Source: Macrostomum lignano (Eukaryota). Taken from it: a stretch of DNA of 64,000 nucleotides. The stretch is from positions 186,001 to 250,000 of the forward strand of contig NIVC01001180.1 of NCBI GenBank assembly GCA_002269645.1, read 5' to 3'. Shown here piece after piece: positions 1-64,000 of this stretch (position 1 is its first letter; each line of letters opens with the position of its first letter). Under the pieces are notes generated by a model. It was given only the letters and a program-made list of their open reading frames with translations, was not told the DNA's origin and searched no databases. Made by a program: the position numbers and the translations under genes.

Positions 1-1300
1 TGAAGAACAGCCATCGACATCGTATTCTAGTACTTTGTAACCACCTTCTTATACTTTTGTTGAATTTTTGGCATTGTTTTAAGAACTGAAACGTATTTTT
101 TACATCAAAATATAGCTTTCATGCGAATAGCAATAGCAGCCATAGATCTTATGCTCCCTAGATAGGCCACTTTATTTCGGCAATCGAGAAATTGGGACTA
201 ACAAACTAAGAATAATGCATGCACTCCAGAGACTACTGGCAAAATTGAGTTCAGTAGTCGATTTTCGCGCTTTAGCGAGTTGCAAAGCTTCTCACATTGG
301 CTTTTATGGCCAGCCTAGAAGCTTAAATTAGAGTGATGCCTTAGTCTACGGCCCTAGCAGACATGGAGACCCAATTATGATCCGTTGATGATTTTATTTT
401 GGAATTCAAGCATTCATTTTAGGACAATGGCAATCATATTCAACCAATACTTTTACTTTCGTCTATGGTCAAAACACCGTCTGGTCTATGGCACAGGGAC
501 GGGTAACCAGGGACGGGTAAAGACACTGACATTGTGTTTAAGACACAGAGAACAGTTAAATTAACACAAGTCATACTCATATGGCTTGTAAATGGAGCTG
601 GGAGCCCATCAGACCAAATAAATATAACAGGATTGGCGTTCCATGGTACACTGCAGAGAATTGCGGAGTCAGGCTTGAATGTCATCACGATTTGCTCACA
701 CACTGCGCTTCCTGCCTCTCTGTTGGCCCGCCCGTGAAAACATCTGATTGAGCACAAATGCGGTCTGACAGTTTCTTAACAGTTTTAGTTTCGACTTGTT
801 CGCTATGTGCAACACAGAATGCTAATTCACTCTATCACTTTTTCGCTTTCTGCGTCACAAAATACACAATTCGTCTGTCTATTGTTTAAAAAATTTCTCA
901 AGTCTAAATTTTACTGCTCGATGTCTTGAATTCAATGCTCTCCCCATTCACGGTTTTGGCCATAGACAGTCGCCGAAGCATGGGTTGAATATGTTTGGCC
1001 GTGTATTAAATTGAATGCTTAGGTCTTCTTAAAAACTGAAAGATGATATATTATTTTTAGTACTTACTAATCCTGAATGGTGAAACATTACTTAGCTGCA
1101 TAGTTGCAGATGGCCCTACTATGAGCTGGTGGAATCGCTAACTGTATAACCATGCTTGGGTGCAAATTCTGTTCGGTAATTTAGCAGCAATTGGTCTCGC
1201 GGCTTCAATGGCATCATTTTTTGGTAAGGCTGACTCAAATTTATTTAAAAATTAGCTTGGTGTGTCTGAATTTTACCGCCATTGGAGATAAAGCATCATA

Positions 1301-1710
1301 TGTTAGACAGGAGTCCATGACCTCTAGAATAGAACCTGCCACCTGTTAGACAGGAGTCCATGACCTCTAGAATAGAACCTTCCACCTGTTAGACAGGAGT
1401 CCATGACCTCTAGAATAGAACCTGCCACTTGTTAGACAGGAGTCCATGACCTCTAGAATAGAACCTGCCACTTGTTAGACAGGAGTCCATGACCTCTAGA
1501 ATAGAACCTGCCACCTGTTAGACAGGAGTCCATGACCTCTAGAATAGAGCCTGCCACCTGTTAGACAGGAGTCCATGACCTCTAGAATAGAGCCTGCCAC
1601 CTGTTAGACAGGAGTCCATGACCTCTAGAATAGAACCTGCCACCTGTTAGGCAGGAGTCCATGACCTCTAGAATAGAACCTGCCACCTGTTAGGCAGGAG
1701 TCCATGACCT
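1301..1710. repeat. 43-bp minisatellite, about 9.5 copies
   Basis: Unit TGTTAGACAGGAGTCCATGACCTCTAGAATAGAACCTGCCACC repeated head-to-tail from 1301 (second copy at 1344); no spacers. Confidence 0.95.
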
Positions 1711-1743
1711 GCAGAAAATGCGAATAGCCCTAAATATCCCATA

Positions 1744-1962
1744 ATGAAACCCTCAGTGTCAATAATAATCGCGGCCCTGCCGCTGATGACCCTGGCGGCA
1801 ATGATCGCCCTGGCCCTGATCGCTGTCTATGGCCTGCAGACTCTGCTGGTGCAGATCGACTTCGATCAGCAGTCGAGTCGGGCGGCCACAGCCGAGAGGC
1901 AGCGAGTCCGACTGACGCTGGGGCACGAGGATCGCGTGTCCCGGGCCGAGATGGAAGTCTAG
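1744..1962 (+). CDS. Candidate 72-aa single-pass membrane or secreted microprotein
   Basis: ATG..TAG ORF with the C/G-ending codon bias of the host exons (gcc ctg atc ggc ctg cag) inside AT-rich flanks; hydrophobic residues 5-37 then a charged tail. No recognised family. Confidence 0.4.
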   Translation: MKPSVSIIIAALPLMTLAAMIALALIAVYGLQTLLVQIDFDQQSSRAATAERQRVRLTLGHEDRVSRAEMEV

Positions 1963-2099
1963 CCCAGCGCTGTTCAAGGGCAGTCGGAAGCTCGATCTGG
2001 CATGCTTTGAGAACAGGAGCGTTCTTTAAGAACATTTAGATGCAGCTACTAAACCCATAAAACAGTTCCATAGCATTAGCTTGCGTTCCGAATATTTAA

Positions 2100-2935
2100 T
2101 AAGATTTGAGGGATTCATGAAGATTGGCGAGGGATTCATAAAAATTGGCGAGGGTTTCATGAAGATTTGCGAGGGTTTCATGAAGATTGGCGAGGGTTTT
2201 TTGAAGATTTGCAAAGGTTTCATGAAGATTAGCGAGGGTTTCGTAAGATTGACAAAGGTTTCATGAAGATTGGCCAAGGTTTCATGAAGATTCGCAAAGG
2301 TTTCATGAAGATTCGCAAAGGTTTCATGAAGGTTACCAAATGTTTTATGAATATTGGCAAAGGTTTCATGAAGATTCGCAAAGGTTTCATGAAGATTGAC
2401 AAAGGTTTCATAAAGATTGGCAAAGGTTTCATGAAGATTGACAAAGGTTTCATGAAGATTGACAAAGGTTTCATGAAGATTACCAAAGGTTTCATGAAGA
2501 TTACCAAAGGTTTCATGAAGGTTACCAAATGTTTTATGAAGATTACCAAAGGTTTAATGAAGATTGACAAAGGTTTAATGAAGATTGACAAAGGTTTCAT
2601 GAAGATTGACAAAGGTTTCATAAATATTGGCAAAGGTTTCATGAAGATTACCAAAGGTTTCATGAAGATTGACAAAGGTTTCATGAAGATTACCAAAGGT
2701 TTCATGAAGATTGACAAAGGTTTCATGAAGATTACCAAAGGTTTCATGAAGATTACCAAAGGTTTCATGAAGATTACCAAAGGTTTCATGAAGATTGACA
2801 AAGGTTTCATGAAGATTGACAAAGGTTTCATGAAGATTGACAAAGGTTTCATGAAGATTGACAAAGGTTTCATGAAGATTGACAAAGGTTTCATGAAGAT
2901 GGACAAAGGTTTCATGAAGACTGGCGAGGCTTTCA
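2100..2935. repeat. 21-bp minisatellite (AAAGGTTTCATGAAGATTGAC), about 40 copies
   Basis: Direct reading; accounts for the periodic ORFs 2229..2915, 2263..2946 and 2575..2958. Confidence 0.95.
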
Positions 2936-3451
2936 GGATTTCTTAGCTCAAAAAGCAAATGCTCCTATATCCAATGTACTTCTACACGCAGGTAGATTCA
3001 AAGTAAAGAATTGAGTATTATCAGGTGCATATATTGTGTTAGCTATAGTAGGTTGTGATGACTTCTCAACTGCATAATAGTTTTATTATTTAATTATAAG
3101 GGAATGCAATGCAGTTTTTTAGCAACCGTTTTGTCTTCTGTAGAACCTAGCAACACGTAGCTTTTTTCTTTAAATATTCGAAATAAACGACAGGTTTCTT
3201 TAAGCAAAAGTATGAGCAAATTGAATTTCATCCAGAGAAACGAGGAGTAATCATTGATTTGGATTGTCGATATTTGTCATTTTTTGATTATGAAAACAGG
3301 TATTCCATAGCATTGACTGCTCATTCATGCATATGAATCCATTTAAAAGTTGATCAAGAATATTGTTTTCATATTTTTGTATATTTTTAGATTGCGCAAT
3401 TCAAGTACAGCTTGCTTATTGATTAGAAATCAACTCAGACTGAAATAATGT

Positions 3452-3543
3452 ACGTCACGTGACCTCAAGACCGACAAACTGATTTCAGCCAATCAGAATG
3501 GAACGGCAAAACCTTCTCTCATCCAGATGCCGAAGTATAAATA
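3452..3543 (+). promoter_or_regulatory. Pol II promoter of the nucleoplasmin gene: CRE/E-box, CCAAT box, TATA box
   Basis: ACGTCACGTGAC 3452-3463, AGCCAATCAGA 3487-3497, TATAAATA 3536-3543, in canonical order upstream of ATG 3599. Confidence 0.65.
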
Positions 3544-3598
3544 CTATGCCATAAGGCAAGAAAATTGCTCTAAGTCATCGTAGCTTCATTCATCAGCC

Positions 3599-4537
3599 AT
3601 GTCGGCAGAACTGGCCCAGTGCATCAGCAACAGTGTGCAGCAGTCTGCTGCCCGGCAGCAGGTGTCATTCTACTTCTGGAACTGCCAGCTCACTGCGGCC
3701 AAAGCCAGGTACAGCTGGGAGCCGGAGCGGTGCTACACTGCCGGCATTGAGAAGCGCGAGAATTCCAAGCGTCACCATGGCGACGGAAATGGCCATAAAA
3801 AAACAGCTGACAGGACAAAAATTAACGATGAAAAAAATCTGACGCCGAATGGCAACGAGGACGAGGTGGCCGAGTTGAACGGCGAGGCCGCCGCCGACGC
3901 CGACTTCATGCAGCACGTGCTGAAGGTGAACGCCTGCATCCTGGGTCCCAAAGCCACCGGCGTCCACCTGATCGCCGTGCGCACCAAGTGCTACGGACAG
4001 GACGAGCCGGACACCTGTCCGATAGTGTGCATCGATCCGGACAGTCAGCGGACGGTCAGCCTCGGCTACGAGTTCGTGCTGGACAGCCAGAACGAGGTGA
4101 CCTTCGAGCTGGCCGAGGGCGCCGGTCCCGTGTGGCTCACCGGCCTGCACCAGGTGCGCGTGCACGACCCTGACGACGACGGAGACGCCGCCGACGGGCA
4201 GATCAATGAGGAGGCCGGCGATGACGACGGCGAAAGCGACGGATTGGACGCGATCGACGATTCATCACGATTTCGACTGGCTGGAGCAAAAATCGACGAG
4301 TTCGAGGAGGACGAAGAAGAAGAAGAAGAAGAAGAAGAGGAGGAAGAGGAGATTAGTGATGAAGATGAGGCTGAAGACGAGGAGGCGTCGCCAAAAAAAG
4401 CGAAGCCGAAGACCGGCAAGCGATCGCCGATCACCACTGCGCAGTTGCGCAGACGGAAACGGCGACGCCTTGCCAGAGAGGAGAGCGACGGAACCGACGA
4501 AGAGGGCGATGACAACTGCGAGTCGGCTGACGTTTGA
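3599..4537 (+). CDS. Nucleoplasmin/nucleophosmin-family histone chaperone, 312 aa, intronless
   Basis: Core motifs FYFWNCQLTAAKARYSW, HVLKVNACILG, RTVSLGYEF and FELAEGAGPVWLTGLH match the nucleoplasmin beta-sandwich (FWGCEL...HQL...PTVSLG...GSGPVYVSGQH); long Asp/Glu tract; basic NLS-like PKKAKPKTGKR and RRRKRRR; candidate polyA signals ATTAAA 4553 and AATAAA 4725. Confidence 0.88.
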   Translation: MSAELAQCISNSVQQSAARQQVSFYFWNCQLTAAKARYSWEPERCYTAGIEKRENSKRHHGDGNGHKKTADRTKINDEKNLTPNGNEDEVAELNGEAAADADFMQHVLKVNACILGPKATGVHLIAVRTKCYGQDEPDTCPIVCIDPDSQRTVSLGYEFVLDSQNEVTFELAEGAGPVWLTGLHQVRVHDPDDDGDAADGQINEEAGDDDGESDGLDAIDDSSRFRLAGAKIDEFEEDEEEEEEEEEEEEEISDEDEAEDEEASPKKAKPKTGKRSPITTAQLRRRKRRRLAREESDGTDEEGDDNCESADV

Positions 4538-4771
4538 CTTGATTATAAATCTATTAAACTCTTCAACATTTATCTGACTTTATGCCACATGCCACATGAA
4601 TTGCTATTTATTGTTTACACTGAGAAAGTTAAAGCGTTTTTTTCCTGTAGTTTATCTAACATCCTATTTAAGTAAGTAGAATTGTATCAAATTTACAAAC
4701 CATGAATGAACTCGCGACTGACCAAATAAATCGTAAATCTATGATTTAAACTACTTCATCGCTTTTGCTAT

Positions 4772-5400
4772 AGCTTTTTGCAGTCCATTTGTGCCTACAC
4801 GCATCCTGAGAATTCCTTTCAAGATATACTTGCCAAAGTAATGGAGCTGCAGTCTATTGGCTGGCTGGCAAGGCTGGCACAGCAGCATTCAATTTTGTCC
4901 GAAAAGAATCAATTTTGTCCATACAACGGCTCTGTAGTTTTACCCCTCAAGCAGTGAGAATGGACGTAATGTTTCATTTACAGCTGCTTCAGAGGAGCAA
5001 GTTCAGTCCCAAAAGTGAGGACCATATACTCGTATTCTAGACTCTAACGAACGCCATATGGGCTCGTGATCGAAGCGGAGTTTTGACCATGTAATATAAA
5101 GATCTTTTTGTTTTTGTTACAATTGAGCAGATTGAATTTTTGAAGTCACCCTGTGCATGTATTGGTACAGAGAAATTAGCTTAAATAAATTTAATGCATC
5201 ACACAGCCGTAACTCATGATTGGGTTTCACAGACGCTATATGGACCAAATTGATGCTTTTTGGACCAAATGCTGCTTGTGCCAACCTTGCTACCATTAGA
5301 CAAAAGCTTCGTCGTTACTTTGGCAATAATATCTTGGATTAATTACAGGTTACAGCGCGTATCCTCCATGGTATAAGCCCAAATGGGCTGCAAAAAAGCT
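4772..5400. mobile_element. Old diverged foldback/MITE with about 160-bp imperfect inverted arms
   Basis: Left AGCTTTTTGCAGTCCATTTG..CAAGATATACTTGCCAAAGTAA..GGCACAGCAGCATT..TTGTCCATA is mirrored by the reverse complement of 5228-5400 (TATGGACC..AATGCTGCTTGTGCC..TTACTTTGGCAATAATATCTTG..CAAATGGGCTGCAAAAAAGCT). Confidence 0.6.
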
Positions 5401-5826
5401 TTGTTGAAATGCATAAAAGACTTGCTCAAAAGGACTCATTCTTACTATGTGATGCCTTCGAAATTTAACTTAATGTTTGGGCTTTTAATATATAAAAAGA
5501 AGAAGAAAAACTCTAAAAGATCTAATAAAAATAAATAAAGCCTTAGACTGCTTTACTTTTGTGTGATTTTTGTTATATTTTACACGATAATTTTGGAAAA
5601 AATTTGATTACAATTATTTTACAAGAACTTTAACCGCTAATTTCTAGAACCGGCTTAGTTTAGTGCTTCAGATTGCTAAAACTAGCTGACTGTTTAGTGA
5701 AGTTTTATAGTTGGCTTGATATATTTATAAAAATAATTGCAGTCTTTATTTTAAACTTCGCTGTATCTTTTGAGTATCGTTTTGTGTTTGCTCTAATGCT
5801 CTTCAAAGTAAAAGCCGGATAACTCC

Positions 5827-8800
5827 ATGTCTGCTATGGCATTGGATACATGTATTTTAACTGAAGATTTAGAAATATACGTTCGACAGAAATGGATTAC
5901 TGTGACTGTATCTTTACACGAGGATTCTCTAATTATTTTTATACCTGCGTCAGCAGCAGCAGAAAACTTATCAAAGAGCGATGCAACTAAAAATGGCGAG
6001 GTTGACATTGATAGTTCTCCAAGTCAAAGAGCTGGAGCAGAATCTTCATCAGGTGCAAAACAGAACCAGTTAGCAAAAGTTGGCTCGTCGGATGATGCAT
6101 CTAAATCCGAAGGAAGTTTTTCTAAAAGTTTTCAGCCAAGTTTAGCGCAAGAGTCATCACAAAAGGGAGCATCACAAACATTCCAAAATGACCAAAGACA
6201 GCAAAAGTCGGACACTTCAAAGGACAAGTCAGGAGGAGATGCATTCAAGTCTACAAATGGTCCCTCTGATGCAAATGATGCAATATCAAATGGTGCTAAT
6301 GATAACCATGGAGCTAAAGGTAATAAATTTGCATTTTTAGACTAATAAAATATTTCTCTCTTCCTTTATTAATTTTAGAATACCTACAATTTTAATTTGT
6401 CTAGATTATAGGAATTGCATCGATTTATCATGGGCCACCAAATTGATAAAACTGTACAAGTATTTTAGTATTATACCATAGTAAAGAAATTATATTGTTT
6501 TAAATACTAAAAATTTCAAAGCTAAATTTTTGCTATTAAATACAATAGTAAAATTGAATAAAATATATAAATAATGCTTACATTGTACTGACCTTAAAAG
6601 AATATGTTATATATATTCTAGATTATAGTCTAAATATAAATTTAGCAAATTTTAGTTCACTAATGATGATAAACATATAAAAATAAGTGTGCCTAAAAAT
6701 AAGCTTCTTATCTCAAAAAAAGTTTCTTAGCAGTTACAAATCATAGCTGATTTTGTCAAAATTTCCAATATAGTAAATATATTAACTATCAAGCCTTTGT
6801 TGATACCATGGGTCTCTACAAAAACATTTGGTTGCTTAATAGAAATATTAGAAATGTTATAGTTATATCTGGAAAATTTTATACTAACTCCTAAAGCTAT
6901 ATTTCATGCCAATTTCCTTCTAAACATTTTAAAAAATCAGTTGCATTAAAACTTATTCAAAAATTTTTGTATGATATTGCTTTAGACACAAATCAGCTAA
7001 AAAATCCCACTTGAACTGCCCTGCCCAGATCCCGTAACGCAGTCACCCCCAATGGATGCGCCGTCCTCGCAGAAGCGCCTGGTGCGCATCGTGAAGGAGG
7101 AGGGCACCGGCCTGGGCATCAGCATCAAAGGCGGCCGGGAGAACAAGATGCCAATTCTGATCAGCAAAATCTTCGCCGGCATGTCGGCCGACAAGTCCGG
7201 GGCTCTCTACGTTGGCGACGCGATTCTGTCCGTCAACGGCGAGGATCTGCGCGAGGCCAGCCACGACGACGCCGTCAAGGCATTGAAAAAGGCCGGCAAG
7301 GTTGTGGAACTGGAGGTGAAATTCCTGCGGGAGGTCACGCCGTACTTCCGGAAGCCGACAGCCGCCACATTGGCCGAGGTTGGCTGGGGCGGCCCAGCCG
7401 AGACAGTTCCTGCTCAGCCTGCTGGTGTGAGTGCTCGGAATGGGAGGGATTTCCCCTTCCATGGGCGAGCCTCCCAGATCCACAGTTGCTGGGCAGCCAG
7501 CCTCCCAGATCCCCAGTTGCTGGGCCAGCCTCCCAGATCCTCAGTTGCTGGGCAGCCAGCCTCCCAGATCCTCAGTTGCTGGGCAGCCAGCCTCCCAGAT
7601 CCTCAGTTGCTGGGCAGCCAGCCTCCCAGATCCTCAGTTGCTGAGCAGCCAGCCTCCCAGATCCTCAGTTGCTGAGCAGCCAGCCTCCCAGATCCTCAGT
7701 TGCTGGGCAGCCAGCCTCCCAGATCCTCAGTTGCTGGGTCAGTCTCCCAAATCCTCAGTTGCTGGGTCAGTCTCCCAGATCCTCAGTTGCTGGGTCAGTC
7801 TCCCAGATCCTCAGTTGCTGGGTCAGTCTCCCAGATCCTCAGTTGCTGGGTCAGTCTCCCAGATCCTCAGTTGCTGGGTCAGTCTCCCAGATCCTCAGTT
7901 GCTGGGCCAGTCTCCCAGATCCACAGTTGCTGGGCCAGCCTCCCAGATCCTCAGTTGCTGAGCAGCCAGCCTCCCAGATCCTCAGTTGCTGGGCTACTTA
8001 CTCCTCACAAAAGAGAACAAAACAAACGTTTGATATTAAAAAAACTGGAATAATTATGAATACTTCAAGTAACATGGCATCCAACCACAAATCGTGACTG
8101 AACTGCAGCAACAGCATCAGCAGCAGCAGCAGCAGCAGCAGCAGCCGCCGCAGTCGCAGGCGTCAGCTTCATCAGCTCCTTCGGCCTCGTCAACGACAGG
8201 CGCCGCCGGCTCTGTCGGGAGCTCTGCCGGCGCAGGCGAGCGCCGCAGCGTGCCGCTCCGCCTGAGCTACCTGTGCCGCGGCCTCAGCCTGCCGGACCCC
8301 GGCCGCTGCTGTCTGGAGCTGCACAGCCCCTGCTGCAAGCGCTCCTGCCTGCTGCGCTGCCCGACGCCCGAACGGGCCAACGTCTGGTTCGCTGCACTGC
8401 ACGCCCAGATCGACCTGCTGACTGCCGCCTGTCTGGCTGAGCTGAATCGGGTGCTGCCGGCCAGCCAGGAGGTCAAACAGATGGGCTGGCTGGCTGAGCA
8501 GGTGAGGATTTTCAATTAGCAGAAGCAAATACAACAATGGGAACGATGGGTTGCTGGGCCATCGCCACCCTCCAAGATCCTTAGAAAATGTAGAATAGTC
8601 AGCTTGTTGACTTGCCTAATTAAGAAAGATTTTTCTAAAAAAATACTCGGTTTCTTGTCATTTTACTTTAGTCGTCCTTGTACTGGCTTAAGGGGTGGGT
8701 TTTGAAGTTATGCACCAGACTGCCATTCCTATAAAACTGCCAGACTCAACTGCCATTCCTATAAAACTGCCAGACTCAACTGCCATTCCTATAAAACTGC

Positions 8801-11800
8801 CAGACTCAACTGCCATTCCTATAAAACTGCCAGACTCAACTGCCATTCCTATAAAACTGCCAATCTAAACAACTGCCATTCCTATAAAACTGCCAGACTC
8901 AACTGCCATTCCTATAAAACTGCCAGACTCAACTGCCATTCCTATAAAACTGCCAGACTCAACTGCCATTCCTATAAAACTGCCAGACTCAACTGCCATT
9001 CCTATAAAACTGCCAATCTAAACAACTGCCATTCCTATAAAACTGCCAGACTCAACTGCCGTTCCTATAAAACTGCCAATCTAAACAACTGCCATTCCTA
9101 TAAAACTGCCAGACTCAACTGCCATTCCTATAAAACTGCCAGACTCAACTGCCATTCCTATAAAACTGCCAGACTCAACTGCCATTCCTATAAAACTGCC
9201 AGACTCAACTGCCATTCCTATAAAACTGCCAATCTAAACAACTGCCATTCCTATAAAACTGCCAATCTAAAAAGCTGCCATTCCTATAAAACTGCCAATC
9301 TAAAGGCTGCCACTCCTATAAAACTGCCAATCTAAAAGCTGCCATTCCTATAAAACTGCCAATCTAAAAAGCTGCCATTCCTATAAAACTGCCAATCTAA
9401 AAAGCTGCCATTCCTATAAAACTGCCAATCTAAAAGCTGCCATTTAAAACTGCCAATCTAAAAAGCTGCCATTCCTATAAAACTGCCAATCTAAAAAGCT
9501 GCCATTCCTATAAAACTGCCAATCTAAAAGCTGCCATTTAAAACTGCCAATCTAAAAAGCTGCCATTCCTATAAAACTGCCAATCTAAAAGCTGCCATTC
9601 CTATAAAACTGCCTATCTAAAAGCTGCCATTCCTATAAAACTGCCAATCTAAAAGCTCCCATTCCTATAAAACTGCCTATCTAAAAGCTGCCATTCCTAT
9701 AAAACTGCCAATCTAAAAGCTGCCATTTAAAACTGCCAATCTAAAAAGCTGCCATTCCTATAAAACTGCCAATCTAAAAAGCTGCCATTCCTATAAAACT
9801 GCCAATCTAAAAGCTGCCATTTAAAACTGCCAATCTAAAAAGCTGCCATTCCTATAAAACTGCCAATCTAAAAAGCTGCCATTCCTATAAAACTGCCAAT
9901 CTAAAAGCTGCCATTTAAAACTGCCAATCTAAAAAGCTGCCATTCCTATAAAACTGCCAATCTAAAAGCTGCCATTCCTATAAAACTGCCAATCTAAAGG
10001 CTGCCATTCCTATAAAACTGCCAATTTAAAAGCTGCCATTCCTATAAAACTGCCAATCTAAAAAGCTGCCATTCCTATAAAACTGCCAATCTAAAAGCTG
10101 CCATTTAAAACTGCCAATCTAAAAAGCTGCCATTCCTATAAAACTGCCAATCTAAAAAGCTGCCATTCCTATAAAACTGCCAATCTAAAAGCTGCCATTT
10201 AAAACTGCCAATCTAAAAAGCTGCCATTCCTATAAAACTGCCAATCTAAAAAGCTGCCATTCCTATAAAACTGCCAATCTAAAGGCTGCCATTCCTATAA
10301 AACTGCCAATTTAAAAGCTGCCATTCCTATAAAACTGCCAATCTAAAAAGCTGCCATTCCTATAAAACTGCCAATCTAAAAGCTGCCATTTAAAACTGCC
10401 AATCTAAAAAGCTGCCATTCCTATAAAACTGCCAATCTAAAAAGCTGCCATTCCTATAAAACTGCCAATCTAAAAGCTGCCATTTAAAACTGCCAATCTA
10501 AAAAGCTGCCATTCCTATAAAACTGCCAATCTAAAAGCTGCCATTCCTATAAAACTGCCTATCTAAAAGCTGCCATTCCTATAAAACTGCCAATCTAAAA
10601 GCTCCCATTCCTATAAAACTGCCTATCTAAAAGCTGCCATTCCTATAAAACTGCCAATCTAAAAGCTGCCATTTAAAACTGCCAATCTAAAAAGCTGCCA
10701 TTCCTATAAAACTGCCAATCTAAAAAGCTGCCATTCCTATAAAACTGCCAATCTAAAAGCTGCCATTTAAAACTGCCAATCTAAAAAGCTGCCATTCCTA
10801 TAAAACTGCCAATCTAAAAAGCTGCCATTCCTATAAAACTGCCAATCTAAAAGCTGCCATTTAAAACTGCCAATCTAAAAAGCTGCCATTCCTATAAAAC
10901 TGCCAATCTAAAAGCTGCCATTCCTATAAAACTGCCAATCTAAAAGCTGCCATTCCTATAAAACTGCCAATCTAAAAGCTGCCATTCCTATAAAACTGCC
11001 AATCTAAAAGCTGCCATTCCTATAAAACTGCCAATCTAAAAAGCTGCCATTCCTATAAAACTGCCAATCTAAAAGCTGCCATTTAAAACTGCCAATCTAA
11101 AAAGCTGCCATTCCTATAAAACTGGCAATCTAAAAGCTGCCATTCCTATAAAACTGCCAATCTAAAAGCTGCCACACCGCATCGGAATTCTGCCTTGCCA
11201 CTGCGCAGTTTCGAATCCGGCCCGCCCATCATAGTTTTCGTAGAAATCTCCTGTCATATTTTTTAATCAGTTTTTATGGCGCTGGAAGGCGGGGACTGCG
11301 CGCAGCGTTTTAACAGCCTGGCTTGTTTTATGGCTCTTCAGTTCATGCGATGGGTTTCCAACCGCCTAATTCCTAATCCTGCTTGATTGCGAGTATCATC
11401 GGTATTCCGTAGTTGGATCCTTCTTGTGCGAACTTTTTTTACTGCCGACTTAGCGGTTCAGTCTAATAAAGACGACTATGATGGCAGAAATTTTTTTGGA
11501 AAATTTGAAGAAAAAACTTGGCTGGAAAAAATTGCGATTCTATTCATAATGTAGATTTCGTGTGGAGGGGAGCAGGCCTCAGCCTGCAGCTTTTCGTAGA
11601 ATAATTTAGTTTGCTTTTTTGCCCTTGGAAACCGTTTTCCCCACCGAAATTTACATTGCCACTCACTTATTGCCTCATTCACTCATTTCCATTCACTCAT
11701 TGCCATTCACTCACTGCCATTCACTCACTGTCATTCACTCACTGCAATTCACTCACTGCCATTCACTCACTGCCATTCACTCACTGCCATTCACTCACTG

Positions 11801-13032
11801 TCATTCACTCACTGCCATTTACTCACTGCCATTCACTCACTGTCATTCACTCATTGCCATTCACTCACTGTCATTCACTCAGTGCTATTCACTCATTGCC
11901 ATTTACTCATTACCATTCACTCATTGCCATTCACTCACTGCCATTCACTCATTGCCATTCACTCACTGTCATTCACTCACTGCCATTCACTCATTGCCAT
12001 TCACTCACTGCCATTCACTCATTGCCATTCACTCACTCACTGTCATTCACTCATTGCCATTCACTCACTCACTGCCATTCACTCATTGCCATTCACTCAC
12101 TCACTGCCATTCACTCACTGCCATTCACTCATTGCCATTCACTCATTGCCATTCACTCACTGCCATTCACTCATTGCCATTCACTCACTGCCATTCACTC
12201 ATTGCCATTCACTCATTGCCATTCACTCACTGCCATTCACTCACTGCCATTCACTCATTGCCATTAACTTACTGCCATTCACTCATTGCCATTCACTCAC
12301 TGCCATTCACTCATTGCCATTAACTCACTGCCATTCACTCATTTCCATTCACTCACTGCCACTCACTCACTGCCATTCACTCAAGTATTCACCCACTGCC
12401 TGATTCACTCATTCACTCCCTCACTATCACTCTCGCAGGTACATGACGACTCCGGCCACCCGGGCTGGCGGCCGGCCTTCTGCGCGATCTCTGACCGGGA
12501 CATCCTGCTGTACGAGGCCGCTCCGGCCAGCCGCGAGGCCTGGTCCTCGCCAATGCACCAGCACCCGCTGCTGGCCACCCGTCTGGTGCCCACCGCCCGC
12601 CAGGCCACCTACTGGCTGTTCGGCACTCGAACAGGCGGCCGGCTCGGCGTTGAAGCCCACGTGTTCCGCGTGGAGACTGAGGCGGACCTGGCCGCCTGGT
12701 CGCGCACCCTGGTTGACGCGGCGCACTCGGCGGTGGAGAGCGCCCAGGAGGTGGCCGTGGCCTGCCGCTACGCCGCGCACGACTGCCGCTTGGTGCTGCA
12801 CGCCGACTGCGGCTTCTCCATGCGAGAGGCGGCCAGCGGCCGTCAGCTGTGGTGCCTGCCGTACGAGAGCCTGCGCCGGTCGGCCGATGACGGACAGAGG
12901 CTGGCCTGGCTGGACTTTGGCGAGCAGGGCCAGTTCGAGTTGGACCTGCTCGGCTGTCCGAAGCCGTTCGTGTTTATTCTGCACACTATCCTGAGCTCTA
13001 AACTGCACAGGCACGGCCTGCTGATGGCTTGA
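5827..13032 (+). CDS. SNTB1: Syntrophin (alpha/beta class: split PH1, PDZ, PH2, SU), join(5827..6319,7029..7426,8109..8501,12439..13032), about 625 aa
   Basis: Exon 1 [21 protein letters not shown] matches PH1a (LEVLVRDRWHKVLVNLSEDAL); exon 2 [34 protein letters not shown] is the syntrophin PDZ; exon 3 ends MGWLAEQ; exon 4 has [17 protein letters not shown] and C-terminal [20 protein letters not shown] junctions have matching phases 1,0,0 and total 1878 nt. The exon 3 acceptor lies in CAG repeats, so its exact position is uncertain. The symbol denotes the closest human paralogue class. Confidence 0.9.
7462..7992. repeat. 28-31-bp minisatellite in syntrophin intron 2
   Basis: CCTCCCAGATCCTCAGTTGCTGGGCAGCCAG and the variant CTCCCAGATCCTCAGTTGCTGGGTCAGT. 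Confidence 0.95.
8716..11174. repeat. About 25-33-bp minisatellite in syntrophin intron 3
   Basis: CTGCCATTCCTATAAAACTGCCAGACTCAA grading into CTGCCATTCCTATAAAACTGCCAATCTAAAAAG plus a short CTGCCATTTAAAA variant. Confidence 0.95.
11655..12420. repeat. 14-bp minisatellite (CATTCACTCACTGC) in syntrophin intron 3
   Basis: Direct reading; runs up to the exon 4 acceptor CTCGCAG at 12432-12438. Confidence 0.95.
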
Positions 13033-13189
13033 GTCTATGCACTCTTGCACGCGTAGGTTAGTGGGGCTCAGTAGGTCTACTGACTGTTTAATGTTGAAAT
13101 TTTTAAGAAATGTATATTTAAATCCAAGCTGATCCCCTGGTTTACTTAGAAATTTGCCCTTTAGAAACGCCCCTGATCTGCTATTAGAA

Positions 13190-14480
13190 TTGCCCCTAAT
13201 CTATTGAATCTACTATGAGAATCGCCTCTAATCTACTATGAGAATCGCTCTAATCTACCATGAGAATCGCCTCTAATCTACTGAATCTACTATGAGAATC
13301 GCCCCTAATCTACCATGAGAAACGCCCCTAATCTACCATGAGAAACGCCCCTAATCCTCCATGAGAAACGCCCCTAATCTACCATGAGAAACGCCCCTAA
13401 TCTACCATGAGGAACGCCACTAATCTACCATGAGAAACGCCCCTAATCTACTTAATCTACGATGAGAATCGCCTCTAGTCCACTATGAGAATCGCTCCTA
13501 ATCAAGAAGAGAATCGCCCCTAATCTACCATGAGAAACGCCCCTAATCTACCATGAGAAACGCCCCTAATCCTCCATGAGAAACGCCCCTAATCTACCAT
13601 GAGAAACGCCCCTAATCTACCATGAGAAACGCCCCTAATCCTCCATGAGAAACGCCCCTAATCTACCATGAGAAACGCCCCTAATCTACCATGAGAAACG
13701 CCCCTAATCTACCATGAGGAACGCCACTAATCTACCATGAGAAACGCCCCTAATCTACTTAATCTACGATAAGAATCGCCTCTAGTCCACTATGAGAATC
13801 GCTCCTAATCAAGAAGAGAATCGCCTCTAATCTACTATGAGAATCGCCTCTAATCTACAATGAGTATCGTCTCTAGTCTACTATGAGAATCGCCCTTTAG
13901 AATCGCCTTTAGTCTACTTTGAGAATCACCTCTAGTCTACGATGAGAATCGCCCTTTAGAATCGCCCCTAATCTACTATGAGATCGCCCTTTAGAACCGC
14001 TCTTAATCTAGCTCGTACTATAAGAATCGCTCCTTATCTACCATGAGAATCGCCCTTTAGAATCGCCCCTAGTCTACTATGAGAATCGCCCCTAGTCTAC
14101 TATGAGAATCGCCCCTAGTCTACTATGAGAATCGCCCCTAATCTACCATGAGAATCGCCCCTAATCTACCATGAGAATCGCCCCTAATCTACCATGAGAA
14201 TCGCCCCTAATCTACCATGAGAATCGCCCCTAATCTACCATGAGAATCGCCCCTAATCTACCATGAGAATCGCCCCTAATCTACCATGAGAATCGCCCCT
14301 AATCTACCATGAGAATCGCCCCTAATCTACTTAATCTACGATGAGAATCGCCTCTAGTCCACTATGAGAATCGCCCCTAATCAAGAAGAGAATCGCCTCT
14401 AATCTACTATGAGAATCGCCTCTAATCTACAATGAGAATCGCCCCTAGTCTACTATGAGAATCGCCCCTAGTCTACTCGA
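13190..14480. repeat. 23-bp minisatellite (AATCGCCCCTAATCTACCATGAG)
   Basis: Direct reading; a higher-order block with the same sequence of variants occurs near 13390-13520 and 13690-13820. Confidence 0.95.
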
Positions 14481-15734
14481 GAGTCGCCCTTCAGAACCGC
14501 TCCTAACCCAGTTGCAGAATGGCCATGAAAGTCATTACGCGCATACAGCAAGTCTGGTTTCTCAGGCGCAAAAGTCAATCAAAAGTGTTGGATTAGTCAT
14601 GTTTCATAACTGCCATACATGTATTTATTTAAGTCTATCGCTAATGTTTTGTACATGAATTACTAAGCATATCATATCCACGGCTGCGTGTTAATTTTGC
14701 AATGTCCATGCCATTCCAGCAGCCATAATTGTCTGTTCAAACAAAGTACACACTGTCCTAACGCGCATGACTAACAATGATTCAATTTTGACCGACCTCA
14801 TTTTGTCAATACTTAGTATTTCTGTGCTGCTTACCTGTCTACACTTTATTGACTAATGTTGATACTTGACAGTACCTGACTGACTAACACTGAAGTTGCG
14901 CAGTCACTTCATTCGCTCCTTTTTTATTCTGTTATTCAGTTATTTATATCGGCGTTAGCGAAAATTTTATTCATTTGTATTAACTATAGTCATCGAATAT
15001 TTCTTGTGTGATAATTTTATCCAAATGATTTTTTATACATTGTTCATAGTAATATTATATACACTATAGACTCCCCCCAATGCGACACAGCAGCAGCTAA
15101 GATAATTGATTTCTGACCTTTTTTGTCCCGGCCTATTGCAATTTCTCATCTAATGCTCTTAGAATTTCGAAATACATGTTTATCAAAGTCAAACCCGTCT
15201 GACTGACTGACAGACTCGCAGAAAGCGGATATTTAATAATTAAAGCTGCATTCAACTGTTTGCTTTGAATTGTTTGCTTTACTCCTCAAAATTGTTTACA
15301 GGTTACAAATACAGTTCGTTTTCAGAGAAAGGGAAATGGATTAAAATAGCTTTATTGATGCAGACTGAGACTGGCAAGTTCTCCTATGCTGCATCATCTA
15401 TGCCCCATCGTGAGCTGGCATAATAGCCGCACACGGGAACTGGGAACTGAGGAAAGGGGAAGAGGGCTGAATGGAGATTTGCGCCGCCGGGCTTGGCCTG
15501 CTCATTAATTATTAATGAGGAAGAGCGAGCGGCTGCGGCCCCGCTGCCTTGGTCCAGCAGCCTTAGTCGACTTTATAGACCCCCTACGGAGCTGGTCTGG
15601 GAGAACCAAATCTGAGACCTGGAGTGGCCTCTGGCTAGCTTCCTTTTTTGCACTTGATCTCGCATTTCAGTTAGAAATGCTTTTTTGCAAGAAAACTGGC
15701 CACTGTAATTAGGCTTGTCTTAGATGAAGGATTG

Positions 15735-16712
15735 AGGGAGACTGTGGGGAGAGATTGGGGAGACTGTGGGAGAGATTGGGGAGACTGTGGGAGAGATTGG
15801 GGAGACTGTGGGGAGAGATTGGGGAGACTGTGGGAGAGATTGGGGAGACTGTGGGAGAGATTGGGGGAGACTGTGGGGAGAGATTGGGGAGACTGTGGGG
15901 AGAGATTGGGGAGACTGTGGGGAGAGATTGGGGAGAGATTGGGGAGACTGTGCAGAGATTGGGGGAGACTGTGGGGAGAGATTGGGGGAGACTGCGGAGA
16001 GATTGGGGAGACTGTGGGAGAGATTGGGGAGACTGTGGGGAGAGATTGGGGAGACTGTGGGGAGAGATTGGGGAGACTGTGGGGAGAGATTGGGGAGACT
16101 GTGGGAAAGATTGGGGAGACTGTGGGGAGAGATTGGGGAGACTGTGGGGAGAGATTGGGGAGACTGTGGGAGAGATTGGGGAGACTGTGGGAGAGATTGG
16201 GGGAGACTGTGGGAGAGATTGGGGAGACTGTGGGGAGAGATTGGGGAGACTGTGGGGAGAGATTGGGGAGACTGTGGGGAGAGATTGGGGGAGACTGTGG
16301 GGAGAGATTGGGGGAGACTGTGGGAGAGATTGGGGGAGACTGCGGAGAGATTGGGGAGACTGTGGGAGAGATTAGGGGAGACTGTGGGGAGAGATTGGGG
16401 AGACTGTGGGGAGAGATTGGGGAGACTGTGGGGAGAGATTGGGGAGACTGTGGGGAGAGATTGGGGGAGACTGTGGGGAGAGATTGGGGAGACTGTGGGA
16501 GAGATTGGGGAGACTGTGGGGAGAGATTGGGGAGACTGTGGGGAGAGATTGGGGGAGACTGGGGAGAGATTGGGGGACTGTGGGGAGAAATTGGGGAAGA
16601 CTGTGGGGAGAGATTGGGGGAGACTGTGGGGGAGAGATTGGGGAAGACTGTGGGGAGAGATTGGGGGAGACTGTGGGGGAGAGATTGAGGGAGACTGGGG
16701 GAGTCTGGGGAG
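15735..16712. repeat. G-rich 11/22-bp minisatellite (GGGGAGACTGT/GGGGAGAGATT)
   Basis: Direct reading; a related short array at 17565-17720 (GACTGGGGGAGAGATTAGAAGGA). Confidence 0.95.
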
Positions 16713-17286
16713 ATAGAAGCAGATTTTGAGAGTTGAAGCAGTTGTCAGGGCTAGAAGATGGGAGACTTCTCGGCTTTGCTAAGTCTTTAATTTTAATAGC
16801 CTCGGACAAAAAGTGAGACGTCAGTGAACAGAAACAGCCATTTCCAGATGTGCAGTTGCAGGCCTCCTTGTACGCGGTGAGCTGGGCGGTAAGAAGGGGA
16901 GAGAGAGGGTGGGAAGGCTTGAGAATCCCCTGCAGTTGGAGTGGGATTTTTCCCCATCTCCCAGCAACTCGACTAAGGGCGATGAAGAACGGCTTAAAAA
17001 GTCCTGGTTTTGTCCGGCCTGGCGTGTGCTTTTTTCGTTTTTTTCACTGAATTATTGCCCTATTTTATAGCGTCTCGGCCCTCCGCAAATCGATGATGGG
17101 TTGGGGTGAAAGCTATAGCGAGCGCAATGGCTCCGCAAAGTGCAACTTTCTAGGAGTTAATATTCTACACAGAATAAAGCTAGATGTAGAGAGGGGATCG
17201 GAGGCTGACAGCGCTTCGGCCGCCGCTCCGGAAGCTGTTTTAGTCAAATTCCGCTCGCTCGAAATGGTTGGTGGTGATCGCTGCTG

Positions 17287-17321
<35 letters not shown>

Positions 17322-18444
17322 TGGCCTGCTGCTTCCGGGTGCGAGCGGTCGTTTCAGGGCTGACTTCAACACACTACGCTTGTAATGCACAAGCGTTAGC
17401 AAACCGAGTGCTTCCGCTTCTACCTCTGGCATGCTTTGACGGTTCGCTGGGCAGTCTGAGATGTACTTTAAAGCTTATCAGCTCAGAATTCTGTATGATG
17501 AGGCTGAGATGGCGAGAGAAATCAGGGTAGACTGGGGAGATTAAGAGAGATTGAGGGCGGAGACTGACGGTAACTGGGAGAGGTTAGAAGGAGACTGGGG
17601 GAGAGATTAGAAGGAGACTGGGGGAGATATTAGAAGGAGACTGGGGGAGAGATTAGAGGGAGACTGGGGGAGATATTAGAAGGAGACTGGGGGAGAGATT
17701 AGAAGGAGACTGGGAGAGAGCCGGGAGATCCAGGCATACGAGCTATCAATCATGAATGAGTCAACTACGATGATTGACCTCGTATGATTGACCTCTGCAG
17801 ATCAGTTTTTATGCTTTCTTAGCCTTAATAAGTCCATCAATTCTATGTAGCCGCTGCACTGAGAGCTGAAGAATATTCGAGTTCTCCCAGAGCTGGCGTG
17901 CTCTTGACCCGATTTGGCTGCATCTTGCCACTTGCTGAGCATTCCGTCCCCGTTGCAGCTTCTTTTTTCGACAAACTTCAGTCTCTGCCCGCCTGTCTGC
18001 TGAGAGCAGACGAGTGTGAGACGAACAGCGCTTATCCCCAGAAGATGGGGGTGGCAGATGGGGAGCCCAGCCTCCCACCAGCTTGTCATGCCTTGCCCCA
18101 TCTCTCTTCTCCGGCACAAAATTTAATTGCGGTCTTCCCGTCGTCTTCTTCTTTTCAGAGGAAGCCAGCAGAAGAAGGCAGCTCTGTCTCGTTTGCTTTG
18201 AAATATCTTCTTCTTTTACTCGTCCAGCATATGCACTCATTTGGCCCTTGCTGGCCAGTGCGTAGAAATTATTACTTTTTCTGCGATAGCTCACTCGCCT
18301 TTATGCTGGGACAGCGCGTGTGTCTCCTTCCCTTTTTAGACTGTCCAGTCTCGCTGTAACCCCCGTACGAACTACAGTTTCCTGTTCGCTGAAGACTCCG
18401 TCTCGCATATTCTCTTTTCGCGCATGAGTCCCCTTTGTCTGCCT

Positions 18445-19135
18445 GCCTTTCTCTGAGTCTCTCTGAGTCTCTCCCTGAGTCTTTTTCTGAGTCTCTCTCT
18501 CTGAGTCTCTCACTGGATCTCTCTGAGTCGCTCTCTGAGTCTCTGAGTCGCTCTCTGAGTCGCTCTCTGAGTCGCTCTCTGAGTCGCTCTCTGAGTCTTT
18601 TTCTGAGTCTCTCTCTCTGAGTCTCTCACTGGATCTCTCTGAGTCGCTCTCTGAGTCGCTCTCTGAGTCGCTCTCTGAGTCGCTCTCTGAGTCTCTCTGA
18701 GTCGCTCTCTGAGTCGCTCTCTGAGTCGCTCTCTGAGTCTCTCTGAGTCTCTCCCTGAGTCTTTTTCTGAGTCTCTCTCTGAGTCTCTCACTGAGTCTCT
18801 CACTGAGTCTCTCACTGAGTCTCTCACTGGATCTCTCTGAGTCGCTCTCTGAGTCTCTCTGAGTCGCTCTCTGAGTCTCTTTGAGTCGCTCTCTGAGTCG
18901 CTCTCTGAGTCTCTCTGAGTCGCTCTCTGAGTCGCTCTCTGAGTCTCTCTGAGTCGCTCTCTGAGTCGCTCTCTGAGTCGCTCTCTGAGTCTCTCTGAGT
19001 CGCTCTCTGAGTCGCTCTCTGAGTCGCTCTCTGAGTCGCTCTCTGAGTCTCTCTGAGTCGCTCTCTGAGTCGCTCTCTGAGTCGCTCTCTGAGTCGTTCA
19101 AAAAAGTCACTCTGAGTCTTCCTCTCTGAGTCTCC
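18445..19135. repeat. 10/12-bp satellite (GAGTCTCTCT/GAGTCGCTCTCT)
   Basis: Direct reading. Confidence 0.95.
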
Positions 19136-20295
19136 CTCTCACCTTTTCTAAGTCCCCTTCCCTCACCCCCTCCGCAGCTGCAGCCGAGCTCCACACAAAG
19201 TCCCAATGCATTCAGCCATTCATTTCGCATTGCCCCGTCCAAACTGTTTCATTTGCGGCGCTTCCTGACTGCGCAAGCCTCGGCCTGCGCCCCTCCCCCC
19301 CCCCCCGGCCCGAGTCTCATGTCCCATTGTGGCCCGCAAATCCCATCGGAGTCGGCCAAGCGACTCGAAGAGGGCCGGCAGCTCTGGGAGGCTTCCCCTC
19401 CCTCCGTAGGAGGCCGCCCTCCCCACCAGCTCGCAGGTTTCGCGTTTCCCCTCAATTATCTGTGCCCCCCCAGCCCGGCGGGCTATTGAAGGCACCGCTA
19501 GCTGCTCCGCCCCCTGCTCTCTCTGCATCGCCGCTCATCCCTGTAATTGAATGGCTTGCGCAGATTCTGCGATGCCCCTAAATCCTTCCTCCGTCTGGTG
19601 CATTCATCTGAGGGGAGGGGATTATCTCTTTTAAGTTATGATCGCGTGAGGGCGCATGTGAGAGTCCAGTAGTATTCAGCATTTGTTGTATATAAAAATA
19701 TGCTTCATAATGTAGATTACGATACATATCGGCATTTGGAAGAACTATAGATTTAGGTCCGAGAAAGATCTTAGCTATTAATATGCTTTATAAAGTTATT
19801 TTCGATACATATCGGCATTTACACAGATATAGATAGATACTCATATAAGTGCATGAAATATTTTAAGAAGAATATCCTTGATGATAAAGTTGTTAACGAT
19901 ACATATCGGCAGTCGACTAAGTTCTAGTTCTGATTCAAGTCTGTTTTTGTCTGCTGCTGCAGTGTCAATCATTTACATTTTACACAACAAATCCCAGCTT
20001 AGGAATTCTGCGCAACTCCCATCTTAAGCGCGGCTGAAAACTGTGGCCTTAATTACCAGTAACCTGGCCGGGAATTCAAGCACGTGCCGTCAAGGGTAAA
20101 ATAGCCAGCCCAGTTTTCAGTGAAAAACCAAAATTCTCCCATTTTGGGATTTGAAACCTTCCGCTCCTCCCATTACCTTACCCTACTGTAGGGGAGGCTG
20201 AAAATCCCAGAAGCTCCACTCCCGCATTTCCTCACGGGCTGCCGACCCCCCCCCCCTGCTGCGGCAGATCCGGACCCGCGCCTGATGGGAAAAAT

Positions 20296-20426
<131 letters not shown>

Positions 20427-20789
20427 GCTGCACAGAATGGATGCCGCTCCCCCCCCTGTTGAATTCTGCAGATTGGCGGCAGTCATAATACCTGAATCCG
20501 GGCGGGTCGCTTCATCTGTGCACTGCCTCTGAGATGCAGCATAAATATCGCTTAGCCGCCCGGCCATAAAACCGCATCCAGCGACGCCAATGCTTACTGA
20601 ACCCCCGTTATAAATCTCGTAAATGTCAAACAGTCAGGCAGTGTCTTCTGCTGCTGCTGCTGTTGCGTCCGCTGTGTTCAAATTTGGAAATCTTTTTATT
20701 GTACATATGAAAATTCCTTAGAGTCATTTATTTTATTGCGCTATGGGTTTGTGAAATGCAGTTCTGTGATGCCTCCATCGATTTATAAT

Positions 20790-21060
20790 ACCCGGTCGCG
20801 GTCATATGGTTCCCGGTCACGATCATATGGTCCCCGGTCACGGTCATATGGTCCCCGGTCACGGTCATATGGTCCCCGGTCACGGTCATATGGTCCCTGG
20901 TCACGGTTATATCGTCTCCAATGACCCTACATTATCCCCAACGACCATACTTAGTCTCCATTGACCCTACATGGTCCCCAATGACCCCATATGGTCCCCA
21001 ATGACTCTGTATAGTCTCAAATCACCTTAAATGGTCCCAAGTTACCCTATGTGGTCCATA
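20790..21060. repeat. 21-bp minisatellite (GGTCACGGTCATATGGTCCCC, about 5 copies) followed by a degenerate 20-bp array
   Basis: Direct reading. Confidence 0.85.
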
Positions 21061-21509
21061 ATCTTAGTATTCACCTAGTTCTGTTGTCAAGCCCCTCTCG
21101 CAAGTCATTAATTAAAATTTTCCATTAAAATTCTGGATCAGTCACGGAAATACCGCCCCTCCCTCCAGCCCGTGTCGCAGCGTCTGCTCGACATCCGCTG
21201 TAGTCTGCTACACACTTGTTGCCCGTCATGCTCCCCCGGGGAGGGCGCAGCTTTGTAAGAAATTATGCTCAAATTGAGGAGACAGAGGCGCGGGACACGC
21301 GGAGTGGGGGGATGCGAGCAGGCCTATTTTTCTTTGCGTGCGAAAGAAACACGAAAATGCGAGGGGCATGATTTCCCACAGGGATTTTTGCCGCGGCACA
21401 ACTCCCTGCACAAGTAATCAGGCCGCGTGACCAGCTTGTTCTACTGAGCGTGAATCACTGAGTGCTTTACATTTACAGAGGGATTTACATTCACACATTA
21501 CAGAGGGAC

Positions 21510-21780
21510 TCCATAGACAGTTTCTAGATAACCCCATAGACAGTCTCTAGATAACCCCATAGACAGTCTCTAGATAACCCATAGACAGTCTCTAGATAAC
21601 CCCATAGACAGTTTCTAGATAACCCCATAGACAGTCTCTAGATAACCCCATAGACAGTCTCTAGATAACCCATAGACAGTCTCTAGATAACCCCATAGGC
21701 AGTCTCTAGATAACCCCATAGACAGTCTCTAGGTAACCCATAGACAGTCTCTAGACAACCTATAGACAGTCTATAGATAC
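21510..21780. repeat. 23/24-bp minisatellite (CCATAGACAGTCTCTAGATAACC)
   Basis: Direct reading. Confidence 0.92.
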
Positions 21781-22152
21781 TTAGTCTCTAGATCTAGCCC
21801 CTAGCTTTAAGTAGTCTTTATCTCCTTAGATATTAAATAGAGATATTAGATAGACTGAGGTGCCGGGCGTGTTTTGATGTACTGCACTGCACCTGACTCA
21901 CCTGAGTCCAATAATGAGTAACTCTAACTAGCCAGCCGGCCTAACTAACCAAACCGGCCAACTCCGGTGTACGCTGCTCTGCGTACTTTCTCTCTCTCTC
22001 CCCCTTGACATGATAATATTCAGTAGTGATCGATTCTGAGTTTTAAGCCCACTTACTTGTTTGTCTTTTAAGCCTATATATTGGTCTCGCCACCTTCCAC
22101 CTCGTATCTCACATACTTTGCAATAATTCGCTCATCTCAAATACACAACTTC

Positions 22153-22577
22153 GTATAGTATTTGTCATGCTATCTCAGCCTAGAGACATCCAAACTCAGC
22201 CAGCCCATCTCGACAGTGCGATTTTTTACGTAAGCCAGTCGAGTTTTACCATAGACATGCTTCTTAAGGCCATGCTATCTCAGCCTGGGACATGCAATCT
22301 CAGCGTTGTTGCGTACCCTTACTGACTTTTCTTGCTGCGTTCATTCATTGCTGTTTGTTGCCATTTCATGTCACGTTATAGAAATGATAGCATTGAGATC
22401 TGTTTGCAATTGAAATCTATATTGGCTGAGATTGCATGTCCCAGGCCGAGTTAGCATGGCCTTAAGAAGCATGTCTATGGTAAAAGTCGACTAGCTCGAG
22501 CCAAAAAAACGCATTGCGGAATGGGACTGGCTGAGTTTGGATGTCTCTAGGCTGAGATAGCATGACAAATACTATAC
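22153..22577. mobile_element. MITE/foldback, about 150-bp inverted arms and 120-bp spacer
   Basis: GTATAGTATTTGTCATGCTATCTCAGCCTAGAGACATCCAAACTCAGCCAG..GGGACATGCAATCTCAGC (22153-22304) is the reverse complement of 22425-22577 with few mismatches; TA dinucleotides at both ends. Confidence 0.8.
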
Positions 22578-22744
22578 TTGACACAAACCAAGCCCACGGG
22601 CGGCCTTGTCATCGTTTACTGGGCGCGACTTGACATAGACAACTAGATTCTAGTCTCTAGAAATAGTTTCTAGATACCCCGTAAGACACCCATATTTCCC
22701 TTATAGACACCTCATAGTTTATCTACGCTCGTATAGACCCATAG

Positions 22745-23360
22745 GTCTCATAAAGACACCCATAGATAAGCCATAAAGACAACCCATAGATAAACCATGA
22801 AGACACCCATAGATAAGCCATAAAGACACCCATAGATAAGCCATAAAGACAACCCATAGATAAGCCATAAAGACACCCATAGATAAGCCATAAAGACAAC
22901 CCATAGATAAACCATGAAGACACCCATAGATAAGCCATAAAGACACCCATAGATAAGCCATAAAGACAACCCATAGATAAGTCATAAAGACACCCATAGA
23001 TAAGCCATAAAGACAACCCATAGATAAACCATGAAGACACGCAATAGATAAGCCATAAAGACACCCATAGATAAGCCGTAAAGACAACCCATAGATAAAC
23101 CATGAAGACACCCATAGATAAGCCATAAAGACACCCATAGATAAGCCATAAAGACAACCCATACATAATCGATAAAGACAACTCATAGATAAGCCATAAA
23201 GACAACCCATAGATAAACCATGAAGACACGCAATAGATAAGCTATTAAGACACTCCATAGATAAGCTATTAAGACACGCCATAGATAAGCCATAAAGACA
23301 CTCCATAGATAAGCTATTAAGACACGCAATCGATAAGCCATAAAGATACGCCATAGATAC
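22745..23360. repeat. 23/24-bp minisatellite (ATAAGCCATAAAGACACCCATAG)
   Basis: Direct reading. Confidence 0.95.
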
Positions 23361-24939
23361 GAAAAAGATATTTCCGAATCTCTAGGGAATTTGGAATCGA
23401 ACAAAATTTCTGATCAGCAATATTTCATACGCTGATCTTATTTACTGCTTCTTTGAGAGTACTTTTCTATCGGCTGGGGTTCCGACGGACGATTCTCAGA
23501 ATTCATAACCCAACCCCAAAAGATAGCGATTTTTTAATGCTTAGCAACTAAAACGATGAAGAAAGTATAAACACAGAGAGGCGAGACGACCATTTCGAAC
23601 TATATTATATGGCCAGCAGCTTTGGCAGGCTTAATGGGCAGGCCCGCCGGATTAATGGCTTAGGCTGGGGGAAAACTGAAGACTTAGGGGGTGGAGCGGA
23701 GAGGGGGGAGCCTGCAGCGGGTGAAAAAATGTAAGCACAGGGAACTGAAGAAAGGAATAAAGAAAGGGGATTTCAGTTTTCGGCAACTGGGATTGGCCGA
23801 TAGGAGGGCATATCAGTGCCGGATTATAACGGCGCTAAGGGTTTTGAGCTTTTGAGCTCAAGTCTGTCTGTATGCTCTGCACACTCCTCCATCCTCCCCC
23901 AGCCTCCAGTTCGGCATTGCTTTTAACAAATTCTCAAGTCTTCCCTCTCTCCCTACCTCCCAGCCATCCTTCATCTGAGCTCCAGCTGTCCGTCCGACTC
24001 TCCAACCGAACTCAGAAAAAGCTGGGGTGAGGGGGGTGGGATGTTAGGCTGCATGCAGTCTTTCGGCTAAACTAAGCAGAGCTGTACCTTTGGCACACTT
24101 TCCTCCTCAGCTCAGTGGCAGAGACAGCCTGACTGACAGCCAGTCCCTAATGTGTGTGTCTGTCGTATTTCTTCCTGAAAAGCTGGGCCAGTCCGAGAGA
24201 ACACGAGCATTTAGCCAAGCAAAAGCCAATTTCCGTCTGCATATCCCCTGCGGGGGGGGGCGCTTCTTGCTGCTATAGCACTGGGGATAGAAAATAATCG
24301 AGTCGGACTGTCCAGCCTCCTTCATTATCATCAGTCATCATCATCATTACCGGGACGGCGATATCCTAGCTAATAAGATGAGCGGGCAAAAAGTGTGAAG
24401 TGAGAGACTGTTGTTTTTTGTCCCGGAGGCTCCTCCAGCTGAGCAGAGCCCCATGAGGCTTATCTATCGATTCATCAGAACTGCTTTATGGGGCAACAGC
24501 GCCTTTCATTATGCCGGCGAACCGCGCGGGCACAGGGGGGGGGGGGGGAGGGTCGGCCGAGGCAGGGGAGGCCGAGGGCGACATACATACACACACAAAT
24601 GCTTCAGGCCAGCTCCCTATTCTGCATCATTCCCTACGTTATTTATCCCAAGTGTGCTCAGTGCTAGGGGGGCTCATCTATCTCTCTCAGTGTCTGTCTG
24701 TGTGTGCTGAGCAAGCCCCTAACCCGATTAACGGCCAGACTGCTGCACTATTCTGAGCCGGCAGTGATGAAGCAGGGAGGGAGAGATTGCTGCGACTCAT
24801 CTGCTCCGAGTATGACTGCTACAGTCTCGGCAATATTGTAATAGCCTGATTCTCTGATCCTCTGCTCAGCACATCTTTGATCATCTGATTCTTTTACAAT
24901 CGGATCCTCTAATTATATAATCGTTTAATCATCCAAGTC

Positions 24940-26350
24940 TCTAAGTCTCTAATCATCTAATAAATCAATTCTCTATTTAGCTAATCCTTTAATCATTCAA
25001 TTCTGTAATTATCTAATCTTCTAATCCTCTAATCCTCTTATCATCCATCTAATTCTCTAATTCTCTAATTCTCCAATCATCCAATCCTCTAATTATCTAA
25101 TCCTCTAATTCTCCTATTCTCTAATTCTCTAATCCTCTAATCATCCAATCCTCTAATTATCTGATCTCAAATCCTCGATTCCTCTAATTATCTAATCCTC
25201 TAATTCTCCGATTCTCTAATTATCTAATCCTCTAATCATCCAACCCTCTAATTATCTAATCCTCGAATCCTCGATTCCTCTAATTATCTAATCCTCTCAT
25301 TCTCCGATTCTCTAGTTATCTAATCCTCTAATCATCCAATACTCTAATTATCTAATCCTCGAATCCTCTAATTATCTAATCCTCTCATTCTCCGATTCTC
25401 TAATTATCTAATCCTCTAATCATACAATCTTCTAATTATCTAATCCTCGAATCCTCGAATCCTCTAATTATCTAATCCTCTCATTCTCCGATTCTCTAAT
25501 TATCTAATCCTCTAATCATCCAATCCTCTAATTATCTAATCCTCTAATTCTCCGATTCTCTAATTCTCTAATCCTCTAATCATCCAATCCTCTAATTATC
25601 TAATCCTCGAATCCTCTAATTATCTAATTCTCTAATTCTCCGATTCTCTAATTCTCTAATCCTCTAATCATCCAATCCTCTAATTATCTAATCCTCGAAT
25701 CCTCGAATCCTCTAATTATCTAATCCTCTAATTCTCCGATTCTCTAATTATCTAATCCTCTAATCAAACAATCCTCTAATTATCTAATCCTCGAATCCTC
25801 GAATCCTCTAATTATCTAAGCCTCTCATTCTCCGATTCTCTAGTTATCTAATCCTCTAATCATCCAATCCTCTAATTATCTAATCCTCGAATCCTCGAAT
25901 CCTCTAATTATCTAAGCCTCTCATTCTCCGATTCTCTAGTTATCTAATCCTCTAATCATCCAATCCTCTAATTATCTAATCCTCGAATCCTCGAATCCTC
26001 TAATTATCTAATCCTCTAATTCTCCGATTCTCTAATTATCTAATCCTCTAATCATACAATCCTCTAATTATCTAATCCTCGAATCCTCGAATCCTCTAAT
26101 TATCTAATCCTCTCATTCTCCGATTCTCTAGTTATCTAATCCTCTAATCATCCAATCCTCTAATTATCTAATCCTCGAATCCTCTAATTATCTAATCCTC
26201 TAATCATCCAATTCCATAATAATCTAATCCCTTAATCATCCAATCCTCTAATTATCCAATCCTCTAATCGTCCATCTAATCATCTAATTCTCTAATCAGC
26301 CGATTCTCTAATCATCTAATTATCTAGTTATCTAATCCTCTAATCCTAAA
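24940..26350. repeat. 8-bp-based compound satellite (CTAATCCT/CTAATTAT/CGAATCCT/CGATTCT)
   Basis: Direct reading; higher-order units are built from 8-mers. Confidence 0.93.
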
Positions 26351-26721
26351 CTAACCGACAACTCTAACTATCCAACTCTGATGCCAATAGCGAGACCTTG
26401 CTCTCACCCTCAAAACAAGCCTGTTGACTTTCTCCGACCCGGTCCGTTCGTGACGAGATGCAGGCCAGCTGCCATCATCTCAGCTTCATTAATTAAGCCC
26501 AACCTCAAACCGGTGCACTCCAAGACGCCAGCCGGATCTTCGAATCCCCTCCCTCAAAGTTCCGCTAATCAGCGAAAATTCACTTTGGCATTGCGGCATG
26601 GATCGGGCTGAGGAAGGCGGCTTCTCCGGGAGGCCCTGGCTTCGGCACGCTCTCGGCAAAAATACTCAAAATCATCATCAACTTTATTGCTGCTAAGCCT
26701 GAGAGGAACCTTAGCATCCCT

Positions 26722-27127
26722 AGAATCAGACACGGACACCCATCTGACTCCACCTGAATCAGACACGGACACCCATCTGACTCCACCTGAATCAGACACG
26801 GACACCCATCTGACTCCACCTGAATCAGACACGGACACCCATCTGACTCCACCTGAATCAGACACGGACACCCATCTGACTCCACCTGAATCAGACACGG
26901 ACACCCATCTGACTCCACCTGAATCAGACACGGACACCCATCTGACTCCACCTGAATCAGACACGGACACCCATCGGACTCCACCTGAATCAGACACGGA
27001 CACCCATCTGACTCCACCTGAATCAGACACGGACACCCATCTGACTCCACCTGAATCAGACACGGACACCCATCGGACTCCACCTGAATCAGACACAGAC
27101 ACCCATCGGACTGAATCTGAATCAGAC
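26722..27127. repeat. 33-bp minisatellite, about 12 copies
   Basis: GAATCAGACACGGACACCCATCTGACTCCACCT tandem. Confidence 0.95.
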
Positions 27128-27874
27128 GCAGAAACTCTGCTTTCATGAAATATTTTACAGGCCAGTCGCAGCTCCAACTGGGCGGCTGCGAAGGTGGAGT
27201 TTTCAGTAAATAAAGCTTTCCCCAAACATAAAGTGCTTGATCTTCGGTCAAAGCACTCCCTGCAAGGCTCCTCCATCTCTGTTTGCTAAGCCTCTCCCGC
27301 AGCATCTGATTCAGAGAAAGCAGAAGCCACAGGTAGCTCTTATTTGTCAAGAAGCAATTCAAAAAAAGAATGAAAATGCGAAGGAGTACAAAAATCGAAA
27401 TTTGCTTTCACCCCAGTCTGCCCCTGGAACGCCACCCGGTGCCTCATCTCAGGCTAATAATCCCCTCAGGCTTAGGTCCCCATCTAATCTGACTTTCCCC
27501 CGAAGCCTATTCACCTGATTAGCCGGGGCACGGCTCAAGTATATTATAATAAAGTCTAGTCTTAGTCTGTTCTGCCGGGGCCAGCCTCTTTGCTCTGCTC
27601 CTCGGCCTGACTGACCCGCATTTATCCCTTCTCAATCTTCCCACAGGCCAAGAGAAAATCCCACAAACCCTCACTGTCCTCGTGTGCCATTAGGACGATC
27701 TCTTAACCACGGCCAGCAACTTTAATTACTTCTTGGCTGCTGCATCTCTCTACCCCCTCACAGTGCCACTCATCCTCAAACTGACTCTCGCCGTCCGTCA
27801 TCTTCTTGTCCTCTTTTTATGGCAGCAGAAATCCTGGGGCTTTTCTGCCAGAGTTTGTTCGGTGTCTCAGTTCT

Positions 27875-28476
27875 GTCTGGAGTATCCCAGTGTTTATCGC
27901 ACTGTCTCACTGGAGTATCCCAGTGTTTATCGCACTGTCTCACTGGAGTATCCCAGAGTTTATCTTACTGTCTCACTGGAGTATCCCAGTGTTTATCTCA
28001 CTGTCTCACTGGAGTATCCCAGTGTTTATCGCACTGTATCACTGGAGTATCCCAGTGTTTATCTCACTGTCTCACTGGAGTATCCCAGTGTTTATCTCAC
28101 TGTCTCACTGGAGTATCCCAGTGTTTATCACACTGTCTCACTGGAGTATCCCAGTGTTTATCTCACTGTCTCACTGGAGTATCCCAGTGTTTATCTCACT
28201 GTCTCACTGGAGTATCCCAGTGTTTATCTCACTGTCTCACTGGAGTATCCCAGTGTTTATCTCACTGTCTCACTGGAGTATCCCAGTGTTGATCTCACTG
28301 TCTCACTGGAGTATCCCAGTGTTGATCTCACTGTCTCACTGGAGTATCCCAGTGTTGATCTCACTGTCTCACTGGAGTATCCCAGTGTTGATCTCACTGT
28401 CTCACTGGAGTATCCCAGTGTTGATCTCACTGTCTCACTGGAGTATCCCAGTGTTTATCTCACTGTCTCACTGGAG
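27875..28476. repeat. 33-bp minisatellite, about 18 copies
   Basis: CTGGAGTATCCCAGTGTTTATCTCACTGTCTCA tandem. Confidence 0.95.
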
Positions 28477-29219
28477 TGCAGCTAACAGTTAAGCAAGTTT
28501 ACAAAGGATATTGCTGATCACTACAGCATGCAGCGCAGCGCACACTTGGACAATTTTCTCAAGTTGCCTGTGATTTCTCTTCTCTCTTCTTTTCTCCACC
28601 TCGCCGTTCAGTCAAGCTTTTAAAGTCCTCTCATACTTGCAAAAACTGATGCGGAAGTGACTGCCTCCCTCAGCCTCTCCAGCTCCGTCAGCATCGACCT
28701 GCGGAGATCTCGGTTCCAGCCTCCGACTCCCCCATCCCTATTCATCCGCGCTTCATCTCATTTTCTATTCTCGGCCCCTATCCAAAACCTTGCAGTTCGT
28801 CTCCGGTCAACTGGCGGTCAGCAATGATAATTACAGCTTTTTCAGGAAGAAGAAAGAAGATCTTGCAGTAAGAATACTGGCGATACATCCTCTTTCACAA
28901 ACCCCAACCTTCACAAACCATAATCTTCACAAACCCAAATCTTCACAAACCCTAATCTTCATAAACAATAATCTTCACAAACCCAAATCTTCACACAGGA
29001 TTTCCAACACTTTGTGAAGACTGAATAATTCGATATCTCTCTCCCATTGGACTGCGTTATCTACTCATACATGTATCTTTAGCCCTTGCCTGTATCTGTA
29101 TCTGCTTATCTGCTTTCTGCCTCGTAAACTTTTTGCCTCTATTTCCTCTCTGATTTGGCATCGAATCCTGCTGGCCTTATCAGCCTGTGCGCTGCCTTAC
29201 TTTCTTTTTATAAACTGGC

Positions 29220-29520
29220 TCTCCTCACTCTCTCTCACTCTCACCCTCTCTCTCACTCTCACCCTCTCTCTCACTCCCACCCTCTCTCACTCTCACCCTC
29301 TCTCACTCTCACCCTCTCTCACTCCCACCCTCTCTCACTCTCACCCTCTCTCACTCTCACCCTCTCTCATTCCCACCGTCTCTCACTCTCACCCTCTCTC
29401 ACTCTCACCCTCTCTCACTCTCACCCTCTCTCACTCTCAGCCTCTCTCACTCCCACCCTTTCCGTTTCCCACCGTCTCTCACTCTCACCCTCTCTCACTC
29501 CCACCCTCTCACTCTCACCA
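29220..29520. repeat. Pyrimidine-rich CTCTCACTCTCACC satellite
   Basis: Direct reading. Confidence 0.9.
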
Positions 29521-30203
29521 TGTTTCTCGTACTCCTTCCCTCGCTCTTAAATTCCCTCTACAATCCCTTAGTCTCTCCCCTTCATCCTCTGTCTAATCCC
29601 AATCTACCATGTTTCTCACACTTGGCAGGCTCGTTCTGCTTCCTCTCTCTTTACCTCTTCATTCACCAGGCCCATTTTCTCCTCTCTCACTTTATCTGCT
29701 GCCTTTGTCAGGGCACACCGCGACTGGGAATGACTGCTCCAAACCGACTCTCCACAGCACACGACAGAGTCCAACCGCCCAAGTGCACTCTATTATGCAA
29801 CACAAGCCAGGCCCACGCAGCCCAGCGGCTATGTTAAAGTTGATGACTTGCTGCTGTGTTTTATGTATTACCAATTTATCCCCTCCCCGCCAAAGGCAGC
29901 GGCAGAAGGCGAGGCTGTTTTAGGGGAAACAACAAAAAGTATCTCACAGTGCAGCTCGCCTGGAAAAAAAGAAGCGATCTGCACATCACGTGACACGGCA
30001 CACTCAGCAGCATTGATTTCTCCTTACTACCGCATCGTGCAGACAGCCCTCCCACATCACTCATCGCGCCTCCATCTTTATAGTGTGCAGCACAAGGGTC
30101 TATTAGCCACCATGCTCGTATACTGCATGCTTGTACGAAATGGAGAATACTAAATAAAAGAGACATCCAAGCTGGATGAATGACATGTGCTCAACTGCTG
30201 CCA

Positions 30204-30875
30204 GGGGCGCCCACCTAGGAGACAGGGGCGCCCACCTAGGAGACAGGGGCGCCCACCTAGGAGACAGGGGCGCCCACCTAGGAGACAGGGGCGCCCACCT
30301 AGGATACAGAGGCGCCCACCTAGGAGACAGGGGCGCCCACCCCAACTACGAGACAGGGGCGCCCATCAAGAGACAGCGACGCCCACCAAGAGACAGGGGC
30401 GCCCACCCCCACCTAGGAGACAGGGCGCCCACCCCCACCTACGAGACAGGGGCGCCCACCCCCACCTACGAGACAGGGCGCCCAGCCCCACCTACGAGAC
30501 ATGGGCGCCCATCAAGAGACAGGGGCGCCCTGCCCCACCTACGAGACAGGGGCGCCCACCCCCACCTACGAGACAAGGGCGCCCACCCCCACCTACGAGA
30601 CAGGGGCGCCCTGCCCCACCAAGAGACAAGGGCGCCCACCCCCACCTACGAGACAGGGGCGCCCTGCCCCACCAAGAGACAAGGGCGCCCACCCCCACCT
30701 ACGAGACAGGGGCGCCCTGCCCCACCAAGAGACAGGGGCGCCCTGCCCCACCAAGAGACAGGGGCGCCCACCCCCAACTTCGAGACAGGAGCGCCCACCC
30801 CCACCTAGGAGACAGGGGCGCCCACCCCCACTAAGAGACAGGGGCGCCCTGCCCCACCAAGAGACAGGGGCGCTC
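30204..30875. repeat. GC-rich 21-bp minisatellite (GACAGGGGCGCCCACCTAGGA) with longer derived units
   Basis: Direct reading. Confidence 0.93.
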
Positions 30876-31589
30876 ATCAAAATACAAACACCACTGACAG
30901 CGGCCCCGACTTTCTTTTTCATTCTCACGCAATGTACACTCTCTCAGCTCTCTGCGCCTCAAGGTTCAGCCATAGTGGATGGACTTGGTTACCACTGAGC
31001 TGCCTTGCCCCCAAAATTCGGGCCAAGTTTATACCTACGAGTACCTGTCTTCCAATAGCTATGCCATACAATAGCGTATCACTCGGATGCATAAATAATA
31101 ACCTTCATCCCGGTGATGGCTGGCAGCAGCTTGCGGCGAAAAGGGGAACAGAAAGAAACAGTTGAGGGAGGCGGGATATGCAGTGCGCCGAGGGCAGGCC
31201 GCTAGGGAAAATCTCCCCCCCCCCCCCCAAATCCTCTCGCGGTTCTCCCTCGGCCCGTATCCCAGTTCGTTCTGATTGATTGCTTTATAGTTTGGCTTTC
31301 TGCTTCTGTGTGTTTATTGCGGCTGCCTTCCCACCACCCCCCCCCCCAGCCACCGGTTCAAGTCATCTGGACAGATTTCACCTCCCTTAGCTTCGCGTAT
31401 CTGCGTCCGCATCTGCTTCTAAAAGCAGGCCAGGGTAGGCTAAGACAGCATTTCTGTTTATGCGCTATAGTGGGGGGGGGGCGCAGGGCAACAGAAAAGT
31501 TTTGCGAGTCGCCTTTGGTTGTGCCTGACTTTGGTATTGACTTGCCTGCCGAATCTTTTCAGTGTGGGGCTTTATTGGCCTCTTTTATC

Positions 31590-33840
31590 AGATTATCATC
31601 CGCTCTCTACCCGATTCTCATCCGCTCTCTACTGATTATCATCCGCTCTCTACCGATTCTCATCCGCTCTCTACTGATTATCATCCGCTCTCTACCGATT
31701 CTCATCCGCTCTCTACTGATTATCATCCGCTCTCTACCGATTCTCATCCGCTCTCTACTGATTATCACCCGCTCTCTACTGATTCTCATCCGCTCTCTAC
31801 TGATTATCATCCGCTCTCTACTGATTCTCATCCGCTCTCTACTGATTATCATCCGCTCTCTACTGATTATCACCCGCTCTCTACTGATTATCATCCGCTC
31901 TCTACTGATTATCACCCGATCTCTACCGATTCTCATCCGCTCTCTACTGATTATCATCCGCTCTCTACCCGATTCTCATCCGCTCTCTACTGATTCTCAT
32001 CCGCTCTCTACTGATTCTCATCCGCTCTCTACTGATTATCATCCGCTCTCTACTGATTCTCATCCGCTCTCTACTGATTATCACCCGCTCTCTACTGATT
32101 ATCATCCGCTCTCTACCGATTCTCATCCGCTCTCTACTGATTATCATCCGCTCTCTACTGATTCTCATCCGCTCTCTACTGATTATCATCCGCTCTCTAC
32201 TGATTATCACCCGATCTCTACCGATTCTTATCCGCTCTCTACTGATTATCATCCGCTCTCTACCGATTCTCATCCGATCTCTACTGATTATCATCCGCTC
32301 TCTACTGATTATCATCCGCTCTCTACTGATTATCACCCGATCTCTACCGATTCTCATCCGCTCTCTACCGATTCTCATCCGATTTCAACCGATTCTCATC
32401 CGATTTCAACCGATTCTCATCCGCTCTCTACCGATTCTCATCCGCTCTCTACTGATTATCATCCGCTCTCTACTGATTATCATCCGTTCTCTACTGATTA
32501 TCACCCGATCTCTATCGATTCTTATCCGCTCTCTACTGATTATCATCCGCTCTCTACCCGATTCTCATCCGCTCTCTACTGATTATCATCCGCTCTCTAC
32601 TGATTATCATCCGCTCTCTACTGATTATCACCCGATCTCTACCGATTCTCATCCGCTCTCTACCGATTCTCATCCGATTTCAACCGATTCTCATCCGATT
32701 TCAACCGATTCTCATCCGCTCTCTACCGATTCTCATCCGCTCTCTACTGATTATCATCCGCTCTCTACTGATTATCATCCGTTCTCTACTGATTATCATC
32801 CGATCTCTACCGATTATCACCCGCTCTCTACTGATTATCATCCGCTCTCTACTGATTATCATCCACTCTCTACTGATTATCATCCGCTCTCTACCGATTC
32901 TCATCCGATCTCTACTGATTATCATCCGCTCTCTACTGATTATCATCCGCTCTCTACTGATTCTCATCCGATCTCTACCGATTCTCATCCACTCTCTACT
33001 GATTATCATCCGCTCTCTACTGATTATCATCCGCTCTCTACTGATTATCATCCGCTCTCTACTGATTATCATCCGCTCTCTACTGATTATCATCCACTCT
33101 CTACTGATTCCCATCCGCTCTCTACCGATTCTCATCCGATCTCTACCGATTATCACCCGCTCTCTACTGATTATCATCCGCTCTCTACTGATTCTTATCC
33201 GCTCTCTACTGATTATCATCCGTTCTCTACTGATTATCATCCGATCTCTACCGATTATCACCTGCTCTCTACTGATTATCATCCGCTCTCTACTGATTAT
33301 CATCCACTCTCTACTGATTATCATCCGCTCTCTACTGATTATCATCCGCTCTCTACCCGATTCTCATCCGCTCTCTACTGATTCTCATCCGATCTCTACC
33401 GATTCTCATCCACTCTCTACTGATTATCATCCGCTCTCTACTGATTATCATCCGCTCTCTACTGATTATCACCCGCTTTCTACCGATTCTCATCCGCTCT
33501 CTACCGATTCTCATCCGATCTCTACCGATTCTCATCCACTCTCTACTGATTATCATCCGCTCTCTACTGATTATCATCCGCTCTCTACTGATTCTCATCC
33601 GATCTCTACCGATTCTCATCCACTCTCTACTGATTATCATCCGCTCTCTACTGATTATCATCCGCTCTCTACTGATTATCACCCGCTTTCTACCGATTCT
33701 CATCCGCTCTCTACCGATTCTCATCCGATCTCTACCGATTCTCATCCACTCTCTACTGATTATCATCCGCTCTCTACTGATTATCATCCGCTCTCTACTG
33801 ATTATCATCCGCTGTCTACTAATAGTCATCCGCTGTCTAC
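31590..33840. repeat. 21-bp minisatellite (CCGCTCTCTACTGATTATCAT), about 100 copies
   Basis: Direct reading; accounts for ORFs such as 31308..32582. Confidence 0.96.
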
Positions 33841-34351
33841 CGATATAGCAGACACAGGCAGCTAAAGAAAGTCGCTACAGTAAATGACAGCGTACGTAGC
33901 GACTGGCAGGTCCTACTGCACACGAGACGATCCCGAGAGAGTATTTCTAACTAAGCCACGCAGGATTCTGGCTGATGAAGCCGCGGTTCATTCAGGCGAG
34001 TTAATAATTGATCGCAGCCTAATCGGAAGCTGAGGCAAAATTGTTTTATGGCTTCCCCCGCTGCGACCCGGTCGCTCGGATGGGCTTTTCTCATACTTAT
34101 AATAACTACCACACTACAGCGCATTCTACGTATTGCTATTAGACTGTGAAAAAATCAGATGAAATACCGATTCATGTCTCAGGCCGAACCCCTGCACAAT
34201 GCTGGATCGTGATGTACAGTTATGCTCGTACCAAACCCTATTTTGAAGAAATGAGCATGCAGACTTGGCACATCGACTCGGCGACTCCGACTCTCAGCAT
34301 TTCAATCTTCATTATCATCTGACACCCTCGACTGCTTCTTGTCATCTCATT

Positions 34352-34750
<399 letters not shown>

Positions 34751-35689
34751 CCGCGGCTTGTTCTGTGTATCTCTTCCAAAATTGCAGTAAACACCAGCTA
34801 TTATAATATTGTTCGGCAACGCTGTTTTACGAGTATCAAAGATGCAGCGACCGTAAAAATTCTAAAAGAACTGCCCTTATTGCTTTGTTTTTTTGCTTTG
34901 AAACGAAAATAGCAGGTGAAACTTGAGTCGCTGCTCAAAGATAGTGCGATAGAGGCTCACAGACGTGGCTGTTTGACCTTAGGAGAAGTTCGTCTTTAAC
35001 ATTTGTTAACCTATTTAAATAAATTAAACTCTGCGACTACGCTACTGATAGTAGCGAGTATAAAATTGTGCAAGCTTTAAACATGAAGAAAAAGACAGAG
35101 CGATCCTGAGTTTCTTATCGTCAGGCATGTTTGTACACTCCCTGTGCCTTGGGAGATCGTGTAAATTTTTGGTCAATTTCCTGAGAAAATACACTGCAGA
35201 AATAGGAAATATTAATTTTTGTCACAAAATCAATGGCCGTATTTGATCTGGGGAGTGAAGATTTTCATTCCTTTAATTTAGCATGCACAGCATGTTACTC
35301 AGCTGTACTTTATATAGTTGTGCAGTGAAAGTTTCATTTTCATATTGTTTTCCTTTTAGTTCATAAGCCCCAAGCCAAAGTTGTAAATCCTCACAAGGGA
35401 AATATTTGTTTTGTTGTTTCTTAAATCAAGCAGATTAGTAATAAGATTGTTGCATTCAGGTACTCTTTTCCATTTAAATGCATATTAGTAGCTATATTCC
35501 TAGACTTGTTTAAATAATTAAATGAAAGATTAAGAGTTGCGCAATACGTATGCTACTAAGCTTCTATCGATTCAGTAGTATATAATACCGAATATACACA
35601 TATATATTTACCAACTGGTTGCACGACATCCAGTAAACCGCCATGTACATTGCCAGTGCATGTACACTAAGTTAACCGCTAGAGTAATA

Positions 35690-36003
35690 ACTGCCCTTCA
35701 GAACAGACAACAGCTGTCATTCACTTTACCTACTACTGATACAGCTCAGCCACTGCTATTGCGCGGCGCATCTGAAGGCTGCGTACGGCTGTTCAGTCCA
35801 AGGACTGGGGGGGGGGAGGGTCGCCACACACACCCTCAATTACCCCAGCTAATGCTGGCACCCATTTTACAGCTGGGTGAACTGAAGCAATGCAGAGTTA
35901 AGTGTCTTGCTCAAGGACACAAATTGTTCTGAGTGGGTCGAGAATCGAACCCCCGACCTTCAAGTCGTGAGTCCAACGCTCTGACCACTAGGCTACCACC
36001 CCT
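35690..36003 (-). mobile_element. tRNA-derived SINE with a CORE/Meta-like central domain
   Basis: Minus strand: A-box TAGCCTAGTGGT (35995-35984), B-box GGTTCGATTCTC (35951-35940), then TGTCCTTGAGCAAGACACTTAAC..CACCCAGCTGTAAAATGGG, similar to the CORE consensus CCTTGGGCAAGTCACTTAAC..CTGTAAAATGGG. The 3' boundary is approximate. Confidence 0.75.
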
Positions 36004-36155
36004 TACTACAAAATTCTGACCAAACACAGATCAAAGCGAATATACGTACTAAGCGCACCAGCCTCTTAAATAACTGCATAACTACTTACATGCGCAAGTA
36101 GTAGAAATAGCGTTTTATTACCGATATTTTTCGAAACCAAAAAAACCAGCGCCAA

Positions 36156-38553
36156 TCAATGAACAGGCGGCGGCTCCGGCGGCGGCGGCTGCATTCGGAT
36201 TGGAAGCGCCAGGCGGGAGTGCGCGAGCCGGCGGCACAGCGGGCACAGATCCGAAGGCAGCCGGGCGGCGCAGTCGGCGCAGACGCAAGCGTGCCGACAG
36301 GGCAGCAGCAGGATGCTGGCCGGAGCCGACTGGCAGACAACGCAGCTGCCGTCAGCATCCGACGATGATGGCGAAGATGAAGAATCAGCCGTGCTGAAGT
36401 ACGGCCGCAGCTCCAACACGTGCGGCTGCCACGCCGCGCACTCCTCCAGCTCTGGCGGCCAGCGCAAGAAGAACCTGCGCATGATCTGACTGGCCGGCTG
36501 CTCCGGCAACAGGCGCACGTGGAGCACCGCGGCCAGGCAGCACCGGAAGCTGCGATGCCGATGTCTTCCGGCGGTAGCCTCCGCGCTTCCGGCCCCAGAT
36601 TCGCTGTCGTCAGCGTCACTTCCGGTTGAGGCTTCGCTTCCAGTGAAAGTGTACGAGCCGAATGCGAATGCGACCAGAGGGTAGGACTGAGGCGAGTAGG
36701 ACAGGCCCGCGCTGGCGTTCGGCAGTCGGGCCGCGACCACACCACTGGATGACTCGCTGCGGTGGATGTGCCAGGCAGTGAGTCAGTGAGTCAAAGAGTC
36801 ATAGAATCATAGAATCATAGAGTCAAAGAGTCATAGAATCATAGAGACATAGATAGAATCAGAGAGTCATACAATCATAGAGTCATAGAATCAGAGAGTC
36901 ATAGAATCAGAGAGTCAGAGTCATAGAGTCATATAGTCATAGAATCAGAGAGTCATAAAATTATAGAGTCATAGAATCAGAGAGACATAGAATCAGAGAG
37001 TCATAGAATCAGAGAGTCATAGAGTCATAGAATCAGAGAGTCATAGAGTCATAGAATCAGAGAGTCATAGAATCAGAGAGTCATAGAGTCATAGAATCGG
37101 AGAGTCATAGAGTCAAAGAGTCATAGAGTTATAGAGTCATAGAGTCAGAGTCATAGATAGAATCAGAGAGTCATAGAGTCATAGAATCAGAGAGTCATAT
37201 AGTCATAGAGTCATAGAATCAGAGAGTCATATAGTCATAGAGTCATAGAATCAGAGAGTCATATAGTCATAGAGTCATAGAATCAGAGAGTCATATAGTC
37301 ATAGAGTCATAGAATCAGAGAGTCATATAGTCATAGAGTCATAGAATCAGAGAGTCATATAGTCATAGAGTCATAGAGTCATAGAGCCCTAGAGTCGTGA
37401 CTCAGTCAGGCAGTCAGTCAGTCAGTCAGTCAGTCAGTCAGTCAGTCAGGCAGTCAGTCAGTCAGTCAGTCAGTCAGGCAGTCAGTCAGGCAGTCAGTCA
37501 GTCAGTCAGTCAGGCAGTCAGTCAGTCAGTCAGTCAGTCAGTCAGTCAGGCAGTCAGGCAGTCAGTCAGTCAGTCACCCACCTCCAGTCGAGAGCAGCAA
37601 CCCGGGAGTCCGTCAGGAAGGCTGGCCAGTTACCCAGACAGTCGGTGTAAAACTCGGCAACACCGACAGAGCGCAGGACGCCAATCCGGTCGATTTGCAC
37701 GTCGCTCAGGCCGCTGTCGGGTGCCAGATTGTAGACGCAGGTAAACTCTAAGGTGTCCTCTGTAAGAAGGCGACGGCGATAAATAAAGTGACTAAATAAG
37801 CTGCACAAGAAAGTGATGCAGGGTCAAGCGTACCGCCGGGCAGCTGGGCCATCTCCATTGTCCAGGGCAGGCTGAGCGACTCCGACTGAATGCTGGCATT
37901 GAACAGCTGCTCCCGGCGATTCTCGTTTGATGTCGCCGCCAACCAGTCGTTGTCGTTGAGACTGGGGTTGGAATTCATCAGGGAGAACGGGTTGTAACTC
38001 GAGATTTAAGTTCAACCCAGAGCTGGTATCTCAGAGATTTGGTATCTCAACCGAAAGATTTAGTATCTCAACCCAGAGATTTAGTATCTCAACCCAGAGA
38101 TTTAGTATCTCAACCCAGAGATTTGGTATCTCAATCCAGAAATTTGGCATCTCAACCCTGAGATTTAGTATCTCAACCGAAAGATTTAGTATCTCAACCC
38201 AGAGATTTGGTATCTGATATTTGATATCTCAACCCAGAGATTTGGTATCTCAACCCAGAGATTTGGCATCTCAACCCAGAGATTGTATCTCAATCCAGAA
38301 ATTTGATATCTCAACCCAGAGATTTGATATCTCAACCCAGAGATTTGGCATCTTAATCCAAAAATTTGGTATCTGAACCCAGAGTTTGGCATCTCAACCA
38401 AGAGATTTGGTATCTCAACCCAAAGGTTACATATCTTAACCAAGAATTGTTTGACTATTACTTTGCTTACCTAGCCAAATAATTCCAGACTCTCCATACC
38501 AGACTCCACAGGTGAGCGAGCAGGCGCCTGACCAGCGCCACCGGACCCGCCAT
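36156..38553 (-). CDS. CGRRF1: CGRRF1-like RING E3 ligase, complement(join(36156..36756,37582..37759,37834..37961,38471..38553)), 329 aa
   Basis: C-terminal RING CVVCQSAPASILLLPCRHACVCADC..CPLCR; YPLVAFAF, LAAVLHV and LELRPYF parallel CGRRF1 YPLVALL, MVSVIHI and HDLKQLF; hydrophobic N-terminus. Four exons with GT/AG and phases 2,1,2 total 990 nt; AATAAA at 36119-36114. Confidence 0.8.
36795..37576. repeat. 8-bp-based AGAGTCAT/AGAATCAG satellite plus (CAGT)n, in CGRRF1 intron 3
   Basis: Direct reading. Confidence 0.93.
38030..38430. repeat. 21-bp minisatellite (GTATCTCAACCCAGAGATTTG) in CGRRF1 intron 1
   Basis: Direct reading. Confidence 0.9.
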
Positions 38554-38684
38554 AGCAAGTTATTCGATTTCTTCAATTAGACGCGCTGAAAGTTCATTGC
38601 AACTTGGAAAATTGTCTTCTGAATGGCTTGACTCAACATTGATGCTTCACGATATAATGGGAGACTTGGCGAGTTCTATCCGTC

Positions 38685-38686
38685 AG

Positions 38687-38723
<37 letters not shown>

Positions 38724-38766
38724 TCTATCTATCTATCAGCTATCTATCTATCTATCTATCTATCAG

Positions 38767-38801
<35 letters not shown>

Positions 38802-39138
38802 CCTATCTATCTAGCGGTTACGAAAATTAGATTTCTCGGTAGTTGCACGTACTCTTTTGCACTACTTGAGTAGTCTGATTTTCGTTCGGCATGGCTGGTT
38901 CCAGCAGGTAGTTCCTCTGGATAAAAGCGCTTACCGCGCCCATTGGCTTTCCAGCTGCCTTAATCGTTTCCGGTGATCTTTTGTGCGTGCTTTCAGCTTG
39001 ATTGGCTGCGGCAATCAATAGATCGCTTCGCTCGCTCTTTCTCGCTATCTACTATCTATCTATCTATCTACCTATCTACCTATCTATCTATCTATCTATC
39101 TATCAGCTATCTATCTATCAGCTATCTATCTATCTATC
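38685..39138. repeat. Two (ATCA)n/(CTAT)n microsatellite blocks (38685-38812, 39050-39138) flanking a unique island
   Basis: Direct reading. Confidence 0.9.
38930..39012 (-). promoter_or_regulatory. Candidate promoter or 5'UTR island for CGRRF1 (two CCAAT boxes and a splice donor-like site)
   Basis: Minus strand GCAGCCAATC (about 39010-39001) and AGCCAATG (about 38948-38941), followed by GCGCG|GTAAGC; acceptor-like ACTTTCAG about 35 nt upstream of the CGRRF1 ATG. Confidence 0.35.
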
Positions 39139-39420
39139 CAGCCGTTTTTACTACTACAAACTTTTTCCAAGAAATCAAATTCTAAAGAAGCTGAAAGTGC
39201 TCAAGTGCCATAACAATAAAAAGTGCTCCGGTATATTTGTTTTGTTCTCAGCGAAAAACGATCGTTCCGACATGGACCATTGAACTGAACATCTGGACTG
39301 GAAAAGTCGTACACTCAGCTACGCTCGTATAATGTACTAAGCAAATGGAAAACAAGGGTACAATAAAGCTTTCCAGTCCAGACGTGGATTCAAGGGTCCG
39401 CGGCTCCGATCGCCGTTCAA

Positions 39421-40401
39421 TCAAGCGTTCTGCTGTCTGCCTTCGCTGTCTCTGCGACTGCTAGCCATGTCGTTGGCGGCGACGCTACGGCGCTTGGCGG
39501 AAGCCGCCGTCAGCACGGCTCGGGTCTGCGTCTCAAGTTTCTCCGCCGAGCGCTGGGCCGCCTCCTGGCGCAGCTGCTGCGCCGTCTTGCGGGGACGCCG
39601 AACCGATTTTGAGTAGTCCAAGGCGTAGATGTCTGAGCTGTCGGAGCGGGGTTCGCTGATAGATTAAATCTGCCGGATACTGACAGAATCTACTCAAACC
39701 TAAAAGAATCTACCGGATGCTGATTGGAGTCTATCGGATGTTGATTAGAATCTACCGGATGCTGATAATAATCTACCGGATGCTGATTAGAATCTACCGG
39801 ATGCTGATTGGAGTCTATCGGATGTTGATTAGAATCTACCGGATGCTGATAATAATCTACCGGATGCTGATTAGAATCTACCGGATGCTAGCGAGAATCT
39901 ACCGAATGCTAGCAAGAATCTACCGGGTGCTAGCGAGAATCTACCGGATGCTGGCGAGACTCTACCGGATGCTGCTACAAGGATCAACAAGGGCACTGCA
40001 GGAATGTAGCAATTGGTCAGCTCGTACTTGCTGATGATGACTGCAAGCGGATAGACAAGAATTGGTTTGTGCATTCACCTCTGCCGCAGGCGAGCCAGCT
40101 GGTTCTTGAGCGACTCGCCGCCGTTAGCTTGCGCCTCCAAGCAGGCCAGACTGGTGGCCCGGCTGAACAGCAGCTGCTGGCGCAGCGACTCCCGCTGCTG
40201 TTCCGCCTCTCTGCTAGCGAATCGAAGCTGGCCAAGAGCCAGCTGCTCTTCGCTACGCCAGGCCATCAGCTGTTTGTGCAGCACACTGTCCAGCTTCAGG
40301 TTCTTCATCCGAGCCTTGCGATATTCGCGCGGATTAGTCAGCATCAGGTACTTGTCGTCGACGGGCTTCCAATCGTCTACTTGAATTGTTTCGCTGTGCA
40401 T
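39421..40401 (-). CDS. Uncharacterised coiled-coil protein, complement(join(39421..39655,40079..40401)), 185 aa
   Basis: GC3-rich exons; donor AG|GTGAAT (40079/40078) and acceptor CTATCAG|C (39656/39655) are both phase 2 and give one ORF of 558 nt, MHSETIQVDDWKPVDDKY..RQQNA*. A CCTGCAG acceptor lies 6 nt before the ATG, so an upstream exon or trans-splicing is possible. Confidence 0.7.
39705..39970. repeat. 21-bp minisatellite (GAATCTACCGGATGCTGATTA) in the coiled-coil gene intron
   Basis: Direct reading. Confidence 0.9.
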
Positions 40402-40644
40402 TTTCGACTGCAGGTTGCAGAAAGCTCGTCTACAATGTTGCAGTTGCAATGCGTGCAGTTCAATATGACTATTTACACTGGAAAGTCATCTGGAATTCAC
40501 TGGAAAGGCAGTCAACAAGCAGCAGCAGGTACCAACAGGACCGTCCATTAATGATTGTTAACCATCAATAAATTGTTGAGTAAACCAATGGACAAAACTA
40601 GCACCAAGATGGACGGAATAAACAGGTGTTACCAACGACGATTA

Positions 40645-41545
40645 AAAGACTGATGAACAAACAGGTGTTACTGACGAAGGCTGATGAACAAACAGGTGTT
40701 ACCGACGAAGGCTGATGAACAAACAGGTGTTACTGACGAAGGCTGATGAACATACAGGTGCTACCCACGAAGATTGATGAACAAACAGGTGTTACTGACG
40801 AAGGCTGATGAACAAACAGGTGTTACCAACGAAGGCTGATGAACAAACAGGTGTTACTGACGAAGGCTGATGAACAAACAGGTGTTACCGACGAAGGCTG
40901 ATGAACAAACAGGTGTTACCAACGAAGGCTGATGAACAAACAGGTGTTACTGACGAAGGCTGATGAACAAACAGGTGTTACCGACGAAGACTGATGAACA
41001 TACAGGTGTTACTTCGAAGACTGAAGAACAAACAGGTGTTACTGTTGAAGACTTATGAACAAACAGGTGTTACCGACGAAGACTGAAGAACAAACAGGTG
41101 TTACTGTTGAAGACTTATGAACAAACAGGTGTTACCGACGAAGACTGATGAACAAACAGATGTTACCGACGACGACTGATGAACTAACAGATGTTACCGA
41201 CGGCGACTGATGAACAAACAGATGTTACCGACGACGACTGATGAACAAACAGATGTTACCGACGAAGACTGAAGAACAAACAGGTGTTACTGTTGAAGAC
41301 TTATGAACAAACAGGTGTTACCGACGACGACTGATGAACAAACAGATGTTACCGACGAAGACTGAAGAACAAACAGGTGTTACTGTTGAAGACTTATGAA
41401 CAAACAGGTGTTACCGACGAAGACTGATGAACAAACAGATGTTACCGACGACGACTGATGAACAAACAGATGTTACCGACGACGACTGATGAACAAACAG
41501 ATGTTACCGACGACGACTGATGAACAAACAGATGTTACCGACAAA
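40645..41545. repeat. 31-bp minisatellite (CTGATGAACAAACAGGTGTTACCGACGAAGG), about 28 copies
   Basis: Direct reading. Confidence 0.95.
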
Positions 41546-42554
41546 GTTCAGAAAGGACAGTTATTTGCCCCACTGACAGTACCATTAGATGTCGATGTCT
41601 TTTTTCATAAAGAGCAAGAACTGTATGAAACTGAATATTTTAAGTGGGAACTTTTACCAATATTGACAATTGAGACAAAAACTACTTTGTTCATAATAAG
41701 GTTTCATTGCATGATTTGGTTCAGAAGGTTCAGAAGTTCCTTGTTGAAGTTAGATAAAGTTAACCGATTCACTTCACAGGAGTTTGCCAGGGTGAAAGGC
41801 CCGATCGATCAAGCCTACTGTCTGCACACTCTGATTAAAATTAAACACATACACGCACACAGAGAGAGAGAGAGAAGCGCCACAAATCAAACAACCTACC
41901 TGACAGGTAATTAAATACCTGGATACACAGCAGTAGACAGTGTATAGAAGATCGTGGACAAGATTGTGTAGCAAACACGGGAGCACACAGCTGGCCCTGG
42001 GGAAATTGCACACTACTCACAGCCAGGGCCAGCAGTTTTATAATTTCAACACACACGAGAGGAGACGCTCCCCCCTCCCCAGGGCTGACGGTGAGCCAAC
42101 CGCAAAGCACTAGCTTTGGCTAGCCTCCCAGTCACACAGCCGAACATAATTGCTTCTTGAAGAGTGTTCTCAACTTTCTCTTCTGCGTAAGATGATGTGT
42201 CTCAATAACTAGCTAGCATTGTCATGGAAACTTAGTAAAACACAAGACAACCCTCTAGCGCTTCTATACAACATTGCGCAAAGCATGCAGTAGACAGAAA
42301 AAGATGTTCACAGGAGGGCAAAATAAACCAAATGCATACAGAGAGAAAGTGATACGCATTATTGACAGTCAACTTCGAAATTATAAATTTATATACACTA
42401 AGTTTATATATAAACCTTTTTTGCACGATTAAGTCCAAGTAAGTACGAGCATAAAAATTTCTTTGCAATGAAAATCCCATAGAGCAATAAAAATTAATAC
42501 AATTGAACCCCTTCCATCTCAGCTTCACTCCCCATGAGGTTCATTTCGCCTCGG

Positions 42555-42945
42555 CATCAGTCCCTCTCAGCATCATTCTCCCTCAGCATCAATCCGTCTC
42601 AGCACCAGTCCCTCTCAGCATCATTCTCCCTCAGCATCAATCCGTCTCAGCATCATTCTCGCTCAACATCATCCCCTCTCAGCATCATTCCCCCGTCAGC
42701 ATCATTCCCTCTCAGCATCATTCCCCCTCAGCATCATTCCCTCTCAGCATCATTCCCCCTCAGCATCATTCCCTCTCAGCATCATTCCCTCTCAGCATCA
42801 TTCCCTCTCAGCATCATTCCCTCTCAGCATCATTCCCCCTCAGCATCATTCTTTCTCAGCATCATTCCCCTCAGCATCATTCCCTCTCAGCATCATTCCC
42901 TCTCAGCATCATTCCCTCTCAGCATCATTCTCCCTCAGCATCATT
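42555..42945. repeat. 16/17-bp minisatellite (TCAGCATCATTCCCTC)
   Basis: Direct reading. Confidence 0.93.
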
Positions 42946-43052
42946 CATCAATTCGAAAGTTTAAATGGAATTTTTAAACACAGTTTGACGAATTGGAACG
43001 AGATAAAGTGCTACACTACAAAATAAATTTACCTACTACTTTAAGTAGTAAT

Positions 43053-43130
43053 GAGGCAGAGCAGCTCAGTGGCAAACGCGTCCGACTCTCGCCTCAGGTT
43101 CGAGCTTGAGCTTGTTGGGGCTTGAGCACA
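43053..43130 (+). mobile_element. Possible degenerate tRNA-SINE head
   Basis: A-box-like AGCTCAGTGGC (43063), B-box-like GGTTCGAGC (43097) and a CTTGAGCAC remnant; no intact cloverleaf. Confidence 0.3.
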
Positions 43131-44585
43131 AAAATTGGTCTAATGAGGGAGTTGACATGAAAGCCACCCCCCTCCCCCAGACACAGAGTACATTCCTGAC
43201 GATTAGGAAGTCAATTGACAGCGCTGCATGGTTGTGAGCCCCCCTGCAAATGACATTTTATCATATTCTACCTACTAGCACTCTATACTGAATCTCATTG
43301 GACCTGAGGCAAAGCAATACAAACAAAGCACTGTAGAGATTTTGCACAACAAGCGAGTGCTTCGGCTCCATTTACCAGAAAAAGAAAATCAATTTAAAAA
43401 AGGTTTATATTTCTTTTAAACAAGGAAAACAGGCAAAGAGATTCTATATGGGTTGCTGATCTAAGTCTAGCTAGTTAACATTTGCCTCGGAATTAGCATT
43501 CAATAATATAAAAAAGCAAAACAATATAGAGAATTGGTAACGCCCTGGATAAAATCTGAGCTGATTAGTAATAGAAAAAGTCGCTAATATGATAAAAGTG
43601 CAACACTTAATTAGTCTTGCATTGCAGAGAAGCTAGCGCCAAATTATAATAGAAGTACAAACCACAATAGATAAAAGTACATTCATTTGTTTACTGCAGA
43701 TAGACGATTAAAAAGTCATTACCACGGGGCTAGATGGCCACTCAGGCATATATACTTAGTAAACAGCTTTCTACTTCCAGTTCAGTAGCAAAGAAGAGTA
43801 CATAAGCTATTTTATAAAAATAAAGGCAGCTGAAATGACTTTGATAAGTGCAGAAGCCCAAGCCTGCTAATTGGTTCAGCCATAATGTACATTAGCCACT
43901 GAAATGTACATGGCAGATTTAGGCTGGAACAACCTAGGAAGGTAATAAAACTGGACGGCGGGGCAGGGGTGGAGGATCTGTGTGGAGTTTGAGAGCCAAT
44001 AAGAGCCAATATGAGCCTTGGCTTTAAAAATACGTTAAAATGCTTCTATTTAACTTACTACTGAACTGAAAGTAGCTTACACGCAAATGTGCTGAGTGGC
44101 CCTCCTAGTTATTCTAGTATGTATGATGGCTCTACATGTAGAAAACACAATGGAATGAGCAGAATATAAGAAATCGAATTGAAAAAGCCTATCAATAAAG
44201 TTTTTAAAAACTAAACAGACTGTTCACATGCTGCATCCGAACGGAGAGTAGCCCTGTCCTTAAATATCCAAGTAGTCAAGAACGCATATTAAGCATATGA
44301 TGGGGTATAAATTGATTATTTTCAATCAGACAGACTTTCCGTTCGGATGCGGCGGAAGGATAAAAAACCTGTTGCCAAGGGCAACAACGGATCCGCTAGT
44401 CTTTAAAGCAGAGGCACCACTGGTAGTTTTCAGAAGCTCTGAGGCAATTCAGACCATTGCTGTACGCGGGCACTGCACTTATAAACACGCTCGCACAGGG
44501 TGTACAGCAGCGTCAGGCATGTACACTCTATGTACACAACCCCCAAGGCCAAATTTCGTGCACACACAAGCCCCAAATAAATATA

Positions 44586-45818
44586 CGAGGGATACTCCAA
44601 AAGTTTTGCAATTCAACCACTTGCGCAAGTCGCACAATCTTCAAAACCAACTCTCTGTACAATAAACATGTACATAGTCCCCACCTCAATTTTCAAGTGA
44701 ATTCATACATATACGCCTGCTCAGCCCCAGTCAAAGTCAGAGACCCTTAACTGTACAGCTGCAGCCATGGAATTGAATCGTGAGCAGAATCGGCTACTAA
44801 TTTGGTACTGCCACAAGCGAAAGCTCACGGCGCTTGAGACTCATGCCGAGCTACTAGCAACATTGGAGGCTCAAGCGCCGTCATATGCTACGGTTACACG
44901 CTGGTACCGCGAGTTCCAGGCCAGCAGGACCAGCTTTTCTGACGACCCCCGGCCGGGAGACCTCCGACAGCAGTGACGGAGGAAAACATCGCTGCAGTGC
45001 AGGAGCTGATTCATCAGGATCCGCGAATCACCACGGACATGCTAGCTATGAATGTCAGCATTGAATCGGCAACGGTCGATACGATTCTACACGATCACCT
45101 GAGAGTCAGGAAGCTTGTGCCGATGGATACCCCACATCCTGACAGATGCTCAGAAACAGGCCCGCATGGAGTTCTGTCAGTTTCTCATCGATCAATATGA
45201 GCATGGGAGCCATCAGCGCCGCTCTGAGGTCATCACTGGTGATGAGACGTTTCTCTAAAAGACAAAGCGCAGAGTGTGGGTTGCTGTCCGGTCTGTCCAT
45301 CTTCTTCGACTCACAAGGCGTGGTGGCGATGGAGAAGCTGGAGGGTCAAGCTACAGTCACTGCTCGATGGTACACTGAAGAGTGCTTGCCAGTCGTGATC
45401 GACAGCGTGACCCAGAGGGCACCAAGGACGGGAATGCGAGGGCGGAAACTTCACCATGACAACGCCCCCGCCCATACGGCTGCTGCAACTCGAGCGTTCC
45501 TGGACCAAGAGGGCATTTCAACGCTACCACACCCGCCCTACTCACCCGACCTCGCCCCCTGCGACTTCTGGCTCTTTCCAGAAATCAAAAAATCGCTTAG
45601 GGGCGCAGGTTTCAGTCCGACGAGGAGCTGGAGCAGGCGGCGAAGGAGACGATTGACGGCATCCAATTGAAGACTTCCAGGGCTTGATGAACAAGTGGCT
45701 CGGACGAGCGCACAAGTGTTTGCAGTTCCGGGGAGCCTACTTTGAAGGATTGTAATAGAAAAGTTTGCCAAAATTAACTTTAAATAGTCGAATTGCAAAA
45801 CTTTTAGAGTATCCCTCG
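44586..45818 (+). mobile_element. Mariner (DD34D) DNA transposon, 1233 bp, 29-bp TIRs, TA target duplication
   Basis: Left TIR CGAGGGATACTCCAAAAGTTTTGCAATTC; right TIR is its reverse complement at 45790-45818 with one mismatch; TA at 44584-85 and 45819-20. CGAGGG termini resemble irritans-subfamily elements. Confidence 0.95.
44767..45755 (+). pseudogene. Mariner transposase, frameshifted
   Basis: HTH region APSYATVTRWYREF, W(I)PHILT, ITGDET, HHDNAPAH and PYSPDLAPCDFWLF (34 residues between the last two Asp), ending GAYFEGL*; several -1 indels and missing sequence after GDET. Confidence 0.9.
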
Positions 45819-46058
45819 TATATGGCTGCCAACGGAATCAAACCAGGGGTCGTCGTCGTGTCGCGCGAGTCAGGAACACGTCTTACTGACTACCAGCGGC
45901 CCCTGCCAAAGCAAAGCATAAAAATATCGATAAAAACCAATAAATGGCATATACGGATTAGTAAAATCAGAGAGCTACGCGCGATTAGAAAAGGAACTAA
46001 CCAACCAATTAGAAGCCATTACTCGTAAATATTGATAATTAAAAACAATGAGTTAGTT

Positions 46059-47807
46059 TCAATCGAGGCTGAAGTTGGCCAAAAAGTGAGACACGCTCGA
46101 CTTGAGCTGGTCGGCCCGCAGCTGCCCAGTCTGCAGCACCTCCTCGTGGTTGGCCTTCTCGGCGCTGTCCCACTCCAACAGGGCCATGTTTGTGATCAAC
46201 GAGAAGGCACAGACGCGCAGGCCGGCGTGGTGCGCCACAACCGCCTCCGGCACTGTAGACATGCCTGCAAGATGGATAAAACAACAATGTGTACTTTGAG
46301 TACCAATTTACGAGGTCATCGCCATTTACGGCAAAGCCCAAGTTACATACAATGGCAATTGGCGCTTCCTTTTCGTGACTTCCCCTCTGTTACGTGCCAC
46401 TCAGAAACTGTCACTCGCATTCGTCACTCTCCTTAGGTACCCGTTACTCTCCTTAGTTACTTGCCACTCCCCTTTATTACTTGTCACTCCCCTTAGTTAC
46501 TCGTACTTGTCAGTTGTCACTCCCCTTAGTTACTCGTACTTGTCAGTTGTCACTCCCTTTAGTTACTTGTCACTCCCCTTAGTTACTTGTCAGTTGTCAC
46601 TCCCTTTAGTTACTTGTCACTCCCCTTAGTTACTTGTCAGTTGTCACTCCCTTTAGTTACTTGTCACTCCCCTTAGTTACTTGTCAGTTGTCACTCCCTT
46701 TAGTTACTTGTCACTCCCCTTGTTACCCGTCACTCCCCTTAGTTACTTGCCACTCCCCTTAGTTACTTGTCACTCCCTTTGTTACCCGTCACTCCCCGTA
46801 GTAACTTGTCACTCACCAACAGCGTCAGCTCCCATAGTGATGAGCATGCGGCACTCGGCCACGGACTCGTAGCACGGGCCCTGCTGATAGACGTACACCC
46901 CTAGCCGAGTGGCGCCGGGGAAGTTGCACTGTTTAAACGCCTCGGCCAGCTGGTCTCGCATTCGCTTATCGTAGACGTCCGAAGTCGATGGAAACCGAGG
47001 CCCCAGGCGTTCGTCGTTCGGCCCGCGCAACGGGTTGCAGCCGACCAGGCCCGGCAAGTTGAGATGGTCGCGAATCAGCATCACGTCGCCGACTGCGTAG
47101 TCGCGATTGAGTCCGCCGGCTGCGTTGGTGAGCAGAACGGCGCGAACGCCCATCAGGTGGAATACGCGCATCGGCAGGGTCACCTGAGGTCGGTCGTCAA
47201 AGGTTTAGGTTAGTAATGCTCAATAGTCTGTGATGATGATGATCCCAGTCACTCTATGATGATCATCCCAGTCTCTTTATGATAAATGATTTCAGTCACT
47301 CCATGATGATGATTCCAGTCTCTCTATGATGATGAGCCCAGTCTCTCTATGATGATGAGCCCAGTCTCTCTATGATGATGAGCCCAGTCTCTCTATGATG
47401 ATGATCCCAGTCTCTCTGTGATCACTATCCCAGACTATGATGATGATCCCAGTTTTTTCTACGATGATCCCAGTTTTTTCTATGATGATCCCAGTCATTC
47501 TTGATTGACCCAGACTAACCTGGTGCACCGAGTAGCCCTCATAGGCGTGGAATCGCCCCTGCATGAGCACCACATCCCGATCGCCAGCCTTGCCAAAGAT
47601 CAGGTTGCCTTGGTGACCAGCCACGGTGCTGGTTGGAAAGCCGGGAATTTCAGCGTAGGGCAGCACCTGCCGGTCAGTCAGGGAGTCGCCAAGCCCGCCG
47701 AGGCCCGAGCCCAGCACTACGGCCAGCTCTGGGCGGCGCCCGGTGCGCTCAAGCAGGTAGCGGGCGATAGCTTCAGCCCTCTCGTAGCTGTTCTCCTCTG
47801 TGCCAGC
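46059..47807 (-). CDS. PNP: Purine nucleoside phosphorylase (trimeric PNP-I), complement(join(46059..46264,46817..47183,47520..47807)); 5' coding exon not identified
   Basis: Motifs VLGSGLG, GHQG, MQGRFH, LTNAAGGLN, GPCYES (Glu201 equivalent), GMSTVPE, ITN (Asn243, 6-oxopurine specificity) and NHEEV (His257). Junction phases 0 and 1 match; phase-0 acceptor CCTTCAG at 47808 with no in-frame ATG. Confidence 0.95.
46440..46810. repeat. About 20-bp minisatellite (CCCTTAGTTACTTGTCACT) in a PNP intron
   Basis: Direct reading. Confidence 0.9.
47230..47500. repeat. About 23-bp minisatellite (GATGATGATCCCAGTCTCTCTAT) in a PNP intron
   Basis: Direct reading. Confidence 0.88.
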
Positions 47808-48555
47808 CTGAAGGATGCCAGGGAATGTTTATTCGTGTTCGAAATACTCTATAGAGAATCTATAAAGGCTACTGAGCCTTCCATTTCATTCTACTTTCTT
47901 CGGGCATATATAGCGCAAATTACTATCTTATTTTGCGTTGACTTGTTAGTTGATTTGTTAGTTTTGGCCATAGAAAGTAAGCTTTGAACTCAAAGAAAAC
48001 ACAGATTACTCCTGTTAAACTCTGCAATATTGGTTTTGTGTCACTTTAGTGTGAGCTGAGTGTCACTTTTTTCAGACCAGATGGCAGACATATATACACA
48101 TGTCTATGGTCAAAACCCACAAAATCTCCAAAAAGCTTCACAGTCTTGCAAACAAACTGAGACCAGCAATAAAAGACAGAAACACTTAGCATAACACATC
48201 TTCCAGAGAATGTGACAAACAGCTTGCTGATGTCTTATTTTGCTTAAGGCTTTCTAGGGTGAATTTTCTGATGTTGATGGCAAAACTGAATTTTTTAGCT
48301 AGGGTTCTTTAAATTGCTTGCAAAAAGTCTCATCCCGTCGAACTTTTCACCCGGAATTTCGCCCGAATTTTTTGCGTTCACCCGGAATTTTTTCCTATTC
48401 CAGTAATGCAATCTGATCCGGGTGGAAATTCCGGATCTGTAACGAAAGTTTACAGAATCCGGGCGAAATTTCCGGATCAAAAAGAAAAATTCCGGAAAAT
48501 AGACCCGGATCGCTAAAAAAAATCCGGTGACTGTTCCGGGTGCGATCCGGGCGAG

Positions 48556-48870
48556 TGGAACGGATCAGCACACAAATCCGGGCTAAATTCCGGGCGAGTG
48601 AACCGGATCAGCACACAAATCCGGGCTAATTCCGGGCGAGTGAACCGGATCAGCACACAAATCCGGGCTAATTCCGGGCGAGTGAACCGGATCAGCACAC
48701 AAATCCGGGCTAATTCCGGGCGAGTGAACCGGATCAGCACACAAATCCGGGCTAATTCCGGGCGAGTGAACCGGATCAGCACACAAATCCGGACGAATTC
48801 CGGGCGAGTGAACCGGATCAGCACACAAATCCGGGCTAATTCCGGGCGAGTGAACCGGATCAGCACACGA
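48556..48870. repeat. 42-bp subterminal array, about 7 copies
   Basis: CCGGGCGAGTGAACCGGATCAGCACACAAATCCGGGCTAATT tandem. Confidence 0.93.
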
Positions 48871-49465
48871 ATCCAGGTGAATTCTGGATGATTGAACCGG
48901 ATTTGCAGCCAAATCTTGGGCTTATCACAGTAGCAGAAAATTAAATAAAGAACGGGTCATTGTTCCATACATTTTCCACGACTACGAATTGAATCGAATT
49001 CGATTTAGCCGTCCACGAACAGAAATACTGAATTCAGTTGTGCACAACTGCAAATCGTATATTTCTATGCACTTCTACGTACTTTCAGAAACAAAAAATG
49101 CTGACCTTCTGAATGTCACTCGGATGGGCAGCTGGACTTCGATGCTACCATCAACTTTTTTTGAAGCCGTATACGGTTTTATATACCTTCTCGCGACATT
49201 GGCTACTCTTCAGGGATCCCCATCGCCTACCTCTGATTGCATCTGTCAGGTGGGTCACTCGCTATACAGCTAATTAGCTAGTTAACTCAAGTCAGCTGAC
49301 TTGTCTATTCACTTGCTTAAGAATTGTAAAGATCTCCGCAAAAATTAAGGAACGACTTTTGTCTCATTTTCCAGGACCTATCAGGGCTCATAAATGTAGA
49401 CAGCCAATGTCTCGAAGAGCGTTTCTAATGAAATCGAATCCAGCAAATTTGGCCTTAACAAAAAG

Positions 49466-50141
49466 CTAGAAATTAATTGCAAATAAATGCGGTGGTGGTG
49501 TTATGCACTCGATCTTGGACATCGCCCGCATTTCACTCCTCGAGTAGCTCGCCGTCTGGAAATATATGTTTCCAGAAGTCGGCCCCTCATTTTCGGCAGC
49601 ACTGGCGATTCGTCGCGCCTTCACCTGGTCCGCCTTCTTTTGCCGCTCTGCGGCTGGCCGAGATTGAAAGAGCACTGCCTGGCTTCTCGCCACGGTCGTG
49701 TCGGATTCCGACGAGCTCGTAGCGGAGATAGCTTCCAATCGAAGAACTTCAGCTTTCATCTGACGATTTTCGGCTTGAGCCTCCGACAGCTTTTCACGAA
49801 CTCCGCTCAATTGATGGCCTATTAAGTACATAAAAATGAGGAGAGTGGCGAAGCAGATTCAAACTTAAGAATCGACAACACTTATATATATACGAGGCTG
49901 CTAACGTCTTCTAGTATATGCATAAAAAACTTACACAGTTCGTCCTCGGCTTCGCCTTGGGCCCGAATCTGATCCATCATTGTGGTGCATGACGGGCATC
50001 GTGACGGCTGCGGTTGCTGCGATGGCACACGCGCCAAAGCAGTCGCTTCAATCGCTTGGGCCTTTCTATCCAAAGGCCCCTTCCAGAGAGTGGCGGAATA
50101 CCGGGATCCGGTACTCTTGTTAGCAGCCGTGACAACGTGAT
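49466..50141 (-). CDS. Spliced coiled-coil gene (fragment) inside the CMC-like element: exons about 50141..49935 and 49818..49466; termini uncertain
   Basis: Strong donor CTGT|GTAAGT (49935/49934) and acceptor TTAATAG|GC (49819/49818) are both phase 1, giving ..EAEDELC-HQLSGVREKLSEAQAENRQMKAEVLRLEA.. (heptad pattern). Confidence 0.5.
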
Positions 50142-50713
50142 CTGCTCACGGCTGGTGCAACTGCAAACGCCTTAGACAAACCAATGGAGCATGCACCGAC
50201 AAAAATCGGATTAGCGTCTATCTTAATAGGAAAGCTGCTTTGCATACTGGGCCAGTTAGAGCTATTTGGAACCATGCCACAGTCTCCGTCTAGACACCCA
50301 GCTGTGCCAAACAATATGGTTGGCTGATTTTATGCTTCTAAGCGTCAAATATGACGATAGAATCATTCAGCCCGTTGACACACTAAGCAGCTGTGATAGA
50401 CTACATGCCAGTGGAAGTCAAACCTCTCGCACACAAACAGGGCGCAACAATTTTTCAATTGTCACCTGTACGGAGGATGGGCTCAGCCTCACATTACGGA
50501 CGCTACAGAGCCGCCGAAAAGCAGATCAATTCACATTGCAATTTCGAGGCTTTATTACCCCTCGCTTTCCAAGAGGAATTAGCGCCGTTGACCAAATGGA
50601 TGCCAGGGATTGCCTGATGGGATAGCCATTTGCTGGGGTCTGTATTCAGCGGTTTTCCATCGGAGGCTTCCTCTCAAAATCCCCATGGAACTTATATAAT
50701 GGATGCCGGATTG

Positions 50714-51205
50714 ATTCCGACTCAAGTCCCGAAATTTTCCCGGATCAGCTTCGCCCGGAATTTGGCTGAAATTCGGGTCAAGCGAGCTGATCCGGGTGAA
50801 TTTTCCGGATCATTTGGTCCGGATCACTGGGGAATTCCGACTCAAGTCCCGAAATTTTCCCGGATCAGCTTCGCCCGGAATTTGGCTGAAATTCGGGTCA
50901 AGCGAGCTGATCCGGGTGAATTTTCCGGATCATTTGGTCCGGATCACTGGGGAATTCCGACTCAAGTCCCGAAATTTTCCCGGATCAGCTTCGTCCGGAA
51001 CTTGGCTGAAATTCGAGTCAAGGGAGCTGATCCGGGTGAATTTTCCGGATTATTTGGTCCGGATCACTAGGGAATTCCGACTCAAGTCCCGAAATTTTCC
51101 CGGATCAGCTTCGCCCGGAACTTGGCTGAAATTCGGGTCAAGGGAGCTGATCCGGGTGAATTTTCCGGATCAGTTGGTCCGGATCACTGGAGAATTCCGA
51201 CTCAA
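50714..51205. repeat. 120-bp subterminal array, 4 copies plus a partial
   Basis: ATTCCGACTCAA starts at 50714, 50834, 50954, 51074 and 51194. Confidence 0.95.
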
Positions 51206-51953
51206 TTCCCGAAATCTCACCCGGAACATTTTCACCCGGAACACTACTGAAATTCGGTCTACACCCAGAATTCCATAGTGTTCCGGGTGAAAAATTCCGG
51301 AAAATCAGACCGGAACAGCTTTCCTTTTCCCGAAAATTTTCCGGATCATATTTCCGGATTTTTTTCCGGAACAAGGGGCTGTTCCGGGCCAAAAAAGCTG
51401 ATCCGGGCCTTCACCCGGAAATCAATTAAAAATCGGGCCCGGATCACAAAATTCCGGAAAAAATTCCGGGTGAAACGTTCGACGGGATGCAAAGATTGCA
51501 AAATAAAATATTGGTACTATAACATAAATTTATGCTGAGCACAAAATCATACCTTATGATAATTATATATTTAAATGAATACTCTTAAATATATCCCCTT
51601 ACTACTGGTATAATTAAGAATATAGGGACCTCTGCAATATTTTACAATAGATTCTATAGAAATATAGTGCAGAGTTCCCTGATTTTACAACTATATAATT
51701 ATCCAGAAAAACAAATGTTTATACATATATACAATACGAGTAAACTATAAAATAAACAACTATATAGACAAATGTTTGGGATTTTTACTTGGAAAAATGT
51801 GCTATTGACTACTGTCTATTGTTGACATAGCAGTTTTTTGTATCATATTATAGCACCATGTTAATAGAACCCAGTTGTTTTGACAAGTGATATATATGAA
51901 ATTAAATGTCTTCTTAAATTTGATAAAGACAGCAATCAGGATTGACTTATATA

Positions 51954-52587
51954 CACTCAGCAACATTCAAAACGCAACACTCCAACCAGAAGAAAAATCA
52001 ACTCACTCAGAAGAGTCAAAGCGCACAGTCTACGGTTCAAATCGAGCTTCAGAAACGCGTGTAGCTTCCTCTCGCAATTAACAGGGCGATGACTATGGAC
52101 TGTTTTCAGATAGAGTGATCCAGCTGAGAGAATGGTTCAACAGATGACAGACGCGGAAAGATGGCGAGCAGTCGGAATGTTGGAAGCAGGTTGTACTCTT
52201 CGAACAGTTGCGAACCACTTCGGGAGGTCGCCTTCAACAGTTTTACGTCTGCTACAGAAGAGCAGAGCCACTGGAAGCGTGGCTCACGCGAGAAAAGGTA
52301 CGGTGCTTCACCAACTTCGCAGTACAACAGCTGTTGTTCGAAGAGTACAACCTGCTTCCAACATTCCGACTGCTCGCCATCTTTCCGCGTCTGTCATCTG
52401 TTGAACCATTCTCTCAGCTGGATCACTCTATCTGAAAACAGTCCATAGTCATCGCCCTGTTACTTGCGAGAGGAAGCTACACGCGTTTCTGAAGCTCGAT
52501 TTGAACCATAGACTATGCGCTTTGACTCTTCTGAGTGAGTTGATTTTTCTTCTAGTTAGAGTGTTGCGTTTTAAATGTTGCTGAGTG
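51954..52587 (+). mobile_element. Internally deleted Tc1-like element (foldback) with 253-bp TIRs, TA target duplication
   Basis: 51954-52206 is the reverse complement of 52335-52587 with a few substitutions; TA at 51952-53 and 52588-89; ORF 52132..52404 begins with a Tc1/Tc3-type HTH (RWRAVGMLEAGCTLRTVANHFGRSPSTVLRLLQK..TGSV). Confidence 0.9.
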
Positions 52588-52988
52588 TATTTGTATTCTA
52601 CACTTCCTTGCTAAGATCATAGATATAGATTCAACACCAGCTGCATCTATATTAACATCTAGCTTTTTAGTTTCACAGTATAGGAAGTATATAATCTTTG
52701 TTTTTTTTGTTTTTGTAATCTCGGCTTTGCCTTATCCTGAGAACAGCATCCTCGGCCTTTCTCTGCCATAGGAACCAAAAGAACAGACAAAGATCATACT
52801 TAATCTACAGATATTGGAAGCACCTGGGAGTGGGAGTGAGGTATTCATCAAAAGTGGGGGTGTGGGGGGCGCAGCCCCCCACATTTAACCACAGACATAA
52901 AAATTAAAGTAAAAGATTTGATGCTTAAATTAAAAGCAAGAAAGGAAAGGTTTGGGCAGCTAGAGAAAATCAGAGAGAACTGAGAATC

Positions 52989-54279
52989 ATGGAACACGAC
53001 TTGGAACTTGCTTTTGACTGGTTGAATGACATTGAATTGAGAGAAAACAAGGCTTCTAGATTTGCGTTACTGTCCGATAACGAGGTTGCTGAAAGGATTG
53101 ATGCTGCTGTGCCGGAATCAACATGCCAGAAGGAACGATGGGCACTAAAGCTATTTGACGACTGGTTTCAGGAGAGGCAAACCAAACTGCTTCATGGAGA
53201 CGCCTGCAGTCTATCTGTGTTTAAAGAGTGTTCTGAATGGGGAAAATCAGATTGGAACTATCTACTAAAGACCTTCCTGTTTGAGGTTAGAAAAACTGAC
53301 AGTACCAAGTATAACTTGAGTAGTCTGAGAGATATGTTTAACATGTTGCAGCGACATATACATTTTGGACTTGGCACTAACTGGAATCTATGGAAAGATG
53401 ACAATTTTCTAGGTGCTTGAAGAGTGCTTGATGCTGGGATGAAAGAGACAACCAAGGAGGGCAACATTGCTGGAAAGTTTGTTTCTGACCCAATTCCATT
53501 CGACATGGAAAAAGATCTATGGGATAAGAAACTCCTTGGTACAGGCAATCCCAAGACTCTGGTGTATACACTCGTGTTCTATATCGGAAAAAAACTTTGC
53601 CTGTACCAAACTTTGTGGTGGTACAGAGCTGCACAGTCTAAAGAGAGGCAAAGAGATTTGCTTAGAACTACACGATGGCCAGGAAATGTTGGTCTACAGA
53701 GAGGAGCGGAGCACGAAAACCAACAATGCTAGGATCAGAAGCAAGAATTGTCCTGTGAAGGTTGTCATGGCTTTGCACACCCTAGATCATGAGCGCTGCC
53801 TTCCGTGCATCTATAAAATCTACGACGGCTACCAACTGGAGCAATGTAAGAACGAGAACCTTTTTCTGACTTGGTTTCAAAGTGAGTCTGCCATTAAGAG
53901 CGGCAGATGGTACCAGAATGGACCTATTGGCCGGCGTACTCTCGACTTCATTGTGGCGAATATCACCAAGCCCATGTCTATGGATAGTAAATTCTCAAAC
54001 CAGTCTTTAAGGAAGACTTGTGCCAGCATGTTGCATTGGGCTGGACTGGCTAGGGACGATATAGCCCATGTCACTGGACATTTGTCCAATGCAATTGAGA
54101 GGTACATACGGCTAGATGTCCCGGACCTTTTGCGTGTGACCTACGCTCTACATGCCGGAGAAGCCATGGAGTCCAATGGGCAGACCAATGAGCAAGATGT
54201 TGTATCTGATGGTACTACCAAGAAGATGCACATGACTGTCCACGGTGACACCAATACCATAGAAATCATGTTCGAGTGA
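52989..54279 (+). pseudogene. Crypton-type tyrosine recombinase (DUF3504/ZMYM-KCTD1-QRICH1-related), about 429 codons with one stop and one frameshift
   Basis: SRFA..VPEST..WALKLFDDW, FLFEVRK.D..Y..SSL, LD..MKE, PKTLVYTLVFYIGK(N)F, WYQNGPIG, FSNQSLRKTCAS, VTGHLS and IERY. TGA at 53418-20 and an extra A in the A7 run 53588-94 link ORFs 52989, 53424 and 53467. Confidence 0.85.
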
Positions 54280-54601
54280 ATTGGCAAGAATGAACCGGTC
54301 ATTACTGCTGTTGATAGTTTATACTTCTAATGGACTAACTGACGAATTATAGTTGTTCTAAAATGTTCTCAGGACTTGTTCCTAGGCCTGTTAACTGGTT
54401 AACAGGTCTTGTTTTGAGTTCTCAGGCTTTGTTTTTTAGTGAGGTTTGGCCATAGACTATTGTTCCACTAGAAAAGAAGGAGCCTAGGAATTTAGTGTGA
54501 ACTGTCATTTCTGTAGGTTAATGAAGGCAAATGCCTTGGTGCTCTGCTTTTTAAGTCTGGCTTATTTGGAATAGCAATGATTTATGATTTGGTGATTTTA
54601 G

Positions 54602-55057
54602 TGTAGTAGGGCATTATTTTAGGAACGGGAAATTTTGTGGGTCCAATTATGCTTTTACCCTACTATCAGTAGTTTCAACCCGGGGAAATAATTAGAGCGG
54701 GGGTAAGTAGATAAAATTGGGGTTCCTTTAGAACTACAGAGCAGTTGGGCTCTTGGGAAAGAAAAGTTGTTGTTGTTGGAGTGTCTTCGAACTTGGAAAA
54801 CTCACAAGAAAAGCGGTAAGAAGGGGAAATAAATAAAAGGAATATAATTTAGGCGTGCACAGAGGAGTCTTGCCTCTAAATCTATAAACTGGGAGTCTTG
54901 CCCAACGCACAACAGAAAACTTAAGTATAGGAACTAATGTAAAACCAAACTTTTGTACAATCAAGTAACCATTTCCGTTTTTTTTATTATTAAAACTTTT
55001 TGTGTTAACTAAATCTAAATTGGTGTCCTGACTCAGTTCTTTAAACCTAAAGCTACA
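54602..55057 (+). repeat. 5' LTR (456 bp, TGTAG..CTACA)
   Basis: Matches 62363-62814 except for a G/A at base 2 and two 1-nt indels; 5-bp terminal inverted repeat. Confidence 0.92.
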
Positions 55058-55063
55058 GCAGCC

Positions 55064-55074
55064 TGGTGGCAGCG
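55064..55074 (+). other. Primer-binding site, tRNA-Leu type
   Basis: TGGTGGCAGCG is complementary to a eukaryotic tRNA-Leu 3' end (..CGCUGCCACCA); 6 nt after the LTR. Confidence 0.75.
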
Positions 55075-55599
55075 AACTACCAAACATTAAAACAGTTAAT
55101 AATCCACTCATAATCCTTAGCAAATAAGAAACCAGTAGCTTAACCGCGAGGACTTAGCTTAGGATTAGAATACCCGAGAAGCGCATACATTAGACTGGAG
55201 CTTAGGATTAGTAAGGGATTAACGAATTAACTCCTATGTGCTGAAATTAGAACTAAAACTAACACAAATTTACTAATTAGGTTCTAAATTAGAGAATTAA
55301 TGTACATAGTCAGTTGATCTAAGATTGTCTGATCTCAGATTAACGGATTAACGGATTAGGAACGGATTAACGCTCCTGAAAGGAATTTTAACTTAGTTTC
55401 TTCGCTAGAAGATTAGTAAGGTCTCAATTAAGACCAGAAGTAAGGCGGAAGTAATAAAAGTAGAGTCACTGCTATTTTATTAACTAAAGTCTTACCATTA
55501 GGCAATTTAGCAGCTAAATTCGGAGTCTTGCCAATTTACTGACCAAAATTATTAAACCAGAAGCGTTAATTCTAAAATCCAACCTAAAATTAAACTAAT

Positions 55600-56613
55600 A
55601 TGGAAGCGAATGACGTAGTAGAAGCACTGGCTGAAGGCATTAGAGACGGGCTAGACATTAGGAAACACATTAGGATCCAAAAGTACACGCCTAATCAGGA
55701 TATAGACGTGTGGATTCAAGCTTTTGAGCAGAGGTGTATCGCAGATAAGATACCCCCAGCTGAGTGGAAGAATGAGCTACTGTCTAACCTAGATGTTCAG
55801 TCAGCGTTCGCTATCGTGACAAGGCTAAATTTAGATCCTAATCTAGCATACGCAGACTTTAAGGATAGGCTAATCGAGCGATTCACGCATGTAGGTAGTG
55901 CTCAAGAAGCTAGGGAAGAGTTCCGTAGTAGGTTCCAGTGCAAAACTGAAAGCACTGATGACTACGCTGAAAAGCTGACAGAGCTGGCATGCAGGGCGTT
56001 TCCCCATCTAACTAACGATCAGAGACAGGAAGAGGTGGTGGAACAATTTATTAGAGGTGTTAGGGTTGCCCCAGAGACTAGAGAGAAGCTACTACTAGCT
56101 CAGGTAAACTCGCTTCAAGAGACACGTCGAGTCTTGCGACGTATTGAAATGGCGTACGCTATGTCTCGCCGAGGTAGAGACCCGCAGCAGTGTAAGGCAA
56201 CTGGAGGAGAAGAAGCTGAGAATAGCTTGAAGGAATTGGTCCGCAAACAGGGTGAGGCGCTAGAAAACCAGCAGAAGGTGCTTCAGGAGTTACTCCGACA
56301 CCACCAAAGTGTTGAGCATAAGGTCAAGCAGCAGCAGCCGTCAGGACAGCAGCAGCAAGGCCAGAATCAGCAAGGGCGTCCCCCAGTAAAGTGTAACAGG
56401 TGTGGCAAGCTAGGTCACGTAGCTAAGAATTGTAGACAGCCACATCCGCAGAACCAACTTAGGTACCCGGCTCAGCAGCAGATGCAGTATCAGCAGCCGA
56501 TGTACCCACAGCAGCAGATGCAGCCGCAGTACCCGCAGCCGCATTACCCTCAGCAGCAGAATTCGGGAAACGGAGTAGACGGAAGCGTCGGAGGCAACGC
56601 TTTCCCGCAGTAG
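55600..56613 (+). CDS. gag: Gag with CCHC zinc knuckle, 337 aa
   Basis: Intact ORF; capsid-like WIQAFEQRC and QFIRG; CNRCGKLGHVAKNC; Q/P/Y-rich tail. Confidence 0.93.
   Translation: MEANDVVEALAEGIRDGLDIRKHIRIQKYTPNQDIDVWIQAFEQRCIADKIPPAEWKNELLSNLDVQSAFAIVTRLNLDPNLAYADFKDRLIERFTHVGSAQEAREEFRSRFQCKTESTDDYAEKLTELACRAFPHLTNDQRQEEVVEQFIRGVRVAPETREKLLLAQVNSLQETRRVLRRIEMAYAMSRRGRDPQQCKATGGEEAENSLKELVRKQGEALENQQKVLQELLRHHQSVEHKVKQQQPSGQQQQGQNQQGRPPVKCNRCGKLGHVAKNCRQPHPQNQLRYPAQQQMQYQQPMYPQQQMQPQYPQPHYPQQQNSGNGVDGSVGGNAFPQ
56565..56609 (+). other. -1 programmed ribosomal frameshift signal
   Basis: G GGA AAC in the gag frame (56565-71); the -1 frame is open from there into the protease; downstream hairpin GGAAGCGT (56581)/ACGCTTTCC (56597-56605). 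Confidence 0.75.
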
Positions 56614-59600
56614 ATCCCTCACAGTCTGTAGCCTCACAACCTGTAAATAGCAGCGATAATTTTTCTGTAAATAGTGAATTGAATTCTTCAGTGTATAACA
56701 GTACGCATGCGCAATCATTTAATCAATCATTTAATCAATCATTTAATCAGCCAAACATTTATTCTCAGCACTTTTCGAACGCACCACAACAGCAACCTTA
56801 TTCTAGCAAGCAGCAGCTAAAACAACCAAAAATAATTGAACAAACTAAAAAACAAAGTTACGATCCGTACATCACTGGCAGCATTTTAAATAAGGAAATA
56901 GTTTATCTATTAGACACTGGCAGTAATAGAAATATCTTAGGACGCGAAACCTGGAAGCATCTTTTCACTGGCAAGAATAGGCATCTAATTAAGCATTGGG
57001 ATAATATAATTGTTTCTTTTATGGAAGAGCCGATTCCAATTAAGGGTTTCGTAGTTATTAAGGCAACATTTGGCGATTTTGAAGAAGAAGTTCAGTTTCT
57101 CTTATGTGACGCAGATGTAGACAATGTAATAGGTGTGACGTTTGTCCAAAATTATTGTACTACTATTGACTTCGATGCAGGAATGCTAACCATGAAACAA
57201 GGAACTAGAATTCCGCTTCGATCAACCAGAGCTAAGCCTCAGGTTAGGAGAATCTATGTCGCAGAAAAGACGACAGTTCCAGCAATAGTTCAGGATTAGT
57301 CAAGTCAGATTAGCAGCAGGTAGTGAAACTAATTTCGGAGTGCCATCAGTTGTTGAGCCACTCAGATCAGGATTAAAGACTAGAACAGAGAAGGTAACTG
57401 TAGTGCCAAGTTTAGTAACTCTAAGACAAGGGGAAGCTTATTTAGAAGTGATTAACACCAGTTCACAGGAAGCCAGAGTACCAGCATCAGCATTAGTTGG
57501 GATGGCTAAACCACTCTTAGCTAGCGAGCTTAACTATCTGAAGGAACAGCCAGAAGAAGAACAGAATAAGAGCACGCAGTCTTGCGGAAGCAGAGAAAAG
57601 ATCAGTCAGGTACAGGACAAGTCAGAAGACTGGATTAGTGAGATTAACATAGGAACTGAACTGACTCAGGAACAGAGACAAAAGGTGATCGATGTCTTCA
57701 AGGAACATTCAGCAGCTTTCTCGCAGCACGAGTTAGACTTAGGCAGAACGCATTTAGTCACACATGAATTATCTTGAAGGACAACAACCCAGTTCAGATA
57801 CCAGCTAGGAAGATTCCACCTCATTGGATCAAGGAGGTAGATGAGCAGTTGGATTTCATGTTGGCTAGAGGCATAATTAGGCCTAGTTACTCGCAGTACT
57901 CGACTCCATTAGTCATAGTACCTAAGAAAGACGGTTCGCTGAGATTAGTTAACGACTATCGAGCACTAAACAATAAATCGGAGTACTTTCCGTATCCAAT
58001 AACTAATATCAATGAAACATTCTCATGTCTTCATGGAGCCAGTCAATTTTCTACGTTAGATCTATTTTCGGGATACTATCAGATAGCTCTTAGGGAAGAA
58101 GATAAGTGCAAGACTAGCTTTCCAACTTTACATCGAGGCTCGTTTGAGTACGAAGTATTGCCAATGGGATTGCAAGGAGCCCCAGGAACTTTTCAAAGGT
58201 GCATGAACTTAGTTCTTAAGGACATTGCACAAAAGTTCGCCATAGCTTACTTAGACGATGTAATAGTTTACAGTACAGATTTCGAAGCCCATTTAGAACA
58301 CCTGAAAGAAGTGCTCAAGAGACTAATACAAGCTAACATGAAACTAAAGGCTAAGAAATGTCACCTTTTCAAATCAGAGCTACAATATTTAGGACACGTC
58401 ATAGGCAAAACAGGAATTAAGAGAGATGCGTCAAAATTAGAAGCAATTAGGAACTGGCCGAAACCTAAATCTGTGACAGAGCTTCGAAGTTTTCTCGGAC
58501 TCTGTAATTACTATAGAAAATTCGTTAGAGATTTTGCCGAGGTAGCAGCACCACTCGGTGAGTTAACTAAGAAGAACATCAAATGTATCCAGGACAAATG
58601 GACCAGGATCCATGATGAATGCTTCGAGTTGTTGAAGGAACGGATGTGTTCCGAAGAAGTGCTTGCTTACCCAGAGTTCAATACAGACCCCAAGTTTATT
58701 TTGTGTTAGACACTGATGCATCAAATGTCAGAATTGGGGCGGTCTTGAATCAAGTGCAGAGCGACGGCATTGAAAGGCCGATCGCTTATTATAGTCGGAA
58801 GATGAGGCAGTCAGAAACTAGATATCCGATTACGAGGAAGGAGCTTCTAGCGATTGTTGACTCGCTGAAGTATTTTAGATTTTACCTCGTAGGAAAACAT
58901 TTTAAGGTGCGCACTGGTCACAATGCCCTAACCTGGTTGCTTCGCCAAACCGAACAGACAGGCATTTTAGGTCGTTGGATCGAAAGACTTTCCGAATTTG
59001 ATTTTGAGATAGAACATAGAAGTGGCCCTAAACATGTGAATGCTGACGCCCTATCCAGGATCCCTGATCCTCAACCGGAAGAGATGTCCCCACATGCCAG
59101 GTCGCTAAGCTGTAGGGCAACTGTGAATACAGACCCAGCATCAGCTTTTACTGTCAGCTCAGGCAATTCCGCGTTCGCTGAAACCTGTAGCTCGAGCAGT
59201 GGAGTTCCGTCATGCTGTTCGTCACAAGACACTGTCACGAACCGACACAATACTCCGATCTTTAGTAGCAGTAGGCTAGACAATAGACAGGGACAGGAGC
59301 CTAAAACCGGAAATCCGCCTGCATGCAATGCCCTGCTCAGTGACTATCTCCGTAGCCCAGTTCGCCGTGACCAATTGATCGCAGCACAGCTAGCCGATCC
59401 GGCGGTAGGCTTTGTTAGAAATTTAATTGAGAATGACTCGCCTAAACCGACATTTCAAGAACGACTAGAGTTAACCCACGACTGTAGGAACCTCTTAGGT
59501 TACTATGAGTTGCTCAGAATTGAGGACGGCGTACTCAAAGTAGACTTGTCTATGGGGCAGACTGATCCAAAGGTAGTGTTGCCCAAGTCTCTGGATAGTG

Positions 59601-61109
59601 AAGTCTTTCACCAATTCCATAATTCCATGATTCACCGTTAGCGGGACACCTAGGTCGAGATAAAACTTATCAGAGAATTAAAATTCGATTTTGGAGGCCA
59701 GGATTAGCAACAGCAGTTGAACGCTACGTAGCCAAATGTAAATCATGCCTAGAAAGCAAAACTAGACGAAGAATTAAGGCACGAATTCAGAACTATCCTG
59801 TAGTCGAACCGTTCGGTAGATTGCACATAGATCTAATAGGACCTATTGGCCAAACTAGCAAATCCGGAAACAAATATGTACTTTCAGTCATAGACAGCAC
59901 TAGCAAATTTCCATTCGCATTCGCAATTAGGAATCAGAAGGCTAAAACAGTTATCAAAATTCTACAAGAACGAGTTTTCGCTGATTTTGGGATTCCACAA
60001 TGGATTCACACAGACCAGGGAACACAGTTCACTGGTAGGGCCTTTAAGAAATTTTTAGACCTCTATGGCATTAGACACACTCGAACAACTAGTTATCATC
60101 CGCAGAGCAATGGCTTAGTAGAAAACCTTAATAAGCAGATAAATCAATTCTCACCTGTTTACTGGAGAAGGAGCATTCCAACTGGGACGTTCTGTTGCCA
60201 GGTTGCATAACAGCTCTGAGAACCAGCACGCACACTGCCACAGGATTTAGTCCGCACTATTTAGTCTTTGGACGAGAGGCCAGAATGCCCTGTGACAATG
60301 AGCTGAACGAGCCAAAGCAGTTTCAGGATTTGCCATCTTATGTCCAGGATCATCAGCAGAATCTGCAGGAAGGCCAAGAACTAGCAAGAAAGAGATTAAA
60401 ATTAGTGCAACAAAACCGTGAGCAGGAGTACTCTAATAAGCCTAAGCCGAAAATATTGCCTGTAGGAAGCTTAGTATTTATCAATAATCCAGTAATTGCT
60501 AACACAGAGGCTAACAAATTTCACAGAAAACAAAGGGCGGTTTACGAAATTGTAGAACAATTATCAGAAGTAGTCTTTAAGATTAGACCAGTTACCAAAA
60601 ATAAGAAGGCTAGAAAGGAAGAACTTATCATGCATAGGGATAATTTAATGAAAGTACCGCAAGCAGATTATCAGGAAGAAGAAGCTAGTACTAAGCCAAA
60701 AGAGCAGAGGAAACAATACAATAGGGAACAGTTAGCCAATAGCCAGCCGAATGTGTACAATGACTCAGAAAGTGAAGACGAGTACGAAGACGCAGTGCAG
60801 TTTATGCCAGTGCAACATCAAAATAATGAGCAGTTTATGCCAGTGCAAAATCAAAATAATGTGCAGTTAGTGCCAAATCAACAAGTGCAGCATCAAAATA
60901 ATAATCTAACTAATTTAGTAGGTGTACAAGGAGTTATGCCAGTACAATTAAATAATAACAATAATCTAGGGATTAATTTAGAAGCTAGGCCAGCGAGAGA
61001 GCGTCATGCTCCAGATAGATTAACAGTCAGGCCAAATCAGAAAAGTTATGTGCAGAGGATAGCGGAGTTGTTTAACCCATTTAACCTCTTGCAGCCAAAA
61101 TCTCAATAA
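56568..61109 (+). pseudogene. pol: Pol (protease, RT, RNase H, integrase), interrupted by several frameshifts
   Basis: PR LLDTGS; RT LPMGLQGAP and YLDD; RH TDAS; IN HHCC (H-D-S-P-L-A-G-H..CKSC), HIDL, TDQG, NGLVE and GPY/F-like LVFGREARMP; spans ORFs 56679, 57340, 57774, 58619, 59821 and 60195. Confidence 0.93.
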
Positions 61110-61111
61110 CT

Positions 61112-61834
61112 ATGGTCGACGCCCCAATCCGCGTCTATCCAAAAAAGCGAATCTATGGCCAACAAGGAAGACAGGCAGCTTCAGAAAATGAACCCCCAAG
61201 AATTAGGGCTGTTCAAGAAGTAAGTGATAGTGTCGCGACAAGCGGTAAAAAGTGGAAATTAGAGCAACCGGAAGAGGGCGGTGAGCCCAAAGGAAAACTG
61301 GTCGTGGACATAGACTTGGAAGAGTTGGAAAGGGAGACGGAAAGAGAGGAAGAAGCGTTCCGAGAGGAGATGACCAGATTCATGGAAGAGGTGCAACAGT
61401 ATGAGGAAAGAAGCCAGCAGGAAGACAGATTAGAGGAAGAAGAAGAGTGACAGCAACCAGCAGAGGAGCCAGCCGAGCCGCAAGTAGACCCAGGAGAGCA
61501 AAAGAGGAAGTTTCGATGCTGCCGCCGGGCCCTCAAGAAGTACATACTAAGGACGGGTAAGACCGGTATGTTCGAAACCGAATTACCCGAGGCCTGCGCG
61601 TGTTTCTTAACGACAGCGACCAAGGAGGAGGCAATTAAGTGCTACGAAATAGCCTGTACCTATTGCCTGCAATATGCGGAAAGTAATGCACGCGGCCCCT
61701 TCAGTATGAGCGTCACCATGGAGCAACTAGAGTTCTTGGCGGGAAAATTCGACCCGGAACGCCAAATGATCCTGGCCAACGGCTTATTGTATGCATCGGC
61801 GCAAAATAATATTTGGCCTGTACACGACATCTAA
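61112..61834 (+). CDS. Third ORF of unknown function (acidic region then Cys-rich C-terminus), 240 codons with one internal TGA at 61448-61450
   Basis: ATG 2 nt after the pol stop; ORFs 61112..61450 and 61568..61834 are the same frame separated by a single TGA; no TM or signal segment. Confidence 0.65.
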
Positions 61835-62349
61835 CTAGAGTAATCGAATTGCATTTTACTATATATTGGCTATTTTTACCATCTCTTGGGACAAATTGAA
61901 TTAAATCGCTGCCTTGCTTAATCATAGCACTTCCTTTTTTTGACATAAGGACCTGTCCACATTTTACGTTGCGTGCAATTTTCTATTTTTGATATGTCTA
62001 CATGTTATTCTTAATAGTGCCAACATTACTCAACCTGATGCTAATAAGATACACACCACTTATGCTTATATCTTGTTGTTGTAGTGTGCTGCAAAATTTT
62101 TTTTGTTTTGTTTTAGCAATATAGCAATATGCAACTTAATATCAATAATTCATTATATATCCTGCATTGTACTCTAATTGTCTAGGAATTCATGTTTACG
62201 CATTACATTTTCATATTCATAATAGTTGCTTACTTAATCCCTATATTCAGTACATCGCTGATAAGCGCACTAATACTTATTACGTAACTAAAATTTTGTT
62301 AATAAATATAATCATCAATGTACAAAAGGGGGTTTTGCACATTTTTGTA

Positions 62350-62362
62350 GCGAGGGGGGGGG
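62350..62362 (+). other. Polypurine tract
   Basis: GCGAGGGGGGGGG immediately 5' of the 3' LTR. Confidence 0.85.
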
Positions 62363-62827
62363 TATAGTAGGGCATTATTTTAGGAACGGGAAATTTTGTG
62401 GGTCCAATTATGCTTTTACCCTACTATCAGTAGTTTCAACCCGGGGAAATAATTAGAGCGGGGTAAGTAATAAAATTGGGGTTCCTTTAGAACTACAGAG
62501 CAGTTGGGCTCTTGGGAAAGAAAAGTTGTTGTTGTTGGAGTGTCTTCGAACTTGGAAAACTCACAAGAAAAGCGGTAAGAAGGGGAAATAAATAAAAGGA
62601 ATATAATTTAGGCGTGCACAGAGGAGTCTTGCCTCTAAATCTATAAACTGGGAGTCTTGCCCAACGCACAACAGAAAACTTAAGTATAGGAACTAATGTA
62701 AAACCAAACTTTTGTACAATCAAGTAACCATTTCCGTTTTTTTTATTATTAAAACTTTTTGTGTTAACTAAATCTAAATTGGTGTCCTGACTCAGTTCTT
62801 TAAACCTAAAGCTAGAATTAGGGAACA
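62363..62827 (+). repeat. 3' LTR (with an 11-nt insertion near its end)
   Basis: Matches the 5' LTR; GCTA[GAATTAGGGAA]CA at the end. Confidence 0.9.
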
Positions 62828-62934
62828 GCAGGAACCTGGTGGCAGCGAACTACCAAACATTAAAACAGTACCGCAGATAATAATCCACTCATAATCCTTA
62901 GCAAATAAGAAACCAGTAGCTTAACCGCGAGGAC
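62828..62934 (+). mobile_element. Second PBS plus truncated 5' leader directly after the 3' LTR
   Basis: TGGTGGCAGCG at 62837-47 and leader AACTACCAAACATTAAAACAGT..TAATCCACTC..CCGCGAGGAC matching 55075-55153. Confidence 0.88.
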
Positions 62935-64000
62935 ACGCCCATCTCATTAGTATATTTGTTAAGTGCCACCTCACTAAGGAACATTTCTATATTAAAATTC
63001 TCCTCCTCTGACAATAATGTCTCTGGCAGAAGCAAGCTGACAATATAGCAAAAAACTTGTATAGTTTAGACTCTGCACTCATTCATTATAGTGTCACCTA
63101 CTAGATTTAATAGACAGATAACAAAAATTCTATAATAGGTAGTCTGATTCCCTATATCCACAAAGCTTTCCTGATGCTGCCTTTTATTTGGTGAGGGCAG
63201 ACTTGGCACTACCATTGTTCTAGATTGTAATTGAGACTATCTTGCTATGCAATTGCAAAGTCAAATCTAGATGTTGGTAAAGACTTCATTAAATAGCATT
63301 TGATGTAGCACATGCTAGCTTGCTATATGTTACCTTCAAAATAAATGAATGATAAGCAAGTACAGTATTGTTAGGCCTAGCCTAGTCCTCTGCTTAAAAA
63401 TATTAAGATATATACAACTTTAGTTCTACACAGTAAAAACTGTATTAAATACTACATTGATATATGACACATTTTAATGTGGAATTTAATGCGGGATTCA
63501 ATGCAAAGTTTCAACATAAAACTAATTGAAGAATTAACAAATTATATAATCTAGACAAAATTAACCATATCTTTTTTATGTTCTTTATTAATAATTAATA
63601 TTCCTAAGCCTATTCAATATAGAATTCAATATGGGATTTCTTATACTAAACTTGACTTGGCTTCTTAAGCCTATTATTCAATATAGAATTTAACGTCCTT
63701 GAATAGAAAAAAAAATAGACCATTTTGTCCTTGTCTAATAGGGAGTATTTTGTTATTGTATGGCATCCCCTATGTATCAATGATTAAGGCAGGATAGCAC
63801 TGTGCCTGCGTCAAATGCATCTAGCCTTCAATGCAGACCAATACAATAGCCAATAAGGCTTCTTTTTCCTGAGGGGTTTCGACATGCAATTTGCTTGATT
63901 GAAAGACTTGTAGTGAAAAACATTCAAATGTGTGTTGTGTTTTTCTGTGAATCTTTTTCTTTTTTTAAATGGCAAAAATTAAGTTCAAAATGCATTTTTT

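Follow-up and report, generated by a model that had tools for sequence, protein, structure and literature searches.

A non-Env third open reading frame of a Macrostomum lignano Ty3/Gypsy element is kept in at least nine old, exchangeable versions

Extra genes besides Env are few in animal retrotransposons and mostly lack functional tests, and a Ty3/Gypsy element of Macrostomum lignano raises the question of what is encoded by a third open reading frame (ORF3) that stands in the position of env. The element occupies positions 54602-62946 of the window, by which we mean the whole stretch of DNA analysed (64,000 nucleotides of contig NIVC01001180.1, positions 186,001 to 250,000 of the forward strand), and is complete: it has both LTRs and a polypurine tract and is flanked by a target duplication of 4 bp; its domain order was read as gag, then protease-RT-RNase H-integrase, that of Ty3/Gypsy elements. 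A first-pass annotation of the letters had described ORF3 as opening at an ATG (61112) located 2 nt downstream of the pol TAA (61107-61109) and running for 240 codons with a single TGA at codon 113 (61448-61450, context GAG TGA CAG CAA), a basic N-terminus followed by a charged tract, and the cysteine motifs CC, CAC and C-x4-C-x2-C, all of which proved correct letter for letter. The features of the element, all on the plus strand, are as follows.

54598..54601 (left) and 62947-62950 (right), +, 4-bp target site duplication; 4-bp duplications also surround other copies
54602..55153, +, 5′ LTR; the window copy has lost the 3′ end of this LTR together with the primer-binding site
55440..55446, +, candidate splice donor in the leader, 160 nt upstream of gag
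55600..56613, +, gag, with domain matches to Retrotrans_gag and zf-CCHC
56565..56571, +, heptamer of the slippery type where gag and pol overlap, a likely -1 frameshift site
56572..61109, +, pol (protease, RT, RNase H, integrase), in several frames in the window copy
61067..61094, +, splice-acceptor-like site in the last pol codons, 17 nt 5′ of the ORF3 ATG
61112..61834, +, ORF3, 240 codons, interrupted by a stop in the window insertion
61112..61210, +, basic N-terminal motifs of ORF3 (MADAP.R.Y..K.IY; ENE.P..R), conserved and predicted to be disordered
61298..61321, +, L-x-[VI]-[DN]-[ILV] followed by acidic residues in ORF3, resembling a SUMO-interacting motif (SIM)
61316..61411, +, acidic long helix of ORF3, residues 69-100, in the AlphaFold2 model
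61448..61450, +, in-frame stop TGA, private to one insertion
61490..61795, +, C-terminal five-helix domain of ORF3 (C-domain), a confident model with mean pLDDT 88.8 and pTM 0.81
61835..62348, +, T-rich 3′UTR, which goes along with the ORF3 type
62349..62362, +, polypurine tract
62363..62946, +, 3′ LTR

The window copy is damaged beyond ORF3, with pol spread over several frames and the primer-binding site, present in relatives, deleted; a primer-binding-site-like sequence was seen within the LTR itself (55071-55082). LTR comparison in sister copies of the window insertion gave 8/585 and 8/586. The nearest database RTs were unnamed, one at 60% identity and the next at 52% or less, and these do not tie the element to a named clade (Mag, CsRN1, Gmr1/Osvaldo, Mdg3); because the RT has no close database relative, the lineage is poorly sampled, and the orphan status of ORF3 described below may reflect this sampling.

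Focusing first on whether ORF3 could be an Env, we compared 20 aligned ORF3 proteins from the genome, which fell into nine types at 80% identity. A hydropathy scan detected no hydrophobic segment in any of the nine types (maxima over 19 residues of 0.19-0.68 across the types and the window copy, with 0.68 in the window ORF3), so that neither the signal peptide nor the membrane anchor of an Env is present; a furin-type R-x-K/R-R site is absent from the window ORF3, with unaligned matches in three of the nine types. Likeness to F- or gB-type fusogens yielded no match in the Pfam, PDB and viral fold searches, lists which need not contain the family. Since no type has a hydrophobic segment, ORF3 is not an Env, and the proposal of a non-Env accessory frame is borne out by the missing signal peptide, membrane segment and conserved furin site together with the purifying selection reported below. 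The Env genes of Gypsy/errantiviruses and Tor elements likewise lie after pol with an acceptor just upstream, as for a spliced env mRNA (PMC4402516, 10.1101/2023.10.26.564294), but ORF3 is far shorter and lacks their signal peptide, membrane anchor, conserved cleavage site and glycoprotein similarity. The sORF1/sORF2 frames of the Drosophila MDG1 group are, like ORF3, accessory frames of Ty3/Gypsy elements without Env; sORF2 is described as a short membrane fusogen (PMC11952523), whereas ORF3 has no membrane segment of the sORF2/FAST kind.

A DNA search of the M. lignano genome gave 42 matches, and a search with the C-terminal half gave 82 matches among 90 scored candidates, which together with a dN/dS far below 1 argues that ORF3 is more than a chance reading frame. 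We fetched 40 loci at about 9.9 kb each, a non-random sample picked to span close and distant matches. Full-length ORF3 (240-285 aa) was found in 23 of the 40, so the frame is kept in other copies and is not the absent or disrupted frame that would have counted against a gene; 14 were broken at scattered places and three had no start. Five fetched loci (L088, L089, L098, L100 and L142), two of them with a full ORF3, carry ORF3 without a gag or pol match in the fetched stretch, and are by their sequence presumably deleted, interrupted or non-autonomous carriers. For the C-domain, dN/dS was 0.04-0.17 in the eight of 21 pairs with measurable dS (dS was saturated in the other 13), far below the value near 1 expected of a decaying frame, and these substitution ratios show ORF3 to be under purifying, not positive, selection.

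The AlphaFold2 model of ORF3 comprises a disordered N-terminus, the acidic helix and the confident five-helix C-domain. Residues 1-35 have a net charge of +2 to +5 in all nine types, followed by a middle part with net -13 to -24. The disordered arm contains the motif at 61298..61321, which resembles the SUMO-interacting consensus; it is unstructured in the model and occurs in 16 of 20 aligned copies, the pattern having been drawn from the same alignment. Complex prediction with residues 52-100 and a SUMO-like protein of the M. lignano genome scored 0.06 against a mark of 0.34, which neither supports nor opposes binding. NLS-like patterns were found in seven of nine types and in none of the other two. 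The suggestion of a zinc-binding, cysteine-rich domain was not supported: among the 23 full-length copies only C162 (23/23) and C182 (22/23) are conserved, the first C of CC is found in no copy (0/23), the second C of CAC in two, and the whole C-x4-C-x2-C in ten, so that three or four Cys/His ligands are not conserved together. Only the stop-bearing lineage has the CC pair, and in the confident all-helical model a single long helix carries the C-x4-C-x2-C residues; with only two conserved cysteines in a helical context, a zinc finger is unlikely.

Searches beyond the family found almost nothing. A word search with the C-domain confirmed 0 of 25 candidates, and a search with the 20-sequence alignment 0 of 7997; of the pattern matches, none was confirmed among 8 in metagenome contigs or among 25 in viral contigs. 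A HMMER search with an eight-sequence group A profile against 1.84 billion representatives gave four matches, three of which were WD40-repeat proteins that we rejected as repeat artefacts. The fourth is an M. lignano gene model (P0002), a single-member UniRef entry whose first 124 residues are ORF3; it joins these residues to unrelated downstream sequence under a lectin name, and is likely an annotation chimera. Apart from this model the HMMER search returned no outside homologue of ORF3, and thus no hit to a known Env or host gene of the kind that the first-pass annotation had named as contrary evidence. Pfam gave nothing above cut-off, and the best PDB matches by sequence were not significant (a DNAJC9 fragment at E 0.17 and a Slx1 fragment at 0.069). 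A Foldseek comparison of the C-domain, which had been proposed as a check, found no known fold at E 0.001; unnamed bacterial clusters in the ESM Atlas (0.84 and 0.93) showed low recognition and were not accepted, and the best VIA hits (Z 6.6 and 6.8, to AppA and cullin repeats, rmsd 3-5 Å) are at a level common for helical bundles. The C-domain is therefore a confidently predicted domain whose modelled fold is unmatched. Three short ORF3-family motifs are absent from supplement 5 of PMC12801592, which suggests that the family has no published name there, and no word in the main text of that paper begins with 'ORF'.

The versions of ORF3 are old. Compared with the window type, some types are 62-64% identical and others 40-44% (about 40-65% overall), with synonymous sites saturated. 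In contigs of sequencing runs, loose ends at 61095-61121 carry ORF3 starts of further types beyond the fetched copies, making nine types a lower bound. The backbones that carry these versions are young by comparison: the RT protein is 96-98% identical in nearly all copies, and the 15 full-length elements compared form two groups, A (L031-L050) and B (L083-L093), whose members agree at 97-99% in gag-pol DNA and at 98-100% in the integrase adjoining ORF3, while ORF3 types within a group share 62-77%. For the pair L083 and L086, dS was 0 in gag, 0 in RT and 0.01 in integrase, against a dS of 2.9 and dN of 0.17 in the ORF3 C-domain.

Testing the ORF3 clades on RT and integrase trees of 14 copies by p-AU, we found that the L083/84/85 clade was rejected by both (0.0006 in RT, 0.0015 in integrase), the L086/87/91 clade by RT (0.028) and not by integrase (0.10), and the L034/35/37 clade by neither (0.158 and 0.079). 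Identity of ORF3 correlates with that of the 3′UTR (rho 0.52 and 0.79) and not with that of the LTR or leader (-0.16 to -0.02). As the RT and integrase trees reject an ORF3 clade, ORF3 and the 3′UTR form an exchanged cassette, and these sequence comparisons show that old ORF3 versions travel with their 3′UTR between young gag-pol backbones. Exchange was seen only within A or within B in the 14-copy trees, and not across the two groups. Both LTRs were available for 16 copies, and six pairs, spanning three ORF3 types, were without any substitution, so several types have moved recently. A non-Env ORF3 is in itself of a known kind; what is new is an orphan ORF3 kept in nine old, exchangeable versions. 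The literature covered, which excluded subscription journals and preprint supplements, gave no account of this ORF3 or of ORF3 cassette exchange within one family; an earlier M. lignano LTR classification, cited in PMC12801592, may bear on novelty. A close parallel is with the non-env ORF3s of bdelloid rotifer LTR-retrotransposons (GDSL, DEDDy, coiled-coil and TM), which are also separate, modular, placed after pol and not Env, and are typically expressed from spliced messages; these are, in contrast, mostly recognisable captured enzymes and family-specific, while the M. lignano ORF3 is an orphan in many old versions within one family (PMC5408684).

Of 34 copies, 17 have 2 nt between the pol stop and the ATG, five have 3 nt and twelve have 4 nt; there is thus no fixed frame relation, a pol-ORF3 fusion is ruled out, and translation would begin at ORF3's own ATG. 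The acceptor-like site consists of a branch-like TTTAAC, an AG-free pyrimidine-rich stretch and CAG, and in all 34 copies with this anchor (only seven haplotypes; 6 of 40 copies lack it) CAG is the first AG, 22 nt past a branch-like TTTAAY and 13-18 nt before the ATG. The Gln codon at the acceptor is always CAG, although the pol tail uses both Gln codons about equally (17 CAA, 18 CAG); because the site lies within pol codons, its conservation may nevertheless be protein-driven, and in a crude scan it ranked below three other sites among the 85 branch-like sites of the element. The candidate donor is at the same place in all four group A leaders compared, and GTAAG is found at another leader offset in two of three group B leaders. 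A spliced subgenomic mRNA had been suggested as a check: run contigs cover several ORF3 types and several cross the acceptor unspliced, and none among those listed, from six distinct runs that we take to be RNA and whose contigs would drop rare forms, was spliced or had a loose end at the acceptor. On this sequence evidence we slightly favour an mRNA made through the acceptor by cis-splicing or by spliced-leader trans-splicing, which ~30% of genes in M. lignano undergo (PMC12582326); less probable is reinitiation downstream of the pol stop, and an internal promoter, as known from Tor elements (PMC4402516), would be improbable. On the minus strand, contigs of 4/4 runs join across 3514 nt with GT-AG ends (56641-60154), likely an antisense spliced transcript from which most of pol is removed; no genomic deletion copy matching the join was found among the best candidates of 40 and 43 genome matches, and the splice sites are kept in group A copies and not in group B. 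No heat-shock element was found in seven LTRs.

Our leading interpretation, to which we assign a probability of about 0.42, is that ORF3 may encode a soluble nuclear protein, a trans-acting adaptor that engages host chromatin or silencing factors. A nuclear adaptor would fit the anatomy of ORF3, soluble with basic clusters, disordered-arm motifs, a SIM-like motif, an acidic helix and a small helical domain. The protein would likely be made from its own processed mRNA, starting at its own ATG; basic clusters would carry it into the nucleus; the disordered N-terminal motifs, SIM-like motif and acidic helix would bind host proteins; and the helical C-domain would confer type specificity. We infer these steps from sequence and model, and presume nuclear location, host binding and anti-silencing from short motifs; the chromatin-targeting or anti-silencing role raised in the first-pass annotation is a possible one. 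Old versions would persist if no single version beats host control for long, and the allele pattern fits such a conflict: a gene in host-element conflict would be expected to look like this, with versions that are old, each under purifying selection, swapped among near-identical backbones and, for several of them, recently mobile. The VANC genes of Arabidopsis VANDAL elements, also accessory genes in diverged versions, are a model for a family-specific, trans-acting anti-silencing factor; they belong to plant DNA transposons and have tested activity and tandem target motifs, while ORF3 belongs to an animal retrotransposon, with no homology found to VANC and a putative role (PMC6719617). The same 2019 review states that no transposon-encoded factor against the piRNA pathway was known. 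Because M. lignano allows transgenesis (PMC12801592), localisation, partners and knockdown of ORF3 are directly accessible.

The allele pattern may have a simpler origin, a matter partly separate from that of function. ORF3 could have one conserved job and its diversity be a by-product, old lineages having met in one genome in which recent gag-pol backbones swept by recombination. Groups A and B have exchanged RT as well (dS 0.26 in RT against 0.82 in gag and saturation in integrase), and codons 1-45 of ORF3 in L034, L035, L048 and L049 show that an N-terminal block recombines apart from the rest; mosaicism is thus not special to ORF3, and sweeping backbones could have produced the pattern even if diversity in ORF3 was not selected for. 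Different histories for RT, gag, integrase, LTR and the ORF3 N-terminus, and selection on ORF3 that is purifying throughout, agree with this origin. We nevertheless consider it doubtful, as nine types sit on two backbones with at least three recently mobile, and a sweep that repeatedly spares only the cassette next to an integrase 98-100% identical within groups needs a reason.

By analogy with known export factors, ORF3 might instead export or stabilise unspliced genomic RNA through a cognate signal in the linked 3′UTR, as Rev or CERV would. With an acceptor in pol, the genomic RNA would itself contain an intron, the 3′UTR goes along with the ORF3 type, and CERV of C. elegans Cer1, which is translated from a spliced mRNA, resides in the nucleus and is required for export (PMC10309623). 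CERV is, like ORF3, a lineage-restricted Ty3/Gypsy accessory protein with a candidate NLS and, in the account given there, no outside homologues; it has 517 aa, exons in common with gag and a tested export role, whereas ORF3 lies after pol, has no sequence link to it and has a role suggested by sequence (PMC10309623). We regard this reading as unlikely, because the RNA check, limited to the 3′UTRs, found those of six types unstructured (lowest z -1.2), adjacency alone explains the linkage of ORF3 and 3′UTR, the middle of ORF3 is strongly acidic, and in the HMMER search ORF3 matched neither CERV nor any outside protein.

Concerning descent, ORF3 could be a strongly diverged relative, without the J-domain, of the J-domain ORF3s that we observed in other Gypsy lineages of the genome (L131-L140), sharing an acidic linker and C-terminal helical domain with them. 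All four J-domain ORF3s scanned have clear DnaJ matches, and one J-domain ORF3 has a chromodomain; no DnaJ match was found in any scanned ORF3 of the window's family, and no J-domain was among the 50 VIA matches listed. They resemble ORF3 in slot, in an AG shortly before the ATG, in an acidic linker, and in a C-terminal domain of similar size (about 115-120 aa); they also carry hydrophobic-acidic motifs of SIM type. The first helix aligns over 27 columns at E 0.008, a score that column shuffling never attained in 100 trials and block shuffling attained once in 100. The match probability is, however, 2.5-4.8% for one helix only, in a comparison picked after the likeness was seen, and genome searches with two of the J-ORF3 C-domains at E up to 1 failed to recover any of the ORF3 loci. 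RT identity between the two sets of elements is about 43%, and their RTs fall in separate clades, with sisterhood neither shown nor rejected (p-AU 0.50). ORF3 has neither a J-domain nor a chromodomain and homology of the C-domains is not established, so that we judge such a relationship rather unlikely. A decayed J-domain as the origin of the C-domain was suggested by likeness seen by eye only, and no support was found for it.

A bolder form of our leading interpretation, a counter-silencing protein held in many ancient allelic versions by frequency-dependent selection, swapped as a cassette between identical backbones and expressed like a host operon gene by spliced-leader trans-splicing, would be quite improbable as a whole. 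Still less probable is a particle or integrase cofactor serving assembly, targeting or cell-to-cell transfer: exchange only within group A or group B fits a need to match integrase or Gag, and non-Env transfer ORFs exist (PMC11952523), but types with 40-65% likeness function alongside Gag and integrase that hardly differ, a membrane segment is missing from ORF3, and recombination, which needs homology, would impose the same group limit.

The stop in the window copy had been read either as programmed readthrough, giving a 112-aa form and a longer one, or as inactivation by point mutation, with the question of whether TGA 61448 is fixed in the genome. Among the ten closest copies, two carry the TGA and the other eight do not (one of these with a nearby deletion). 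The two stop-bearing copies share both flanks with the window at 98-99%, so that all three are one insertion duplicated along with its surroundings. A contig of sequencing run X1 carries the stop and is identical to the window over 60919-61758; the stop is therefore not an assembly error. It is a lesion of one insertion and not a readthrough signal or switch, in agreement with inactivation by point mutation. A programmed leaky stop as a family feature is already refuted: TGA followed by C is a leaky stop context and the stop is present in three assembly copies and one run contig, but those copies are a single insertion, eight of ten close copies have no stop at that place, and the same lineage bears other private amino-acid changes. 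Private changes in the window lineage, nonsynonymous to synonymous, were 6:1 in ORF3 and 4:8 in gag-pol (Fisher p 0.057), which hints weakly that the loss of ORF3 came first and that its product does not have to act in cis.

The surrounding sequence holds further mobile and repetitive DNA. In L141 (5934-6310, homologous to window 60278-60286) we noted an insertion of ~350 nt that has inverted ends and is accompanied by a 9-nt duplication. It is likely a small DNA transposon, and run contigs contain the same junctions. Upstream of the element, ORFs at 52929-54279 have weak QRICH1, DUF3504 and phage-integrase matches, suggesting a Crypton-like tyrosine-recombinase element. A 256-nt inverted repeat pair surrounds a short transposase-like fragment at 51951-52590, and many tandem arrays with units of 8-33 nt were found at 2000-42000.
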